Below the pieces are notes generated by a model. The model ran no database searches, was not told the DNA's origin, and worked only from the letters and a program-made list of their open reading frames with translations. A stretch of DNA of 36,604 nucleotides, taken from positions 1-36,604 of IMG/VR virus record IMGVR_UViG_3300047300_000283; one strand, written 5' to 3'. This document shows, piece by piece, positions 1-36,604 of this stretch. A program made the position numbers and the translations under genes. The DNA comes from a virus (Duplodnaviria; Caudoviricetes). Position 1 is the first letter of the stretch. Each line of letters opens with the position of its first letter.

Positions 1-282
1 CGGCTTCAGAAGACGAATATTCTTAGGAAGTATCCAAAAATGAAGTGGGGTCTGATTGACCTGAAACCTTATCCATGACACGCAAAGCAGTAAGCAATCA
101 AAGCGACAGATACATGATTGAACTTGGAGAGGCCAGAGTGCTTTTTCGCACTTACGAGGCAACAGGCAAGAAGGTTTTGACACCTGTTCGCATTGAGTGG
201 CTTGAGCGTACCTATGGAACTGGCTCTGTGGAGCGCATTAAGTCGTACATGGTAAAACTACAAAAAGGCGAACTGGAATGAC
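1..282. repeat. Terminal direct repeat, block 1 (copy at 34440-34721)
   Basis: Sequence from position 1 (cggcttcagaagacg...) recurs at 34440, offset 34439, with about 8 mostly synonymous substitutions. Homology ends after ...aactggaatgac. Confidence 0.95.
75..281 (+). CDS. Hypothetical phage protein (68 aa), near-identical to 34514..34720
   Basis: ATGA-coupled ORF. The two copies differ almost only at synonymous sites (one Y/F change), which supports coding function. Confidence 0.85.
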   Translation: MTRKAVSNQSDRYMIELGEARVLFRTYEATGKKVLTPVRIEWLERTYGTGSVERIKSYMVKLQKGELE

Positions 283-520
283 AAAACAAGGTGAAGCATC
301 TGTTTCGGCAAGACGGGCAAGTATGTACCGCAAGGTTCTTGCAATATTTGACCAAGTGCCAGACAAGTTTCAGGCAAGGCAAGTCTGTGAATTGGCTGGG
401 ATTAAAAAGATTCAGACCGAGTACCAAGTTCTTGCAAAGATACTTGAGCAAGACTTTAAGTGCATCCAGGCTGGTTACACATCACACGACAGACACTGGA
501 AAAAGCCATGTTCCAAGTAA
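278..520 (+). CDS. Hypothetical protein (80 aa), possibly winged-helix-like
   Basis: ATGA overlap with the upstream gene and overlap with the rusA start. Confidence 0.65.
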   Translation: MTKQGEASVSARRASMYRKVLAIFDQVPDKFQARQVCELAGIKKIQTEYQVLAKILEQDFKCIQAGYTSHDRHWKKPCSK

Positions 521-918
521 TTTTCTCGGTTGAAGGCGATCCAGTTGGCAAGCAACGCCCAAGGTTTTCAAGAGGCCGAACCTACACACCTAAGAAGACG
601 GTTGATTACGAGAAGCTGATTGCTGACAAAGCAAGACAAGCAATGGGGTCATCAGAACCTTTGTCAACGCCTGTAGCGGTTTATTTGTATGTCAACCATG
701 CCATACCCCTAAGCTACTCAAAAAAACGCCGTGAAGCCTGCTTAAATCGTTCTGAGCGACCAAAGAAGCCTGACCTTGATAATAGCGCAAAGGCTTATCT
801 CGATGCTATGAACGGCATTGTTTACAAAGACGATGTTCAGGTGGTCAGCCTTCATGTGACCAAGCGTTACGACACCATCGCCAGCGTCCATGTTTGCGTC
901 CGTGAGGAATTGCCATGA
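508..918 (+). CDS. rusA: RusA family Holliday junction resolvase
   Basis: Motifs GDPVGKQRPR, YTPKKT, KKPDLDNSAKAYLDAMNGIVYKDDVQVV. The MFQVIF start at 508 is preferred over 460. Confidence 0.92.
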   Translation: MFQVIFSVEGDPVGKQRPRFSRGRTYTPKKTVDYEKLIADKARQAMGSSEPLSTPVAVYLYVNHAIPLSYSKKRREACLNRSERPKKPDLDNSAKAYLDAMNGIVYKDDVQVVSLHVTKRYDTIASVHVCVREELP

Positions 919-1322
919 AGGTCACTTTGTTTAACGCCCAACAAGGCCACACAGCGATAACAGAGATATGGCAAAAGGCCAAGCCTTACCTGATGGCTGG
1001 CAATAAGCTGGTTCTGACGATTGAACAAGAAAAGCGCAGCCAAGAGCAAAACGCTTTGATGTGGTCAGTTCTGACAGACTTGTCAAAACAAGTTCCGTGG
1101 CATGGCGAAAAGCTGACCAAAGAAGAATACAAAGACTTGCTGACTGCTGGCCTGAAAAAGCAAAGAGCCATTCCCGGCATTGACGGTGGCTTTGTTGTTC
1201 TCGGAACATCAACCAGCAAGATGACCAAACAAGAAATGACTGACCTGATAACGCTGGCACACGCATTTGGTGATGAGCGAGAAGTTAAGTGGTCGCCAAC
1301 AAGCATTGGTTCTGATGACTAA
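915..1322 (+). CDS. ninB: NinB/Orf family recombination protein
   Basis: Motifs KRSQEQNALMW..LTDLSKQVPWHG, PGIDGGFVVLGTSTSKMTKQEMTDLI..AFG. Confidence 0.92.
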   Translation: MKVTLFNAQQGHTAITEIWQKAKPYLMAGNKLVLTIEQEKRSQEQNALMWSVLTDLSKQVPWHGEKLTKEEYKDLLTAGLKKQRAIPGIDGGFVVLGTSTSKMTKQEMTDLITLAHAFGDEREVKWSPTSIGSDD

Positions 1323-1602
1323 AGACGAAAAAGCGCACAAGCAAGCCGTGGCTTCTTTGGGCTGCGCTCTTTGCTATCACTTGCATGGGCCACACGATCC
1401 TGCGCCCGTGGAACTCCATCACCTTAGAGCAGGAGGATGGGGTAAAGGCGATTACAAAACATTGATTCCGCTATGCCCAGAGCATCACCGAGGAAACACT
1501 GGTGTTCACGGCTTGGGAACAAAAGGATTCGTCAAGCACTATGGAATAACGCAGCAAGAGTTGCTTGATTGGACGCTTCTAAGGGTTTGTCCTAATGCGT
1601 AA
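1315..1602 (+). CDS. ref: Ref-family (RecA-dependent) HNH-type nuclease
   Basis: Motifs VASLGCALC, ELHHLRAG, IPLCPEHHRG..GVHG. Start MTKDEK at 1315. Confidence 0.8.
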   Translation: MTKDEKAHKQAVASLGCALCYHLHGPHDPAPVELHHLRAGGWGKGDYKTLIPLCPEHHRGNTGVHGLGTKGFVKHYGITQQELLDWTLLRVCPNA

Positions 1603-1805
1603 ACCTAGAAATCTGTGGAAAATTACTTTGTCAACAACAGGAGATGTCCATGAACTACCAAGCCATTGCAACCGCAATGCGAGATGAAATTGCTAACCCT
1701 TTGAAGTGCTATATGCCAAACAGCCCTGCGGCATTTGTCCGTGACCGACTGTTTCAACAAGGCCGATGGGAAGACGCTACTTGGTTTTGGGGTTGCGTAT
1801 GCCGA
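1579..1805. repeat. Terminal direct repeat, block 3 (copy at 36378-36604)
   Basis: ctaagggtttgtcctaatgcg...tgcgtatgccga recurs at offset 34799, with two small patches of substitutions. Confidence 0.95.
1580..1623 (+). promoter_or_regulatory. Promoter A: TAAGGGTTTGTCCTAAT box plus TGTG-GAAAAT -10-like element
   Basis: The box recurs at four other operon starts at near-constant distance from a -10-like hexamer. Followed by caacaacAGGAG SD and ATG. Confidence 0.6.
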
Positions 1806-1904
1806 GACAAATTCGGCGTTGATGACCTTGACCAATTAAACGATCAACTCAAGCAATTAGACGCAAACGAAGCAATGGCCGATTGGGGCACTAAGGGGAC
1901 ATGA
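1650..1904 (+). CDS. Hypothetical phage protein
   Basis: Strong AGGAG SD. ATG at 1644 or 1650. Coupled to the next gene. Confidence 0.75.
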   Translation: MNYQAIATAMRDEIANPLKCYMPNSPAAFVRDRLFQQGRWEDATWFWGCVCRDKFGVDDLDQLNDQLKQLDANEAMADWGTKGT

Positions 1905-2233
1905 TGAAAAGAATACTTTTAATTGCTTCATTGTTATGCACTGGCGCACAAGCACAGTTCTTCACTGGCAACGACTTGTTGACCCGTCTTAACTCAGACA
2001 GCAACATTGATAAAAGCATTGCAACGGGTTTCATTATGGGTGTGTATGACGCAACTCATAGTGCTATCCACTGCCCACCAGAGAATGTGACCGTTGGTCA
2101 AGTCAAAGACATGGTGATTAAGAACTTACACAAAGGTGCAGAAGCCCGTCATTTGGCCGCAGAAGCGTTTGTAACCTACACGCTGAACTCTGCATGGCCT
2201 TGCCCCAAGAAAAGCAAAGGTAGAGACATATGA
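1901..2233 (+). CDS. Rap1a/Tai-family immunity-like secreted protein
   Basis: Signal peptide (MKRILLIASLLCTGAQA), FFTGNDL, GFIMGVYD, CPPENVTVGQ, C-terminal AWPC. Confidence 0.75.
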   Translation: MMKRILLIASLLCTGAQAQFFTGNDLLTRLNSDSNIDKSIATGFIMGVYDATHSAIHCPPENVTVGQVKDMVIKNLHKGAEARHLAAEAFVTYTLNSAWPCPKKSKGRDI

Positions 2234-2475
2234 GCAAAGAAGCAATGAAGCTGGCTCTGGAGCATGGAAGCGTTTGCATAGGTACGAAAAACGGAATGGG
2301 TGTTTATGTTTCCGCTGCACTGCTTGGTCAATTAGGTTTGCGAGAGTGCAAGGAGCGTCTTGGGCTAACCAAACACTGGCCTGTCCGAACGGATTTGAGT
2401 GGGAGTGTTGTCATGGTTGAAGGTGAAACCCATGAGGACGCAATTAACCGCTACTTAAATAGGAATGAGAAATGA
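2230..2475 (+). CDS. Hypothetical accessory protein
   Basis: ATGA coupling at both ends. N-terminus EAMKLALE is shared with the next gene. Confidence 0.65.
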   Translation: MSKEAMKLALEHGSVCIGTKNGMGVYVSAALLGQLGLRECKERLGLTKHWPVRTDLSGSVVMVEGETHEDAINRYLNRNEK

Positions 2476-2915
2476 CCAAACAAACAGAAGCAATGAAGCT
2501 GGCGCTGGAGGCGTTGGAAAAGGCAGACAGGCACTGCCCAGTGAACACGGAAGCCGAGGTGTTTGTGCGGCTATCCATCACTGCCCTGCAAGAAGCACTG
2601 GCAGAGCAGAAGTCAGGCATCAAGCAAGTGATTGAGCTTTACGACAGTCCTGACCAGCCAGCACAGCCGCAGCAGGATCCTTTCATTTACTACCGCCACT
2701 ATGACGGTGGGACGCAGGATTTCCCAGACGAAAAGACGATCCCCCTCTACACATCCCCACCAGCACAGCGCACATGGGTTGGGCTGACGGACGAGGAATA
2801 CAGAGAGGCTGAGAAGGCTGTTTGGGCTGTCATTTCATTGGATGACACCGAGAAAGAAGCCAACAGTGAGTTCTACGAAGCCATCGAAGCCAAACTCAAG
2901 GAGAAGAACACATGA
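2472..2915 (+). CDS. Modular accessory protein (EAMKLALEAL / PLYT / WVGLTDEE / IEAKLKEKN motifs)
   Basis: ATGA-coupled. Motifs are typical of variable phage accessory proteins. Confidence 0.75.
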   Translation: MTKQTEAMKLALEALEKADRHCPVNTEAEVFVRLSITALQEALAEQKSGIKQVIELYDSPDQPAQPQQDPFIYYRHYDGGTQDFPDEKTIPLYTSPPAQRTWVGLTDEEYREAEKAVWAVISLDDTEKEANSEFYEAIEAKLKEKNT

Positions 2916-3106
2916 GAAACGTCAGCGGCTACCTGACAGACGATGGGCGATTCTTTCAGGACAAAAAAGAAGCAGAAGCCCATGAAAGATTGCTTGGTGT
3001 GAACAAGCTGATTGAGCAATTCGTGGCAATGAAGTGGTCAAAGGGCGACAACATTGAAGACTCGCTTCAAGCATGGGAAAGATACAAAACGGAGATGAAC
3101 AAATGA
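2912..3106 (+). CDS. Hypothetical protein
   Basis: AAGGAG SD and ATGA coupling. Confidence 0.7.
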   Translation: MRNVSGYLTDDGRFFQDKKEAEAHERLLGVNKLIEQFVAMKWSKGDNIEDSLQAWERYKTEMNK

Positions 3107-3255
3107 AAGGTATTACATATTTTCGTTCATGGGGATTTTCAATAAATGAAGGTGGAAAACCAATAAATATTCATGTTCAATGGCGCAATAGATTTGGTTT
3201 TTATCTTTATTTTTTTGGAAGTCGTATTAGTTTTTTTGTGAAGAAAAATAAATGA
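3103..3255 (+). CDS. Small AT-rich hypothetical protein (MKGITYF...)
   Basis: GGAG SD and ATGA overlaps at both ends. Markedly AT-rich. Confidence 0.5.
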   Translation: MKGITYFRSWGFSINEGGKPINIHVQWRNRFGFYLYFFGSRISFFVKKNK

Positions 3256-3491
3256 ACGTAGTCATTTACACAAAATTTGGTTGCCCCAACTGCCTGATAG
3301 CACAGAACCTGCTGGCAAGCAAAGGCATTGGTTTTATCGAGATGCACCAAGAAACAGACGAGTTTGAGTTTGAGAAGATGCTCAAGGCCCATCCAACTGT
3401 GCGTCAACTACCCCAGATATTTATTGAAGGTCAGCGCGTTGGTGGATTGGCTGGACTGCAAGAGGCGTTGAAACAGATGGGGTATGTATGA
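3252..3491 (+). CDS. Glutaredoxin
   Basis: VVIYTKFGCPNC active site and QLPQIFIEGQRVGG cis-Pro/GG motif. Confidence 0.92.
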   Translation: MNVVIYTKFGCPNCLIAQNLLASKGIGFIEMHQETDEFEFEKMLKAHPTVRQLPQIFIEGQRVGGLAGLQEALKQMGYV

Positions 3492-3892
3492 AAACAGTGA
3501 TTGAGATGGCGCGGGAGAGTGGGCTTTTGACCATAGGCACCGCTGATGGCAGCGAGGCCGTTTACACATGGCCCAAAGGAATCACTGACGAGCTTGAACG
3601 CTTTGCCGAGCTTGTCCGCGCTGACGAGCGTGAGCACATAGCTGCGTGGATGATTCAGCGTGGCTACTCAACAGGACACGGCGATACAACAAAAGACTTG
3701 CTTGATGAACTTGATTGGCAAGTAGTGCAAAACTGGGCTAGCGCCATGAAAACTGGTGTTGAAACCGAGCGTGAGGCGTGTGCGAAGGTGGCAGACACAA
3801 TCAGCGACAAATATGGATGGGGACACTACGGCAACGAAGTTGATACAGCCGATGAGATTTCCGCCGCCATCCGAGCAAGGGGGCAGTCATGA
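3488..3892 (+). CDS. Hypothetical accessory protein (LERFAELV / EREAC / AIRARG motifs)
   Basis: Coupled ORF with recurrent phage accessory-protein motifs. Confidence 0.75.
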   Translation: MKTVIEMARESGLLTIGTADGSEAVYTWPKGITDELERFAELVRADEREHIAAWMIQRGYSTGHGDTTKDLLDELDWQVVQNWASAMKTGVETEREACAKVADTISDKYGWGHYGNEVDTADEISAAIRARGQS

Positions 3893-4065
3893 CCGAGCAA
3901 GACTTGCTTGATGCCAAGCGTTTTCTGACTGACTTGCACTTTGTTCAGGCCAATGCCATCGTGTCACTGCAACTGCAAGACAACAAGAAAGCCATTGAGT
4001 ACATGAAGCGCATTGCCCAAGTGCGTGATGCTGTGGAAAAACAACTAAAAGATAAGGGTTTATGA
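3889..4065 (+). CDS. Hypothetical protein (58 aa, MTEQDLLDAK...; not in ORF track)
   Basis: Manually translated. ATGA overlaps at both ends fill the gap exactly. Confidence 0.7.
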   Translation: MTEQDLLDAKRFLTDLHFVQANAIVSLQLQDNKKAIEYMKRIAQVRDAVEKQLKDKGL

Positions 4066-4592
4066 GAAAGAAATCAAAATACAAGCCAAAAGGCATCCGT
4101 CTGGACGCTGTTAATTGGGTGATAGCAGGGATGAAGCCAATATCCAGTGTTGGTGACGCTATCCTAGTTCTGAAGGCAAAGAATCATTCAGCACTGACAG
4201 AGGTTGTCCAAGGCCGTGGAAACCGTGACCAGATAGATGTGCTGATTGGCGCACTCAATATCTGTGAGGCTTTTGCTGTTCACGGAAAATGAAGTGATTG
4301 GCTACCAGAGATCAAAGAAGCACAAGATGCGCTTTATGACATGGCTTTAAGAGGCGTGAATACAGAGAAGTTCTTGTTTCGTGGCCCTGAGATGCAAGCT
4401 GTTAACTTGGCTATGGAAATTCACGATGCTCAACTGGAAGCGGCAACCGTGAAAGAACTTGAGGATATGACCGACTTTGTGACAAAGCAGATCATCCTCA
4501 AGAAGGCTAGACCTATTGTCAGTAAACAAGAATGTCAAAGTACGCCAGAGCAAAACAGCAAAGGACTAAGCCAAGTCCTACAGCCAGCGTGA
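4062..4592 (+). pseudogene. Phage protein interrupted by one in-frame TGA (4290-4292)
   Basis: ORFs 4062..4292 and 4341..4592 are in the same frame, and the codons between them are open (SDWLPEIKEAQDALYD). Confidence 0.7.
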
Positions 4593-4617
4593 TGTCTGCA
4601 ATTGTTTCTTTGTTCAT
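4519..4617 (-). CDS. 32-aa single-TM membrane peptide (MNKETIADITLAVGLGLVLCCFALAYFDILVY)
   Basis: AAGGAG SD upstream, preceded by a GGGGC-TTCG-GCCCC hairpin. Downstream of 4654..4866 on the same strand. Confidence 0.6.
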   Translation of the reverse strand: MNKETIADITLAVGLGLVLCCFALAYFDILVY

Positions 4618-4632
4618 GGTGAACTCCTTGAT

Positions 4633-4646
4633 GGGGCCGAAGCCCC
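4633..4646 (-). other. UUCG-tetraloop hairpin GGGGC-TTCG-GCCCC
   Basis: Perfect 5-bp GC stem with a C(UUCG)G loop, between the two leftward genes. Confidence 0.6.
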
Positions 4647-4653
4647 GGTTGAT

Positions 4654-4866
4654 TTAAGCTGACAATTCTGTTTTGACTCTTGTAAGGGCGCTAAAAAAAT
4701 CTTTTTTAGCTTTTTCCCCCCATCCTGTTTTTTTGAATTCTGTCTGGTCATTTGTACGATAAAACCGAGCATATGTGCCATCGGAATGTTTGACAAATTT
4801 GATTACGCCAGACCAGATTGTTTCCTCAACTACCAGTGTGTCTTTGCTTGTGTAGATGCTGTTCAT
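4654..4866 (-). CDS. Hypothetical protein (70 aa), leftward moron-like gene
   Basis: GGAG SD and its own promoter (box B). Confidence 0.7.
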   Translation of the reverse strand: MNSIYTSKDTLVVEETIWSGVIKFVKHSDGTYARFYRTNDQTEFKKTGWGEKAKKDFFSALTRVKTELSA

Positions 4867-4896
4867 TTGCTTCTCCGTTGTGTTGTTGATGGCTCT

Positions 4897-4939
4897 ATTA
4901 TCAAGTTATCAACAAAAAATTCTATAGGACAAACCCTAA
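4897..4939 (-). promoter_or_regulatory. Promoter B: TTAGGGTTTGTCCTAT box plus TT-GATAAT -10
   Basis: Reverse complement of 4897-4939 has the same box and spacing as promoter A, followed by caacaac...GGAG-ATG. Confidence 0.65.
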
Positions 4940-4996
4940 TAGCCAACTCGCCAAAATTGTGCTAGGGTGCTAGAATCTATGCAACTGGAGAACACT

Positions 4997-5359
4997 ATGG
5001 CTGGCTTGCTTGGTACTGAACTAGAAATCTCGATCGAGATTGAAGAAGCGGAAGAACCGAAATTTGATGAGGCTGAAAACGCCAAGACCATCAAATACAT
5101 GGAAGAAACGCAGATGTACGGGCCGAAAGACCCAAGCAAGCCTAACTCCGACTTCTGGCGTGACCTTGCCAACCATTGGCGTATTGCACCCGACCAAGCC
5201 AAGCGTAAACTGTGTTCCAACTGCGAATACGGTGATGACAGCCCTGAAACCAAAGAGATGTATGGCGACATGGCTATTTACTGCAAGAAGTTTGATTTCG
5301 TCTGTGGCGAAGGCAAAACCTGTAAGCGTTGGGATCAAGGCGAGAAAGAGGGAGATTGA
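4997..5359 (+). CDS. Acidic Cys-cluster protein (HiPIP-like Cys spacing)
   Basis: GGAG SD. CSNC...YCKKFDFVC....TCKRW. Confidence 0.65.
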   Translation: MAGLLGTELEISIEIEEAEEPKFDEAENAKTIKYMEETQMYGPKDPSKPNSDFWRDLANHWRIAPDQAKRKLCSNCEYGDDSPETKEMYGDMAIYCKKFDFVCGEGKTCKRWDQGEKEGD

Positions 5360-5360
5360 C

Positions 5361-5495
5361 GTGGGTACTACCAATCAAAAACCAACAACTGCCAAAGAAG
5401 CAAAGAAGTTTGCTGAACAGACCCGTAAACAAGCCGAATCAAAAGGTTGGCAATCTATGGCTTATAAGTTTTCAGCCCCGAAAGGCAAAAAATGA
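5361..5495 (+). CDS. Small basic protein (44 aa, GTG start)
   Basis: GAGGGAG SD and ATGA coupling to the next gene. Confidence 0.55.
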   Translation: MGTTNQKPTTAKEAKKFAEQTRKQAESKGWQSMAYKFSAPKGKK

Positions 5496-5677
5496 AACTC
5501 ACTGAAGCCGCCAAGAAAATTGGTAAAGTCATGGGCGAATACAAGGAAGGCAAACTCAAGTCTTCTTCTGGTCAAAAGGTCAAAAGCCGAGATCAAGCTA
5601 TTGCAATCGCCATGAGCGAAAGCCGTTCCATGCCTAACCGTGGTGGCCGCACAGCCACAAACAGGAGCAAGAAATGA
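5492..5677 (+). CDS. Small basic protein, DUF6496-like
   Basis: KIGKVMGEYKEGKLKS..G.KVKSRDQAIAIAMSE motif. Confidence 0.75.
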   Translation: MKLTEAAKKIGKVMGEYKEGKLKSSSGQKVKSRDQAIAIAMSESRSMPNRGGRTATNRSKK

Positions 5678-5829
5678 ATGGACTCTACGCCAATATTGCT
5701 GCAAAGCGTGACCGCATTGAAAAGCAAAAAGCCGCTGGTAAAACACCAGAGCGTATGCGTAAACCCGGCACAAAGGGCGCACCTACTGCTGCCGCCTTCA
5801 AAGCCGCCGCAAAGACTGCAAAAAAATGA
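5674..5829 (+). CDS. Small Lys/Ala-rich protein (51 aa, MNGLYANIAAKR...; not in ORF track)
   Basis: AGGAG SD, ATGA overlaps at both ends, GLYANI..KR...MRKPG.KGAPT motif. Confidence 0.75.
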   Translation: MNGLYANIAAKRDRIEKQKAAGKTPERMRKPGTKGAPTAAAFKAAAKTAKK

Positions 5830-6077
5830 TTAAGCGTGGCAAAGAACAGTTCTCTGGCTACAACAAGCCAAAGGCAACGCCAAGCCATCCAACCAAAAGC
5901 CATGCAGTTTTGGCTAAATCTGGTGACGATGTAAAGCTGATCCGCTTTGGTCAGCAAGGCGTTAAGGGTTCACCTGACGGTTCTAAGCGCAACGAAGCAT
6001 TTAAGGCACGACACGCTGAAAACATCGCCAAGGGCAAAATGAGCGCAGCCTACTGGTCAAACAAGGTTAAGTGGTGA
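5826..6077 (+). CDS. Small basic phage protein (FKARH...SAAYWS.KVKW)
   Basis: Coupled ORF with a recurrent pre-terminase phage protein motif. Confidence 0.8.
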   Translation: MIKRGKEQFSGYNKPKATPSHPTKSHAVLAKSGDDVKLIRFGQQGVKGSPDGSKRNEAFKARHAENIAKGKMSAAYWSNKVKW

Positions 6078-6085
6078 GGTAAAAA

Positions 6086-7102
6086 ATGGCTGATTTGATT
6101 GGCGGCTTACTTGGGTACATGAAAGACCCAAGGCGAACACAGCAAATGCAAGCATTGGCTGGATTGCTTACGAGCGCCAATGAACGGGCCAAAGGCTTCA
6201 ACGAACTGAACAGAGCCGCCACTGACGAGTTCTTGCAGACCAAGGACATTTACGGGCCAAAAGCACAGCAATTGGCTAAAACGCTTGCTGATGCCTACAA
6301 CCCTATAGGCTTGACAGTATTTCACGGTAGCCCCGCAAAATTCAGCAAGTTTGACCCAACAAAGATTGGTTCTGGTGAAGGCGCACAGGCTTATGGGTAT
6401 GGTCACTATGTGGCTGAAAGTCCTGATGTTGCAAGACGCTACCAGATGGGCTTGACGCAAGCAAAGGGTGAAGAAGTCCTTTACAAGAACAAACCACTTA
6501 CAGACTTGTATAGCCAAATTGAAAACAAGTCCATGAAGCTATCAGGCAAGGCCGCTGATATTGAGAATCAAAAGCTGCAACTGGTTGAGCATATGATGCT
6601 TGACAAGCCGCCACAAGAGTTGATTCCTTACGCCAAAGAGACAGGCTTTGACCAATCTGTCATTGATTGGCTTGAAAAAGATGTTGCAAAAAACACACAG
6701 ATTCCCGGCGCTTTCTATGAAATAGACTTGCCAGATGAACAAATTGCAAAAATGCTTGATTGGTATAAGCCGCTTAGTGAACAACCGAATGTACTGAAAG
6801 TATTAGAAACCCACCCAACAATGGGTAAGGAATCTATTGGATGGAAGGGAGCACCAGAAGGATTGTGGGAAAAATCCATGTCGCTTCCGTCTAAAACAGG
6901 TGAGTGGCTTTATAGAGAGATGCAAGGAAACAACCCGATTGAAACGTCAGAGGCACTGCGCCAATTTGGTATTCCGGGAATCCGATACCTAGACGAAGGA
7001 AGTCGTGGAGCAGAAAAAGGCACATCAAACTTTGTTGTCTTCCCCGGTAACGAAGGATTGCTTACAATACTCAAACGCAACAACAGCTTGCTAGACGATT
7101 AA
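6086..7102 (+). CDS. ADP-ribosyltransferase-like protein (ART-PolyVal type)
   Basis: VFHGSP..F.KFD..KIGSGEGAQAYGYGHYVAE and GIPGIRYLD..SR...TSNFVVF motifs. GAGGT SD. Confidence 0.7.
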   Translation: MADLIGGLLGYMKDPRRTQQMQALAGLLTSANERAKGFNELNRAATDEFLQTKDIYGPKAQQLAKTLADAYNPIGLTVFHGSPAKFSKFDPTKIGSGEGAQAYGYGHYVAESPDVARRYQMGLTQAKGEEVLYKNKPLTDLYSQIENKSMKLSGKAADIENQKLQLVEHMMLDKPPQELIPYAKETGFDQSVIDWLEKDVAKNTQIPGAFYEIDLPDEQIAKMLDWYKPLSEQPNVLKVLETHPTMGKESIGWKGAPEGLWEKSMSLPSKTGEWLYREMQGNNPIETSEALRQFGIPGIRYLDEGSRGAEKGTSNFVVFPGNEGLLTILKRNNSLLDD

Positions 7103-7160
7103 CAACCCCGCAGATGTAAGTCTGCATTAACCTTGACCAACCCTCGGGAGTCAAACCAAA

Positions 7161-7499
7161 ATGAATAAATTACAGGCCGGAAAATCTGAGAACTTAACCA
7201 ACCGTGGCAGGGGAAGGCCACCGGGAAGCGTTAATAAGGCCACCAAGACCTTTAGAGAGACTGTCAGTAGGTTACTAGAGGATAACGCTGAAAACGTCTC
7301 TAAATGGCTTTTAGAGGTTGCAGAGGGAAATCCCGAAAAAGAGATTCGACCAGACCCCAAAGGCGCTTTGACTTTGCTGGCGCAGATGGCCGAGTACGCT
7401 ACTCCTAAACTTAATCGAACTGAGGTCACTGGTGAAGACGGTGGCCCTGTAGAGATTTCAGCCATCCAAATCAAACTGGTCAAGCCGAATGAATCTTGA
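7161..7499 (+). CDS. terS: Terminase small subunit
   Basis: GRGRPPGSVNK N-terminus, EVTGEDGGPVEI C-terminus, immediately upstream of TerL. Confidence 0.8.
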   Translation: MNKLQAGKSENLTNRGRGRPPGSVNKATKTFRETVSRLLEDNAENVSKWLLEVAEGNPEKEIRPDPKGALTLLAQMAEYATPKLNRTEVTGEDGGPVEISAIQIKLVKPNES

Positions 7500-8739
7500 A
7501 CTGGACTTTCCCGAGAAATTGGGATTCCTGTTTGAGCCGCACCGATACAAGATTCTTTATGGTGGCCGTGGGTCTGCCAAGTCTTGGTCGGTGGCTCGGG
7601 CTTTGATTGCCATTGCGGTACAGAAGCAAACACGAATCCTTTGCGCCCGTGAGTTACAGAATTCAATCTCTGATTCTGTGATTGCTCTATTGGGCGACCA
7701 GATCAAAGCAATGGGGCTTGAATCGTTCTTTGATGTTCAGCGTACAGCTATCTACGGGAGGAACGGCTCAGAGTTCAGTTTTGCTGGTCTTAAGCACAAT
7801 GTCACTTCAATCAAGTCATTTGAGGGTGTTGACATCTGCTGGATTGAAGAAGGCCAAGCTGTTTCAAAGGTATCTTGGGAAACCTTGATTCCTACGATCC
7901 GCAAGCCAAACTCTGAGATTTGGGTGACTTTTAACCCTGACCTTGATACTGACGAGACTTACAAGCGTTTCGTGGTTAACCCGCCAGCAAGCGCAAAGAT
8001 TGCCAAGGTCAACTGGTCTGATAACCCGTGGTTCCCGCAAGTTCTCAAGGATGAACTGGAAGAACTCAAGGCTAAGAACATGGATTCTTACCTTAATGTC
8101 TGGGAAGGTCATACCCGACAGATGCTTGATGGCGCTGTCTATGCCAATGAACTGCGTAAGGCACAGGAAGAAAACCGCATCCGTGAACTGATTATTGACA
8201 AGACAATCCCTGTCCAGACCTTCTGGGACTTGGGTTGGGCAGACATGACTTCAATCTGGTTTGTTCAGGTTATCGCTGGCGGTGAGGTTCGGGTGATTGA
8301 TTTCTACCAAAACTGCCAAAAAACCATTGACCATTACGCACAAGTCTTGCAAGAGCGTGGTTACATTTACAAGGATTGGTGGCTTCCGCACGATGCTGAG
8401 AACAAGAATATGACGGGTAAATCCGTGAAAGACATTCTTGAAGGCATGGGCAAACCAATCCGAATCACGCCGAAACTCTCTATTGCTGACGGTATTAACG
8501 CCGCCAGAACATTAATGGATAGGGCGTTTTTTGACGAAACAAGGTGCGCTGATGGACTGCAAAACTTGCGCCATTACCGCTACGATGTTGATCCGAATAC
8601 CAAAATGTTCAGTAACAAGCCGTTACACGACCAGCACTCACACGCAGCAGACGCTTGGCGTTATGTTGCGGTAGCCTTAGATGAAGGCGTTACTGGTTGG
8701 GGTAAATCTATCAACAAAACTCCTAAATGGGTGGTCTAA
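7489..8739 (+). CDS. terL: Terminase large subunit (PBSX/XtmB family)
   Basis: Walker A YGGRGSAKS, Walker B ICWIEEG, TFNP, nuclease motifs WDLG and SHAADAWRY. Confidence 0.96.
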   Translation: MNLELDFPEKLGFLFEPHRYKILYGGRGSAKSWSVARALIAIAVQKQTRILCARELQNSISDSVIALLGDQIKAMGLESFFDVQRTAIYGRNGSEFSFAGLKHNVTSIKSFEGVDICWIEEGQAVSKVSWETLIPTIRKPNSEIWVTFNPDLDTDETYKRFVVNPPASAKIAKVNWSDNPWFPQVLKDELEELKAKNMDSYLNVWEGHTRQMLDGAVYANELRKAQEENRIRELIIDKTIPVQTFWDLGWADMTSIWFVQVIAGGEVRVIDFYQNCQKTIDHYAQVLQERGYIYKDWWLPHDAENKNMTGKSVKDILEGMGKPIRITPKLSIADGINAARTLMDRAFFDETRCADGLQNLRHYRYDVDPNTKMFSNKPLHDQHSHAADAWRYVAVALDEGVTGWGKSINKTPKWVV

Positions 8740-8925
8740 ATGTTCATGTTGCGTCAAGGTGATCTTTCAAGTGCCAAACGGGTTGAGGAACTTGAAAAGC
8801 GTGTAGAAATGCTTGAAACTGTGGTAAAAGCATTACAATTGCCTGAACGCCCAAAAGTCGGGCGACCTTCAAAGGTGAAAGATGAGCCAAAATCAACTCA
8901 AAGCGGCAGTCCAAGCAGCGATTGA
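8740..8925 (+). CDS. Small hypothetical protein (coiled coil plus GRP motif)
   Basis: Fills the TerL-portal gap. RPKVGRPSK. Confidence 0.55.
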   Translation: MFMLRQGDLSSAKRVEELEKRVEMLETVVKALQLPERPKVGRPSKVKDEPKSTQSGSPSSD

Positions 8926-11026
8926 CGATTCCATTGGGTTTCTGGAAACGGAAACCGTTGAACAGCGTAAGTTATCGCTTCAAGCGTATCTACGCCAACC
9001 ATACGGTAATGAAGTTGAAGGCAAGTCTTCAATTGTCACTGGCGAGGTTGCAGAAGCCATTGATGGCGCAATGCCTGCGCTTATCCGAATCTTTACTGGT
9101 TCTGACCAAATCGTTGTGGCTGACCCTGTTGGCCCCGGCGATGAAGCTGGCGCAAAGCAAGCCACCGACTACCTGAACCACATCTTCTTGAAAGATAACC
9201 CCGGCGTTATCATTCTTCACAATTGGTTCTTTGACGCTTTGTTGCAGAAGAACGGTATTGTTAAAGCCGTTTGGGAAGACAAAGAAGATGTTACTAAAGA
9301 GACTTATCAAGGTCTATCTGATGACGAACTGGCAATGCTGTTGCAAGACGAGAGCATTGAAGTTGTTGAGCAAGACACAGTAACTCAGCCTATTCTTGAC
9401 CCAATGGGTATGCCTGTGTTTGACGAGACAGGCGCACCAGCTACCTATGGCATCCATGATGTCACGATCAAGAAGACAGAGAAGTCAGGCAAGGTTGTAA
9501 TTGCCAATGTGCCTCCTGAAGAATTCCTGATTGCCAAGGCTGGTATCACAATTAATCAAACCCCGTTCTGCGCCCACCGCCGGATGATTACCCGTAGCGA
9601 TTTGGTCGCAATGGGCTTTGATGAAGAAATTGTCAACAGCTTGCCAACAGGTGATGCCCTTGCCTATACGCCAGAGCGTGTGGCTCGATTTGCTCCCGGT
9701 GAACAGCCATATGACGTTCAGACAGATGACTTCTCCATGCAAGAAGTTGAAGTCTTTGAGTGCTACATTCGCTACGATGGCGATGAAGATGGTATTGCAG
9801 AGATGCACCAAGTCTTCTACGCTGGCAACGAAATCCTGAGTGATGAAGAAACGGATTACATCCCCTTCTACTCTGTCTGCCCTCTGCCAATCCCACACAA
9901 GTTCTTTGGTAACTCGTTGGCTGACCGCACTGTTGACTTGCAACTGATTAAGACAACAGTAACTCGTCAGATGCTGGACAATATGTACCTGACCAACAAC
10001 AGCCGAGTGACTGCTGTTGAAGGCCAAGTTAACCTTGACGATTTGCTGACTTCCACCGCTGGTGGTGTGATCCGCACAAAGTCGCAGGGCGCTGTTCAGC
10101 AATTGAATGTGCAGAACATGGCGGCTCAGTCTTTCCCAATGTTGCAATACTTGGATTCTGTCCAAGCCAAGCGCACTGGTGTTACTGAACTGTCGCAAGG
10201 TCTTGACCCAAACATCTTGCAGAATGTGACCGCCGCAGCAGTGGCCTCCATGCAACAAGCTGGTTCAGGCAAGATTGAACTGATTGCCCGTATCTTTGCC
10301 GAATCTGGCGTTAAAGACCTGTTTGAAGGCATCCTTCACTTGGTCAGCAAGTACCAGCAGAAAGAGCGCATCATTCGTTTGCGTGGCACTTATGTAACTG
10401 TTGACCCTCGCACATGGGCAAACAAGTTTGACATCTCAATCAATGTCGGTTTGGGCAACGGCAACCGTGACCAGCAAATGGCAATGTTGCAGATGGTCTT
10501 GGCTAAACAAGAACAGATGATCGGTCAGTATGGCCCTGCAAACCCATTTGTTTCGTTTGGTCAGTACCGTGGTGTTCTTGGCCGTATGGTCGAGGCCGCT
10601 GGTTTCAAAGACTCTGCCGAGTTCTTTAAGCCAATCAGTCCTGAACTGGATCAGCAACTGTCTAATCCTCCACAGCAAGCGCCGCAAATGCCGCCTGAAG
10701 TTCAGGCATTGATGGCTAAGACGCAAGCAGATATTCAAGCCCAACAAGCCAAATTCCAAGCTGATATGCAAATGCAACAGCAAAAGATGATGGCCGACAT
10801 GGAGTTTGAGCGCCAGAAGGCCGCACTTGAGTTGCAACTCCAGCGTGAGAAAGCCGCCGCAGAGATTCAACTTATGCAAGAGAAAGAAGCGTCAAAACTT
10901 CAACTTGAGCGCGAGAAGATGAATATGCACTTTGCCATGAAACAGCAAGAGTTTGAGGCAGAAGCACAATTGAAGGCCATGAAAGTTGGCGCAGGCATTA
11001 CATCCAACATTGAAATTCCGGGGTGA
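8882..11026 (+). CDS. Portal protein (P22-like, with C-terminal Gln-rich coiled-coil barrel)
   Basis: 714 aa after TerL. WFFDALLQKNGIVK, NVPPEEF, P.PHKFFG.S.AD...DLQ motifs and a Q/E-rich C-terminus. Confidence 0.92.
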   Translation: MSQNQLKAAVQAAIDDSIGFLETETVEQRKLSLQAYLRQPYGNEVEGKSSIVTGEVAEAIDGAMPALIRIFTGSDQIVVADPVGPGDEAGAKQATDYLNHIFLKDNPGVIILHNWFFDALLQKNGIVKAVWEDKEDVTKETYQGLSDDELAMLLQDESIEVVEQDTVTQPILDPMGMPVFDETGAPATYGIHDVTIKKTEKSGKVVIANVPPEEFLIAKAGITINQTPFCAHRRMITRSDLVAMGFDEEIVNSLPTGDALAYTPERVARFAPGEQPYDVQTDDFSMQEVEVFECYIRYDGDEDGIAEMHQVFYAGNEILSDEETDYIPFYSVCPLPIPHKFFGNSLADRTVDLQLIKTTVTRQMLDNMYLTNNSRVTAVEGQVNLDDLLTSTAGGVIRTKSQGAVQQLNVQNMAAQSFPMLQYLDSVQAKRTGVTELSQGLDPNILQNVTAAAVASMQQAGSGKIELIARIFAESGVKDLFEGILHLVSKYQQKERIIRLRGTYVTVDPRTWANKFDISINVGLGNGNRDQQMAMLQMVLAKQEQMIGQYGPANPFVSFGQYRGVLGRMVEAAGFKDSAEFFKPISPELDQQLSNPPQQAPQMPPEVQALMAKTQADIQAQQAKFQADMQMQQQKMMADMEFERQKAALELQLQREKAAAEIQLMQEKEASKLQLEREKMNMHFAMKQQEFEAEAQLKAMKVGAGITSNIEIPG

Positions 11027-11029
11027 TTT

Positions 11030-11797
11030 ATGACGTATGAAGAACTGCAAGAAATTTTGAAGCTGCGCCAGCGTACACCGCAAGGGCCAGCCCCGACTGT
11101 TGACCAGATCATTGCTGCTATTCAGAGCCAATATCAGCCAATGCAGGCAATGCCAATGCCAGAAGCAACACAAGGCGCACAGAGATTTGTAACTAATGCT
11201 GGCAGTATTGGCCCCATTGAGCAAATCGTTGAGTATGGCCGTAGTCCTGTTACTCAATCAGAAATGACAACCTTTGTTCCGGGTGTGTTTGACATTAACC
11301 GAACATCGTATATCCCGACACCAAGCGCCGCACAAATGGCGAGTATGTCTGGAGATAGTTCTTCTCAGGCTGTTCCACTGTCGGCGCAGCAAGAGGCTGT
11401 GTTCAACTTCATGAATACGCCAGAAGGCCAAGCCTATAAAGACGCTTTTGGTAAGGCTAACAGCAACTTGATTAGTTCTGTATTGCCTGCTGTTGTTCCG
11501 GGTGTTGGTTTGTATAACTTCTTCACTGGCAAGTCAGTTAATCCTCTGTCTGCTATTAAAGATGCCAAAAATGCTTGGAATTCAGCATTTAGCGCAATGC
11601 AAGCCGATATTTCAAACTACGGTGTAAGCCCTAACGCAATGGGGCCAACCACATCGGCACAAGCCCAAGCATTGGCAGACGCACTCTCTAGCCAATTGTC
11701 TGGTTATGAAAGCGGCGGTTACACATCCGATCAAGGTGGCGGTGGTTGGGGTGGTAATGACTCCGGTTATGCTGATGGCGTTGGCGGTGTTTATTAA
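11030..11797 (+). CDS. Hypothetical virion-associated protein with Gly/Asp-rich C-terminus
   Basis: 255-aa ORF tightly packed between the portal and the next gene. Confidence 0.65.
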   Translation: MTYEELQEILKLRQRTPQGPAPTVDQIIAAIQSQYQPMQAMPMPEATQGAQRFVTNAGSIGPIEQIVEYGRSPVTQSEMTTFVPGVFDINRTSYIPTPSAAQMASMSGDSSSQAVPLSAQQEAVFNFMNTPEGQAYKDAFGKANSNLISSVLPAVVPGVGLYNFFTGKSVNPLSAIKDAKNAWNSAFSAMQADISNYGVSPNAMGPTTSAQAQALADALSSQLSGYESGGYTSDQGGGGWGGNDSGYADGVGGVY

Positions 11798-11799
11798 TC

Positions 11800-12039
11800 A
11801 TGGATAAAAAACTACAGGCTGAATGGGCCAATAACCTGTTGAAAGATGACTTTTTCGTAAAAGTTATGAATGATTTGAAAAATCAACAGATTAGTGTGAT
11901 AATTAACACAAATCGAGATGAGGTTGACGAACGGGAAGCCGCTTACAACCACATCAAGACGCTTGATCTGTTTCTTGGACACTTGCAAGGCATAGCCGCA
12001 GAAACCAAGATTCAAGAGAAAAAGTGGAAGATTCTGTAA
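11800..12039 (+). CDS. Small head-morphogenesis-associated protein
   Basis: Position between portal and scaffold. EREAAY motif. Confidence 0.7.
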   Translation: MDKKLQAEWANNLLKDDFFVKVMNDLKNQQISVIINTNRDEVDEREAAYNHIKTLDLFLGHLQGIAAETKIQEKKWKIL

Positions 12040-12080
12040 CGAAAGTTACCCGCAGTCCAGACGGTTTCTGGCGAAAACTG
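12035..12080 (+). promoter_or_regulatory. Structured leader of the scaffold gene
   Basis: GTAAC-GAAA-GTTAC hairpin, then CAGT-CCAGA-CGGTT-TCTGG-CGAAA-ACTG before the ATG. Confidence 0.45.
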
Positions 12081-12089
12081 AGATGACAC

Positions 12090-13034
12090 ATGGAAAACAC
12101 CAACCCCTCGGGGAGTGAAAGCCTGACCGTAAACCAAGCCGCTAATGCGTTTATGGGTTTGATGGGTGATGACAACGGAGCCGATGAAGGCCAACCGGAA
12201 GAATCAACCGCTGAACTTGAAACAGCTGGTGAAGTTGAAGAAGAATCCGAGTATTCGGAGGAATCTGAGCCTGAAGTGGAAGAAAAACCCCGCTACAAGG
12301 CCAAAGTCGGTGGTGAGGAAGTTGAGGTAGAACTTGACGAACTTATCAACGGCTATCAACGCAGCAAGGATTACACCCAAAAATCTCAGGCTCTAGCTGA
12401 ACAGCGCAAGGCTATTGAAGCCGAACGCCAACATCTTGAGCAAGTGAAACAAGAGCGACAGGCATACGCCCAGAAGTTGCAGGCACTTGATAGCTTCTTG
12501 AGCCAGCAAAACAAGGGTGAGGATTTGGAAGTTCTGAAAGAGACAGACCCCATCGGCTATGCCGTGAAGGTTGCAGAACAGTCTCAGCGTGAGAAACAAC
12601 TTGCAGTAGTTCGTGCCGAACAGCAACGCATTGCCCAACAGCAACAAGCCGAGCAACAGCAGACATTGCAAAACCATCTCAAGGCTGAAGCTGAGAAGCT
12701 AGCGTCTGTTATCCCAGAACTGGCTACGCCAAAGGGTGACGCAATTCGGAAAGAAATCCGTGAATATGCGAAATCTGTAGGTTGGTCAGATCAGGAACTC
12801 GCCTCAGTGTATGACCATCGCGCTGTGTTGACTTTGTATAAAGCGATGAAGTTTGAGCAACTTCAAAAGGGTAAGCCGGAGACTTTGAAGAAAGTCCAGC
12901 AAGCCCCCAAGATGCTCAAACCCGGAACTTCAACGACAAATACCAAGTCAACTCAAGAGAAACAAGTGATGCAGAGGCTACGTCAAACTGGCAAAGTCCG
13001 TGATGCAGCTAAAGCATTTGAACGATTCCTTTAA
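12090..13034 (+). CDS. Capsid scaffolding protein
   Basis: Acidic N-terminus, KVGGEEVEV.L.EL..GY.R..DYTQKSQ.LAE motif, coiled coil, directly upstream of the capsid gene. Confidence 0.9.
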   Translation: MENTNPSGSESLTVNQAANAFMGLMGDDNGADEGQPEESTAELETAGEVEEESEYSEESEPEVEEKPRYKAKVGGEEVEVELDELINGYQRSKDYTQKSQALAEQRKAIEAERQHLEQVKQERQAYAQKLQALDSFLSQQNKGEDLEVLKETDPIGYAVKVAEQSQREKQLAVVRAEQQRIAQQQQAEQQQTLQNHLKAEAEKLASVIPELATPKGDAIRKEIREYAKSVGWSDQELASVYDHRAVLTLYKAMKFEQLQKGKPETLKKVQQAPKMLKPGTSTTNTKSTQEKQVMQRLRQTGKVRDAAKAFERFL

Positions 13035-13052
13035 TTTTTTGGAGTTTTAAAA

Positions 13053-13997
13053 ATGGCTACCTATCAAACCTATACCGCAATCGGTATGCGTGAAGACTTG
13101 TCTGATGTGATCTATGACATCAGCCCCACCGACACCCCCCTGATGTCGTCTATTGGCAAGACCAAAGCTACTGCTACTTACCATGAGTGGCAGACTGACA
13201 GCTTGGCCGCTGCCGCTTTGGGTGGCGCAGTTGAAGGTGCAGACGCATCTTCGATCACTGCCTCGCCTACCACTCGTATCGGTAACCGCACTCAGATTTT
13301 CACCAAGTCTGTTGCTGTCGCTGGCACTTTGGAAGCTGTGGACAAAGCTGGTCGTAAGTCTGAAAAGGCTTACCAATTGGCTAAAGTTTCTGCTGAACTG
13401 AAGCGCAACATCGAGTTGACCCTGTTGTCCAACCAAGTTGCTGCCGCTGGTAACTCCAGCACTGCCCGTACTATGGGTGGCCTGCAAGCATGGTTGAACA
13501 GCAACTATGATGGCGGCACTTCTGGCGTGGCTGGTTCTGGCGGTACTACTGCCCGTACTGATGGCACTGACCGCACCTTCACCGAGACAATCTTGAAGAC
13601 AGTGATTGCTGAAGTTTACACTTCTGGCGGTTCTCCAAAGGTTTTGATGGTCAACCCCACTCACAAGCAGACCGTCTCTGCCTTCGCTGGTATCGCCGCA
13701 CAGCGTTACATGGCTCCTTCCAACGAGCCAACCACCATCATCGGCGCTGCTGATGTTTACATGAGCGACTTCGGCACTCTGTCTGTTGTGCCTAACCGCT
13801 TTATGAACAGCACCAACGCTTGCGATGAGACTGCTTTCATTGTCGATCCCGATATGTTGGCCGTGGCTTACTTGCGTCCCTTCCAAACCATTGAATTGGC
13901 TAAGACAGGCGACAGCGAGAAGACCCAACTGTTGGCTGAATTGACTCTGGAAGTCAAGAATGAAGCTGCTCATGGCATCGTGGCCGATCTCTCGTAA
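13053..13997 (+). CDS. Major capsid protein (DUF5309/SU10-type)
   Basis: REDLSD.IYDISPTDTP, HEWQTD.L, N.TQIF.K, Y.SDFG.L.VVPNRFM, LAKTGD motifs. Strong codon bias and GGAG SD. Confidence 0.93.
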   Translation: MATYQTYTAIGMREDLSDVIYDISPTDTPLMSSIGKTKATATYHEWQTDSLAAAALGGAVEGADASSITASPTTRIGNRTQIFTKSVAVAGTLEAVDKAGRKSEKAYQLAKVSAELKRNIELTLLSNQVAAAGNSSTARTMGGLQAWLNSNYDGGTSGVAGSGGTTARTDGTDRTFTETILKTVIAEVYTSGGSPKVLMVNPTHKQTVSAFAGIAAQRYMAPSNEPTTIIGAADVYMSDFGTLSVVPNRFMNSTNACDETAFIVDPDMLAVAYLRPFQTIELAKTGDSEKTQLLAELTLEVKNEAAHGIVADLS

Positions 13998-14022
13998 CAC
14001 GGCTCAGGCATTGACCTGATAT

Positions 14023-14055
14023 AATGCCCTCACATTAACTTGTGGGGGCATTTTT
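14023..14055 (+). terminator. Hairpin terminator after the capsid gene, abutting the HNH start
   Basis: AATGCCCTCACA-TTAACT-TGTGGGGGCATT followed by a T-run. Confidence 0.7.
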
Positions 14056-14643
14056 ATGTGTACCGTTGAAAACTGCGATAGAGTAATTTATGCGTATGGT
14101 TTATGCCATATGCACTATCAGCGTAACCGTAAGCATGGCGACCCTTTGGCTGGAGAAAAAAATCATGCTGCCCCGGAAGAAAGATTCTGGAGGTTTGTTG
14201 AAAAACATGAGGGATGCTGGAGGTGGATTGGAAGCAAATCTAATGGTTACGGACGGTTTTCTGTTGGCTCAAAAGCCGATGGCTATTTTTTGGCTCACAG
14301 GTTTTCGTGGGAATTGCATAACAAGCAAAAAATTCCAGATGGAATGTTTGTCATGCACAAATGCGACAATCCAGAGTGCACAAATCCTGAGCATTTAAGC
14401 CTTGGAACGCCAAAGCAAAACACGCAAGACATGATTGCAAAAGGCAGGAAAAAGACGGTTGCGCCTATTGGACTTGGAAACGGGAAGTCGTTGCTAAACG
14501 AGGAAAAAGTCAGATTGATACGTCAAAGTGATTTACCTCATACGGTAATTGCAAGACAATTAGGCGTTTCTGCTGGATGCGTCAGGGGCGTTAGGATTGG
14601 CAGAACATGGACTCATGTTCCAATTGTTGACAAACTAAAGTAA
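14056..14643 (+). CDS. HNH homing endonuclease (N-terminal Zn-finger, C-terminal HTH)
   Basis: CTVENC...GLC.MHYQR, CW.W.G, AHR.SWELH, VMHKCDNPECTNPEHL.LGT..QN..DM motifs. Confidence 0.92.
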   Translation: MCTVENCDRVIYAYGLCHMHYQRNRKHGDPLAGEKNHAAPEERFWRFVEKHEGCWRWIGSKSNGYGRFSVGSKADGYFLAHRFSWELHNKQKIPDGMFVMHKCDNPECTNPEHLSLGTPKQNTQDMIAKGRKKTVAPIGLGNGKSLLNEEKVRLIRQSDLPHTVIARQLGVSAGCVRGVRIGRTWTHVPIVDKLK

Positions 14644-14652
14644 AATTGACCT

Positions 14653-14964
14653 ATGGAAAACCCTACATTTCGTAAATCTGTTGCTCACGCTGATGGCGAT
14701 GGCGGCTTGGTCATTCAAACGGCTCAAGATGTATCGGCAATTGTTGAGCGAAACAAACAAGAGTTCAACAGCTATGACGAACGGGCGAAATGGTCTGATG
14801 AACTTTATGGCAATAAGGTTGCATCTATTCCATTTACGGCAATTGATGATTTGAACAAGCAAGGGATCATGCGTGGTTTCCATATTGTTGACCATGCTCG
14901 ATTTGCGATGTTCCTGAATAATCCTGACAATCGGGCATGGCGTACAAGGCCGGGGGTGATCTAA
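14653..14964 (+). CDS. Conserved hypothetical virion-module protein
   Basis: QDVS.I.E.NK, KVASIP, FLNNPDNR.WRT motifs. Located in the head-tail region. Confidence 0.8.
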   Translation: MENPTFRKSVAHADGDGGLVIQTAQDVSAIVERNKQEFNSYDERAKWSDELYGNKVASIPFTAIDDLNKQGIMRGFHIVDHARFAMFLNNPDNRAWRTRPGVI

Positions 14965-15582
14965 ATGAGTTTTACCAGTTACTCTGATTTGCAGACAACC
15001 ATTGCTGGTTATCTGGCCCGTTCTGATTTGACTACTCAGATTCCAGACTTCATCCGTTTGGCTGAAACCCGTCTGCGCCGTGATCTGCGTATTCGTCAGA
15101 TGCTCAAGAGCGTGACAACTGAAACTGTTGCCGCTGATAGCACTGTTGAATTGCCAAGCGATTTCCTTGAGGTGCGTGATTTTGTCGTGGTCGGCAATCC
15201 CGTAGTGCCTTTGAACTATTACAGTCCATCGGCTTTTAATCGGAACACCCGTTCATGGGAAAGCGGCAAGCCAAAAGATTACACAGTCTTGGCGACAGAC
15301 TTTCAACTGGCCCCAATCCCTGACAGCAATTACACAGTGAAGATGTTTTACTTTGCTGCGCCTACCTTCTTGAGTGACTCAAACACCAGCAATGCTTTCT
15401 TGGCAAATACGCCAGATGCCTTGCTTTATGGTGCGTTGCTTGAGGCTGCACCATACTTGATGGACGATGCACGAATCAACACTTGGGGAACCATGTTTGA
15501 CCGCGCAATGGCATCCATTACCCGATCTGATGAGCAAGGCCAGTATTCTGGTGTGCCATTGGCAATGCAAACAACTCTGTGA
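14965..15582 (+). CDS. Head-tail adaptor protein
   Basis: YSDLQ..IA.YLAR.DLT.QIPDFI.LAE, LP.DFLE, PD.LLYGALLEA motifs. Confidence 0.8.
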   Translation: MSFTSYSDLQTTIAGYLARSDLTTQIPDFIRLAETRLRRDLRIRQMLKSVTTETVAADSTVELPSDFLEVRDFVVVGNPVVPLNYYSPSAFNRNTRSWESGKPKDYTVLATDFQLAPIPDSNYTVKMFYFAAPTFLSDSNTSNAFLANTPDALLYGALLEAAPYLMDDARINTWGTMFDRAMASITRSDEQGQYSGVPLAMQTTL

Positions 15583-15590
15583 GGTAAATC

Positions 15591-15977
15591 ATGGCTGAAT
15601 TTTCCAACTATCTTGAGAACGCGCTGATTAACGCAACTTTGCGAAACACTGCATACACAAGCCCAACGACTGTGTATCTGGCTCTCTATACAAGTGACCC
15701 AACAGATGCCGACACTGGTACTGAAGTAACTGGCAACGGTTATGCTCGTCAGTCCATCACTTTCGGCGCACCATCTAATGGTGTTTCAACAAACAGCGCG
15801 GCAATTGAATTCCCGCAGGCCACTGGCTCTTGGGGAACTGTTGCTTACATCGGTATTCGTGATGCTTTGACTACTGGCAACCTGTTGTATCACACAGCAT
15901 TGGATGCCTCTAAAACCATTGCCACTGGTGATGTGTTTAAGGTTGCAATCGGTTCTCTGAGCGTAACACTGGCTTGA
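15591..15977 (+). CDS. Virion structural protein (fibre/decoration-type)
   Basis: SNYLEN..., YLALYT.DP, EVTG.GYARQ, FPQATG.WGT, GNLL motifs. GAGG SD. Confidence 0.75.
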   Translation: MAEFSNYLENALINATLRNTAYTSPTTVYLALYTSDPTDADTGTEVTGNGYARQSITFGAPSNGVSTNSAAIEFPQATGSWGTVAYIGIRDALTTGNLLYHTALDASKTIATGDVFKVAIGSLSVTLA

Positions 15978-15978
15978 T

Positions 15979-16566
15979 ATGGCTGATTTACTGCCACCGT
16001 GGACGATAGACAGCCTTGACCAGCTTAAGGCTAGTCTTGATGATCTGACGCTTACGCTTGACAGTAATCTTTACATAACTTCGGTAACTTTGTGGGACGC
16101 TTCTGCAAGCGTTACCGCAAATGCAACTGTAAGTGCCGCCGCAACTAGAGTTCAGTCCGCTTCTGCATCTATAACTTGTAGTGCAACGGTATCTGCTGAC
16201 GCATCTCGGGTGTTGTCGGCATCTGCAAGCATTACGGCTGATGCAACTGTTTCTGCAAGCGCAATCAGGATTCAGACTGCAAGTGCTGAGATTACGGCTG
16301 AAGCAACAGTTACGGCTCTTGGTGGTATCGTTGCAAGTGGTGACGCATCTGTAGTTTGTGAGGCAGATGTAACCATATCGGCTGGAATCATTTATCAGTT
16401 CTCAGCATCTGTAAATGCTACGGCCACAGTTACTGCAAGCGCATCAAACGGGCATAGTTGGATTGATGTTGTTGAATCTGACAACACATGGACGATTGAG
16501 CCAAGTTCAGACAACACATGGACTCAGCAATCAAACGGAAGTAACACATGGCTACTACAAAACTAA
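15979..16566 (+). CDS. Ala/Ser/Thr-rich repeat structural protein
   Basis: About six ~19-aa repeats (SASASITA.A.VSA.A.R) and C-terminal DNTW repeats. Confidence 0.75.
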   Translation: MADLLPPWTIDSLDQLKASLDDLTLTLDSNLYITSVTLWDASASVTANATVSAAATRVQSASASITCSATVSADASRVLSASASITADATVSASAIRIQTASAEITAEATVTALGGIVASGDASVVCEADVTISAGIIYQFSASVNATATVTASASNGHSWIDVVESDNTWTIEPSSDNTWTQQSNGSNTWLLQN

Positions 16567-17996
16567 CATTTGGCGAGTGGATGCCAGATCAGCCGGGAAT
16601 TTCTGGCGCTTTGACTGATGCCAAGAATGTGGTTTCTCAGGCCATTGGTTATGGGCCGTTGCCTAGTGCCGCTACATTTTCTGCCGCCGCTTCTGAAAGC
16701 CTGACAACATTGGTTGCTGGCAAGACACCATCAAGCACAACAAAACTGTTCGCCGCTGGTTCTACCAAGATTTACGATGTGTCTGGTACTGGTGTTTTGA
16801 CTGATGTTTCCAAGTCTGGTGGCTACACTCCAAGCGCAAGCGCAGACAGATTCAGATTCACTCAGTTTGGTAATGTCATCATTGGCACAAATTACAGTGA
16901 TCCAATGCAGGCTTATACGCTTGGCACATCTACGGCATTTGCTGACCTTGCGGCTTCTGCGCCGATTTGTAAGTATTTAACTGTTGTTCGTGATTTTGTT
17001 GTTACCGCTTTCACAAATGAGAGTTCAACTGTTTACCCTGCCCGTGTTCGTTGGTCTGGTATCAACGCTGAGACATCTTGGGGTTCAAGCCAAGTAACGC
17101 AAGCTGACTACCAAGACATTCCAGATGGCGGTCAGATTGTTGGCATCCGTGGTGGTGAGTTTGGTTTGGTGTTCCTTGAAAAAGGCATCAGCCGCATGAG
17201 TTATGTCGGTACGCCATTCATCTTTCAGTTTGACAACATTTCCCGTGGTAAGGGTTGTATTGCTGCTGGCTCGATTGCACAAACTCAAGGCGTGTCGTTC
17301 TTCTTGTCAGACGATGGCTTTTATATGTGCGATGGCCAACAAGTCCTGCCAATTGGTGCTGAAAAGGTTGACCGCTGGTTCTTTGCAAATGCAGATGAAG
17401 GCTCGTTTGACAGCATGAGCGCCGCTGTTGATCCAGTTCGCAAGTTGATTATTTGGAACTTCAGGACAACTTTTGCACAGCGTCAACTCATCATTTACAA
17501 CTTCAAAACTCAAAAATGGACTTATGGCGATGCTGGCGCTGATTACATCTCCGATGCTTCGACATCTGCAACAACGCTTGAGAACTTGGACTCAATTTCT
17601 TCTAGCATTGACGCTCTGCCTGTTAGTCTAGATTCGATTCTTTACATGGGCGGCAAGTATTTCCTTGGCGGGACTTCTGGCGCTTATGTCGTGACCTATA
17701 ACGGTCAACCAGCCACAGGCCAACTGATTACAGGCGATTTGAACGCTGGTGGGCGCTCTGTGGTGACATTAGCTAGGCCGCAAGTAGATAACGGCTCTGC
17801 GACCGTTTCTGTGGCTTCTAGAACGCTTTTAAGCGAGATTCCATCGTTTAGCACTGGCGTTGCCGCTGATTCTGAAAACCGTGTGTCTTTGCGCTCAAAC
17901 GGTTACTACCATCGTTTCAAAGTTGTGCCAACTGGTTCAAATTGGGCGACTGCGGTAGGAATGGATGTTGACTTGTTTGGACAGGGTGGCCGTTAA
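16548..17996 (+). CDS. Tail hub/nozzle, P22 gp10-like DNA stabilization protein
   Basis: FGEW.PDQP N-terminus, beta-propeller-like composition, FFLSDDGFY, position in the module. Confidence 0.8.
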   Translation: MATTKLTFGEWMPDQPGISGALTDAKNVVSQAIGYGPLPSAATFSAAASESLTTLVAGKTPSSTTKLFAAGSTKIYDVSGTGVLTDVSKSGGYTPSASADRFRFTQFGNVIIGTNYSDPMQAYTLGTSTAFADLAASAPICKYLTVVRDFVVTAFTNESSTVYPARVRWSGINAETSWGSSQVTQADYQDIPDGGQIVGIRGGEFGLVFLEKGISRMSYVGTPFIFQFDNISRGKGCIAAGSIAQTQGVSFFLSDDGFYMCDGQQVLPIGAEKVDRWFFANADEGSFDSMSAAVDPVRKLIIWNFRTTFAQRQLIIYNFKTQKWTYGDAGADYISDASTSATTLENLDSISSSIDALPVSLDSILYMGGKYFLGGTSGAYVVTYNGQPATGQLITGDLNAGGRSVVTLARPQVDNGSATVSVASRTLLSEIPSFSTGVAADSENRVSLRSNGYYHRFKVVPTGSNWATAVGMDVDLFGQGGR

Positions 17997-18313
17997 TGGC
18001 TCAAATGTTCAGAACTCTTGCGCCATTTGGTCAAGACCCTCGGGCTATTTCCGAGGTTGTCAATGGCATTATGAACGGCAAGACGAACAACACCGGGACG
18101 ATTACGCTCACGCAGGGTGCAACATCAACCACATTGACAGACGAGAGAATTGGTGGCACAAGCGTTATTTTGTTTATGCCATTAAACGATCATGCCGCAG
18201 ACGAATTGGCACACGGACATATGTATGTCTCTGCAAGAAACAAGGGTTCAGCAACAATTACGCACGGAAATCATATGAACGACATGAATTTTGCGTATGT
18301 TGTTGTTGGCTAA
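17996..18313 (+). CDS. Tail-associated hypothetical protein
   Basis: TAATG coupling. GKTNNTG..TL motif. Confidence 0.7.
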   Translation: MAQMFRTLAPFGQDPRAISEVVNGIMNGKTNNTGTITLTQGATSTTLTDERIGGTSVILFMPLNDHAADELAHGHMYVSARNKGSATITHGNHMNDMNFAYVVVG

Positions 18314-18319
18314 AATAGT

Positions 18320-18355
18320 TATAATGGGTTCCGTGGATCAACCGCTGTGGAATCC
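18320..18355 (+). promoter_or_regulatory. TATAAT -10 element and leader hairpin upstream of the ejection genes
   Basis: TATAAT at 18320-18325, then an imperfect GGGTTCCGTGG...TGTGGAATCC stem and AGGAG SD. Confidence 0.4.
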
Positions 18356-18374
18356 GAACTTTTAGGAGTAAGAC

Positions 18375-19271
18375 ATGGCGACTACAACCACTTCAACGAT
18401 TGACCCAACAATCCAGCCTTATTTGAGCTACGGATTGAGCGAGGCGCAACGGCTTTATCAAGCTGGTGGCCCACAATACTACCCCGGCCAAACCTATGTT
18501 TCTCCATCTCAGACCACTCAAACTGGTCTGCAAGCCTTGGAGCAACGGGCCATGCAGGGCAGTCCATTGGTTGGTCAAGCACAGCAACAACTCCAAAGTA
18601 CCATTGGCGGCAACTACCTGAGTGGTAACCCATTCTTTCAAGGTGCGTTTGCACCAGCCGCCCAAGCTGCTACAGCGCAATTTAACCAAGCAATTGGTGA
18701 CATTGGCTCTGCTGCATCTAAGGCTGGCCGCTACGGTTCTGGCGCAATGGGTTCTTTGCAAGATCGCGCTTCTGGTCAATTCGCACAGCAACTGACAAAC
18801 ACCGCTGGTCAACTGGCTTATCAGAACTACGCTGATGAACGGGCACGACAGCAAGCCGCAACAATGGCTGCTCCCGGCATGGCGCAAGCAGATTACCAAG
18901 ACATTCAGAATCTGTTGGCCGCTGGTCAAGCCCGTGAAGGTTACACAGGCCAGCAACTTCAGGCTGATATGGCTCGTTATAACTACGGCCAGCAATTGCC
19001 ACAGCAAAACTTGGCAACTTTCTTGTCAAGCGTGTATGGCAACCCAATGGGCAACATTAGAAGCACTACACAAAGCGGTACTGCTGACACATCAACGATG
19101 CAGAATTTGCTTGGTGCAGCGGCTGTTGCTGGTGGTCTTTACAAGAACCTTGGTGGTTCGGCTGGCATCAGTGATTTGTATAACACTGGCAAAAACTGGC
19201 TAACTGGTGGTAGTTCTGGGTTTGTATCTGATCCCGGCGCTTTCTCATTTGGCACTAACTGGTGGGATTAA
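18375..19271 (+). CDS. DNA ejection/pilot protein (Gln/Ala/Gly-rich)
   Basis: Composition and position. GRYGSGA and Y.NY..ER.RQ motifs. Confidence 0.7.
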   Translation: MATTTTSTIDPTIQPYLSYGLSEAQRLYQAGGPQYYPGQTYVSPSQTTQTGLQALEQRAMQGSPLVGQAQQQLQSTIGGNYLSGNPFFQGAFAPAAQAATAQFNQAIGDIGSAASKAGRYGSGAMGSLQDRASGQFAQQLTNTAGQLAYQNYADERARQQAATMAAPGMAQADYQDIQNLLAAGQAREGYTGQQLQADMARYNYGQQLPQQNLATFLSSVYGNPMGNIRSTTQSGTADTSTMQNLLGAAAVAGGLYKNLGGSAGISDLYNTGKNWLTGGSSGFVSDPGAFSFGTNWWD

Positions 19272-19273
19272 AA

Positions 19274-20578
19274 ATGGCTGGATTACTCGATATTTTCGGC
19301 ACTGGCGGCACTGAGACTCTTAGCCTTTTGGGTATGAGTCCCGCTGAGATTCAGCGCAACCGTGATGATGCACAGGCTCAAGCGTTGTATGGCTTGGCGG
19401 CTCGATTGTTCCAAGGTGGCAACACTGGTCAATCAATCGCTGAAGGCTTGCAACAAGGCCAGAAGTTGTATTCGGCTGCGATGCAAAACCAACTGCAAGA
19501 CCAATTGCAAGGCTTCCAACTGAAAGATTTGATTGAGAAACGCAAGCGCGAGAAACAAGCTGAAGAACGTCAAGCGTTGATTGATAAAGCTGTTACTGGC
19601 GCTTATCGTCCTGCCGTTGCCGCAGTTGAACCGCCTACACCTACAGGCCCATTGTCTGGTGCTGCGTTTGGTGAAGTTGGTACGCCTGCACAAGAAGCCC
19701 GTTTTGATCTTCAAGCAATTGCACCAGCTTTGATGGCAACGCCACAAGGCCGCAAAACATTGTCTGAATTGGTTGCCACACAGAAGGCAATGGCTGGCGA
19801 GACTACTTCTCTTGCAGAAGGCGCTCAACTTATCCGCACTAACCCATTTACAAATAAAGTTGAAGTTGTTGCAAGAGGCGCAGAAAAAGAAAAGCCAATT
19901 CAGTTCCAAGACTTGGGCAATGTTGTTATTGGTATTCAGGGCGGCAAAGAAGTAATGCGCTTGCCAAAAGGTCTTGCGCCACAACGTCCTGAAGCAGCGC
20001 CATCTTTGCAGACGGTTGAAACAGAAAAAGGATTGATGACCTTTAACCCAAAAACTGGTCAACTTTCTCCACTGATGATTGATGGAAGCCCTGTTGCTGG
20101 AAAAGGTCAGAAGCCAACAGAAGGAGAGGCAAACGCTGCTGGATTTGCACAGCGGATGGTTGCCGCAATGTCTGTAACAAATAAAGTAAATAATGCAGAG
20201 CAGCCAAAATTGGGTGAAGCCATATATCGAGCAATCCCATTTATTGGCGACAAAGTTCCTGAAGTTTTACCAGAAAAAATTGGCGGTCTTTCAGCAGATC
20301 GTAGGCAATACCTTCAAGCCGCAAATAACTGGATTAGAGCAAATTTGCGAAAAGAATCTGGTGCGGTTATTGGTGCAGACGAATGGCTTGAGGAGTATAA
20401 AAACTACTTCCCTCAATTCAATGATGATGCCAAAACTGTAGAACAAAAACGACAGTTCCGAGAGATTGTTACTAGCAATATGATAAGGGCTAGTGGCAAA
20501 TCTTTCCAAGCGCCAACTGGTGATGCTGGTGCAGTTTCTGCTGATTTGTATAAAAAATACAATTTGACACCCCGCTGA
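19274..20578 (+). CDS. DNA ejection (internal virion) protein
   Basis: MAGLLDIFG start. C-terminal LRKESGA.I...E......YFP motif. Confidence 0.7.
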   Translation: MAGLLDIFGTGGTETLSLLGMSPAEIQRNRDDAQAQALYGLAARLFQGGNTGQSIAEGLQQGQKLYSAAMQNQLQDQLQGFQLKDLIEKRKREKQAEERQALIDKAVTGAYRPAVAAVEPPTPTGPLSGAAFGEVGTPAQEARFDLQAIAPALMATPQGRKTLSELVATQKAMAGETTSLAEGAQLIRTNPFTNKVEVVARGAEKEKPIQFQDLGNVVIGIQGGKEVMRLPKGLAPQRPEAAPSLQTVETEKGLMTFNPKTGQLSPLMIDGSPVAGKGQKPTEGEANAAGFAQRMVAAMSVTNKVNNAEQPKLGEAIYRAIPFIGDKVPEVLPEKIGGLSADRRQYLQAANNWIRANLRKESGAVIGADEWLEEYKNYFPQFNDDAKTVEQKRQFREIVTSNMIRASGKSFQAPTGDAGAVSADLYKKYNLTPR

Positions 20579-20589
20579 AAGGTTTAAAA

Positions 20590-22560
20590 ATGGCAGATAA
20601 CATCAGTCGAGTAAAAGATAACGTCAGAAAGATGATTGACGCTGGAGCGCCAGAATCTGATCTGAATAGTTATCTAAAAAGTGAAGGTTTTACACAAGAG
20701 TCTTTTGTTAAGGCAATGGACTTGACTCGTCAGGCTGGTGGAAAAGTATCTGACTTTGGTGTTGGTCGCTCTGCTGCTCAAGGTATTACTTTTGGATTTG
20801 CTGATGAGATGGAGGCATTGGCTAAGTCTCTTGCTGGTAAGGGAACATATGAGCAAAACTTGGCATCTCTAAATCTTGCAAAACAAGAATATGAGCGACA
20901 AAATCCGGCAAAAGCAATGACAGCAGAAGTTGTTGGCGGTTTGCCGTATGCTTTGGTTCCATTTCTTGGCGCTGCTCGCTATGCAAAGATGGCTGAGACT
21001 GCAAGTCCAATGATTCGTGCTGGCGTACAAGCTGGACAAGCGGCAGTAACTGGCGGTGTAACTGGCGCATTAACTGGTGCTGGTACTGCTGATATTGGTC
21101 AACGCATGGCTGGCGCTACATCAGGTGGCACTGTTGGTACTATTGTTGGCGGTGTAGCACCATCTGCAACAAAAGCAATCGGCTCTGCTGGAAGCAAAGT
21201 TGTTGACGTTACAAGCGGAATACCAGTTGTTCAAAGGGTTGGTCAGGCTGTTGGTTTGGCAACAGGGCAGACAATTGATTCTGCAAATCGTGCAAAAGCA
21301 AAACTGCTTGAAGCAATGTATCGTGATTCCATGACACCAGATGACCTTGCAAAACTCATTTCTTCAACAACAAAGCCTGTCGGTATTGTTGATGTTGCTG
21401 GCGAAAATGTTAAATCATTAGCTGATGTTGCACAAAAATATCCCGGAACATCACGACAAGCAGCAAAAGTTGCAATTGAGGAGCGTGGCGCTGGTCAAGC
21501 AGAGCGAATAAAAGCTGACATTGCCAAATATCTTGGTGAATTTAAAGACCCATTTGACTACACGCAACAAATTGCAGAGCGTCAGAAACAAGTTTCTGCT
21601 CCGCTTTATGCGTCAGCATATTCTTATGGTGAAGTGACAAGCCCTAAAGTTTTGAAGTTTCTTGAACTTCCTCAGTTTAAGAGTGCTGCTAAAGAGGCGC
21701 AAAACTTGTTGGCCGCTGAAGGTCGAGAAGTTGATATGACACGACCAACTGTTGAAGTCTTGGACAACATCAAGCGCGGTTTGGATTCTTTGATTGAAAA
21801 AGAAACTGACGCTGTAACTGGCAAAAAGACGCAACTTGGCAAAATCTATGTTCAGAAAAAAAATGAGTTTTTGTCTGAGTTAGATAGCGCAGTACCTGAC
21901 TATGGCAAGGCCCGAAAGGCGTTTGCTGGTGATGCAGAGATTATTGATGCAACTCGATCTGGCCAAGACTTCTTCAAGTTGTCTGCGGCTGAAGCAAAAC
22001 GAGCATTTTCAGCATTGTCTCCTTCTGAGCAAGAGGCATATAGAATTGGTGCAATTGATTCTGTAAAGAAAAAAATTGCGACAGCAAAAGATACTGCTGA
22101 TGTTCGTAAGCGTGTATTTGGTTCTGCTGAAGATCGTGAACGGATGCGTTCATTGTTTCCAGACAATGCTTCTTTCAATGCCTTTGAAAAAGACATGACA
22201 ACAGAAGCAACAATGCGAGCGACACAAGAGAAAATCTTGCGTGGCTCTCAAACTGCTGAACGCCAATTGGCCGCACAAGGTCTTGAGGCGGAACCCGGTT
22301 TTATAGCGCAACTGATTGAGCAAGGCCCAATTCGTGGGACGATTGGTTATCTTCAGGCTCAAGGTCAAGGTGTTGCTGGTAAAACTGCTGATGAACTTGG
22401 CCCAATGCTGTTTAAGCTAGGTGATCCAAGGGCTAACCTTGAAACATTAAAGCAACTTAGCGCATATGAGCGTTATCTGCTTGAACAAGAAGCAAAGAAA
22501 GCGGCTGGCACTGCTGGCGCTGCGACAATGATTCCCGGCCTACTGAATACATCGGAGTAA
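20590..22560 (+). CDS. Large DNA ejection protein
   Basis: QGITFGFADE motif, Gly/Ala hydrophobic segments, GSQTAER motif. 656 aa. Confidence 0.7.
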   Translation: MADNISRVKDNVRKMIDAGAPESDLNSYLKSEGFTQESFVKAMDLTRQAGGKVSDFGVGRSAAQGITFGFADEMEALAKSLAGKGTYEQNLASLNLAKQEYERQNPAKAMTAEVVGGLPYALVPFLGAARYAKMAETASPMIRAGVQAGQAAVTGGVTGALTGAGTADIGQRMAGATSGGTVGTIVGGVAPSATKAIGSAGSKVVDVTSGIPVVQRVGQAVGLATGQTIDSANRAKAKLLEAMYRDSMTPDDLAKLISSTTKPVGIVDVAGENVKSLADVAQKYPGTSRQAAKVAIEERGAGQAERIKADIAKYLGEFKDPFDYTQQIAERQKQVSAPLYASAYSYGEVTSPKVLKFLELPQFKSAAKEAQNLLAAEGREVDMTRPTVEVLDNIKRGLDSLIEKETDAVTGKKTQLGKIYVQKKNEFLSELDSAVPDYGKARKAFAGDAEIIDATRSGQDFFKLSAAEAKRAFSALSPSEQEAYRIGAIDSVKKKIATAKDTADVRKRVFGSAEDRERMRSLFPDNASFNAFEKDMTTEATMRATQEKILRGSQTAERQLAAQGLEAEPGFIAQLIEQGPIRGTIGYLQAQGQGVAGKTADELGPMLFKLGDPRANLETLKQLSAYERYLLEQEAKKAAGTAGAATMIPGLLNTSE

Positions 22561-22563
22561 AAC

Positions 22564-23130
22564 ATGGCAAAGACAAAGATCAGCGAGTGGTCATCCACCC
22601 CCGGTAATAACACCGACATTGATGGCATTAACATTGCTGAAGGCTGTGCGCCTAGCGGTATTAACGATGCCATCCGAGAGATGATGGCACAGGTTAAAGA
22701 CCTGTATTCTGGGACTACTGGTGATGCCGTAGGCGTTGCTGGTGGTGGTACTGGCGCAACAACAGCATCAGGCGCACGAACAAACCTTGGCCTTGTGATT
22801 GGCACAGATGTTCAGGCATATGACGCTGACCTAACAACCTTGGGTGCTGGCGGTAGTGCGGCTCGCTCATTCCTTGGTCTTGCGATTGGTACTGATGTTC
22901 AGGCCTACGATGCAGATTTGGTTGATTTGGCTACCAACGGCGCTGGAACTGGAAACAATCAATACTTAAAGCGCGATAGTTCAGCCAAGGTTCCAATTGG
23001 CTCTACTTGGAAAGTCTATGAATCCGCTGGAGTTTTATATTTTGAAGTTAGCGGAGTTGCAAAAGCAAAAATAGATGGCTCTGGGAATCTTACTGTTGTA
23101 GGTAATGTGACTGCATATGGGACAATGTAA
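22564..23130 (+). CDS. Tail fibre protein (proximal)
   Basis: GGTGATTASGARTNLGL and two LGL.IGTDVQAYDADL repeats. Confidence 0.8.
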   Translation: MAKTKISEWSSTPGNNTDIDGINIAEGCAPSGINDAIREMMAQVKDLYSGTTGDAVGVAGGGTGATTASGARTNLGLVIGTDVQAYDADLTTLGAGGSAARSFLGLAIGTDVQAYDADLVDLATNGAGTGNNQYLKRDSSAKVPIGSTWKVYESAGVLYFEVSGVAKAKIDGSGNLTVVGNVTAYGTM

Positions 23131-23132
23131 TC

Positions 23133-24059
23133 ATGACATTACCAGCATCAGGACAAATTTCGCTATCTCAGGTTAACACTGAGTTAGGGTTATCTTCTAC
23201 CGCGCAGATCAGCCTCAACGACAGCTCGGTACGTACCCTGTTTGGCAAAGCCAGCGGCGCCATTGCCATGAGCGATGGTTATGGCAAGGCCAACCAGTTC
23301 GCGTTCACGATCTCCAGCAACCAGACGAACGCCAACCTAGCAACCCTTGCGACCGCTGCGGGATGGAACGGAAGTTCAAAGGTCGTGGCCACTATCGGAT
23401 CAGGCGTTTACATCTCCAGCAACAGTACAGGCACTCCGGGACTAACAATCAACGGATCATTCCCCGGTGGCGTTGAGTTGATAAACAACGGATACATCGT
23501 TGGCATGGGAGGCGCAGGAGGCGCTGGAGCACAATCGAACAACACCACAGGCAATGCAGGAAGTGGCGGAGGCCTTGCTTTGAGTGTTTCTTCCGCAGTT
23601 AGCATCAACAACGCGGGCACTATTGGCGGCGGCGGTGGTGGTGGTGGTGGCGGTGGCTCAAGGTGGATGGCTACATACAGCTCATCCGTTGGAGTAAGTG
23701 GATCAGGTGGAGGTGGCGGTCGTTCAGGAGCCACTAATTCATCAGCCGGTGCAGCCGGAACAGTTACAACAGGAAATACATCTAGCGGCAATGCCGGAAG
23801 CGCCGGAACATCGGCATCTGCCGGAGCAGGGGGTACCGCGGTTAGTCGTGTTGGTGAAGGCGGTTTGACTTTGACCGGCGGCGCTGGTGGTGCTGGTGGT
23901 AGCTGGGGCGCTGCTGGTAGTTCAGGCGGAAGAAGTAACGAAAGCAACACGAGCACCGGTTACAACGGCGGGTCTGGCGGTTCGGCTGGTGGTGCAATCA
24001 CGGGAAATTCCAGTATTACTTGGATCGCCACAGGAACACGACTGGGTTCAATTTCATAA
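23133..24059 (+). CDS. Glycine-rich tail adhesin (T-even gp38-like)
   Basis: N-terminal LPASGQISLS..N.ELG motif, INNGYI.G.GG, NNAGTIGGGGGGGG, and C-terminal I.W...GTR.G motif. Confidence 0.75.
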   Translation: MTLPASGQISLSQVNTELGLSSTAQISLNDSSVRTLFGKASGAIAMSDGYGKANQFAFTISSNQTNANLATLATAAGWNGSSKVVATIGSGVYISSNSTGTPGLTINGSFPGGVELINNGYIVGMGGAGGAGAQSNNTTGNAGSGGGLALSVSSAVSINNAGTIGGGGGGGGGGGSRWMATYSSSVGVSGSGGGGGRSGATNSSAGAAGTVTTGNTSSGNAGSAGTSASAGAGGTAVSRVGEGGLTLTGGAGGAGGSWGAAGSSGGRSNESNTSTGYNGGSGGSAGGAITGNSSITWIATGTRLGSIS

Positions 24060-24068
24060 GGACAACAT

Positions 24069-24395
24069 ATGACCATTACCTACACATACGAAATTATCGC
24101 GGTCAATGAAGCCGCACGCTGCATGGAGGTTGTCTATTCAGCAACGGGGCATCAGACCATGCACATCGGCACTCGGTTGCCGTTTGAGGGTGAGGCCCTT
24201 GAGAATGTTATTAAGGCGTTTGCACCAGTGGCCTTGTGGCTTGAACTTGCAACTCCAGTGACCGCCCCGCAGGTTGGCTTAACGGGCACCATTGAGCCAG
24301 AGCCTAATCCTGTATCACTGGAAAAACCAGTAGAGCCTGAATCGGTGTTTTCAACACCTGCAAGCGGATCAATTGCTTCAGTCGTTCTTGAGTAA
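24069..24395 (+). CDS. Putative tail-fibre accessory/chaperone protein
   Basis: AAGGA SD. Directly after the adhesin gene. Confidence 0.6.
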   Translation: MTITYTYEIIAVNEAARCMEVVYSATGHQTMHIGTRLPFEGEALENVIKAFAPVALWLELATPVTAPQVGLTGTIEPEPNPVSLEKPVEPESVFSTPASGSIASVVLE

Positions 24396-24404
24396 GGCAG
24401 ACAC

Positions 24405-24758
24405 ATGAGCCAGCCAAACGTCAACATCGGTTGCGTGAAAAATCTATTTGTTCGACAAATGCACTTTGCAAACGCGGGTGATTCTGAACAGGGGCATGCG
24501 CACCAGTTCGATCACATGACATTGCTCGCTAGAGGGCGGTTGTCTGTGTGCATAAACGATGAGGTAACTGAGTTTACTGCGCCACAAATGATCTACATTA
24601 AGGCCGGAATTCAGCACGAGCTTACCGCACTCAGCGACGGTGCTGTGGCGTATTGCGTCCATGCGCTGCGTGATGAGTCTGGCGAGATTATTGATGCCAG
24701 CATGGTTCCAAAATCACGCGAGCTGCATGACTTTATTCAACGCTTAGTGCCCGGTTGA
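24405..24758 (+). CDS. Cupin (RmlC-like) domain protein
   Basis: GHAHQFDHMTLL..G and IYIKAG..H.L.AL....AYCVH metal-binding cupin motifs. Confidence 0.85.
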   Translation: MSQPNVNIGCVKNLFVRQMHFANAGDSEQGHAHQFDHMTLLARGRLSVCINDEVTEFTAPQMIYIKAGIQHELTALSDGAVAYCVHALRDESGEIIDASMVPKSRELHDFIQRLVPG

Positions 24759-24779
24759 GGCAACATCCAAGAGGCCGCA

Positions 24780-25334
24780 ATGGTAATTAAGTACAAATCC
24801 GGTTTGGACTTATCGGTGTTAAACAAAGAAGCACCATGGGACACCGTAATGGAGTTTGCTCTGTGGTATCAGCGCGTCGGCTTTCCTATGATCCCTTCCT
24901 CGGACGGTCCTGTTGTGACCACCGATGATGCAGTTGCATTTCCAGTGTTTCGGTACAAAAACTTCCAAGCTGAACTGTACGTCTTCACACCAAGCACGGT
25001 ACCAAAACACGCACATCCGTATGTGGATGTCGTCCAAACGTATTTTCATCCAGCCTCTGGCGCCTGGACAGAATTCGTTGAGTTGATATACCCGCAGGCG
25101 CATGGGGGAGACGAGATAGTCCTCGATACAGCATTGCAAAACAGCAAGCAGCTACTGCTAACGCTCCAGAAATGGCCGGATGGTCAGACCCCACACACGC
25201 TGTCTGCCGTTTGGAAGGGACCTACCATGGGTCCATTGCAAGAAGGGCTTGTTCGACAATTCAATCCGGATTGTTTGCTGTACCCCGGCTACGCGGACAT
25301 CACTGTTAAAGCGCAGGCATCTGCCATTTTGTAA
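24780..25334 (+). CDS. Cupin-like protein, paralog 1
   Basis: P.HAHP motif. Shares extensive motifs with 25350..25883. Confidence 0.7.
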   Translation: MVIKYKSGLDLSVLNKEAPWDTVMEFALWYQRVGFPMIPSSDGPVVTTDDAVAFPVFRYKNFQAELYVFTPSTVPKHAHPYVDVVQTYFHPASGAWTEFVELIYPQAHGGDEIVLDTALQNSKQLLLTLQKWPDGQTPHTLSAVWKGPTMGPLQEGLVRQFNPDCLLYPGYADITVKAQASAIL

Positions 25335-25349
25335 CTGATCGGACTTGTA

Positions 25350-25883
25350 ATGCGCAGTGTAGAAAAAAACAAAGTACCGAATTTTGCAAATGTGGTTGAG
25401 TTTGCAGATTGGTACCTGAACGCGGGCATGCCAACGCTTTTCCCAGAAAACCGGGAGGTTTTTGTAACGGATGACGCAACGGCCAGTTGCCTGTTCAGGC
25501 ACGGGCGGTTTCAGTTTGAAATGTATATGATTCACCCAAGCCCCGTAATACCCGCACATGAGCATCCCGGAGTTGTGAACATTGAAATTTCCGGCCCCGG
25601 ATGGGATGGGCCAAACAGTCCTGCTCTTAGCGAATTAGTGCAAAATGCTGGTCAGGCACATGGAATTGGCTTTAAGCGGCTCGCGTCCAATAGGGGTTTT
25701 GTGCTCTTGTCAGCGCAAATGTGGGATGACGGGATTGAGATGTCAACGATAGGGGCTCGATGGAAAGGCCACACGGCTGGGCCAAAGCATGAGGCACTGA
25801 TCCGACGCTTCAATCCCGATTGCCTTGTGTATCCGGGCTATGCCGACGTGACGCGCAAGTCGGTTTCGAGCGAGATTTTGTAG
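25350..25883 (+). CDS. Cupin-like protein, paralog 2
   Basis: P.HEHP motif. WKG.T.GP..E.L.R.FNPDCL.YPGYAD is shared with paralog 1. Confidence 0.7.
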   Translation: MRSVEKNKVPNFANVVEFADWYLNAGMPTLFPENREVFVTDDATASCLFRHGRFQFEMYMIHPSPVIPAHEHPGVVNIEISGPGWDGPNSPALSELVQNAGQAHGIGFKRLASNRGFVLLSAQMWDDGIEMSTIGARWKGHTAGPKHEALIRRFNPDCLVYPGYADVTRKSVSSEIL

Positions 25884-25973
25884 GATATATTCTCTTTAAA
25901 CAGAAAGGTAGGGCCGATGTTTGGCACTCTTAAATAACCGTAAATTGCAACTGACTTGGCCCAAGGTGAACTG

Positions 25974-26207
25974 ATGGACAACCAACAACTTTTCAACCTT
26001 GTAGTTTCGGTTGCCGGGTTCTTGGGAGCATTTGTGTTCTATCAAGTCATGCAACGCCTACAAAGGACAGAAGACAAGCTGTCTGAGATGGAACGCAATA
26101 TGCCTTTGACCTATGTTCAGAAGGACGATTACAAGTCTGACATCAAAGAGATCAAAGACATCTTGCGACAAATCTTTGACAAACTCGACAACAAGGCTGA
26201 CAAATGA
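25974..26207 (+). CDS. Holin-like / lysis-associated membrane protein (TM plus coiled coil)
   Basis: One N-terminal TM, P..YV.K.DY, I.DKLD.KADK motifs. AAGGTG SD. Confidence 0.7.
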   Translation: MDNQQLFNLVVSVAGFLGAFVFYQVMQRLQRTEDKLSEMERNMPLTYVQKDDYKSDIKEIKDILRQIFDKLDNKADK

Positions 26208-26249
26208 CGACAAATCTTTGACAAACTCGACAACAAGGCTGACAAATGA
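26166..26249. repeat. Perfect 42-bp tandem duplication
   Basis: cgacaaatctttgacaaactcgacaacaaggctgacaaatga occurs at 26166-26207 and 26208-26249. Confidence 0.95.
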
Positions 26250-26350
26250 AAGACTGGGCCGTTGCATTTATCGCTGCGGCCTTGGTCTCATGCCTGACTA
26301 TTTGGGCTGCGTTTTCTATTATTCCGATTCTTCAGTGGGTGCTTAGATGA
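26246..26350 (+). CDS. 34-aa membrane peptide (MKDWAVAFIAAALVSCLTIWAAFSIIPILQWVLR)
   Basis: Manually translated. Hydrophobic, with ATGA coupling to 26347. Confidence 0.6.
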   Translation: MKDWAVAFIAAALVSCLTIWAAFSIIPILQWVLR

Positions 26351-26850
26351 TTGGTATGCTGCTCGATCCAGATGCCGCCCTTGATGCGGTAAACAATGCG
26401 GTGCGGCTGGTCAAGAAAGCCAGCGCAACGGCGCAGAGCGTGGAGTCTTTGGCCCCCATGCTGGGCAAATACTTTGATGCCAAAGCCAATGCCATTGCCT
26501 CTGCTGAAGCTGCCAAGGCTGGCACGTTTGGCGGCTCGTCAATGGGCAAGGCGCTTGAGATTGAGCTGGCCATTGACTCTCAAAAAGAGTTTGAAGAAGA
26601 CTTAAAGCGCCTGTTCTGGAATGCCAACAAGATGGATGTGTGGCAGAAGATCAAGGCTCGGGCTACTGTCATGGAAGCAGAGGCCGCTAAAGCCGCTGGC
26701 AAGGCCAAAGAAGACGCTAGGCGCAAGAAGCAAAAAGACCAAGAGGAACTTGAAACGGCAATTGCCATCATCATCTCGGTCGCCATTTTTTGTGGCTTGA
26801 TGTGGGGTGGATGGGAATTGATCTCCTTCTGCCGACAAAACGGTTGCTGA
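26347..26850 (+). CDS. Coiled-coil protein with C-terminal TM (lysis region)
   Basis: Helical body plus IAIIISVAIFCGLMW TM. Confidence 0.75.
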   Translation: MIGMLLDPDAALDAVNNAVRLVKKASATAQSVESLAPMLGKYFDAKANAIASAEAAKAGTFGGSSMGKALEIELAIDSQKEFEEDLKRLFWNANKMDVWQKIKARATVMEAEAAKAAGKAKEDARRKKQKDQEELETAIAIIISVAIFCGLMWGGWELISFCRQNGC

Positions 26851-26854
26851 CAAT

Positions 26855-27043
26855 GTGTGGAAACTTCTCAAGTGGTTTGATGTTGGCGCAGACTGGAAAC
26901 TTGGGTTCGACCGATTCCTCAAGACTTGCTGCGTCCTCATCCTCGTTCACCACTTGCTGGACATCCTCTATGTCTTGCCCGTTGAAGACTCCAAGTCAAT
27001 CATTGATTTCATAAAATCCAGCATCCCATTTGGAGGCAAATGA
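26855..27043 (+). CDS. Small membrane protein
   Basis: Hydrophobic segment and ATGA coupling to 27040. Confidence 0.5.
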   Translation: MWKLLKWFDVGADWKLGFDRFLKTCCVLILVHHLLDILYVLPVEDSKSIIDFIKSSIPFGGK

Positions 27044-27264
27044 GAAATCTAATTTTTTTTATTTTTGTATCTATCTTGTTGTCAGGATGTTTTGAGGACA
27101 AGTTTAGATATTTCTGCCAAAACCCTGACAACTTTTACAAAGAGCAATGTCAGAAGCCTCGTTGCCAGTTTACGCAGACTTGCCCGGAGTATCTTGTAGC
27201 ACCTGTCTTGGAGAAACAAATTGAGCAAACTCGACCAGCCTCAGAGCCAACACCTGTCCGCTGA
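27040..27264 (+). CDS. Cys-rich lipoprotein
   Basis: Lipobox LLSGC, RYFCQNP.N.....CQKP.C.....CP motif, GGAGG SD. Confidence 0.75.
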   Translation: MRNLIFFIFVSILLSGCFEDKFRYFCQNPDNFYKEQCQKPRCQFTQTCPEYLVAPVLEKQIEQTRPASEPTPVR

Positions 27265-27700
27265 AGAAATTGAGGTCAGGATATGGGGTTTCGTAGTCAT
27301 CATGATTACGCTCATTCTGACATTCATTGTCTTTGCATTGCTGTACTCAGTAACATTTGTTACGCAACCGATCAAGGCAATGGCTCCGATTGACCAAGCC
27401 TATACAAAGATGCTGAACGACATTGTTTTGCTGATTGTTGGTGGTATCGGTGGGGTTGTGGGTAAACGAGCAGTGGGGGCGGCAGCGCAAACATTCTCCC
27501 CAAAGCCACCAGCGGCTGCGGTTCCTGTGCCACAGCCGCAAAACCCGACAAGTCTTCCTGACTTCAACTGGATGGGTTTTAAGAACCCTGAGTTGGATGA
27601 ATCATGGACTCCCGGCCCGCCACCTACAACACCGCCAGATCATCTTGAAGATGATGACGAGCGACAAGTAATTGCCGCCGCACGACTTGAGGACAAATGA
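27221..27700 (+). CDS. Two-TM membrane protein with Pro-rich tail (holin-like)
   Basis: Two TM helices, MAPID..Y.KMLNDIVLLIVGGIGG motif. TTG start with GGAG SD. Confidence 0.7.
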   Translation: MSKLDQPQSQHLSAEEIEVRIWGFVVIMITLILTFIVFALLYSVTFVTQPIKAMAPIDQAYTKMLNDIVLLIVGGIGGVVGKRAVGAAAQTFSPKPPAAAVPVPQPQNPTSLPDFNWMGFKNPELDESWTPGPPPTTPPDHLEDDDERQVIAAARLEDK

Positions 27701-28200
27701 TGTTTGGAATACCACTTCCTTGGGTTATTGGTGGCGCAGCAATCCTTGTTATCTCTACCTACTTCACAGGCCATCACAAAGGCTGGACACAGCGTGATGC
27801 TGAGATGCAAGTAGAGATTGCCAAAAAGAATGAGGAATCTCGCGCCAAAGAACAAGAGATGGTTATTGCTGTCAATCAGAAAGATGAAGAATTAAGAAAG
27901 GCTAACGATGTTGTCAACAAAAAACAAACTGATCTTAATCGCCTCATTGCTACTGGCAGGGTGCGGCTCCCGACCCCAAGTTGCGTACAAGCCCCCGCAA
28001 GTACCACCGTTGCCGCCGGAAATAGCGCAGAAGAAAGAGCCAAACCTGACGAACAGGCTAATCAACCTTCTGACTCCGAGCGAGAAACCCTCAAACTCAT
28101 CGCCCAAATTGCCGCAGACGGAGACAAAGCAATAAACCAACTCAACGCCTGCATCGACTCCTACAACGAAATGAGGAAAATCGTCAATGGTCAACGCTGA
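27697..28200 (+). CDS. Rz: Rz-like inner-membrane spanin
   Basis: N-terminal TM, coiled coil, G.VRL, GDKAI.QLNAC..Y motifs. Contains an embedded lipoprotein ORF. Confidence 0.85.
   Translation: MMFGIPLPWVIGGAAILVISTYFTGHHKGWTQRDAEMQVEIAKKNEESRAKEQEMVIAVNQKDEELRKANDVVNKKQTDLNRLIATGRVRLPTPSCVQAPASTTVAAGNSAEERAKPDEQANQPSDSERETLKLIAQIAADGDKAINQLNACIDSYNEMRKIVNGQR
27908..28135 (+). CDS. Rz1: Rz1-like outer-membrane spanin lipoprotein (embedded, +1 frame)
   Basis: Signal peptide with LLAGC lipobox and a Pro-rich mature part, fully nested in Rz. Confidence 0.8.
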   Translation: MLSTKNKLILIASLLLAGCGSRPQVAYKPPQVPPLPPEIAQKKEPNLTNRLINLLTPSEKPSNSSPKLPQTETKQ

Positions 28201-28786
28201 ACAACTCAATCAATTGCATATTGACTCTAAGTGGGTTGATCCACTGAACGAAACATTCAAGCGTTTTGATATTGCTACGCCTCGTCAGCAAGCCGCTTTT
28301 ATCGGTCAGTGTGGTCATGAATGTGGTCACTTCAAGATGCTTGAGGAAAACTTGAATTACCGCGCTGAAACCCTGATGAAGCTGTGGCCCAAGCGGTTTC
28401 CTTCACTTGAGTTTGCCAAGCAGTACGAGCGCAATCCTAAGAAGATTGCCAACTCTGTCTATGCTAACCGCATGGGTAACAGAGATGAAGCCTCTGGTGA
28501 CGGTTATCGCTTCCGTGGTCGTGGCTGTATCCAATTGACAGGATCAGCTAACTACTTCCATGCTGGCAAGGCTTTGGGCGTTGATTTTGTGATGCAACCT
28601 GATTTAGTTGCTACACCTCAGTACGCAGCACTAACCGCTGGTTTCTTTTGGAACACACAGCGATTAAATGCTTTGGCTGAAGTATTGAATCACACAGCAC
28701 TGACCAAGAAGATCAATGGTGGGACTATCGGTCTAGATGACCGTATCAAGCACACTAACCATGCCTTGGCAGTTCTAGGCGGCTAA
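28187..28786 (+). CDS. Glycoside hydrolase family 19 endolysin
   Basis: AAFIGQCGHEC, ENLNY, YRFRGRGCIQLTG..NY, TKKINGG..GL.DR motifs. Confidence 0.95.
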   Translation: MVNAEQLNQLHIDSKWVDPLNETFKRFDIATPRQQAAFIGQCGHECGHFKMLEENLNYRAETLMKLWPKRFPSLEFAKQYERNPKKIANSVYANRMGNRDEASGDGYRFRGRGCIQLTGSANYFHAGKALGVDFVMQPDLVATPQYAALTAGFFWNTQRLNALAEVLNHTALTKKINGGTIGLDDRIKHTNHALAVLGG

Positions 28787-28946
28787 TCGGCACATAACAA
28801 CAAGCCTCAGAAGCACTTGTCTCAACCAATACGACAGGTGTTCTTTGGCCCATTGTTTGTTTTGGGTGATTGATATACAGCTTGCAGTTATGGTAATAGT
28901 GATCTGGGTGTTCTGGGTCACATCGCGTAATGTCAAACGGCATCAT
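28755..28946 (-). CDS. Small Cys-containing hypothetical protein (MMPFDITRC...)
   Basis: DITRC...C..Y motif. Last gene of the leftward operon, overlapping the endolysin 3' end. Confidence 0.55.
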   Translation of the reverse strand: MMPFDITRCDPEHPDHYYHNCKLYINHPKQTMGQRTPVVLVETSASEACCYVPISRLELPRHG

Positions 28947-29226
28947 TCTTGTATTCCAATTCAAGTAAGAGTTCCAAGTAATGGATTGCTTTCTTGATGT
29001 CAGCCGCACCGTTCTTTTCTTTGTGACGGGTGACATACTTGATGACATTCCCTTCACAAAATCCCAGATCGTTGGCGTGGATATAGACAATAGGCTGGAT
29101 GCCTTTGTCCTTGTAGTGATTGCCTGATACCTGTTTGTTAAGTGCGGATTGTGTGCCTGTTTTCATTCCACAATGCCCAAGGTTAACGCAATGAGTTGGA
29201 TTTTTACAGGTATCACAAAGCATCAC
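28933..29226 (-). CDS. DUF3310 (SaV-like) protein
   Basis: QV.G.HYK...IQP, FCEGNVIKYVTR...KNG..DI.KA.HYLE motifs. Confidence 0.9.
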   Translation of the reverse strand: MMLCDTCKNPTHCVNLGHCGMKTGTQSALNKQVSGNHYKDKGIQPIVYIHANDLGFCEGNVIKYVTRHKEKNGAADIKKAIHYLELLLELEYKNDAV

Positions 29227-29540
29227 GACTCCTTCACAAACACGCCGTTTTCGTTCATAAAACCCTTGCGCGGCTCGATGACCTTATAAGCGTTATAGAA
29301 GCATTGACGCACATCTAGGTCTGTCAATACCGCCACATTTACCAAAGTCACCATTACATCGCCAATTGCGTCTGCAATCTCGGCTCGGTCATTCTTGGCA
29401 ATGGCGACCAACAATTCACAGGCTTCTTCCACTGTTTTGCTTGCTTGGCCTAATGCTGTGCCGTTTTTGTAAATGCCTCTGGCTTCTGCCCATTGCATAA
29501 CAGCAAACTCTGTACTGCTAAACGATTGTGTTTCTTTCAT
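29223..29540 (-). CDS. MazG-like nucleotide pyrophosphohydrolase
   Basis: WAEARGI, K..EE..EL, DAIGD..VTL, AY..I..RKG....GVFVKE motifs. Confidence 0.88.
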   Translation of the reverse strand: MKETQSFSSTEFAVMQWAEARGIYKNGTALGQASKTVEEACELLVAIAKNDRAEIADAIGDVMVTLVNVAVLTDLDVRQCFYNAYKVIEPRKGFMNENGVFVKES

Positions 29541-29560
29541 GTTTATCCTAAAAGGTGGGG

Positions 29561-30019
29561 CTATTGAAAATTCAGGACAGCGTTAATCCCATACTTTTGT
29601 CTAGCAAACAAGTCATATGCTTGAGCAGCTTCTACCTCAGTTTTAAAATATCCAATATGGACATTTTTACCATCATGTTTCACTTGAACTCTAAATTTAT
29701 TTGCGGATTTTTGACTATTGCAAAGACGTGACACTCCTATGTACTTTGATGTGTACTTGCCATGATGACTATTAGCCTTATTTCCTTGATGAGTTGTAAA
29801 TCTCAAATTAACTTTTCTGTTATCTAGGCCATTTCCATTTATGTGGTCAACAATTTGACCAGATTTTGCATTAATGATAAGCCTATGCAGATAAGTTCTT
29901 CCACTTCTTACGTATGTCACGTTCTTGTTTATTGATGAAGACCACGACTTGCCAAACACTAAGTGCCAATCTTCATCATCAATTATTGCTACGCCACCGT
30001 TTTTAAGTTGAATTTCCAT
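29561..30019 (-). CDS. HNH endonuclease with AP2 domain
   Basis: YLHRLI, VDHINGNGLDNRK.NLR, SKYIGV, IGYF.TE.EAA.AYD motifs. AT-rich. Confidence 0.92.
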   Translation of the reverse strand: MEIQLKNGGVAIIDDEDWHLVFGKSWSSSINKNVTYVRSGRTYLHRLIINAKSGQIVDHINGNGLDNRKVNLRFTTHQGNKANSHHGKYTSKYIGVSRLCNSQKSANKFRVQVKHDGKNVHIGYFKTEVEAAQAYDLFARQKYGINAVLNFQ

Positions 30020-30034
30020 CTTTGCCTCCGTTCG

Positions 30035-30292
30035 TCAAAAAGGGACGTCATCAGCCATGTCATCAAACCCGCTTGATTTGGGCTTGGAAGCCTGTTTAAC
30101 GGGCTTTTCGTCTTTAGGCTTGACAGACAGGCTCATAAACTTTTTACCCGTCTTCTCGCTTGTTTTAAGCCATCCAGAAACCCACAGGTCAACGCCATTG
30201 ACGTTCAGGCTACCTTTGTAGTCGGGATGGTTGTCTTGTTGCTTGTCATCGTTTTTGAAGATGGCTCCGCGATTGCTGTTGTCGTATTGCAT
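30035..30292 (-). CDS. Single-stranded DNA-binding protein (small, DUF736-like)
   Basis: G.IFKN..K..DNHPDY.G motif, acidic DDVPF C-terminal tip, adjacent to ERF. Confidence 0.8.
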   Translation of the reverse strand: MQYDNSNRGAIFKNDDKQQDNHPDYKGSLNVNGVDLWVSGWLKTSEKTGKKFMSLSVKPKDEKPVKQASKPKSSGFDDMADDVPF

Positions 30293-30293
30293 T

Positions 30294-30908
30294 TCATTCC
30301 TTTGCTTTTTTGATTGCCGAACGGGTCTTGCTGTCAAGCAGTGACCACAGTGCGACCTTTTGATCTGCCTCTAGGTTCTCCGAATCAAGCCGTTCAAGGG
30401 CTTGTTTTGGATTGCCTTCAGCAACATTAGCGATTAGTTCAACCGCTAATTCTTGAAGATACTGCATTTCCTCTGGAGGAATGTTGTCTGCAATACCTTG
30501 TGCCGGGGTGATGATGACCTTCTTTTCTTCAACAGGTTTTGATGAATCAAGAGCATCGTGTTCAACAATTTCAAGCGCAGCAACCCACAAATATCTACGG
30601 AGGTAGGTTTGCACTGCCCCAAGATTTTGAACCTCGTGACAGCCCTTTAAAGCGGCGCTAGACATGGGTGATTCAATGAGGATCACTTCCTCTGGCTTTT
30701 CGTTGTTGACAATCCGCATATCTGCGGTTTCTTTGCCAAAGCTGATGATGCCTGTCAGCCCAACTTCTTTAAAGATGTCCAAAGCCGGGATGATGAAGTC
30801 GCCAAGTTCAAAGTATTTGTAACCAGCGAACTTGTTGTGGCCTGACTTCTTGAGTTCAATGCTGTGGAACTTAGCCCGAGCCGCATTGAGTTTTTGATAG
30901 ACATTCAT
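30294..30908 (-). CDS. erf: ERF family single-strand annealing protein
   Basis: KKSG.N.F..Y.YFEL.D and LGAVQTYLRRYL motifs. Confidence 0.9.
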   Translation of the reverse strand: MNVYQKLNAARAKFHSIELKKSGHNKFAGYKYFELGDFIIPALDIFKEVGLTGIISFGKETADMRIVNNEKPEEVILIESPMSSAALKGCHEVQNLGAVQTYLRRYLWVAALEIVEHDALDSSKPVEEKKVIITPAQGIADNIPPEEMQYLQELAVELIANVAEGNPKQALERLDSENLEADQKVALWSLLDSKTRSAIKKAKE

Positions 30909-31048
30909 TTTGATTCCTTCAGTAAGTTCTTAGATTCTTCATCTAGGTCTTGATATTCGACCCAGTGGTTTTCCTGACAGCAAGAGCGTTTGTCATTGCG
31001 CTCCTCAAGGCAGTAAGCGCAGAATTCTACGCCTTCAAAGTCAGTCAT
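30905..31048 (-). CDS. Small Zn-finger-like protein (47 aa, CAYC...CCQENH)
   Basis: Manually translated. ATGA-coupled at both ends. Confidence 0.7.
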   Translation of the reverse strand: MTDFEGVEFCAYCLEERNDKRSCCQENHWVEYQDLDEESKNLLKESK

Positions 31049-31200
31049 TGTGGTTTCTTTACTGGTTGGGCAAGAAGCCACTTATCGCCAAGGTAGCGGA
31101 TGGATCGCACCCATTGACGGCAGTTATGGCGCTGGATGTGTGCTGGCACACCTTGAACGCAGAACATACTGCGAACTTTACTCAATACTTGTGTGTTCAT
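31045..31200 (-). CDS. Small hypothetical protein (51 aa, QWVRSIRYLGDKWLLA)
   Basis: Manually translated. AAGG SD and ATGA coupling. Confidence 0.7.
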   Translation of the reverse strand: MNTQVLSKVRSMFCVQGVPAHIQRHNCRQWVRSIRYLGDKWLLAQPVKKPQ

Positions 31201-31345
31201 CATCTACCTTTGTCAGTTCAATTGATGCAGGCAGATCACGATAGCTGCCACCTTTAACGTGATTGAAGCCGTAGCCTTCAATCATTTTGTTTGCGTAGTC
31301 AAGAAGAATCTTCTCGATCTCTGCGCGGGTAAATTCAATTTTCAT
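31178..31345 (-). CDS. Small hypothetical protein (55 aa, MKIEFTRAEIE...)
   Basis: TAGGAG SD. First gene behind promoter C. Confidence 0.7.
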   Translation of the reverse strand: MKIEFTRAEIEKILLDYANKMIEGYGFNHVKGGSYRDLPASIELTKVDDEHTSIE

Positions 31346-31371
31346 GGACGCTCCTAAGTTGTTGAGCCTCT

Positions 31372-31416
31372 ATTGTTAACTCAAAAAAAGTGTGTGTGTA
31401 TAGGTATAAACCCTAG
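31372..31416 (-). promoter_or_regulatory. Promoter C: CTAGGGTTTATACCTAT box plus AACAAT -10
   Basis: Same architecture as A and B, followed by caacaac-TTAGGAG-ATG. Confidence 0.6.
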
Positions 31417-31904
31417 GTTCTTACAAAATTCCCATGCAATTTTTTGGCGGCTTCTGTGTAAGCAAGTGCAGCTTCTTTTTCTGTCTTGAACGATCCAAGA
31501 TAGTGGCGCTTATTCATAAATCTAATTTCTGCGATCCAGCTATATTTTGATCTGTATATTCCTTTGTAAGAATTTCTTGAGTCAACTCTTTTTTTTCTAT
31601 TCATCATATTTTGCTGATGAGTCACTTCCCTAAGATTTGAAATTTGATTGTTGGTTCTATTTCCGTCTATGTGATCTATGTTTGTTGGATTCATGCCATA
31701 AACCATTGTCCATATCAATCTGTGTATTCGATAGATTTTTGTTTTCCCAGATAATTTTGTGTAGACAACAATGTATCCATGCTTGTCTTTTGCTGAAATT
31801 GGCTTTGATAAGTCTGTTGTATAAGCTCTTTTGATCCTCCAATAAAGATCGCCAGTTTTTTCGTCATATCTAAAATTTTCCAACAAGATTTGTTGAGTCA
31901 GCAT
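31413..31904 (-). CDS. HNH endonuclease with AP2 domain
   Basis: YD..TG.L.W, HRLIW...YG..P..IDHIDGNRTNN.I.NLR, YLG.F.T..EAA.AY motifs. The true start is MLTQQ at 31904 (GGAGG SD). Confidence 0.92.
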   Translation of the reverse strand: MLTQQILLENFRYDEKTGDLYWRIKRAYTTDLSKPISAKDKHGYIVVYTKLSGKTKIYRIHRLIWTMVYGMNPTNIDHIDGNRTNNQISNLREVTHQQNMMNRKKRVDSRNSYKGIYRSKYSWIAEIRFMNKRHYLGSFKTEKEAALAYTEAAKKLHGNFVRT

Positions 31905-31906
31905 AT

Positions 31907-32028
31907 GGCCTCCAAGCCAAAAAAAAGCCCAAGAGGACAGTCTCATCTTTCGATGTTGGAGGACATGGCTAGCACCATGCAGACTGCCTTCTTGGGCTTG
32001 CTAGATTGAATTATCGCCTCCAAGCGAT
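31907..32028 (-). ncRNA. c4-like antisense RNA with upstream and downstream target sites
   Basis: 19-bp closing stem (31925-31943/31981-31999) with two inner hairpins and a U-tail. Unpaired CCUCCAA and UGCUAG are complementary to flanking TTGGAGG (twice) and CTAGCA. Confidence 0.75.
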
Positions 32029-32034
32029 GTGAAA

Positions 32035-32063
32035 ATTCTAAGGGTTTTTACTGATACGCACAA
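32035..32063 (-). promoter_or_regulatory. Leftward sigma70-like promoter (TTGTGC-17-TAGAAT)
   Basis: The -10 TAGAAT ends 7 nt before the first hairpin of the c4-like RNA. Confidence 0.55.
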
Positions 32064-32080
32064 CATTTTTTTGATGTAAT
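32039..32080 (+). promoter_or_regulatory. Promoter D: TAAGGGTTTTTACTGAT box plus TGTAAT -10 (near-leaderless)
   Basis: Degenerate copy of the box. ATG 32089 lies 8 nt after the -10 element. Confidence 0.5.
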
Positions 32081-32088
32081 CTTGCGCC

Positions 32089-32271
32089 ATGAACCAACAC
32101 GACCAAGACGAGTACGAGGCAAGCGAGGCATTACTTAACTATGCGATTTCGCTTGTCAAACAGTACACAGACCATCCGGGTGATCTTGATGCGGCTACCA
32201 AAGCCCTATTGATTTCCACACTAGAACAACTTTTTAACAGGAGAATTTACATTGAGCAAGTTATTAGCTAA
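32089..32271 (+). CDS. Hypothetical protein (60 aa)
   Basis: First gene of the rightward operon. Confidence 0.65.
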   Translation: MNQHDQDEYEASEALLNYAISLVKQYTDHPGDLDAATKALLISTLEQLFNRRIYIEQVIS

Positions 32272-32668
32272 ACAGTATTACTTGGATCAGATCAAGAAAG
32301 ATAATGCGCCGCATCGAAAGATTGCAAACCGCATGGCTGGCAAGTTTGATGTTTCACCAGCGTTGATTAAAAATGAGTTGCTTGAGGAGGGCTACATTCG
32401 CATCTCTAAGGTTGTCTTTATCAAGGGTGAGCAAAAGCGTAACTTTTACTTTGAGTTGACTGACAAAGAATTGAGCACTGCTAAAGAAATTAAGTTCACA
32501 CAATCAAACAAGTGGGAAGACGGAACACCTAAGAGCAGTGGCAACGCATTTGATTTGTCCACCGCCAAGGGATTGTTTAACAAGTCTGAGTTGGCTGCTT
32601 CTCAGAACAAAGGCAAGCCACACAACTACAACACACCAGTGCAAATCATTGCGTACTCACGAGCATGA
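32252..32668 (+). CDS. Hypothetical protein, possible winged helix
   Basis: AGGAG SD, TTG start, ELLEEGYI.I.K pattern. Confidence 0.65.
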   Translation: MSKLLAKQYYLDQIKKDNAPHRKIANRMAGKFDVSPALIKNELLEEGYIRISKVVFIKGEQKRNFYFELTDKELSTAKEIKFTQSNKWEDGTPKSSGNAFDLSTAKGLFNKSELAASQNKGKPHNYNTPVQIIAYSRA

Positions 32669-32856
32669 CATACAAAACCGATCCAGTTTCACAGTGCGAA
32701 GGCAAAGACAAGTTGCCAACAAAAGAGATTGCACTTGTCATTGTTGGAAGACGCAGGGACAGTGCGATGGAGGCTTATCGCTGCCCACATTGCAATTACT
32801 GGCACGTTGGTCACGCAACGCCTAAACAACGCAATTTTAAGAAAGCCCCCAAATGA
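32665..32856 (+). CDS. Small Zn-ribbon protein
   Basis: C.GK and AYRCPHCNYWHVGH motifs. Confidence 0.8.
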   Translation: MTYKTDPVSQCEGKDKLPTKEIALVIVGRRRDSAMEAYRCPHCNYWHVGHATPKQRNFKKAPK

Positions 32857-33074
32857 GTGGCAAAGGGAGTTCACCAAGACCGTTCTCTGTATCCGCAGAG
32901 GATTTTTCAAACCGATGGGATGCCATCTTTTCAAAAGGAAAGTCAAATGTTAACAATGTTCCAAAAGAAACCAGTGGGCCAGATGGCTCGACTCCAACTG
33001 TTACTGAGCAGGAAAGAGGGAGCGACAGCAGCGGAAATTGCTCGCTATCTGCCGACCACAAGCCCCCACAGTAA
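32853..33074 (+). CDS. Small hypothetical protein (GKGSSPRPFSV...F..RWD.IF)
   Basis: ATGA coupling. Recognisable N-terminal motif. The 3' part overlaps the next gene. Confidence 0.6.
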   Translation: MSGKGSSPRPFSVSAEDFSNRWDAIFSKGKSNVNNVPKETSGPDGSTPTVTEQERGSDSSGNCSLSADHKPPQ

Positions 33075-33171
33075 GATGGCTAGGCTTGTCAGAACACATG
33101 GCTGGACAATCTTGAAAAAAGATAAAGCTGACGGAACAAAACAATACTTTGGAAAGGCTCCAAAAAAATGA
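32947..33171 (+). CDS. Winged helix-turn-helix protein
   Basis: LL.RKEGATAAEIARYLPTTSPHSKMARL...G..I pattern. AAGGA SD. Confidence 0.7.
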   Translation: MLTMFQKKPVGQMARLQLLLSRKEGATAAEIARYLPTTSPHSKMARLVRTHGWTILKKDKADGTKQYFGKAPKK

Positions 33172-33545
33172 GCGACTTGTTTGAATCAGGGTTTGACAAG
33201 TTTTGGGCTATTTGGCCTAAGCACCCACGCAAAGGGGCTAAATCAAAGTGCCAAGAGGTTTGGAAGAAGACTTACTGCGAGTCGTGTGCTGACCAGATCG
33301 TCAAACACATTGCTTGGATGCTGACAACAGACGCATGGCGTAAGGACGCAGGGGCGTACATTCCTGCACCTTTGGTTTACCTGAATCAACAACGGTGGGA
33401 TGGCGCTGAAATACCAGAAAACTTCCAAGCCAAAGCTGTTGAGATTGTTGACCCAGCACTGCAAAAGATTGCTGAGGATAGAACTAAGGCAGCTCCTATG
33501 CCTGAGCACATTCGAGAGAAGCTAAGGCAGATCAGAAAAATGTGA
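33168..33545 (+). CDS. Replication initiator/replisome-organiser C-terminal-domain protein
   Basis: FDKFW.IWPK..RK..K......WKK and YIPAP..YLNQQRWD motifs. No N-terminal HTH. Confidence 0.75.
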   Translation: MSDLFESGFDKFWAIWPKHPRKGAKSKCQEVWKKTYCESCADQIVKHIAWMLTTDAWRKDAGAYIPAPLVYLNQQRWDGAEIPENFQAKAVEIVDPALQKIAEDRTKAAPMPEHIREKLRQIRKM

Positions 33546-33553
33546 TTTTTCTT

Positions 33554-33581
33554 AAAAGGGGCTTGACAGGCTCCTTTTTTT
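33554..33581 (+). terminator. Intrinsic terminator after the replication gene
   Basis: AAAAGGGGC-TTGACAG-GCTCCTTTTTTT. Confidence 0.7.
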
Positions 33582-33591
33582 ATGGCGTAAT
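33563..33591 (+). promoter_or_regulatory. Sigma70 promoter TTGACA-17-(TG)-CGTAAT
   Basis: Consensus -35, 17-nt spacer, extended -10. The first RNA hairpin starts 7 nt downstream. Confidence 0.75.
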
Positions 33592-33597
33592 TGAATC

Positions 33598-33700
33598 GTT
33601 GCCGTGGAAAGCGACCGACTTTTAAAGCCGTTTACTCATGCCTTCGCCCTTGGTTTTTACTTTAGGGTTTCCACCGAGGGCAGTAGTAAGCGGCTTTTTT
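33598..33700 (+). ncRNA. c4-like/attenuator RNA
   Basis: Hairpin with a GTGGAAA loop, then a 13-bp plus 8-bp stem with a bulged TTTCCAC complementary to that loop, ending in U6. Confidence 0.7.
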
Positions 33701-33721
33701 GTTTGTCAAGTCACATCAACC

Positions 33722-33993
33722 CTCAGAGCGGGTTAGCTAATAGGCCAATGTCGGGGCCGTACTCAAGAAACCGATGCCGCTATATGACCCCCGGCGGCGT
33801 GGCGTTCCGTAGCGACCACAAAAACGAGCAAGCAAACCGACACTCAGCGATTGGCCCACGAAACGGGTGCTCGACAATTGAATACGGCATCAAGTGAGCA
33901 GTGGGCTAATTTTGGTTTTTTTACCTTTTTTAGTTGGCTGAGAGATTCATCAAGACGGTACAACTGGGTACAGGTCGGGAGTCTCGGGGGTCA
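33722..33993 (+). ncRNA. Candidate large structured (pseudoknotted) ncRNA
   Basis: Several long-range complementary segments (listed in findings) and no credible ORF. Confidence 0.5.
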
Positions 33994-34014
33994 CCTATGA
34001 CTAAAAATAAAAAG

Positions 34015-34058
34015 TAAGGGAAAACACCGATGCAAAAACTCATAAAGCTGTGGACAAT
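34015..34058 (+). promoter_or_regulatory. Promoter E: TAAGGGAAAACACCGAT box plus TGTG-GACAAT -10 (leaderless)
   Basis: Same 40-nt spacing from GGG to the -10 end as promoter A. ATG follows 7 nt later. Confidence 0.55.
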
Positions 34059-34065
34059 CTAAGGC

Positions 34066-34332
34066 ATGAAACCAACACGCCAACAGACAATCAGAAAGCT
34101 ACTGTTGCAAAAACCAGACGGTTTGACAATTGCTCAGTTGCACGAAATAACAGGATTTCACCGATCAAACATCAATACTGCAATCAAGGGTATGCCTGAT
34201 GTTTACATTGACCGATGGGTAAAGAGAGAGCGCGGTGCTTACAAGAAGGTGTTTTGCGCTGTGTATGTTCCTGATGATTGTCCACATCCTGACAACCCTA
34301 CAAAGCCAAAAACGGTCTGGAGGGTGATATGA
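34066..34332 (+). CDS. Winged helix-turn-helix protein
   Basis: IR.LL...PDGLT..QL...TG......I..MPDVYIDRW pattern. Confidence 0.75.
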   Translation: MKPTRQQTIRKLLLQKPDGLTIAQLHEITGFHRSNINTAIKGMPDVYIDRWVKRERGAYKKVFCAVYVPDDCPHPDNPTKPKTVWRVI

Positions 34333-34517
34333 CCCGCACTTATGCGATGAAGCGACTGTTAGAGCATGGTGAGTTAACAAGCAAAGAGTTAATTGAGATA
34401 ACGGGCTGGAAATCAAAACAAGTGTGGGCAACCATTCAACGGCTTCAGAAGACGAATATTCTTAGGAAGTATCCAAAAATGAAGTGGGGTCTGATTGACC
34501 TGAAACCTTATCCATGA
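34329..34517 (+). CDS. Winged helix-turn-helix protein
   Basis: LLEHGELTSKELIEITGW....V...IQRL pattern. Its 3' end is repeated at window positions 1-78. Confidence 0.75.
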   Translation: MTRTYAMKRLLEHGELTSKELIEITGWKSKQVWATIQRLQKTNILRKYPKMKWGLIDLKPYP

Positions 34518-34720
34518 CACGCAAAGCAGTAAGCAATCAAAGCGACAGATACATGATTGAACTTGGCGAGGCCAGAGTGCTTTTTCGCACTTACGAGGCA
34601 ACAGGCAAGAAGGTTTTGACACCTGTTCGCATTGAGTGGCTTGAGCGCACCTATGGCACTGGGTCTGTGGAGCGCATTAAGTCGTTTATGGTGAAACTAC
34701 AAAAAGGAGAACTGGAATGA
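34514..34720 (+). CDS. Hypothetical phage protein (second copy of 75..281)
   Basis: 67 of 68 residues identical. Confidence 0.85.
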   Translation: MTRKAVSNQSDRYMIELGEARVLFRTYEATGKKVLTPVRIEWLERTYGTGSVERIKSFMVKLQKGELE

Positions 34721-35421
34721 CTCCACTGATAAACAGAATGGTCAGAATAACTCCAGACCCAGAATTGGCTCAATGGTTCGATATGGGTGACACCAGTGAG
34801 CGACCTGATGGCCACATTCCTGACGCTGAGATGTTTCTCCTTCCCTACAAGATTTGTTGCGTGGTTGGCAAACAAAGCAATGGGACTGCGTTTGTATTGC
34901 GTTTGCAAACTTCAGATTCGGCAGAATCCTTGTCCGTAGCAGGTTTTGTTGTTGGACAAAGTGATGAATGGAAACACGCAATAGAGCCGTTTCTGGTTGC
35001 GCGAACAGACAAAGGGTTGCAAATATCCACACATGATGGAAGCGACCCAACAGAAAATAGCGAATGGAAAGCAGTATTGCAGCACGTTGAGGATTTCTTG
35101 TTGTCCCTTCAGCAAACACGCACTTGCTACACACCAACCCCAAGGAAATCGCTTATTAACAGCAAACGGGCATCCAAAGGAAAGGGGCCAGTGTTGTTTG
35201 ACTGGCACACGGTTGAGATTAAGCCACCTCAGACAAAGAACGACCCACAAGGAGGAACACACGCAAGCCCGAGAAGGCATCAAGCTCGTGGCTATTGGCG
35301 CACCTATAAGTCTGGCAAGCGTGGTTGGGTTAAAGAATCATGGAGAGGTGACGCAAGCAAAGGCTCAGTTTTTAAGGACTACAAAATAAAGGAACAAGAT
35401 GAGATACGCTGCCAGAGTTGA
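34717..35421 (+). CDS. Hypothetical protein with C-terminal HASPRRH..RG.WR motif
   Basis: 234-aa ATGA-coupled ORF. GGTHASPRRHQARGYWR...GK..WVK..W.GD...G.V.KDY motif. Confidence 0.8.
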   Translation: MTPLINRMVRITPDPELAQWFDMGDTSERPDGHIPDAEMFLLPYKICCVVGKQSNGTAFVLRLQTSDSAESLSVAGFVVGQSDEWKHAIEPFLVARTDKGLQISTHDGSDPTENSEWKAVLQHVEDFLLSLQQTRTCYTPTPRKSLINSKRASKGKGPVLFDWHTVEIKPPQTKNDPQGGTHASPRRHQARGYWRTYKSGKRGWVKESWRGDASKGSVFKDYKIKEQDEIRCQS

Positions 35422-35665
35422 TGCAAACCAAGCACAGATTGTCTCGGCACTAAGAGCCGCTGGCGCTTATGTCTGGATTATCGGCTTGCCTGTTGACCTT
35501 TTAGTTGGCTACAACGAACAGACATTCTTGGTTGAAATCAAGATTGGCCCCAAAAAGCGTTTAACGAAGCTACAGCAAGACTTTTTTGAAAATTGGTCTG
35601 GTAGTACGTTAGCAAGGATTGATGGCCCTGAAGCGGCTTTAAGAATGATTGGTGTTGCCAAGTGA
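35399..35665 (+). CDS. VRR-NUC-like PD-(D/E)xK nuclease
   Basis: RVDANQ..IV..LR..G, PVDLLVGY, LVEIK, LT..Q..F motifs. Confidence 0.82.
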   Translation: MRYAARVDANQAQIVSALRAAGAYVWIIGLPVDLLVGYNEQTFLVEIKIGPKKRLTKLQQDFFENWSGSTLARIDGPEAALRMIGVAK

Positions 35666-36084
35666 AAGTCACACTTCATAACGCCCAACAGGGGTACACG
35701 GCAATCACAGAGGTCTGGCAGAAGGCCAAGCCTTATCTGATGGCTAATAACAAGCTGATTTTGACCTTGGAAGAAGAAAAGCGCAGCCTTCCTCAAAATC
35801 GAATTATGTGGAGCATCTTGACCGATCTAGCAAATCAAGTTGCTTGGCATGGTCAAAAGCTGACCAAAGAAGAATACAAGGACTTGCTGACTGCTGGCCT
35901 GAAGAAGCAAAGAGCCATTCCCGGAATTGAAGGTGGCTTTGTTGTTCTTGGAACATCAACCAGCAAGATGACTAAACAAGAGATGACAGACCTGATAACG
36001 CTTGCTCACGCTTTTGGTGATGAGCGTGGTGTTAAGTGGTCGTCCACAAGTATTGGATCGCAAGATGATGTTTCCGAAGCATAA
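35662..36084 (+). CDS. ninB: NinB/Orf family protein (diverged second allele of 915..1322)
   Basis: Co-linear and highly similar to the first copy. GTG start. Confidence 0.92.
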   Translation: MKVTLHNAQQGYTAITEVWQKAKPYLMANNKLILTLEEEKRSLPQNRIMWSILTDLANQVAWHGQKLTKEEYKDLLTAGLKKQRAIPGIEGGFVVLGTSTSKMTKQEMTDLITLAHAFGDERGVKWSSTSIGSQDDVSEA

Positions 36085-36394
36085 ATACATCCGAAGCAAA
36101 AAGCTGTTGGAGGCCGCTAGGCAAATACCTTGCCAGCACTGTGGCGCTGATGACGGTACAGTGGTTGCTGCCCACACAAATTGGGGTGGCGGTAAGGGTA
36201 GAGGAATTAAAGCCGATGACAACCTGATCGCAAGCCTTTGCTTTGCCTGTCACAGCCAGCTTGACCAAGGTTCAGCAATGAGTAAGGAAGACCGCATTGC
36301 CTTATGGTCAAACGCTCACTTTCTGACTGTCAAAGTTTTGCAAGTTGAAGGGCTGTGGCCTGATGATGTTCCATTACCTAAGGGTTTGTCCTAA
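36065..36394 (+). CDS. YbcO/DUF1364/DUF968-like Zn nuclease-domain protein
   Basis: RSKKLL.AAR..PCQ.CG, TVVAAH, KG.GIKADD, LC..CH..LD motifs. Start at 36065 or 36068. Confidence 0.78.
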   Translation: MMFPKHKYIRSKKLLEAARQIPCQHCGADDGTVVAAHTNWGGGKGRGIKADDNLIASLCFACHSQLDQGSAMSKEDRIALWSNAHFLTVKVLQVEGLWPDDVPLPKGLS

Positions 36395-36448
36395 TGCGTA
36401 AACCGATAAATCTGTGGAAAATTACTTTGTCAACAACAGGAGATGTCC

Positions 36449-36604
36449 ATGAACTACCAAGCCATTGCAACCGCAATGCGAGATGAAATAAACGACCCAA
36501 AGCCTTGCTATATGCCAAACAGCCCTGCGGCATTTGTCCGTGACCGACTGTTTCAACAAGGCCGATGGGAAGACGCTACTTGGTTTTGGGGTTGCGTATG
36601 CCGA
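36449..36604 (+). CDS. Partial second copy of 1650..1904 (truncated by the window end)
   Basis: Identical apart from the EIANPLKC vs EINDPKPC patch. Confidence 0.8.
   Translation, partial: MNYQAIATAMRDEINDPKPCYMPNSPAAFVRDRLFQQGRWEDATWFWGCVCR

What the first reader, a model, noticed from the sequence alone, without database searches (positions are those of the whole stretch)
33545..34010. Large pseudoknot-rich ncRNA candidate behind a 'headless' replication protein: possible RNA-primed or RNA-guided replication module
Seen: this is the only long non-coding stretch (~460 nt) in a tightly packed genome. It has its own consensus promoter and many complementary pairs: GGCCAAT 33743-49 / ATTGGCC 33850-56; TGTCGG 33749-54 / CCGACA 33837-42; GATGCCG 33773-79 / CGGCATC 33885-91; CGAGCA 33825-30 / TGCTCG 33868-73; TGACCCCCG 33785-93 / CGGGGGTCA 33985-93; CTCAG 33722-26 / CTGAG 33938-42. 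Several of these cross each other, implying pseudoknots or alternative folds. The upstream gene (33168..33545) has only the C-terminal domain of phage initiators. I see no iterons, helicase, helicase loader, primase or polymerase in the genome. Established: ColE1 RNAII is a structured primer RNA that uses a G-tract to form an R-loop, and large structured RNA motifs (ARRPOF, PAGEV, GEBRO) have been linked to replication regions. Inference: this RNA could replace the missing origin-binding function as a primer/R-loop origin or an RNP partner, gated by the upstream attenuator.
Basis: partly seen in the sequence, partly recalled or inferred. Interest (0 to 1): 0.78.

Follow-up and report, generated by a model that had tools for sequence, protein, structure and literature searches.

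The report
Swappable knotted RNAs at phage origin
This gap holds a conserved, knotted folded element, one of five interchangeable uncatalogued types found once per genome beside a truncated replication-start protein in environmental phages, and it is likely an RNA that primes phage DNA copying in place of the protein's missing DNA-binding half.

Summary
The gap is real and has two parts behind a promoter-like site: a ~105-nt c4/seqA-like switch (33598-33703) and a ~280-nt element, B1 (33719-34000). Folding B1 alone is no better than chance, but its 53-pair, three-pseudoknot model is fully paired in 13 homologues, with 9 compensatory pairs. Three listed helices hold, one in part, two fail. There is no Rfam hit and no detectable ColE1 homology. 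The upstream protein is only the C-terminal domain of phage initiators. 153 of 155 such headless loci carry exactly one of five structured classes (B1-B5), against 0 of 6 full-length initiators. Identical proteins sit with different classes, so a sequence-specific RNP or guide is unlikely. Complete genomes carry one copy and no detected helicase, primase or polymerase. Best reading (0.5, inferred): an RNA-primed, R-loop origin working like ColE1 RNA II, with the protein as a loader adaptor. Against: B1 also occurs in phages with their own helicase and primase, and no origin activity or stranded transcript is shown. The scan noted the switch before (e1-9799808) and similar primer ideas on other DNA.

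The parts
33168..33545 (+). Headless replication-initiator protein, 125 aa: C-terminal domain of phage initiators plus a short helical tail
   Evidence: PHROG 9474/270/9327 C-terminal parts only; 753 relatives of 68-219 aa; 28 longer relatives, many with HTH_36 or DUF1376 N-termini
33554..33581 (+). Terminator-like hairpin plus U run closing the initiator gene; overlaps the -35 box
   Evidence: fold z -2.45; similar hairpin in L001, L002, L004, L005, L015
33563..33591 (+). Sigma-70-like promoter TTGACA-17-CGTAAT (predicted; start near 33598)
   Evidence: 10 of 12; 27 of 93 homologous upstream regions reach 10 or more of 12, against 0 of 93 control regions; not called
33598..33703 (+). Module A: c4/seqA-like switch. 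5' hairpin loop GTGGAAA (33604-10) is complementary to bulge TTTCCAC (33668-74) in a long terminator-like stem followed by U6
   Evidence: fold z -5.14, 0 of 200 shuffles; the 7-mer and its partner change together in 11 homologous modules, 4 other keys; no Rfam hit
33719..34000 (+). Module B1: ~280-nt structured element, 7 nested helices and 3 crossing pairings (33749-54/33837-42; 33807-11/33883-87; 33786-92/33986-92)
   Evidence: 53 pairs, 689 of 689 cells paired, 9 pairs changed on both sides in 13 sequences; slid controls 31-48% paired
33984..34007 (+). 3' tract: G5, CCTATG, A5; predicted RNA-to-DNA switch region
   Evidence: sequence; G tract invariant in B1; CTAT invariant in 25 of 25 B2 rows; same order of elements as at ColE1 1175-1197, by eye only
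33604..33897 (+). 97-codon ORF across modules A and B1, judged spurious
   Evidence: no Pfam or PHROG hit; 1-2 nt indels between B1 subtypes and stops in every frame of homologues

Best explanation
The element is likely an RNA-primed replication origin: a transcript from the promoter at 33563 that passes the module A switch would fold into B1, stay hybridised to its template at the 3' G-tract, and be trimmed and extended by host enzymes, while the headless protein would load the host helicase onto the displaced strand. Shown: conserved fold on the + strand, one copy per genome, near-obligate but swappable pairing with headless initiators, no B element beside full-length initiators, no detected phage replication enzymes. 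Inferred: transcription, R-loop formation, use of host RNase H and Pol I, the loader role, and module A as a copy-number or exclusion switch whose 7-mer gives specificity. One specific guess: the loop GACCCCCG (33786-93) captures the complementary 3' tract, in the RNA or on the non-template DNA strand, and so keeps the bubble open.
For: Structure: B1 689 of 689 cells paired, 9 of 53 pairs compensatory. The related class B2 has 97.6% of 825 cells paired and 24 of 34 pairs compensatory, with a pseudoknot in 25 of 25 rows; G-U variants point to the + strand. Association: 153 of 155 headless loci carry exactly one of B1-B5 (123 of 125 distinct), and the two misses are contig ends; 0 of 6 full-length loci do. 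DnaB-type helicase: 0 of 5 complete headless genomes, 3 of 5 fragmentary full-length records. No helicase, primase or polymerase hit among 64 long ORFs (of 120 listed) of those 5 genomes. One element in each of 11 records. The element lies upstream or downstream of the gene, always on the sense strand. RNA class changes 35 times on the protein tree, minimum 4. An interior segment pairs with the 3' tract and covaries in B1 and B2. B5 has interior and 3' G tracts laid out like the two G6 tracts of ColE1 (the interior tract was part of my search pattern). ColE1 and MRB plasmids show that Rep-free RNA origins exist (PMC5043065, PMC3035462, passages read).
Against: No origin activity, RNA end or R-loop was observed. 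GC skew follows gene direction and is uninformative. B1 also lies in five phage records without the headless protein, and the two I annotated encode their own SF2 helicase and primase. Only 23 of 112 B5 loci have the protein within 800 nt. No sequence or CM similarity to ColE1 RNA II and no plasmid carries B1-B4. No antisense (RNA I-like) promoter above control. Module A ends in a terminator-like stem, which should stop many transcripts before B1. B1's loop is an inverted copy of its 3' tract, whereas the ColE1 G tracts are direct repeats. Classes B3-B5 were defined from the same loci, so the 153 of 155 is partly by construction; all loci belong to one phage group, and the full-length control is small. 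B1 covariation comes from about three subtypes.
Confidence: 0.5

Rival explanations
1. B1 is a cis-acting leader of the early rightward operon (antiterminator or translation-control RNA, put-like), gated by module A; the link with headless initiators reflects shared ancestry of these phages.
For: It always follows a promoter and a c4-like switch on the sense strand. In most loci it ends 1-284 nt before the initiator start. P4 CI/seqA controls replication genes by premature termination (PMC4825925, passage read). One RNA-run contig continues into downstream genes.
Against: It sits after the initiator gene in the window and several relatives, and downstream genes vary. In the helicase-primase phages a separate promoter-like site follows B1 directly (by eye). 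A leader model does not explain absence beside full-length initiators.
Confidence: 0.2
2. B1 is a stand-alone trans-acting RNA (scaffold or decoy for a host factor), processed from the module A transcript, with no direct role in priming.
For: Ornate fold, movable as a unit, present with different replication gene sets. Contigs from two RNA runs begin near its 5' edge (33711, 33732), a weak hint only.
Against: Five dissimilar classes are mutually exclusive, one per genome, in one slot. There is no conserved terminator at the 3' end; a conserved G/C tract sits there instead.
Confidence: 0.14
3. The structure acts as single-stranded DNA (primosome-assembly or single-strand origin signal) opened by transcription, not as RNA.
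For: Covariation cannot tell RNA from ssDNA; Weinberg 2017 raises this for ARRPOF, GEBRO and PAGEV (PMC5737381, passage read). A DnaA-box-like 9-mer lies at 34049-57.
Against: Frequent G-U substitutions on the + strand, a UUCG loop in one B1 subtype, and a dedicated promoter and switch upstream.
Confidence: 0.1
4. B1 and the 33168 protein form a sequence-specific RNP in which the RNA guides the protein to the origin.
For: Near-obligate adjacency.
Against: Proteins 100% identical occur with B2 or B3. Among pairs at 95% identity or more, 103 of 213 differ in RNA class; 35 class changes on the tree; B1 and B5 occur without the protein.
Confidence: 0.06

Closest known systems
ColE1 RNA II pre-primer with RNA I (PMC5043065, passages read)
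   Same: No full Rep protein; a promoter about 400-550 nt upstream of a G-tract/CCTATG/A5 end; a regulatory 5' domain; dependence on host enzymes expected.
   Different: No detectable sequence or CM similarity; no opposite-strand RNA I promoter; found in phages, not plasmids; accompanied by an initiator C-terminal domain; B1's loop is complementary to, not identical with, the 3' tract.
MRB plasmid RNA I/RNA II of Vibrionaceae (PMC3035462, passages read)
   Same: Rep-free origin with an RNA of about 465 nt; specificity set by variable loops of a small regulatory RNA.
   Different: MRB RNA I is antisense from the other strand; no blastn match of B1-B4 in the plasmid collection; not compared structurally.
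ARRPOF, PAGEV, GEBRO motifs (PMC5737381, passages read)
   Same: 223-349-nt structured elements tied to replication regions, mechanism unknown.
   Different: No Rfam match at E up to 10 for the window region; those are plasmid motifs of Fusobacterium, Vibrionales and Streptococcus.
P4 CI RNA/seqA and P1 c4 antisense systems (PMC4825925, passage read; c4 details recalled)
   Same: Module A has a 5' hairpin loop and a complementary bulge that change together, ahead of replication functions.
   Different: No Rfam C4 or c4-2 match; no second (seqC-like) copy of the key within 900 nt downstream in 11 of 11 modules; it gates an RNA rather than an ORF.
Lambdoid O-type initiators (PHROG 270/9474; HTH_36 or DUF1376 N-terminus)
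   Same: Shared C-terminal domain.
   Different: No N-terminal domain, no iterons, no adjacent helicase; a B element is present instead.

Membership tests
ColE1-type RNA II origin | Sequence or structure homology to RNA II | tested here: not met
   nhmmer B1, B2, B1+B2: no hit on NC_001371; B3, B4, B5: none; CM R1 has no hit in the RNA II region; blastn to plasmids gives chance hits or none
ColE1-type RNA II origin | Antisense RNA I from the opposite strand | tested here: not met
   antisense promoter scores (4 of 93 reach 9, none 10) are not above control; consensus scan only
ColE1-type RNA II origin | No plasmid- or phage-encoded origin-binding Rep | tested here: met
   only a C-terminal domain; small neighbouring ORFs of unknown function are not excluded
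ColE1-type RNA II origin | Persistent RNA-DNA hybrid, RNase H processing, Pol I extension | not testable with these tools
   needs bench work
ColE1-type RNA II origin | Direct-repeat G tracts about 250 nt apart (role recalled, tracts seen) | tested here: inconclusive
   B1 has TCGGGG at 33751 and 33984 (233 nt apart, invariant, no covariation); B5 has such tracts; B2 has repeated CACCC instead
ARRPOF / PAGEV / GEBRO / Polynucleobacter-1 | Match to the Rfam model | tested here: not met
   Rfam 15: none at gathering in the window or 20 loci; none of these at E up to 10, 5 or 1
c4 / P4 CI antisense RNA (module A) | Match to Rfam C4 or c4-2 | tested here: not met
c4 / P4 CI antisense RNA (module A) | Upstream seqA-like site complementary to a loop or bulge, covarying | tested here: met
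   (11 modules, 4 keys) plus the window key
c4 / P4 CI antisense RNA (module A) | Downstream seqC-like second target | tested here: not met
   0 of 11 have a copy within 900 nt
c4 / P4 CI antisense RNA (module A) | Processing to a trans-acting RNA | not testable with these tools
   only contigs were available, no raw reads
DnaT / DnaD C-terminal loader domains (protein 33168) | Fold or profile match | tested here: inconclusive
   AF2 pLDDT 73, pTM 0.42; no clear PDB match; nearest named Atlas cluster Phg_2220_C at 0.92, 130 shared features, a lead only
B2 class (same family as B1?) | Significant cross-detection | tested here: inconclusive
   B2 CM hits 33740-33855 at E 2.2 and L082 at E 8.3, right place and strand but not significant; B1 HMM hits one B2 5' end at E 0.018

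The most novel reading that the evidence does not exclude
A widespread group of phages has replaced the DNA-binding half of the lambdoid initiator, its iterons and its helicase with a plug-in primer RNA. At least five dissimilar pseudoknotted RNA classes have converged on this job and swap freely, each gated by a c4-like switch with a variable 7-nt key, and a leftover 120-aa domain recruits the host replisome.
Probability: 0.42. Interest if true: 0.88.

Novelty: new variant of a known kind. Interest (0 to 1): 0.76.

Why it matters
Dedicated primer RNAs are established for two plasmid families only (ColE1 and MRB, per PMC3035462). If these elements are origins, many phages that seem to lack replication genes are explained. 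Five natural, interchangeable solutions to holding an R-loop open become directly comparable in a simple plasmid assay, and they could give small new replicons. Even if the origin reading fails, these are five large covarying pseudoknotted RNA classes that are not in Rfam.

Tried and rejected
ColE1 homology, suggested by recalled motifs: not detected. Rfam searches: only sub-threshold chance hits. GTDB genome scan with a B2 pattern: 14 matches, none recognised by the B1 or B2 profiles, so the host is unknown. Four of the 40 matches (L110, L115, L121, L132) were chance and were dropped, as was one false anchor in L046. Wider B1 patterns returned the same 20 viral contigs and 10 metagenome stretches of the same subtypes. 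GC skew was uninformative. RNA runs: only assembled contigs of relatives. X16 covers 33732-34058 and runs on; X17 covers 33711-33888; strand, ends and level cannot be read and DNA carry-over is not excluded. Fold and sequence searches for the protein gave no clear match. One weak 54-residue SF2 helicase fragment hit in G009 (E 6.5e-6) was not borne out. The tree is the quick version; the careful search did not finish. No complex prediction was run. R-scape was not available. PMC12753305 (abstract only) was irrelevant.

Full report
Context. The window is a tailed phage genome (SU10-type portal and capsid, terminase, Erf, NinB, RusA). Its first 1.8 kb repeat its last 2.2 kb imperfectly (1-282 with 34440-34721 at 97%), so it holds a whole genome of about 34.4 kb although the record is listed as linear and 50% complete. 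No helicase, primase, polymerase or loader was found among the 48 ORFs scanned; smaller ORFs were not scanned. The host is unknown.

Observation. The six helices exist as written, and 33546-34049 is the only long gap. On the single sequence they are not remarkable. The gap splits into a terminator and promoter-like site (33554-33591), module A (33598-33703; z -5.14) and module B1 (33719-34000). The 97-codon ORF across it has no family hit and is not conserved.

Structure from homologues. A B1 pattern found 20 viral contigs and 10 metagenome stretches. I derived a 53-pair model by inspection of these sequences. On 13 rows it is paired in 689 of 689 cells, with 9 pairs changed on both sides; slid controls give 31-48% paired and at most 1 such pair. 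The changes come from about three subtypes, so they are few independent events. A commoner class, B2, has the same order of helices by eye and much stronger support: 25 rows (non-redundant from 67), 34 pairs, 97.6% paired, 24 compensatory, pseudoknot 100% paired. B1-B2 homology is suggestive only (CM E 2.2 at the right place).

The protein and the slot. Protein 33168 matches only the C-terminal part of phage initiator families. It has 753 short relatives and 28 longer ones, many with HTH_36 or DUF1376 N-termini. Its fold was not matched. I examined the best 80 of 497 loci from one scan and the best 80 of 582 from a second, plus the window. Of 155 headless loci, 153 carry exactly one structured element on the same strand: B2 73, B3 52, B4 19, B1 5, B5 4. 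The two misses are contig ends. None of 6 full-length loci carries one (one of the 6 is truncated and classed as full-length by its open frame). After removing duplicates the count is 123 of 125. B3, B4 and B5 were defined from these same loci; each shows covarying stems. The element is usually upstream of the gene and sometimes downstream, as here. Identical proteins occur with different classes, 103 of 213 pairs at 95% identity or more differ in class, and the class changes 35 times on a quick tree (minimum 4, shuffled mean 51). Eleven records each hold one element. Five complete headless genomes have no DnaB-type helicase and no phrog_2249 primase, and 64 of their 120 long ORFs gave no replication-enzyme hit. 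Three of five full-length records have a DnaB-type helicase. The GenBank genome MW202484 has the same layout with B2 and no annotated helicase or primase.

Against an obligate link. Five other B1 records gave no hit for the headless protein or for phrog_270; they are fragments. The two I annotated encode an SF2 helicase and a primase. Only 23 of 112 B5 loci have the protein within 800 nt. So the RNA does not need the protein, although the protein is almost never without an RNA.

Module A. A 7-nt loop and a complementary bulge change together in 11 homologous modules; several module A types combine with several B types. This resembles P4 seqA/CI (PMC4825925, passage read), but there is no Rfam match and no downstream second target. 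An earlier scan note (e1-9799808) described this switch; my one search agrees with it.

Mechanism. The pattern is what an origin would give: one per genome, independent of position, exchangeable, absent where a complete initiator and helicase exist, and ending in a conserved tract rather than a terminator. The window's 3' end (G5, CCTATG, A5) has the same order of elements as the ColE1 origin region in the fetched record, but the A run is missing in other B1 subtypes and profiles detect no homology. ColE1 priming by a persistent hybrid, RNase H and Pol I is described in PMC5043065 (section passages read); the role of the ColE1 G tracts and of PriA/DnaT is recalled. I put the RNA-primed origin at 0.5, a cis leader at 0.2, a trans-acting RNA at 0.14, an ssDNA signal at 0.1 and a specific RNP at 0.06. 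Nothing here shows transcription or origin activity; the RNA-run contigs are a weak hint at most.

Novelty. No Rfam family matches, and no plasmid matches B1-B4 or the protein. Ten literature searches listed no paper describing these elements. I read passages of PMC5737381 (supplement unreadable), PMC2864571, PMC5043065, PMC3035462, PMC4825925 and PMC10690425, and the abstract of PMC12753305. PMC10690425 lists 8,495 short (29-151 nt) candidate RNAs from IMG/VR. The searchable supplements held none of my motifs or contig ids, but several files, apparently including the alignments, could not be read, so fragments of B1-B5 may be catalogued there. Other scan notes propose primer RNAs in other phages (e1-7956810, e1-7961448, e1-5769018) or argue against that for similar layouts (e1-9721801, e1-6276359); I did not test them and do not count them as support. 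Verdict: a real, uncatalogued structured element that probably works like ColE1 RNA II without being a member of that family; interest 0.76.

Noticed in passing
window 1-1805 and 34440-36604: The two ends carry two divergent versions of the same nin region (97%, 82% and 94% identical blocks), so the contig wraps round through two strain variants and the genome is complete despite the 50% estimate.
   Followed up: partly
L012:2279-2561, L035:2215-2466, L015:3529-3863, L286:632-931: Four further uncatalogued structured classes (B2-B5) in the same slot; B5 occurs in 112 viral loci, mostly away from the headless protein, and shares its 5' hairpin with some B2 members.
   Followed up: partly
window 34049-34057: DnaA-box-like 9-mer just past B1, also in L001, L004, L005; B3 members L035, L036, L048 contain an exact box (consensus recalled).
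   Followed up: no
L015:2914-2987 (similar in L038): int-alpA-like hairpin below the gathering score (E 0.068) directly upstream of the headless initiator where the B element is downstream.
   Followed up: no
window 6086-7102: 338-aa ORF before the terminase genes with an ART-PolyVal ADP-ribosyltransferase domain hit just above the cut-off.
   Followed up: no
window 14056-14643, 29561-30019, 31413-31946: Three free-standing HNH endonuclease genes, two with AP2 domains.
   Followed up: no
L162:2747-3008, 6923-9237; L157: A second phage group carries B1 at the early divergence point with an SF2 helicase-primase pair and no detected initiator; an extra hairpin often lies between module A and B1.
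   Followed up: partly
run X14, loose end at window 33821: A more divergent B1 variant whose P4 stem appears to carry further compensatory changes (30-nt consensus only).
   Followed up: no
window 32252-32668 and 32857-33171: Two conserved small ORFs upstream of the initiator with no family hit; either could supply DNA binding in trans, but they are absent from many headless loci.
   Followed up: no
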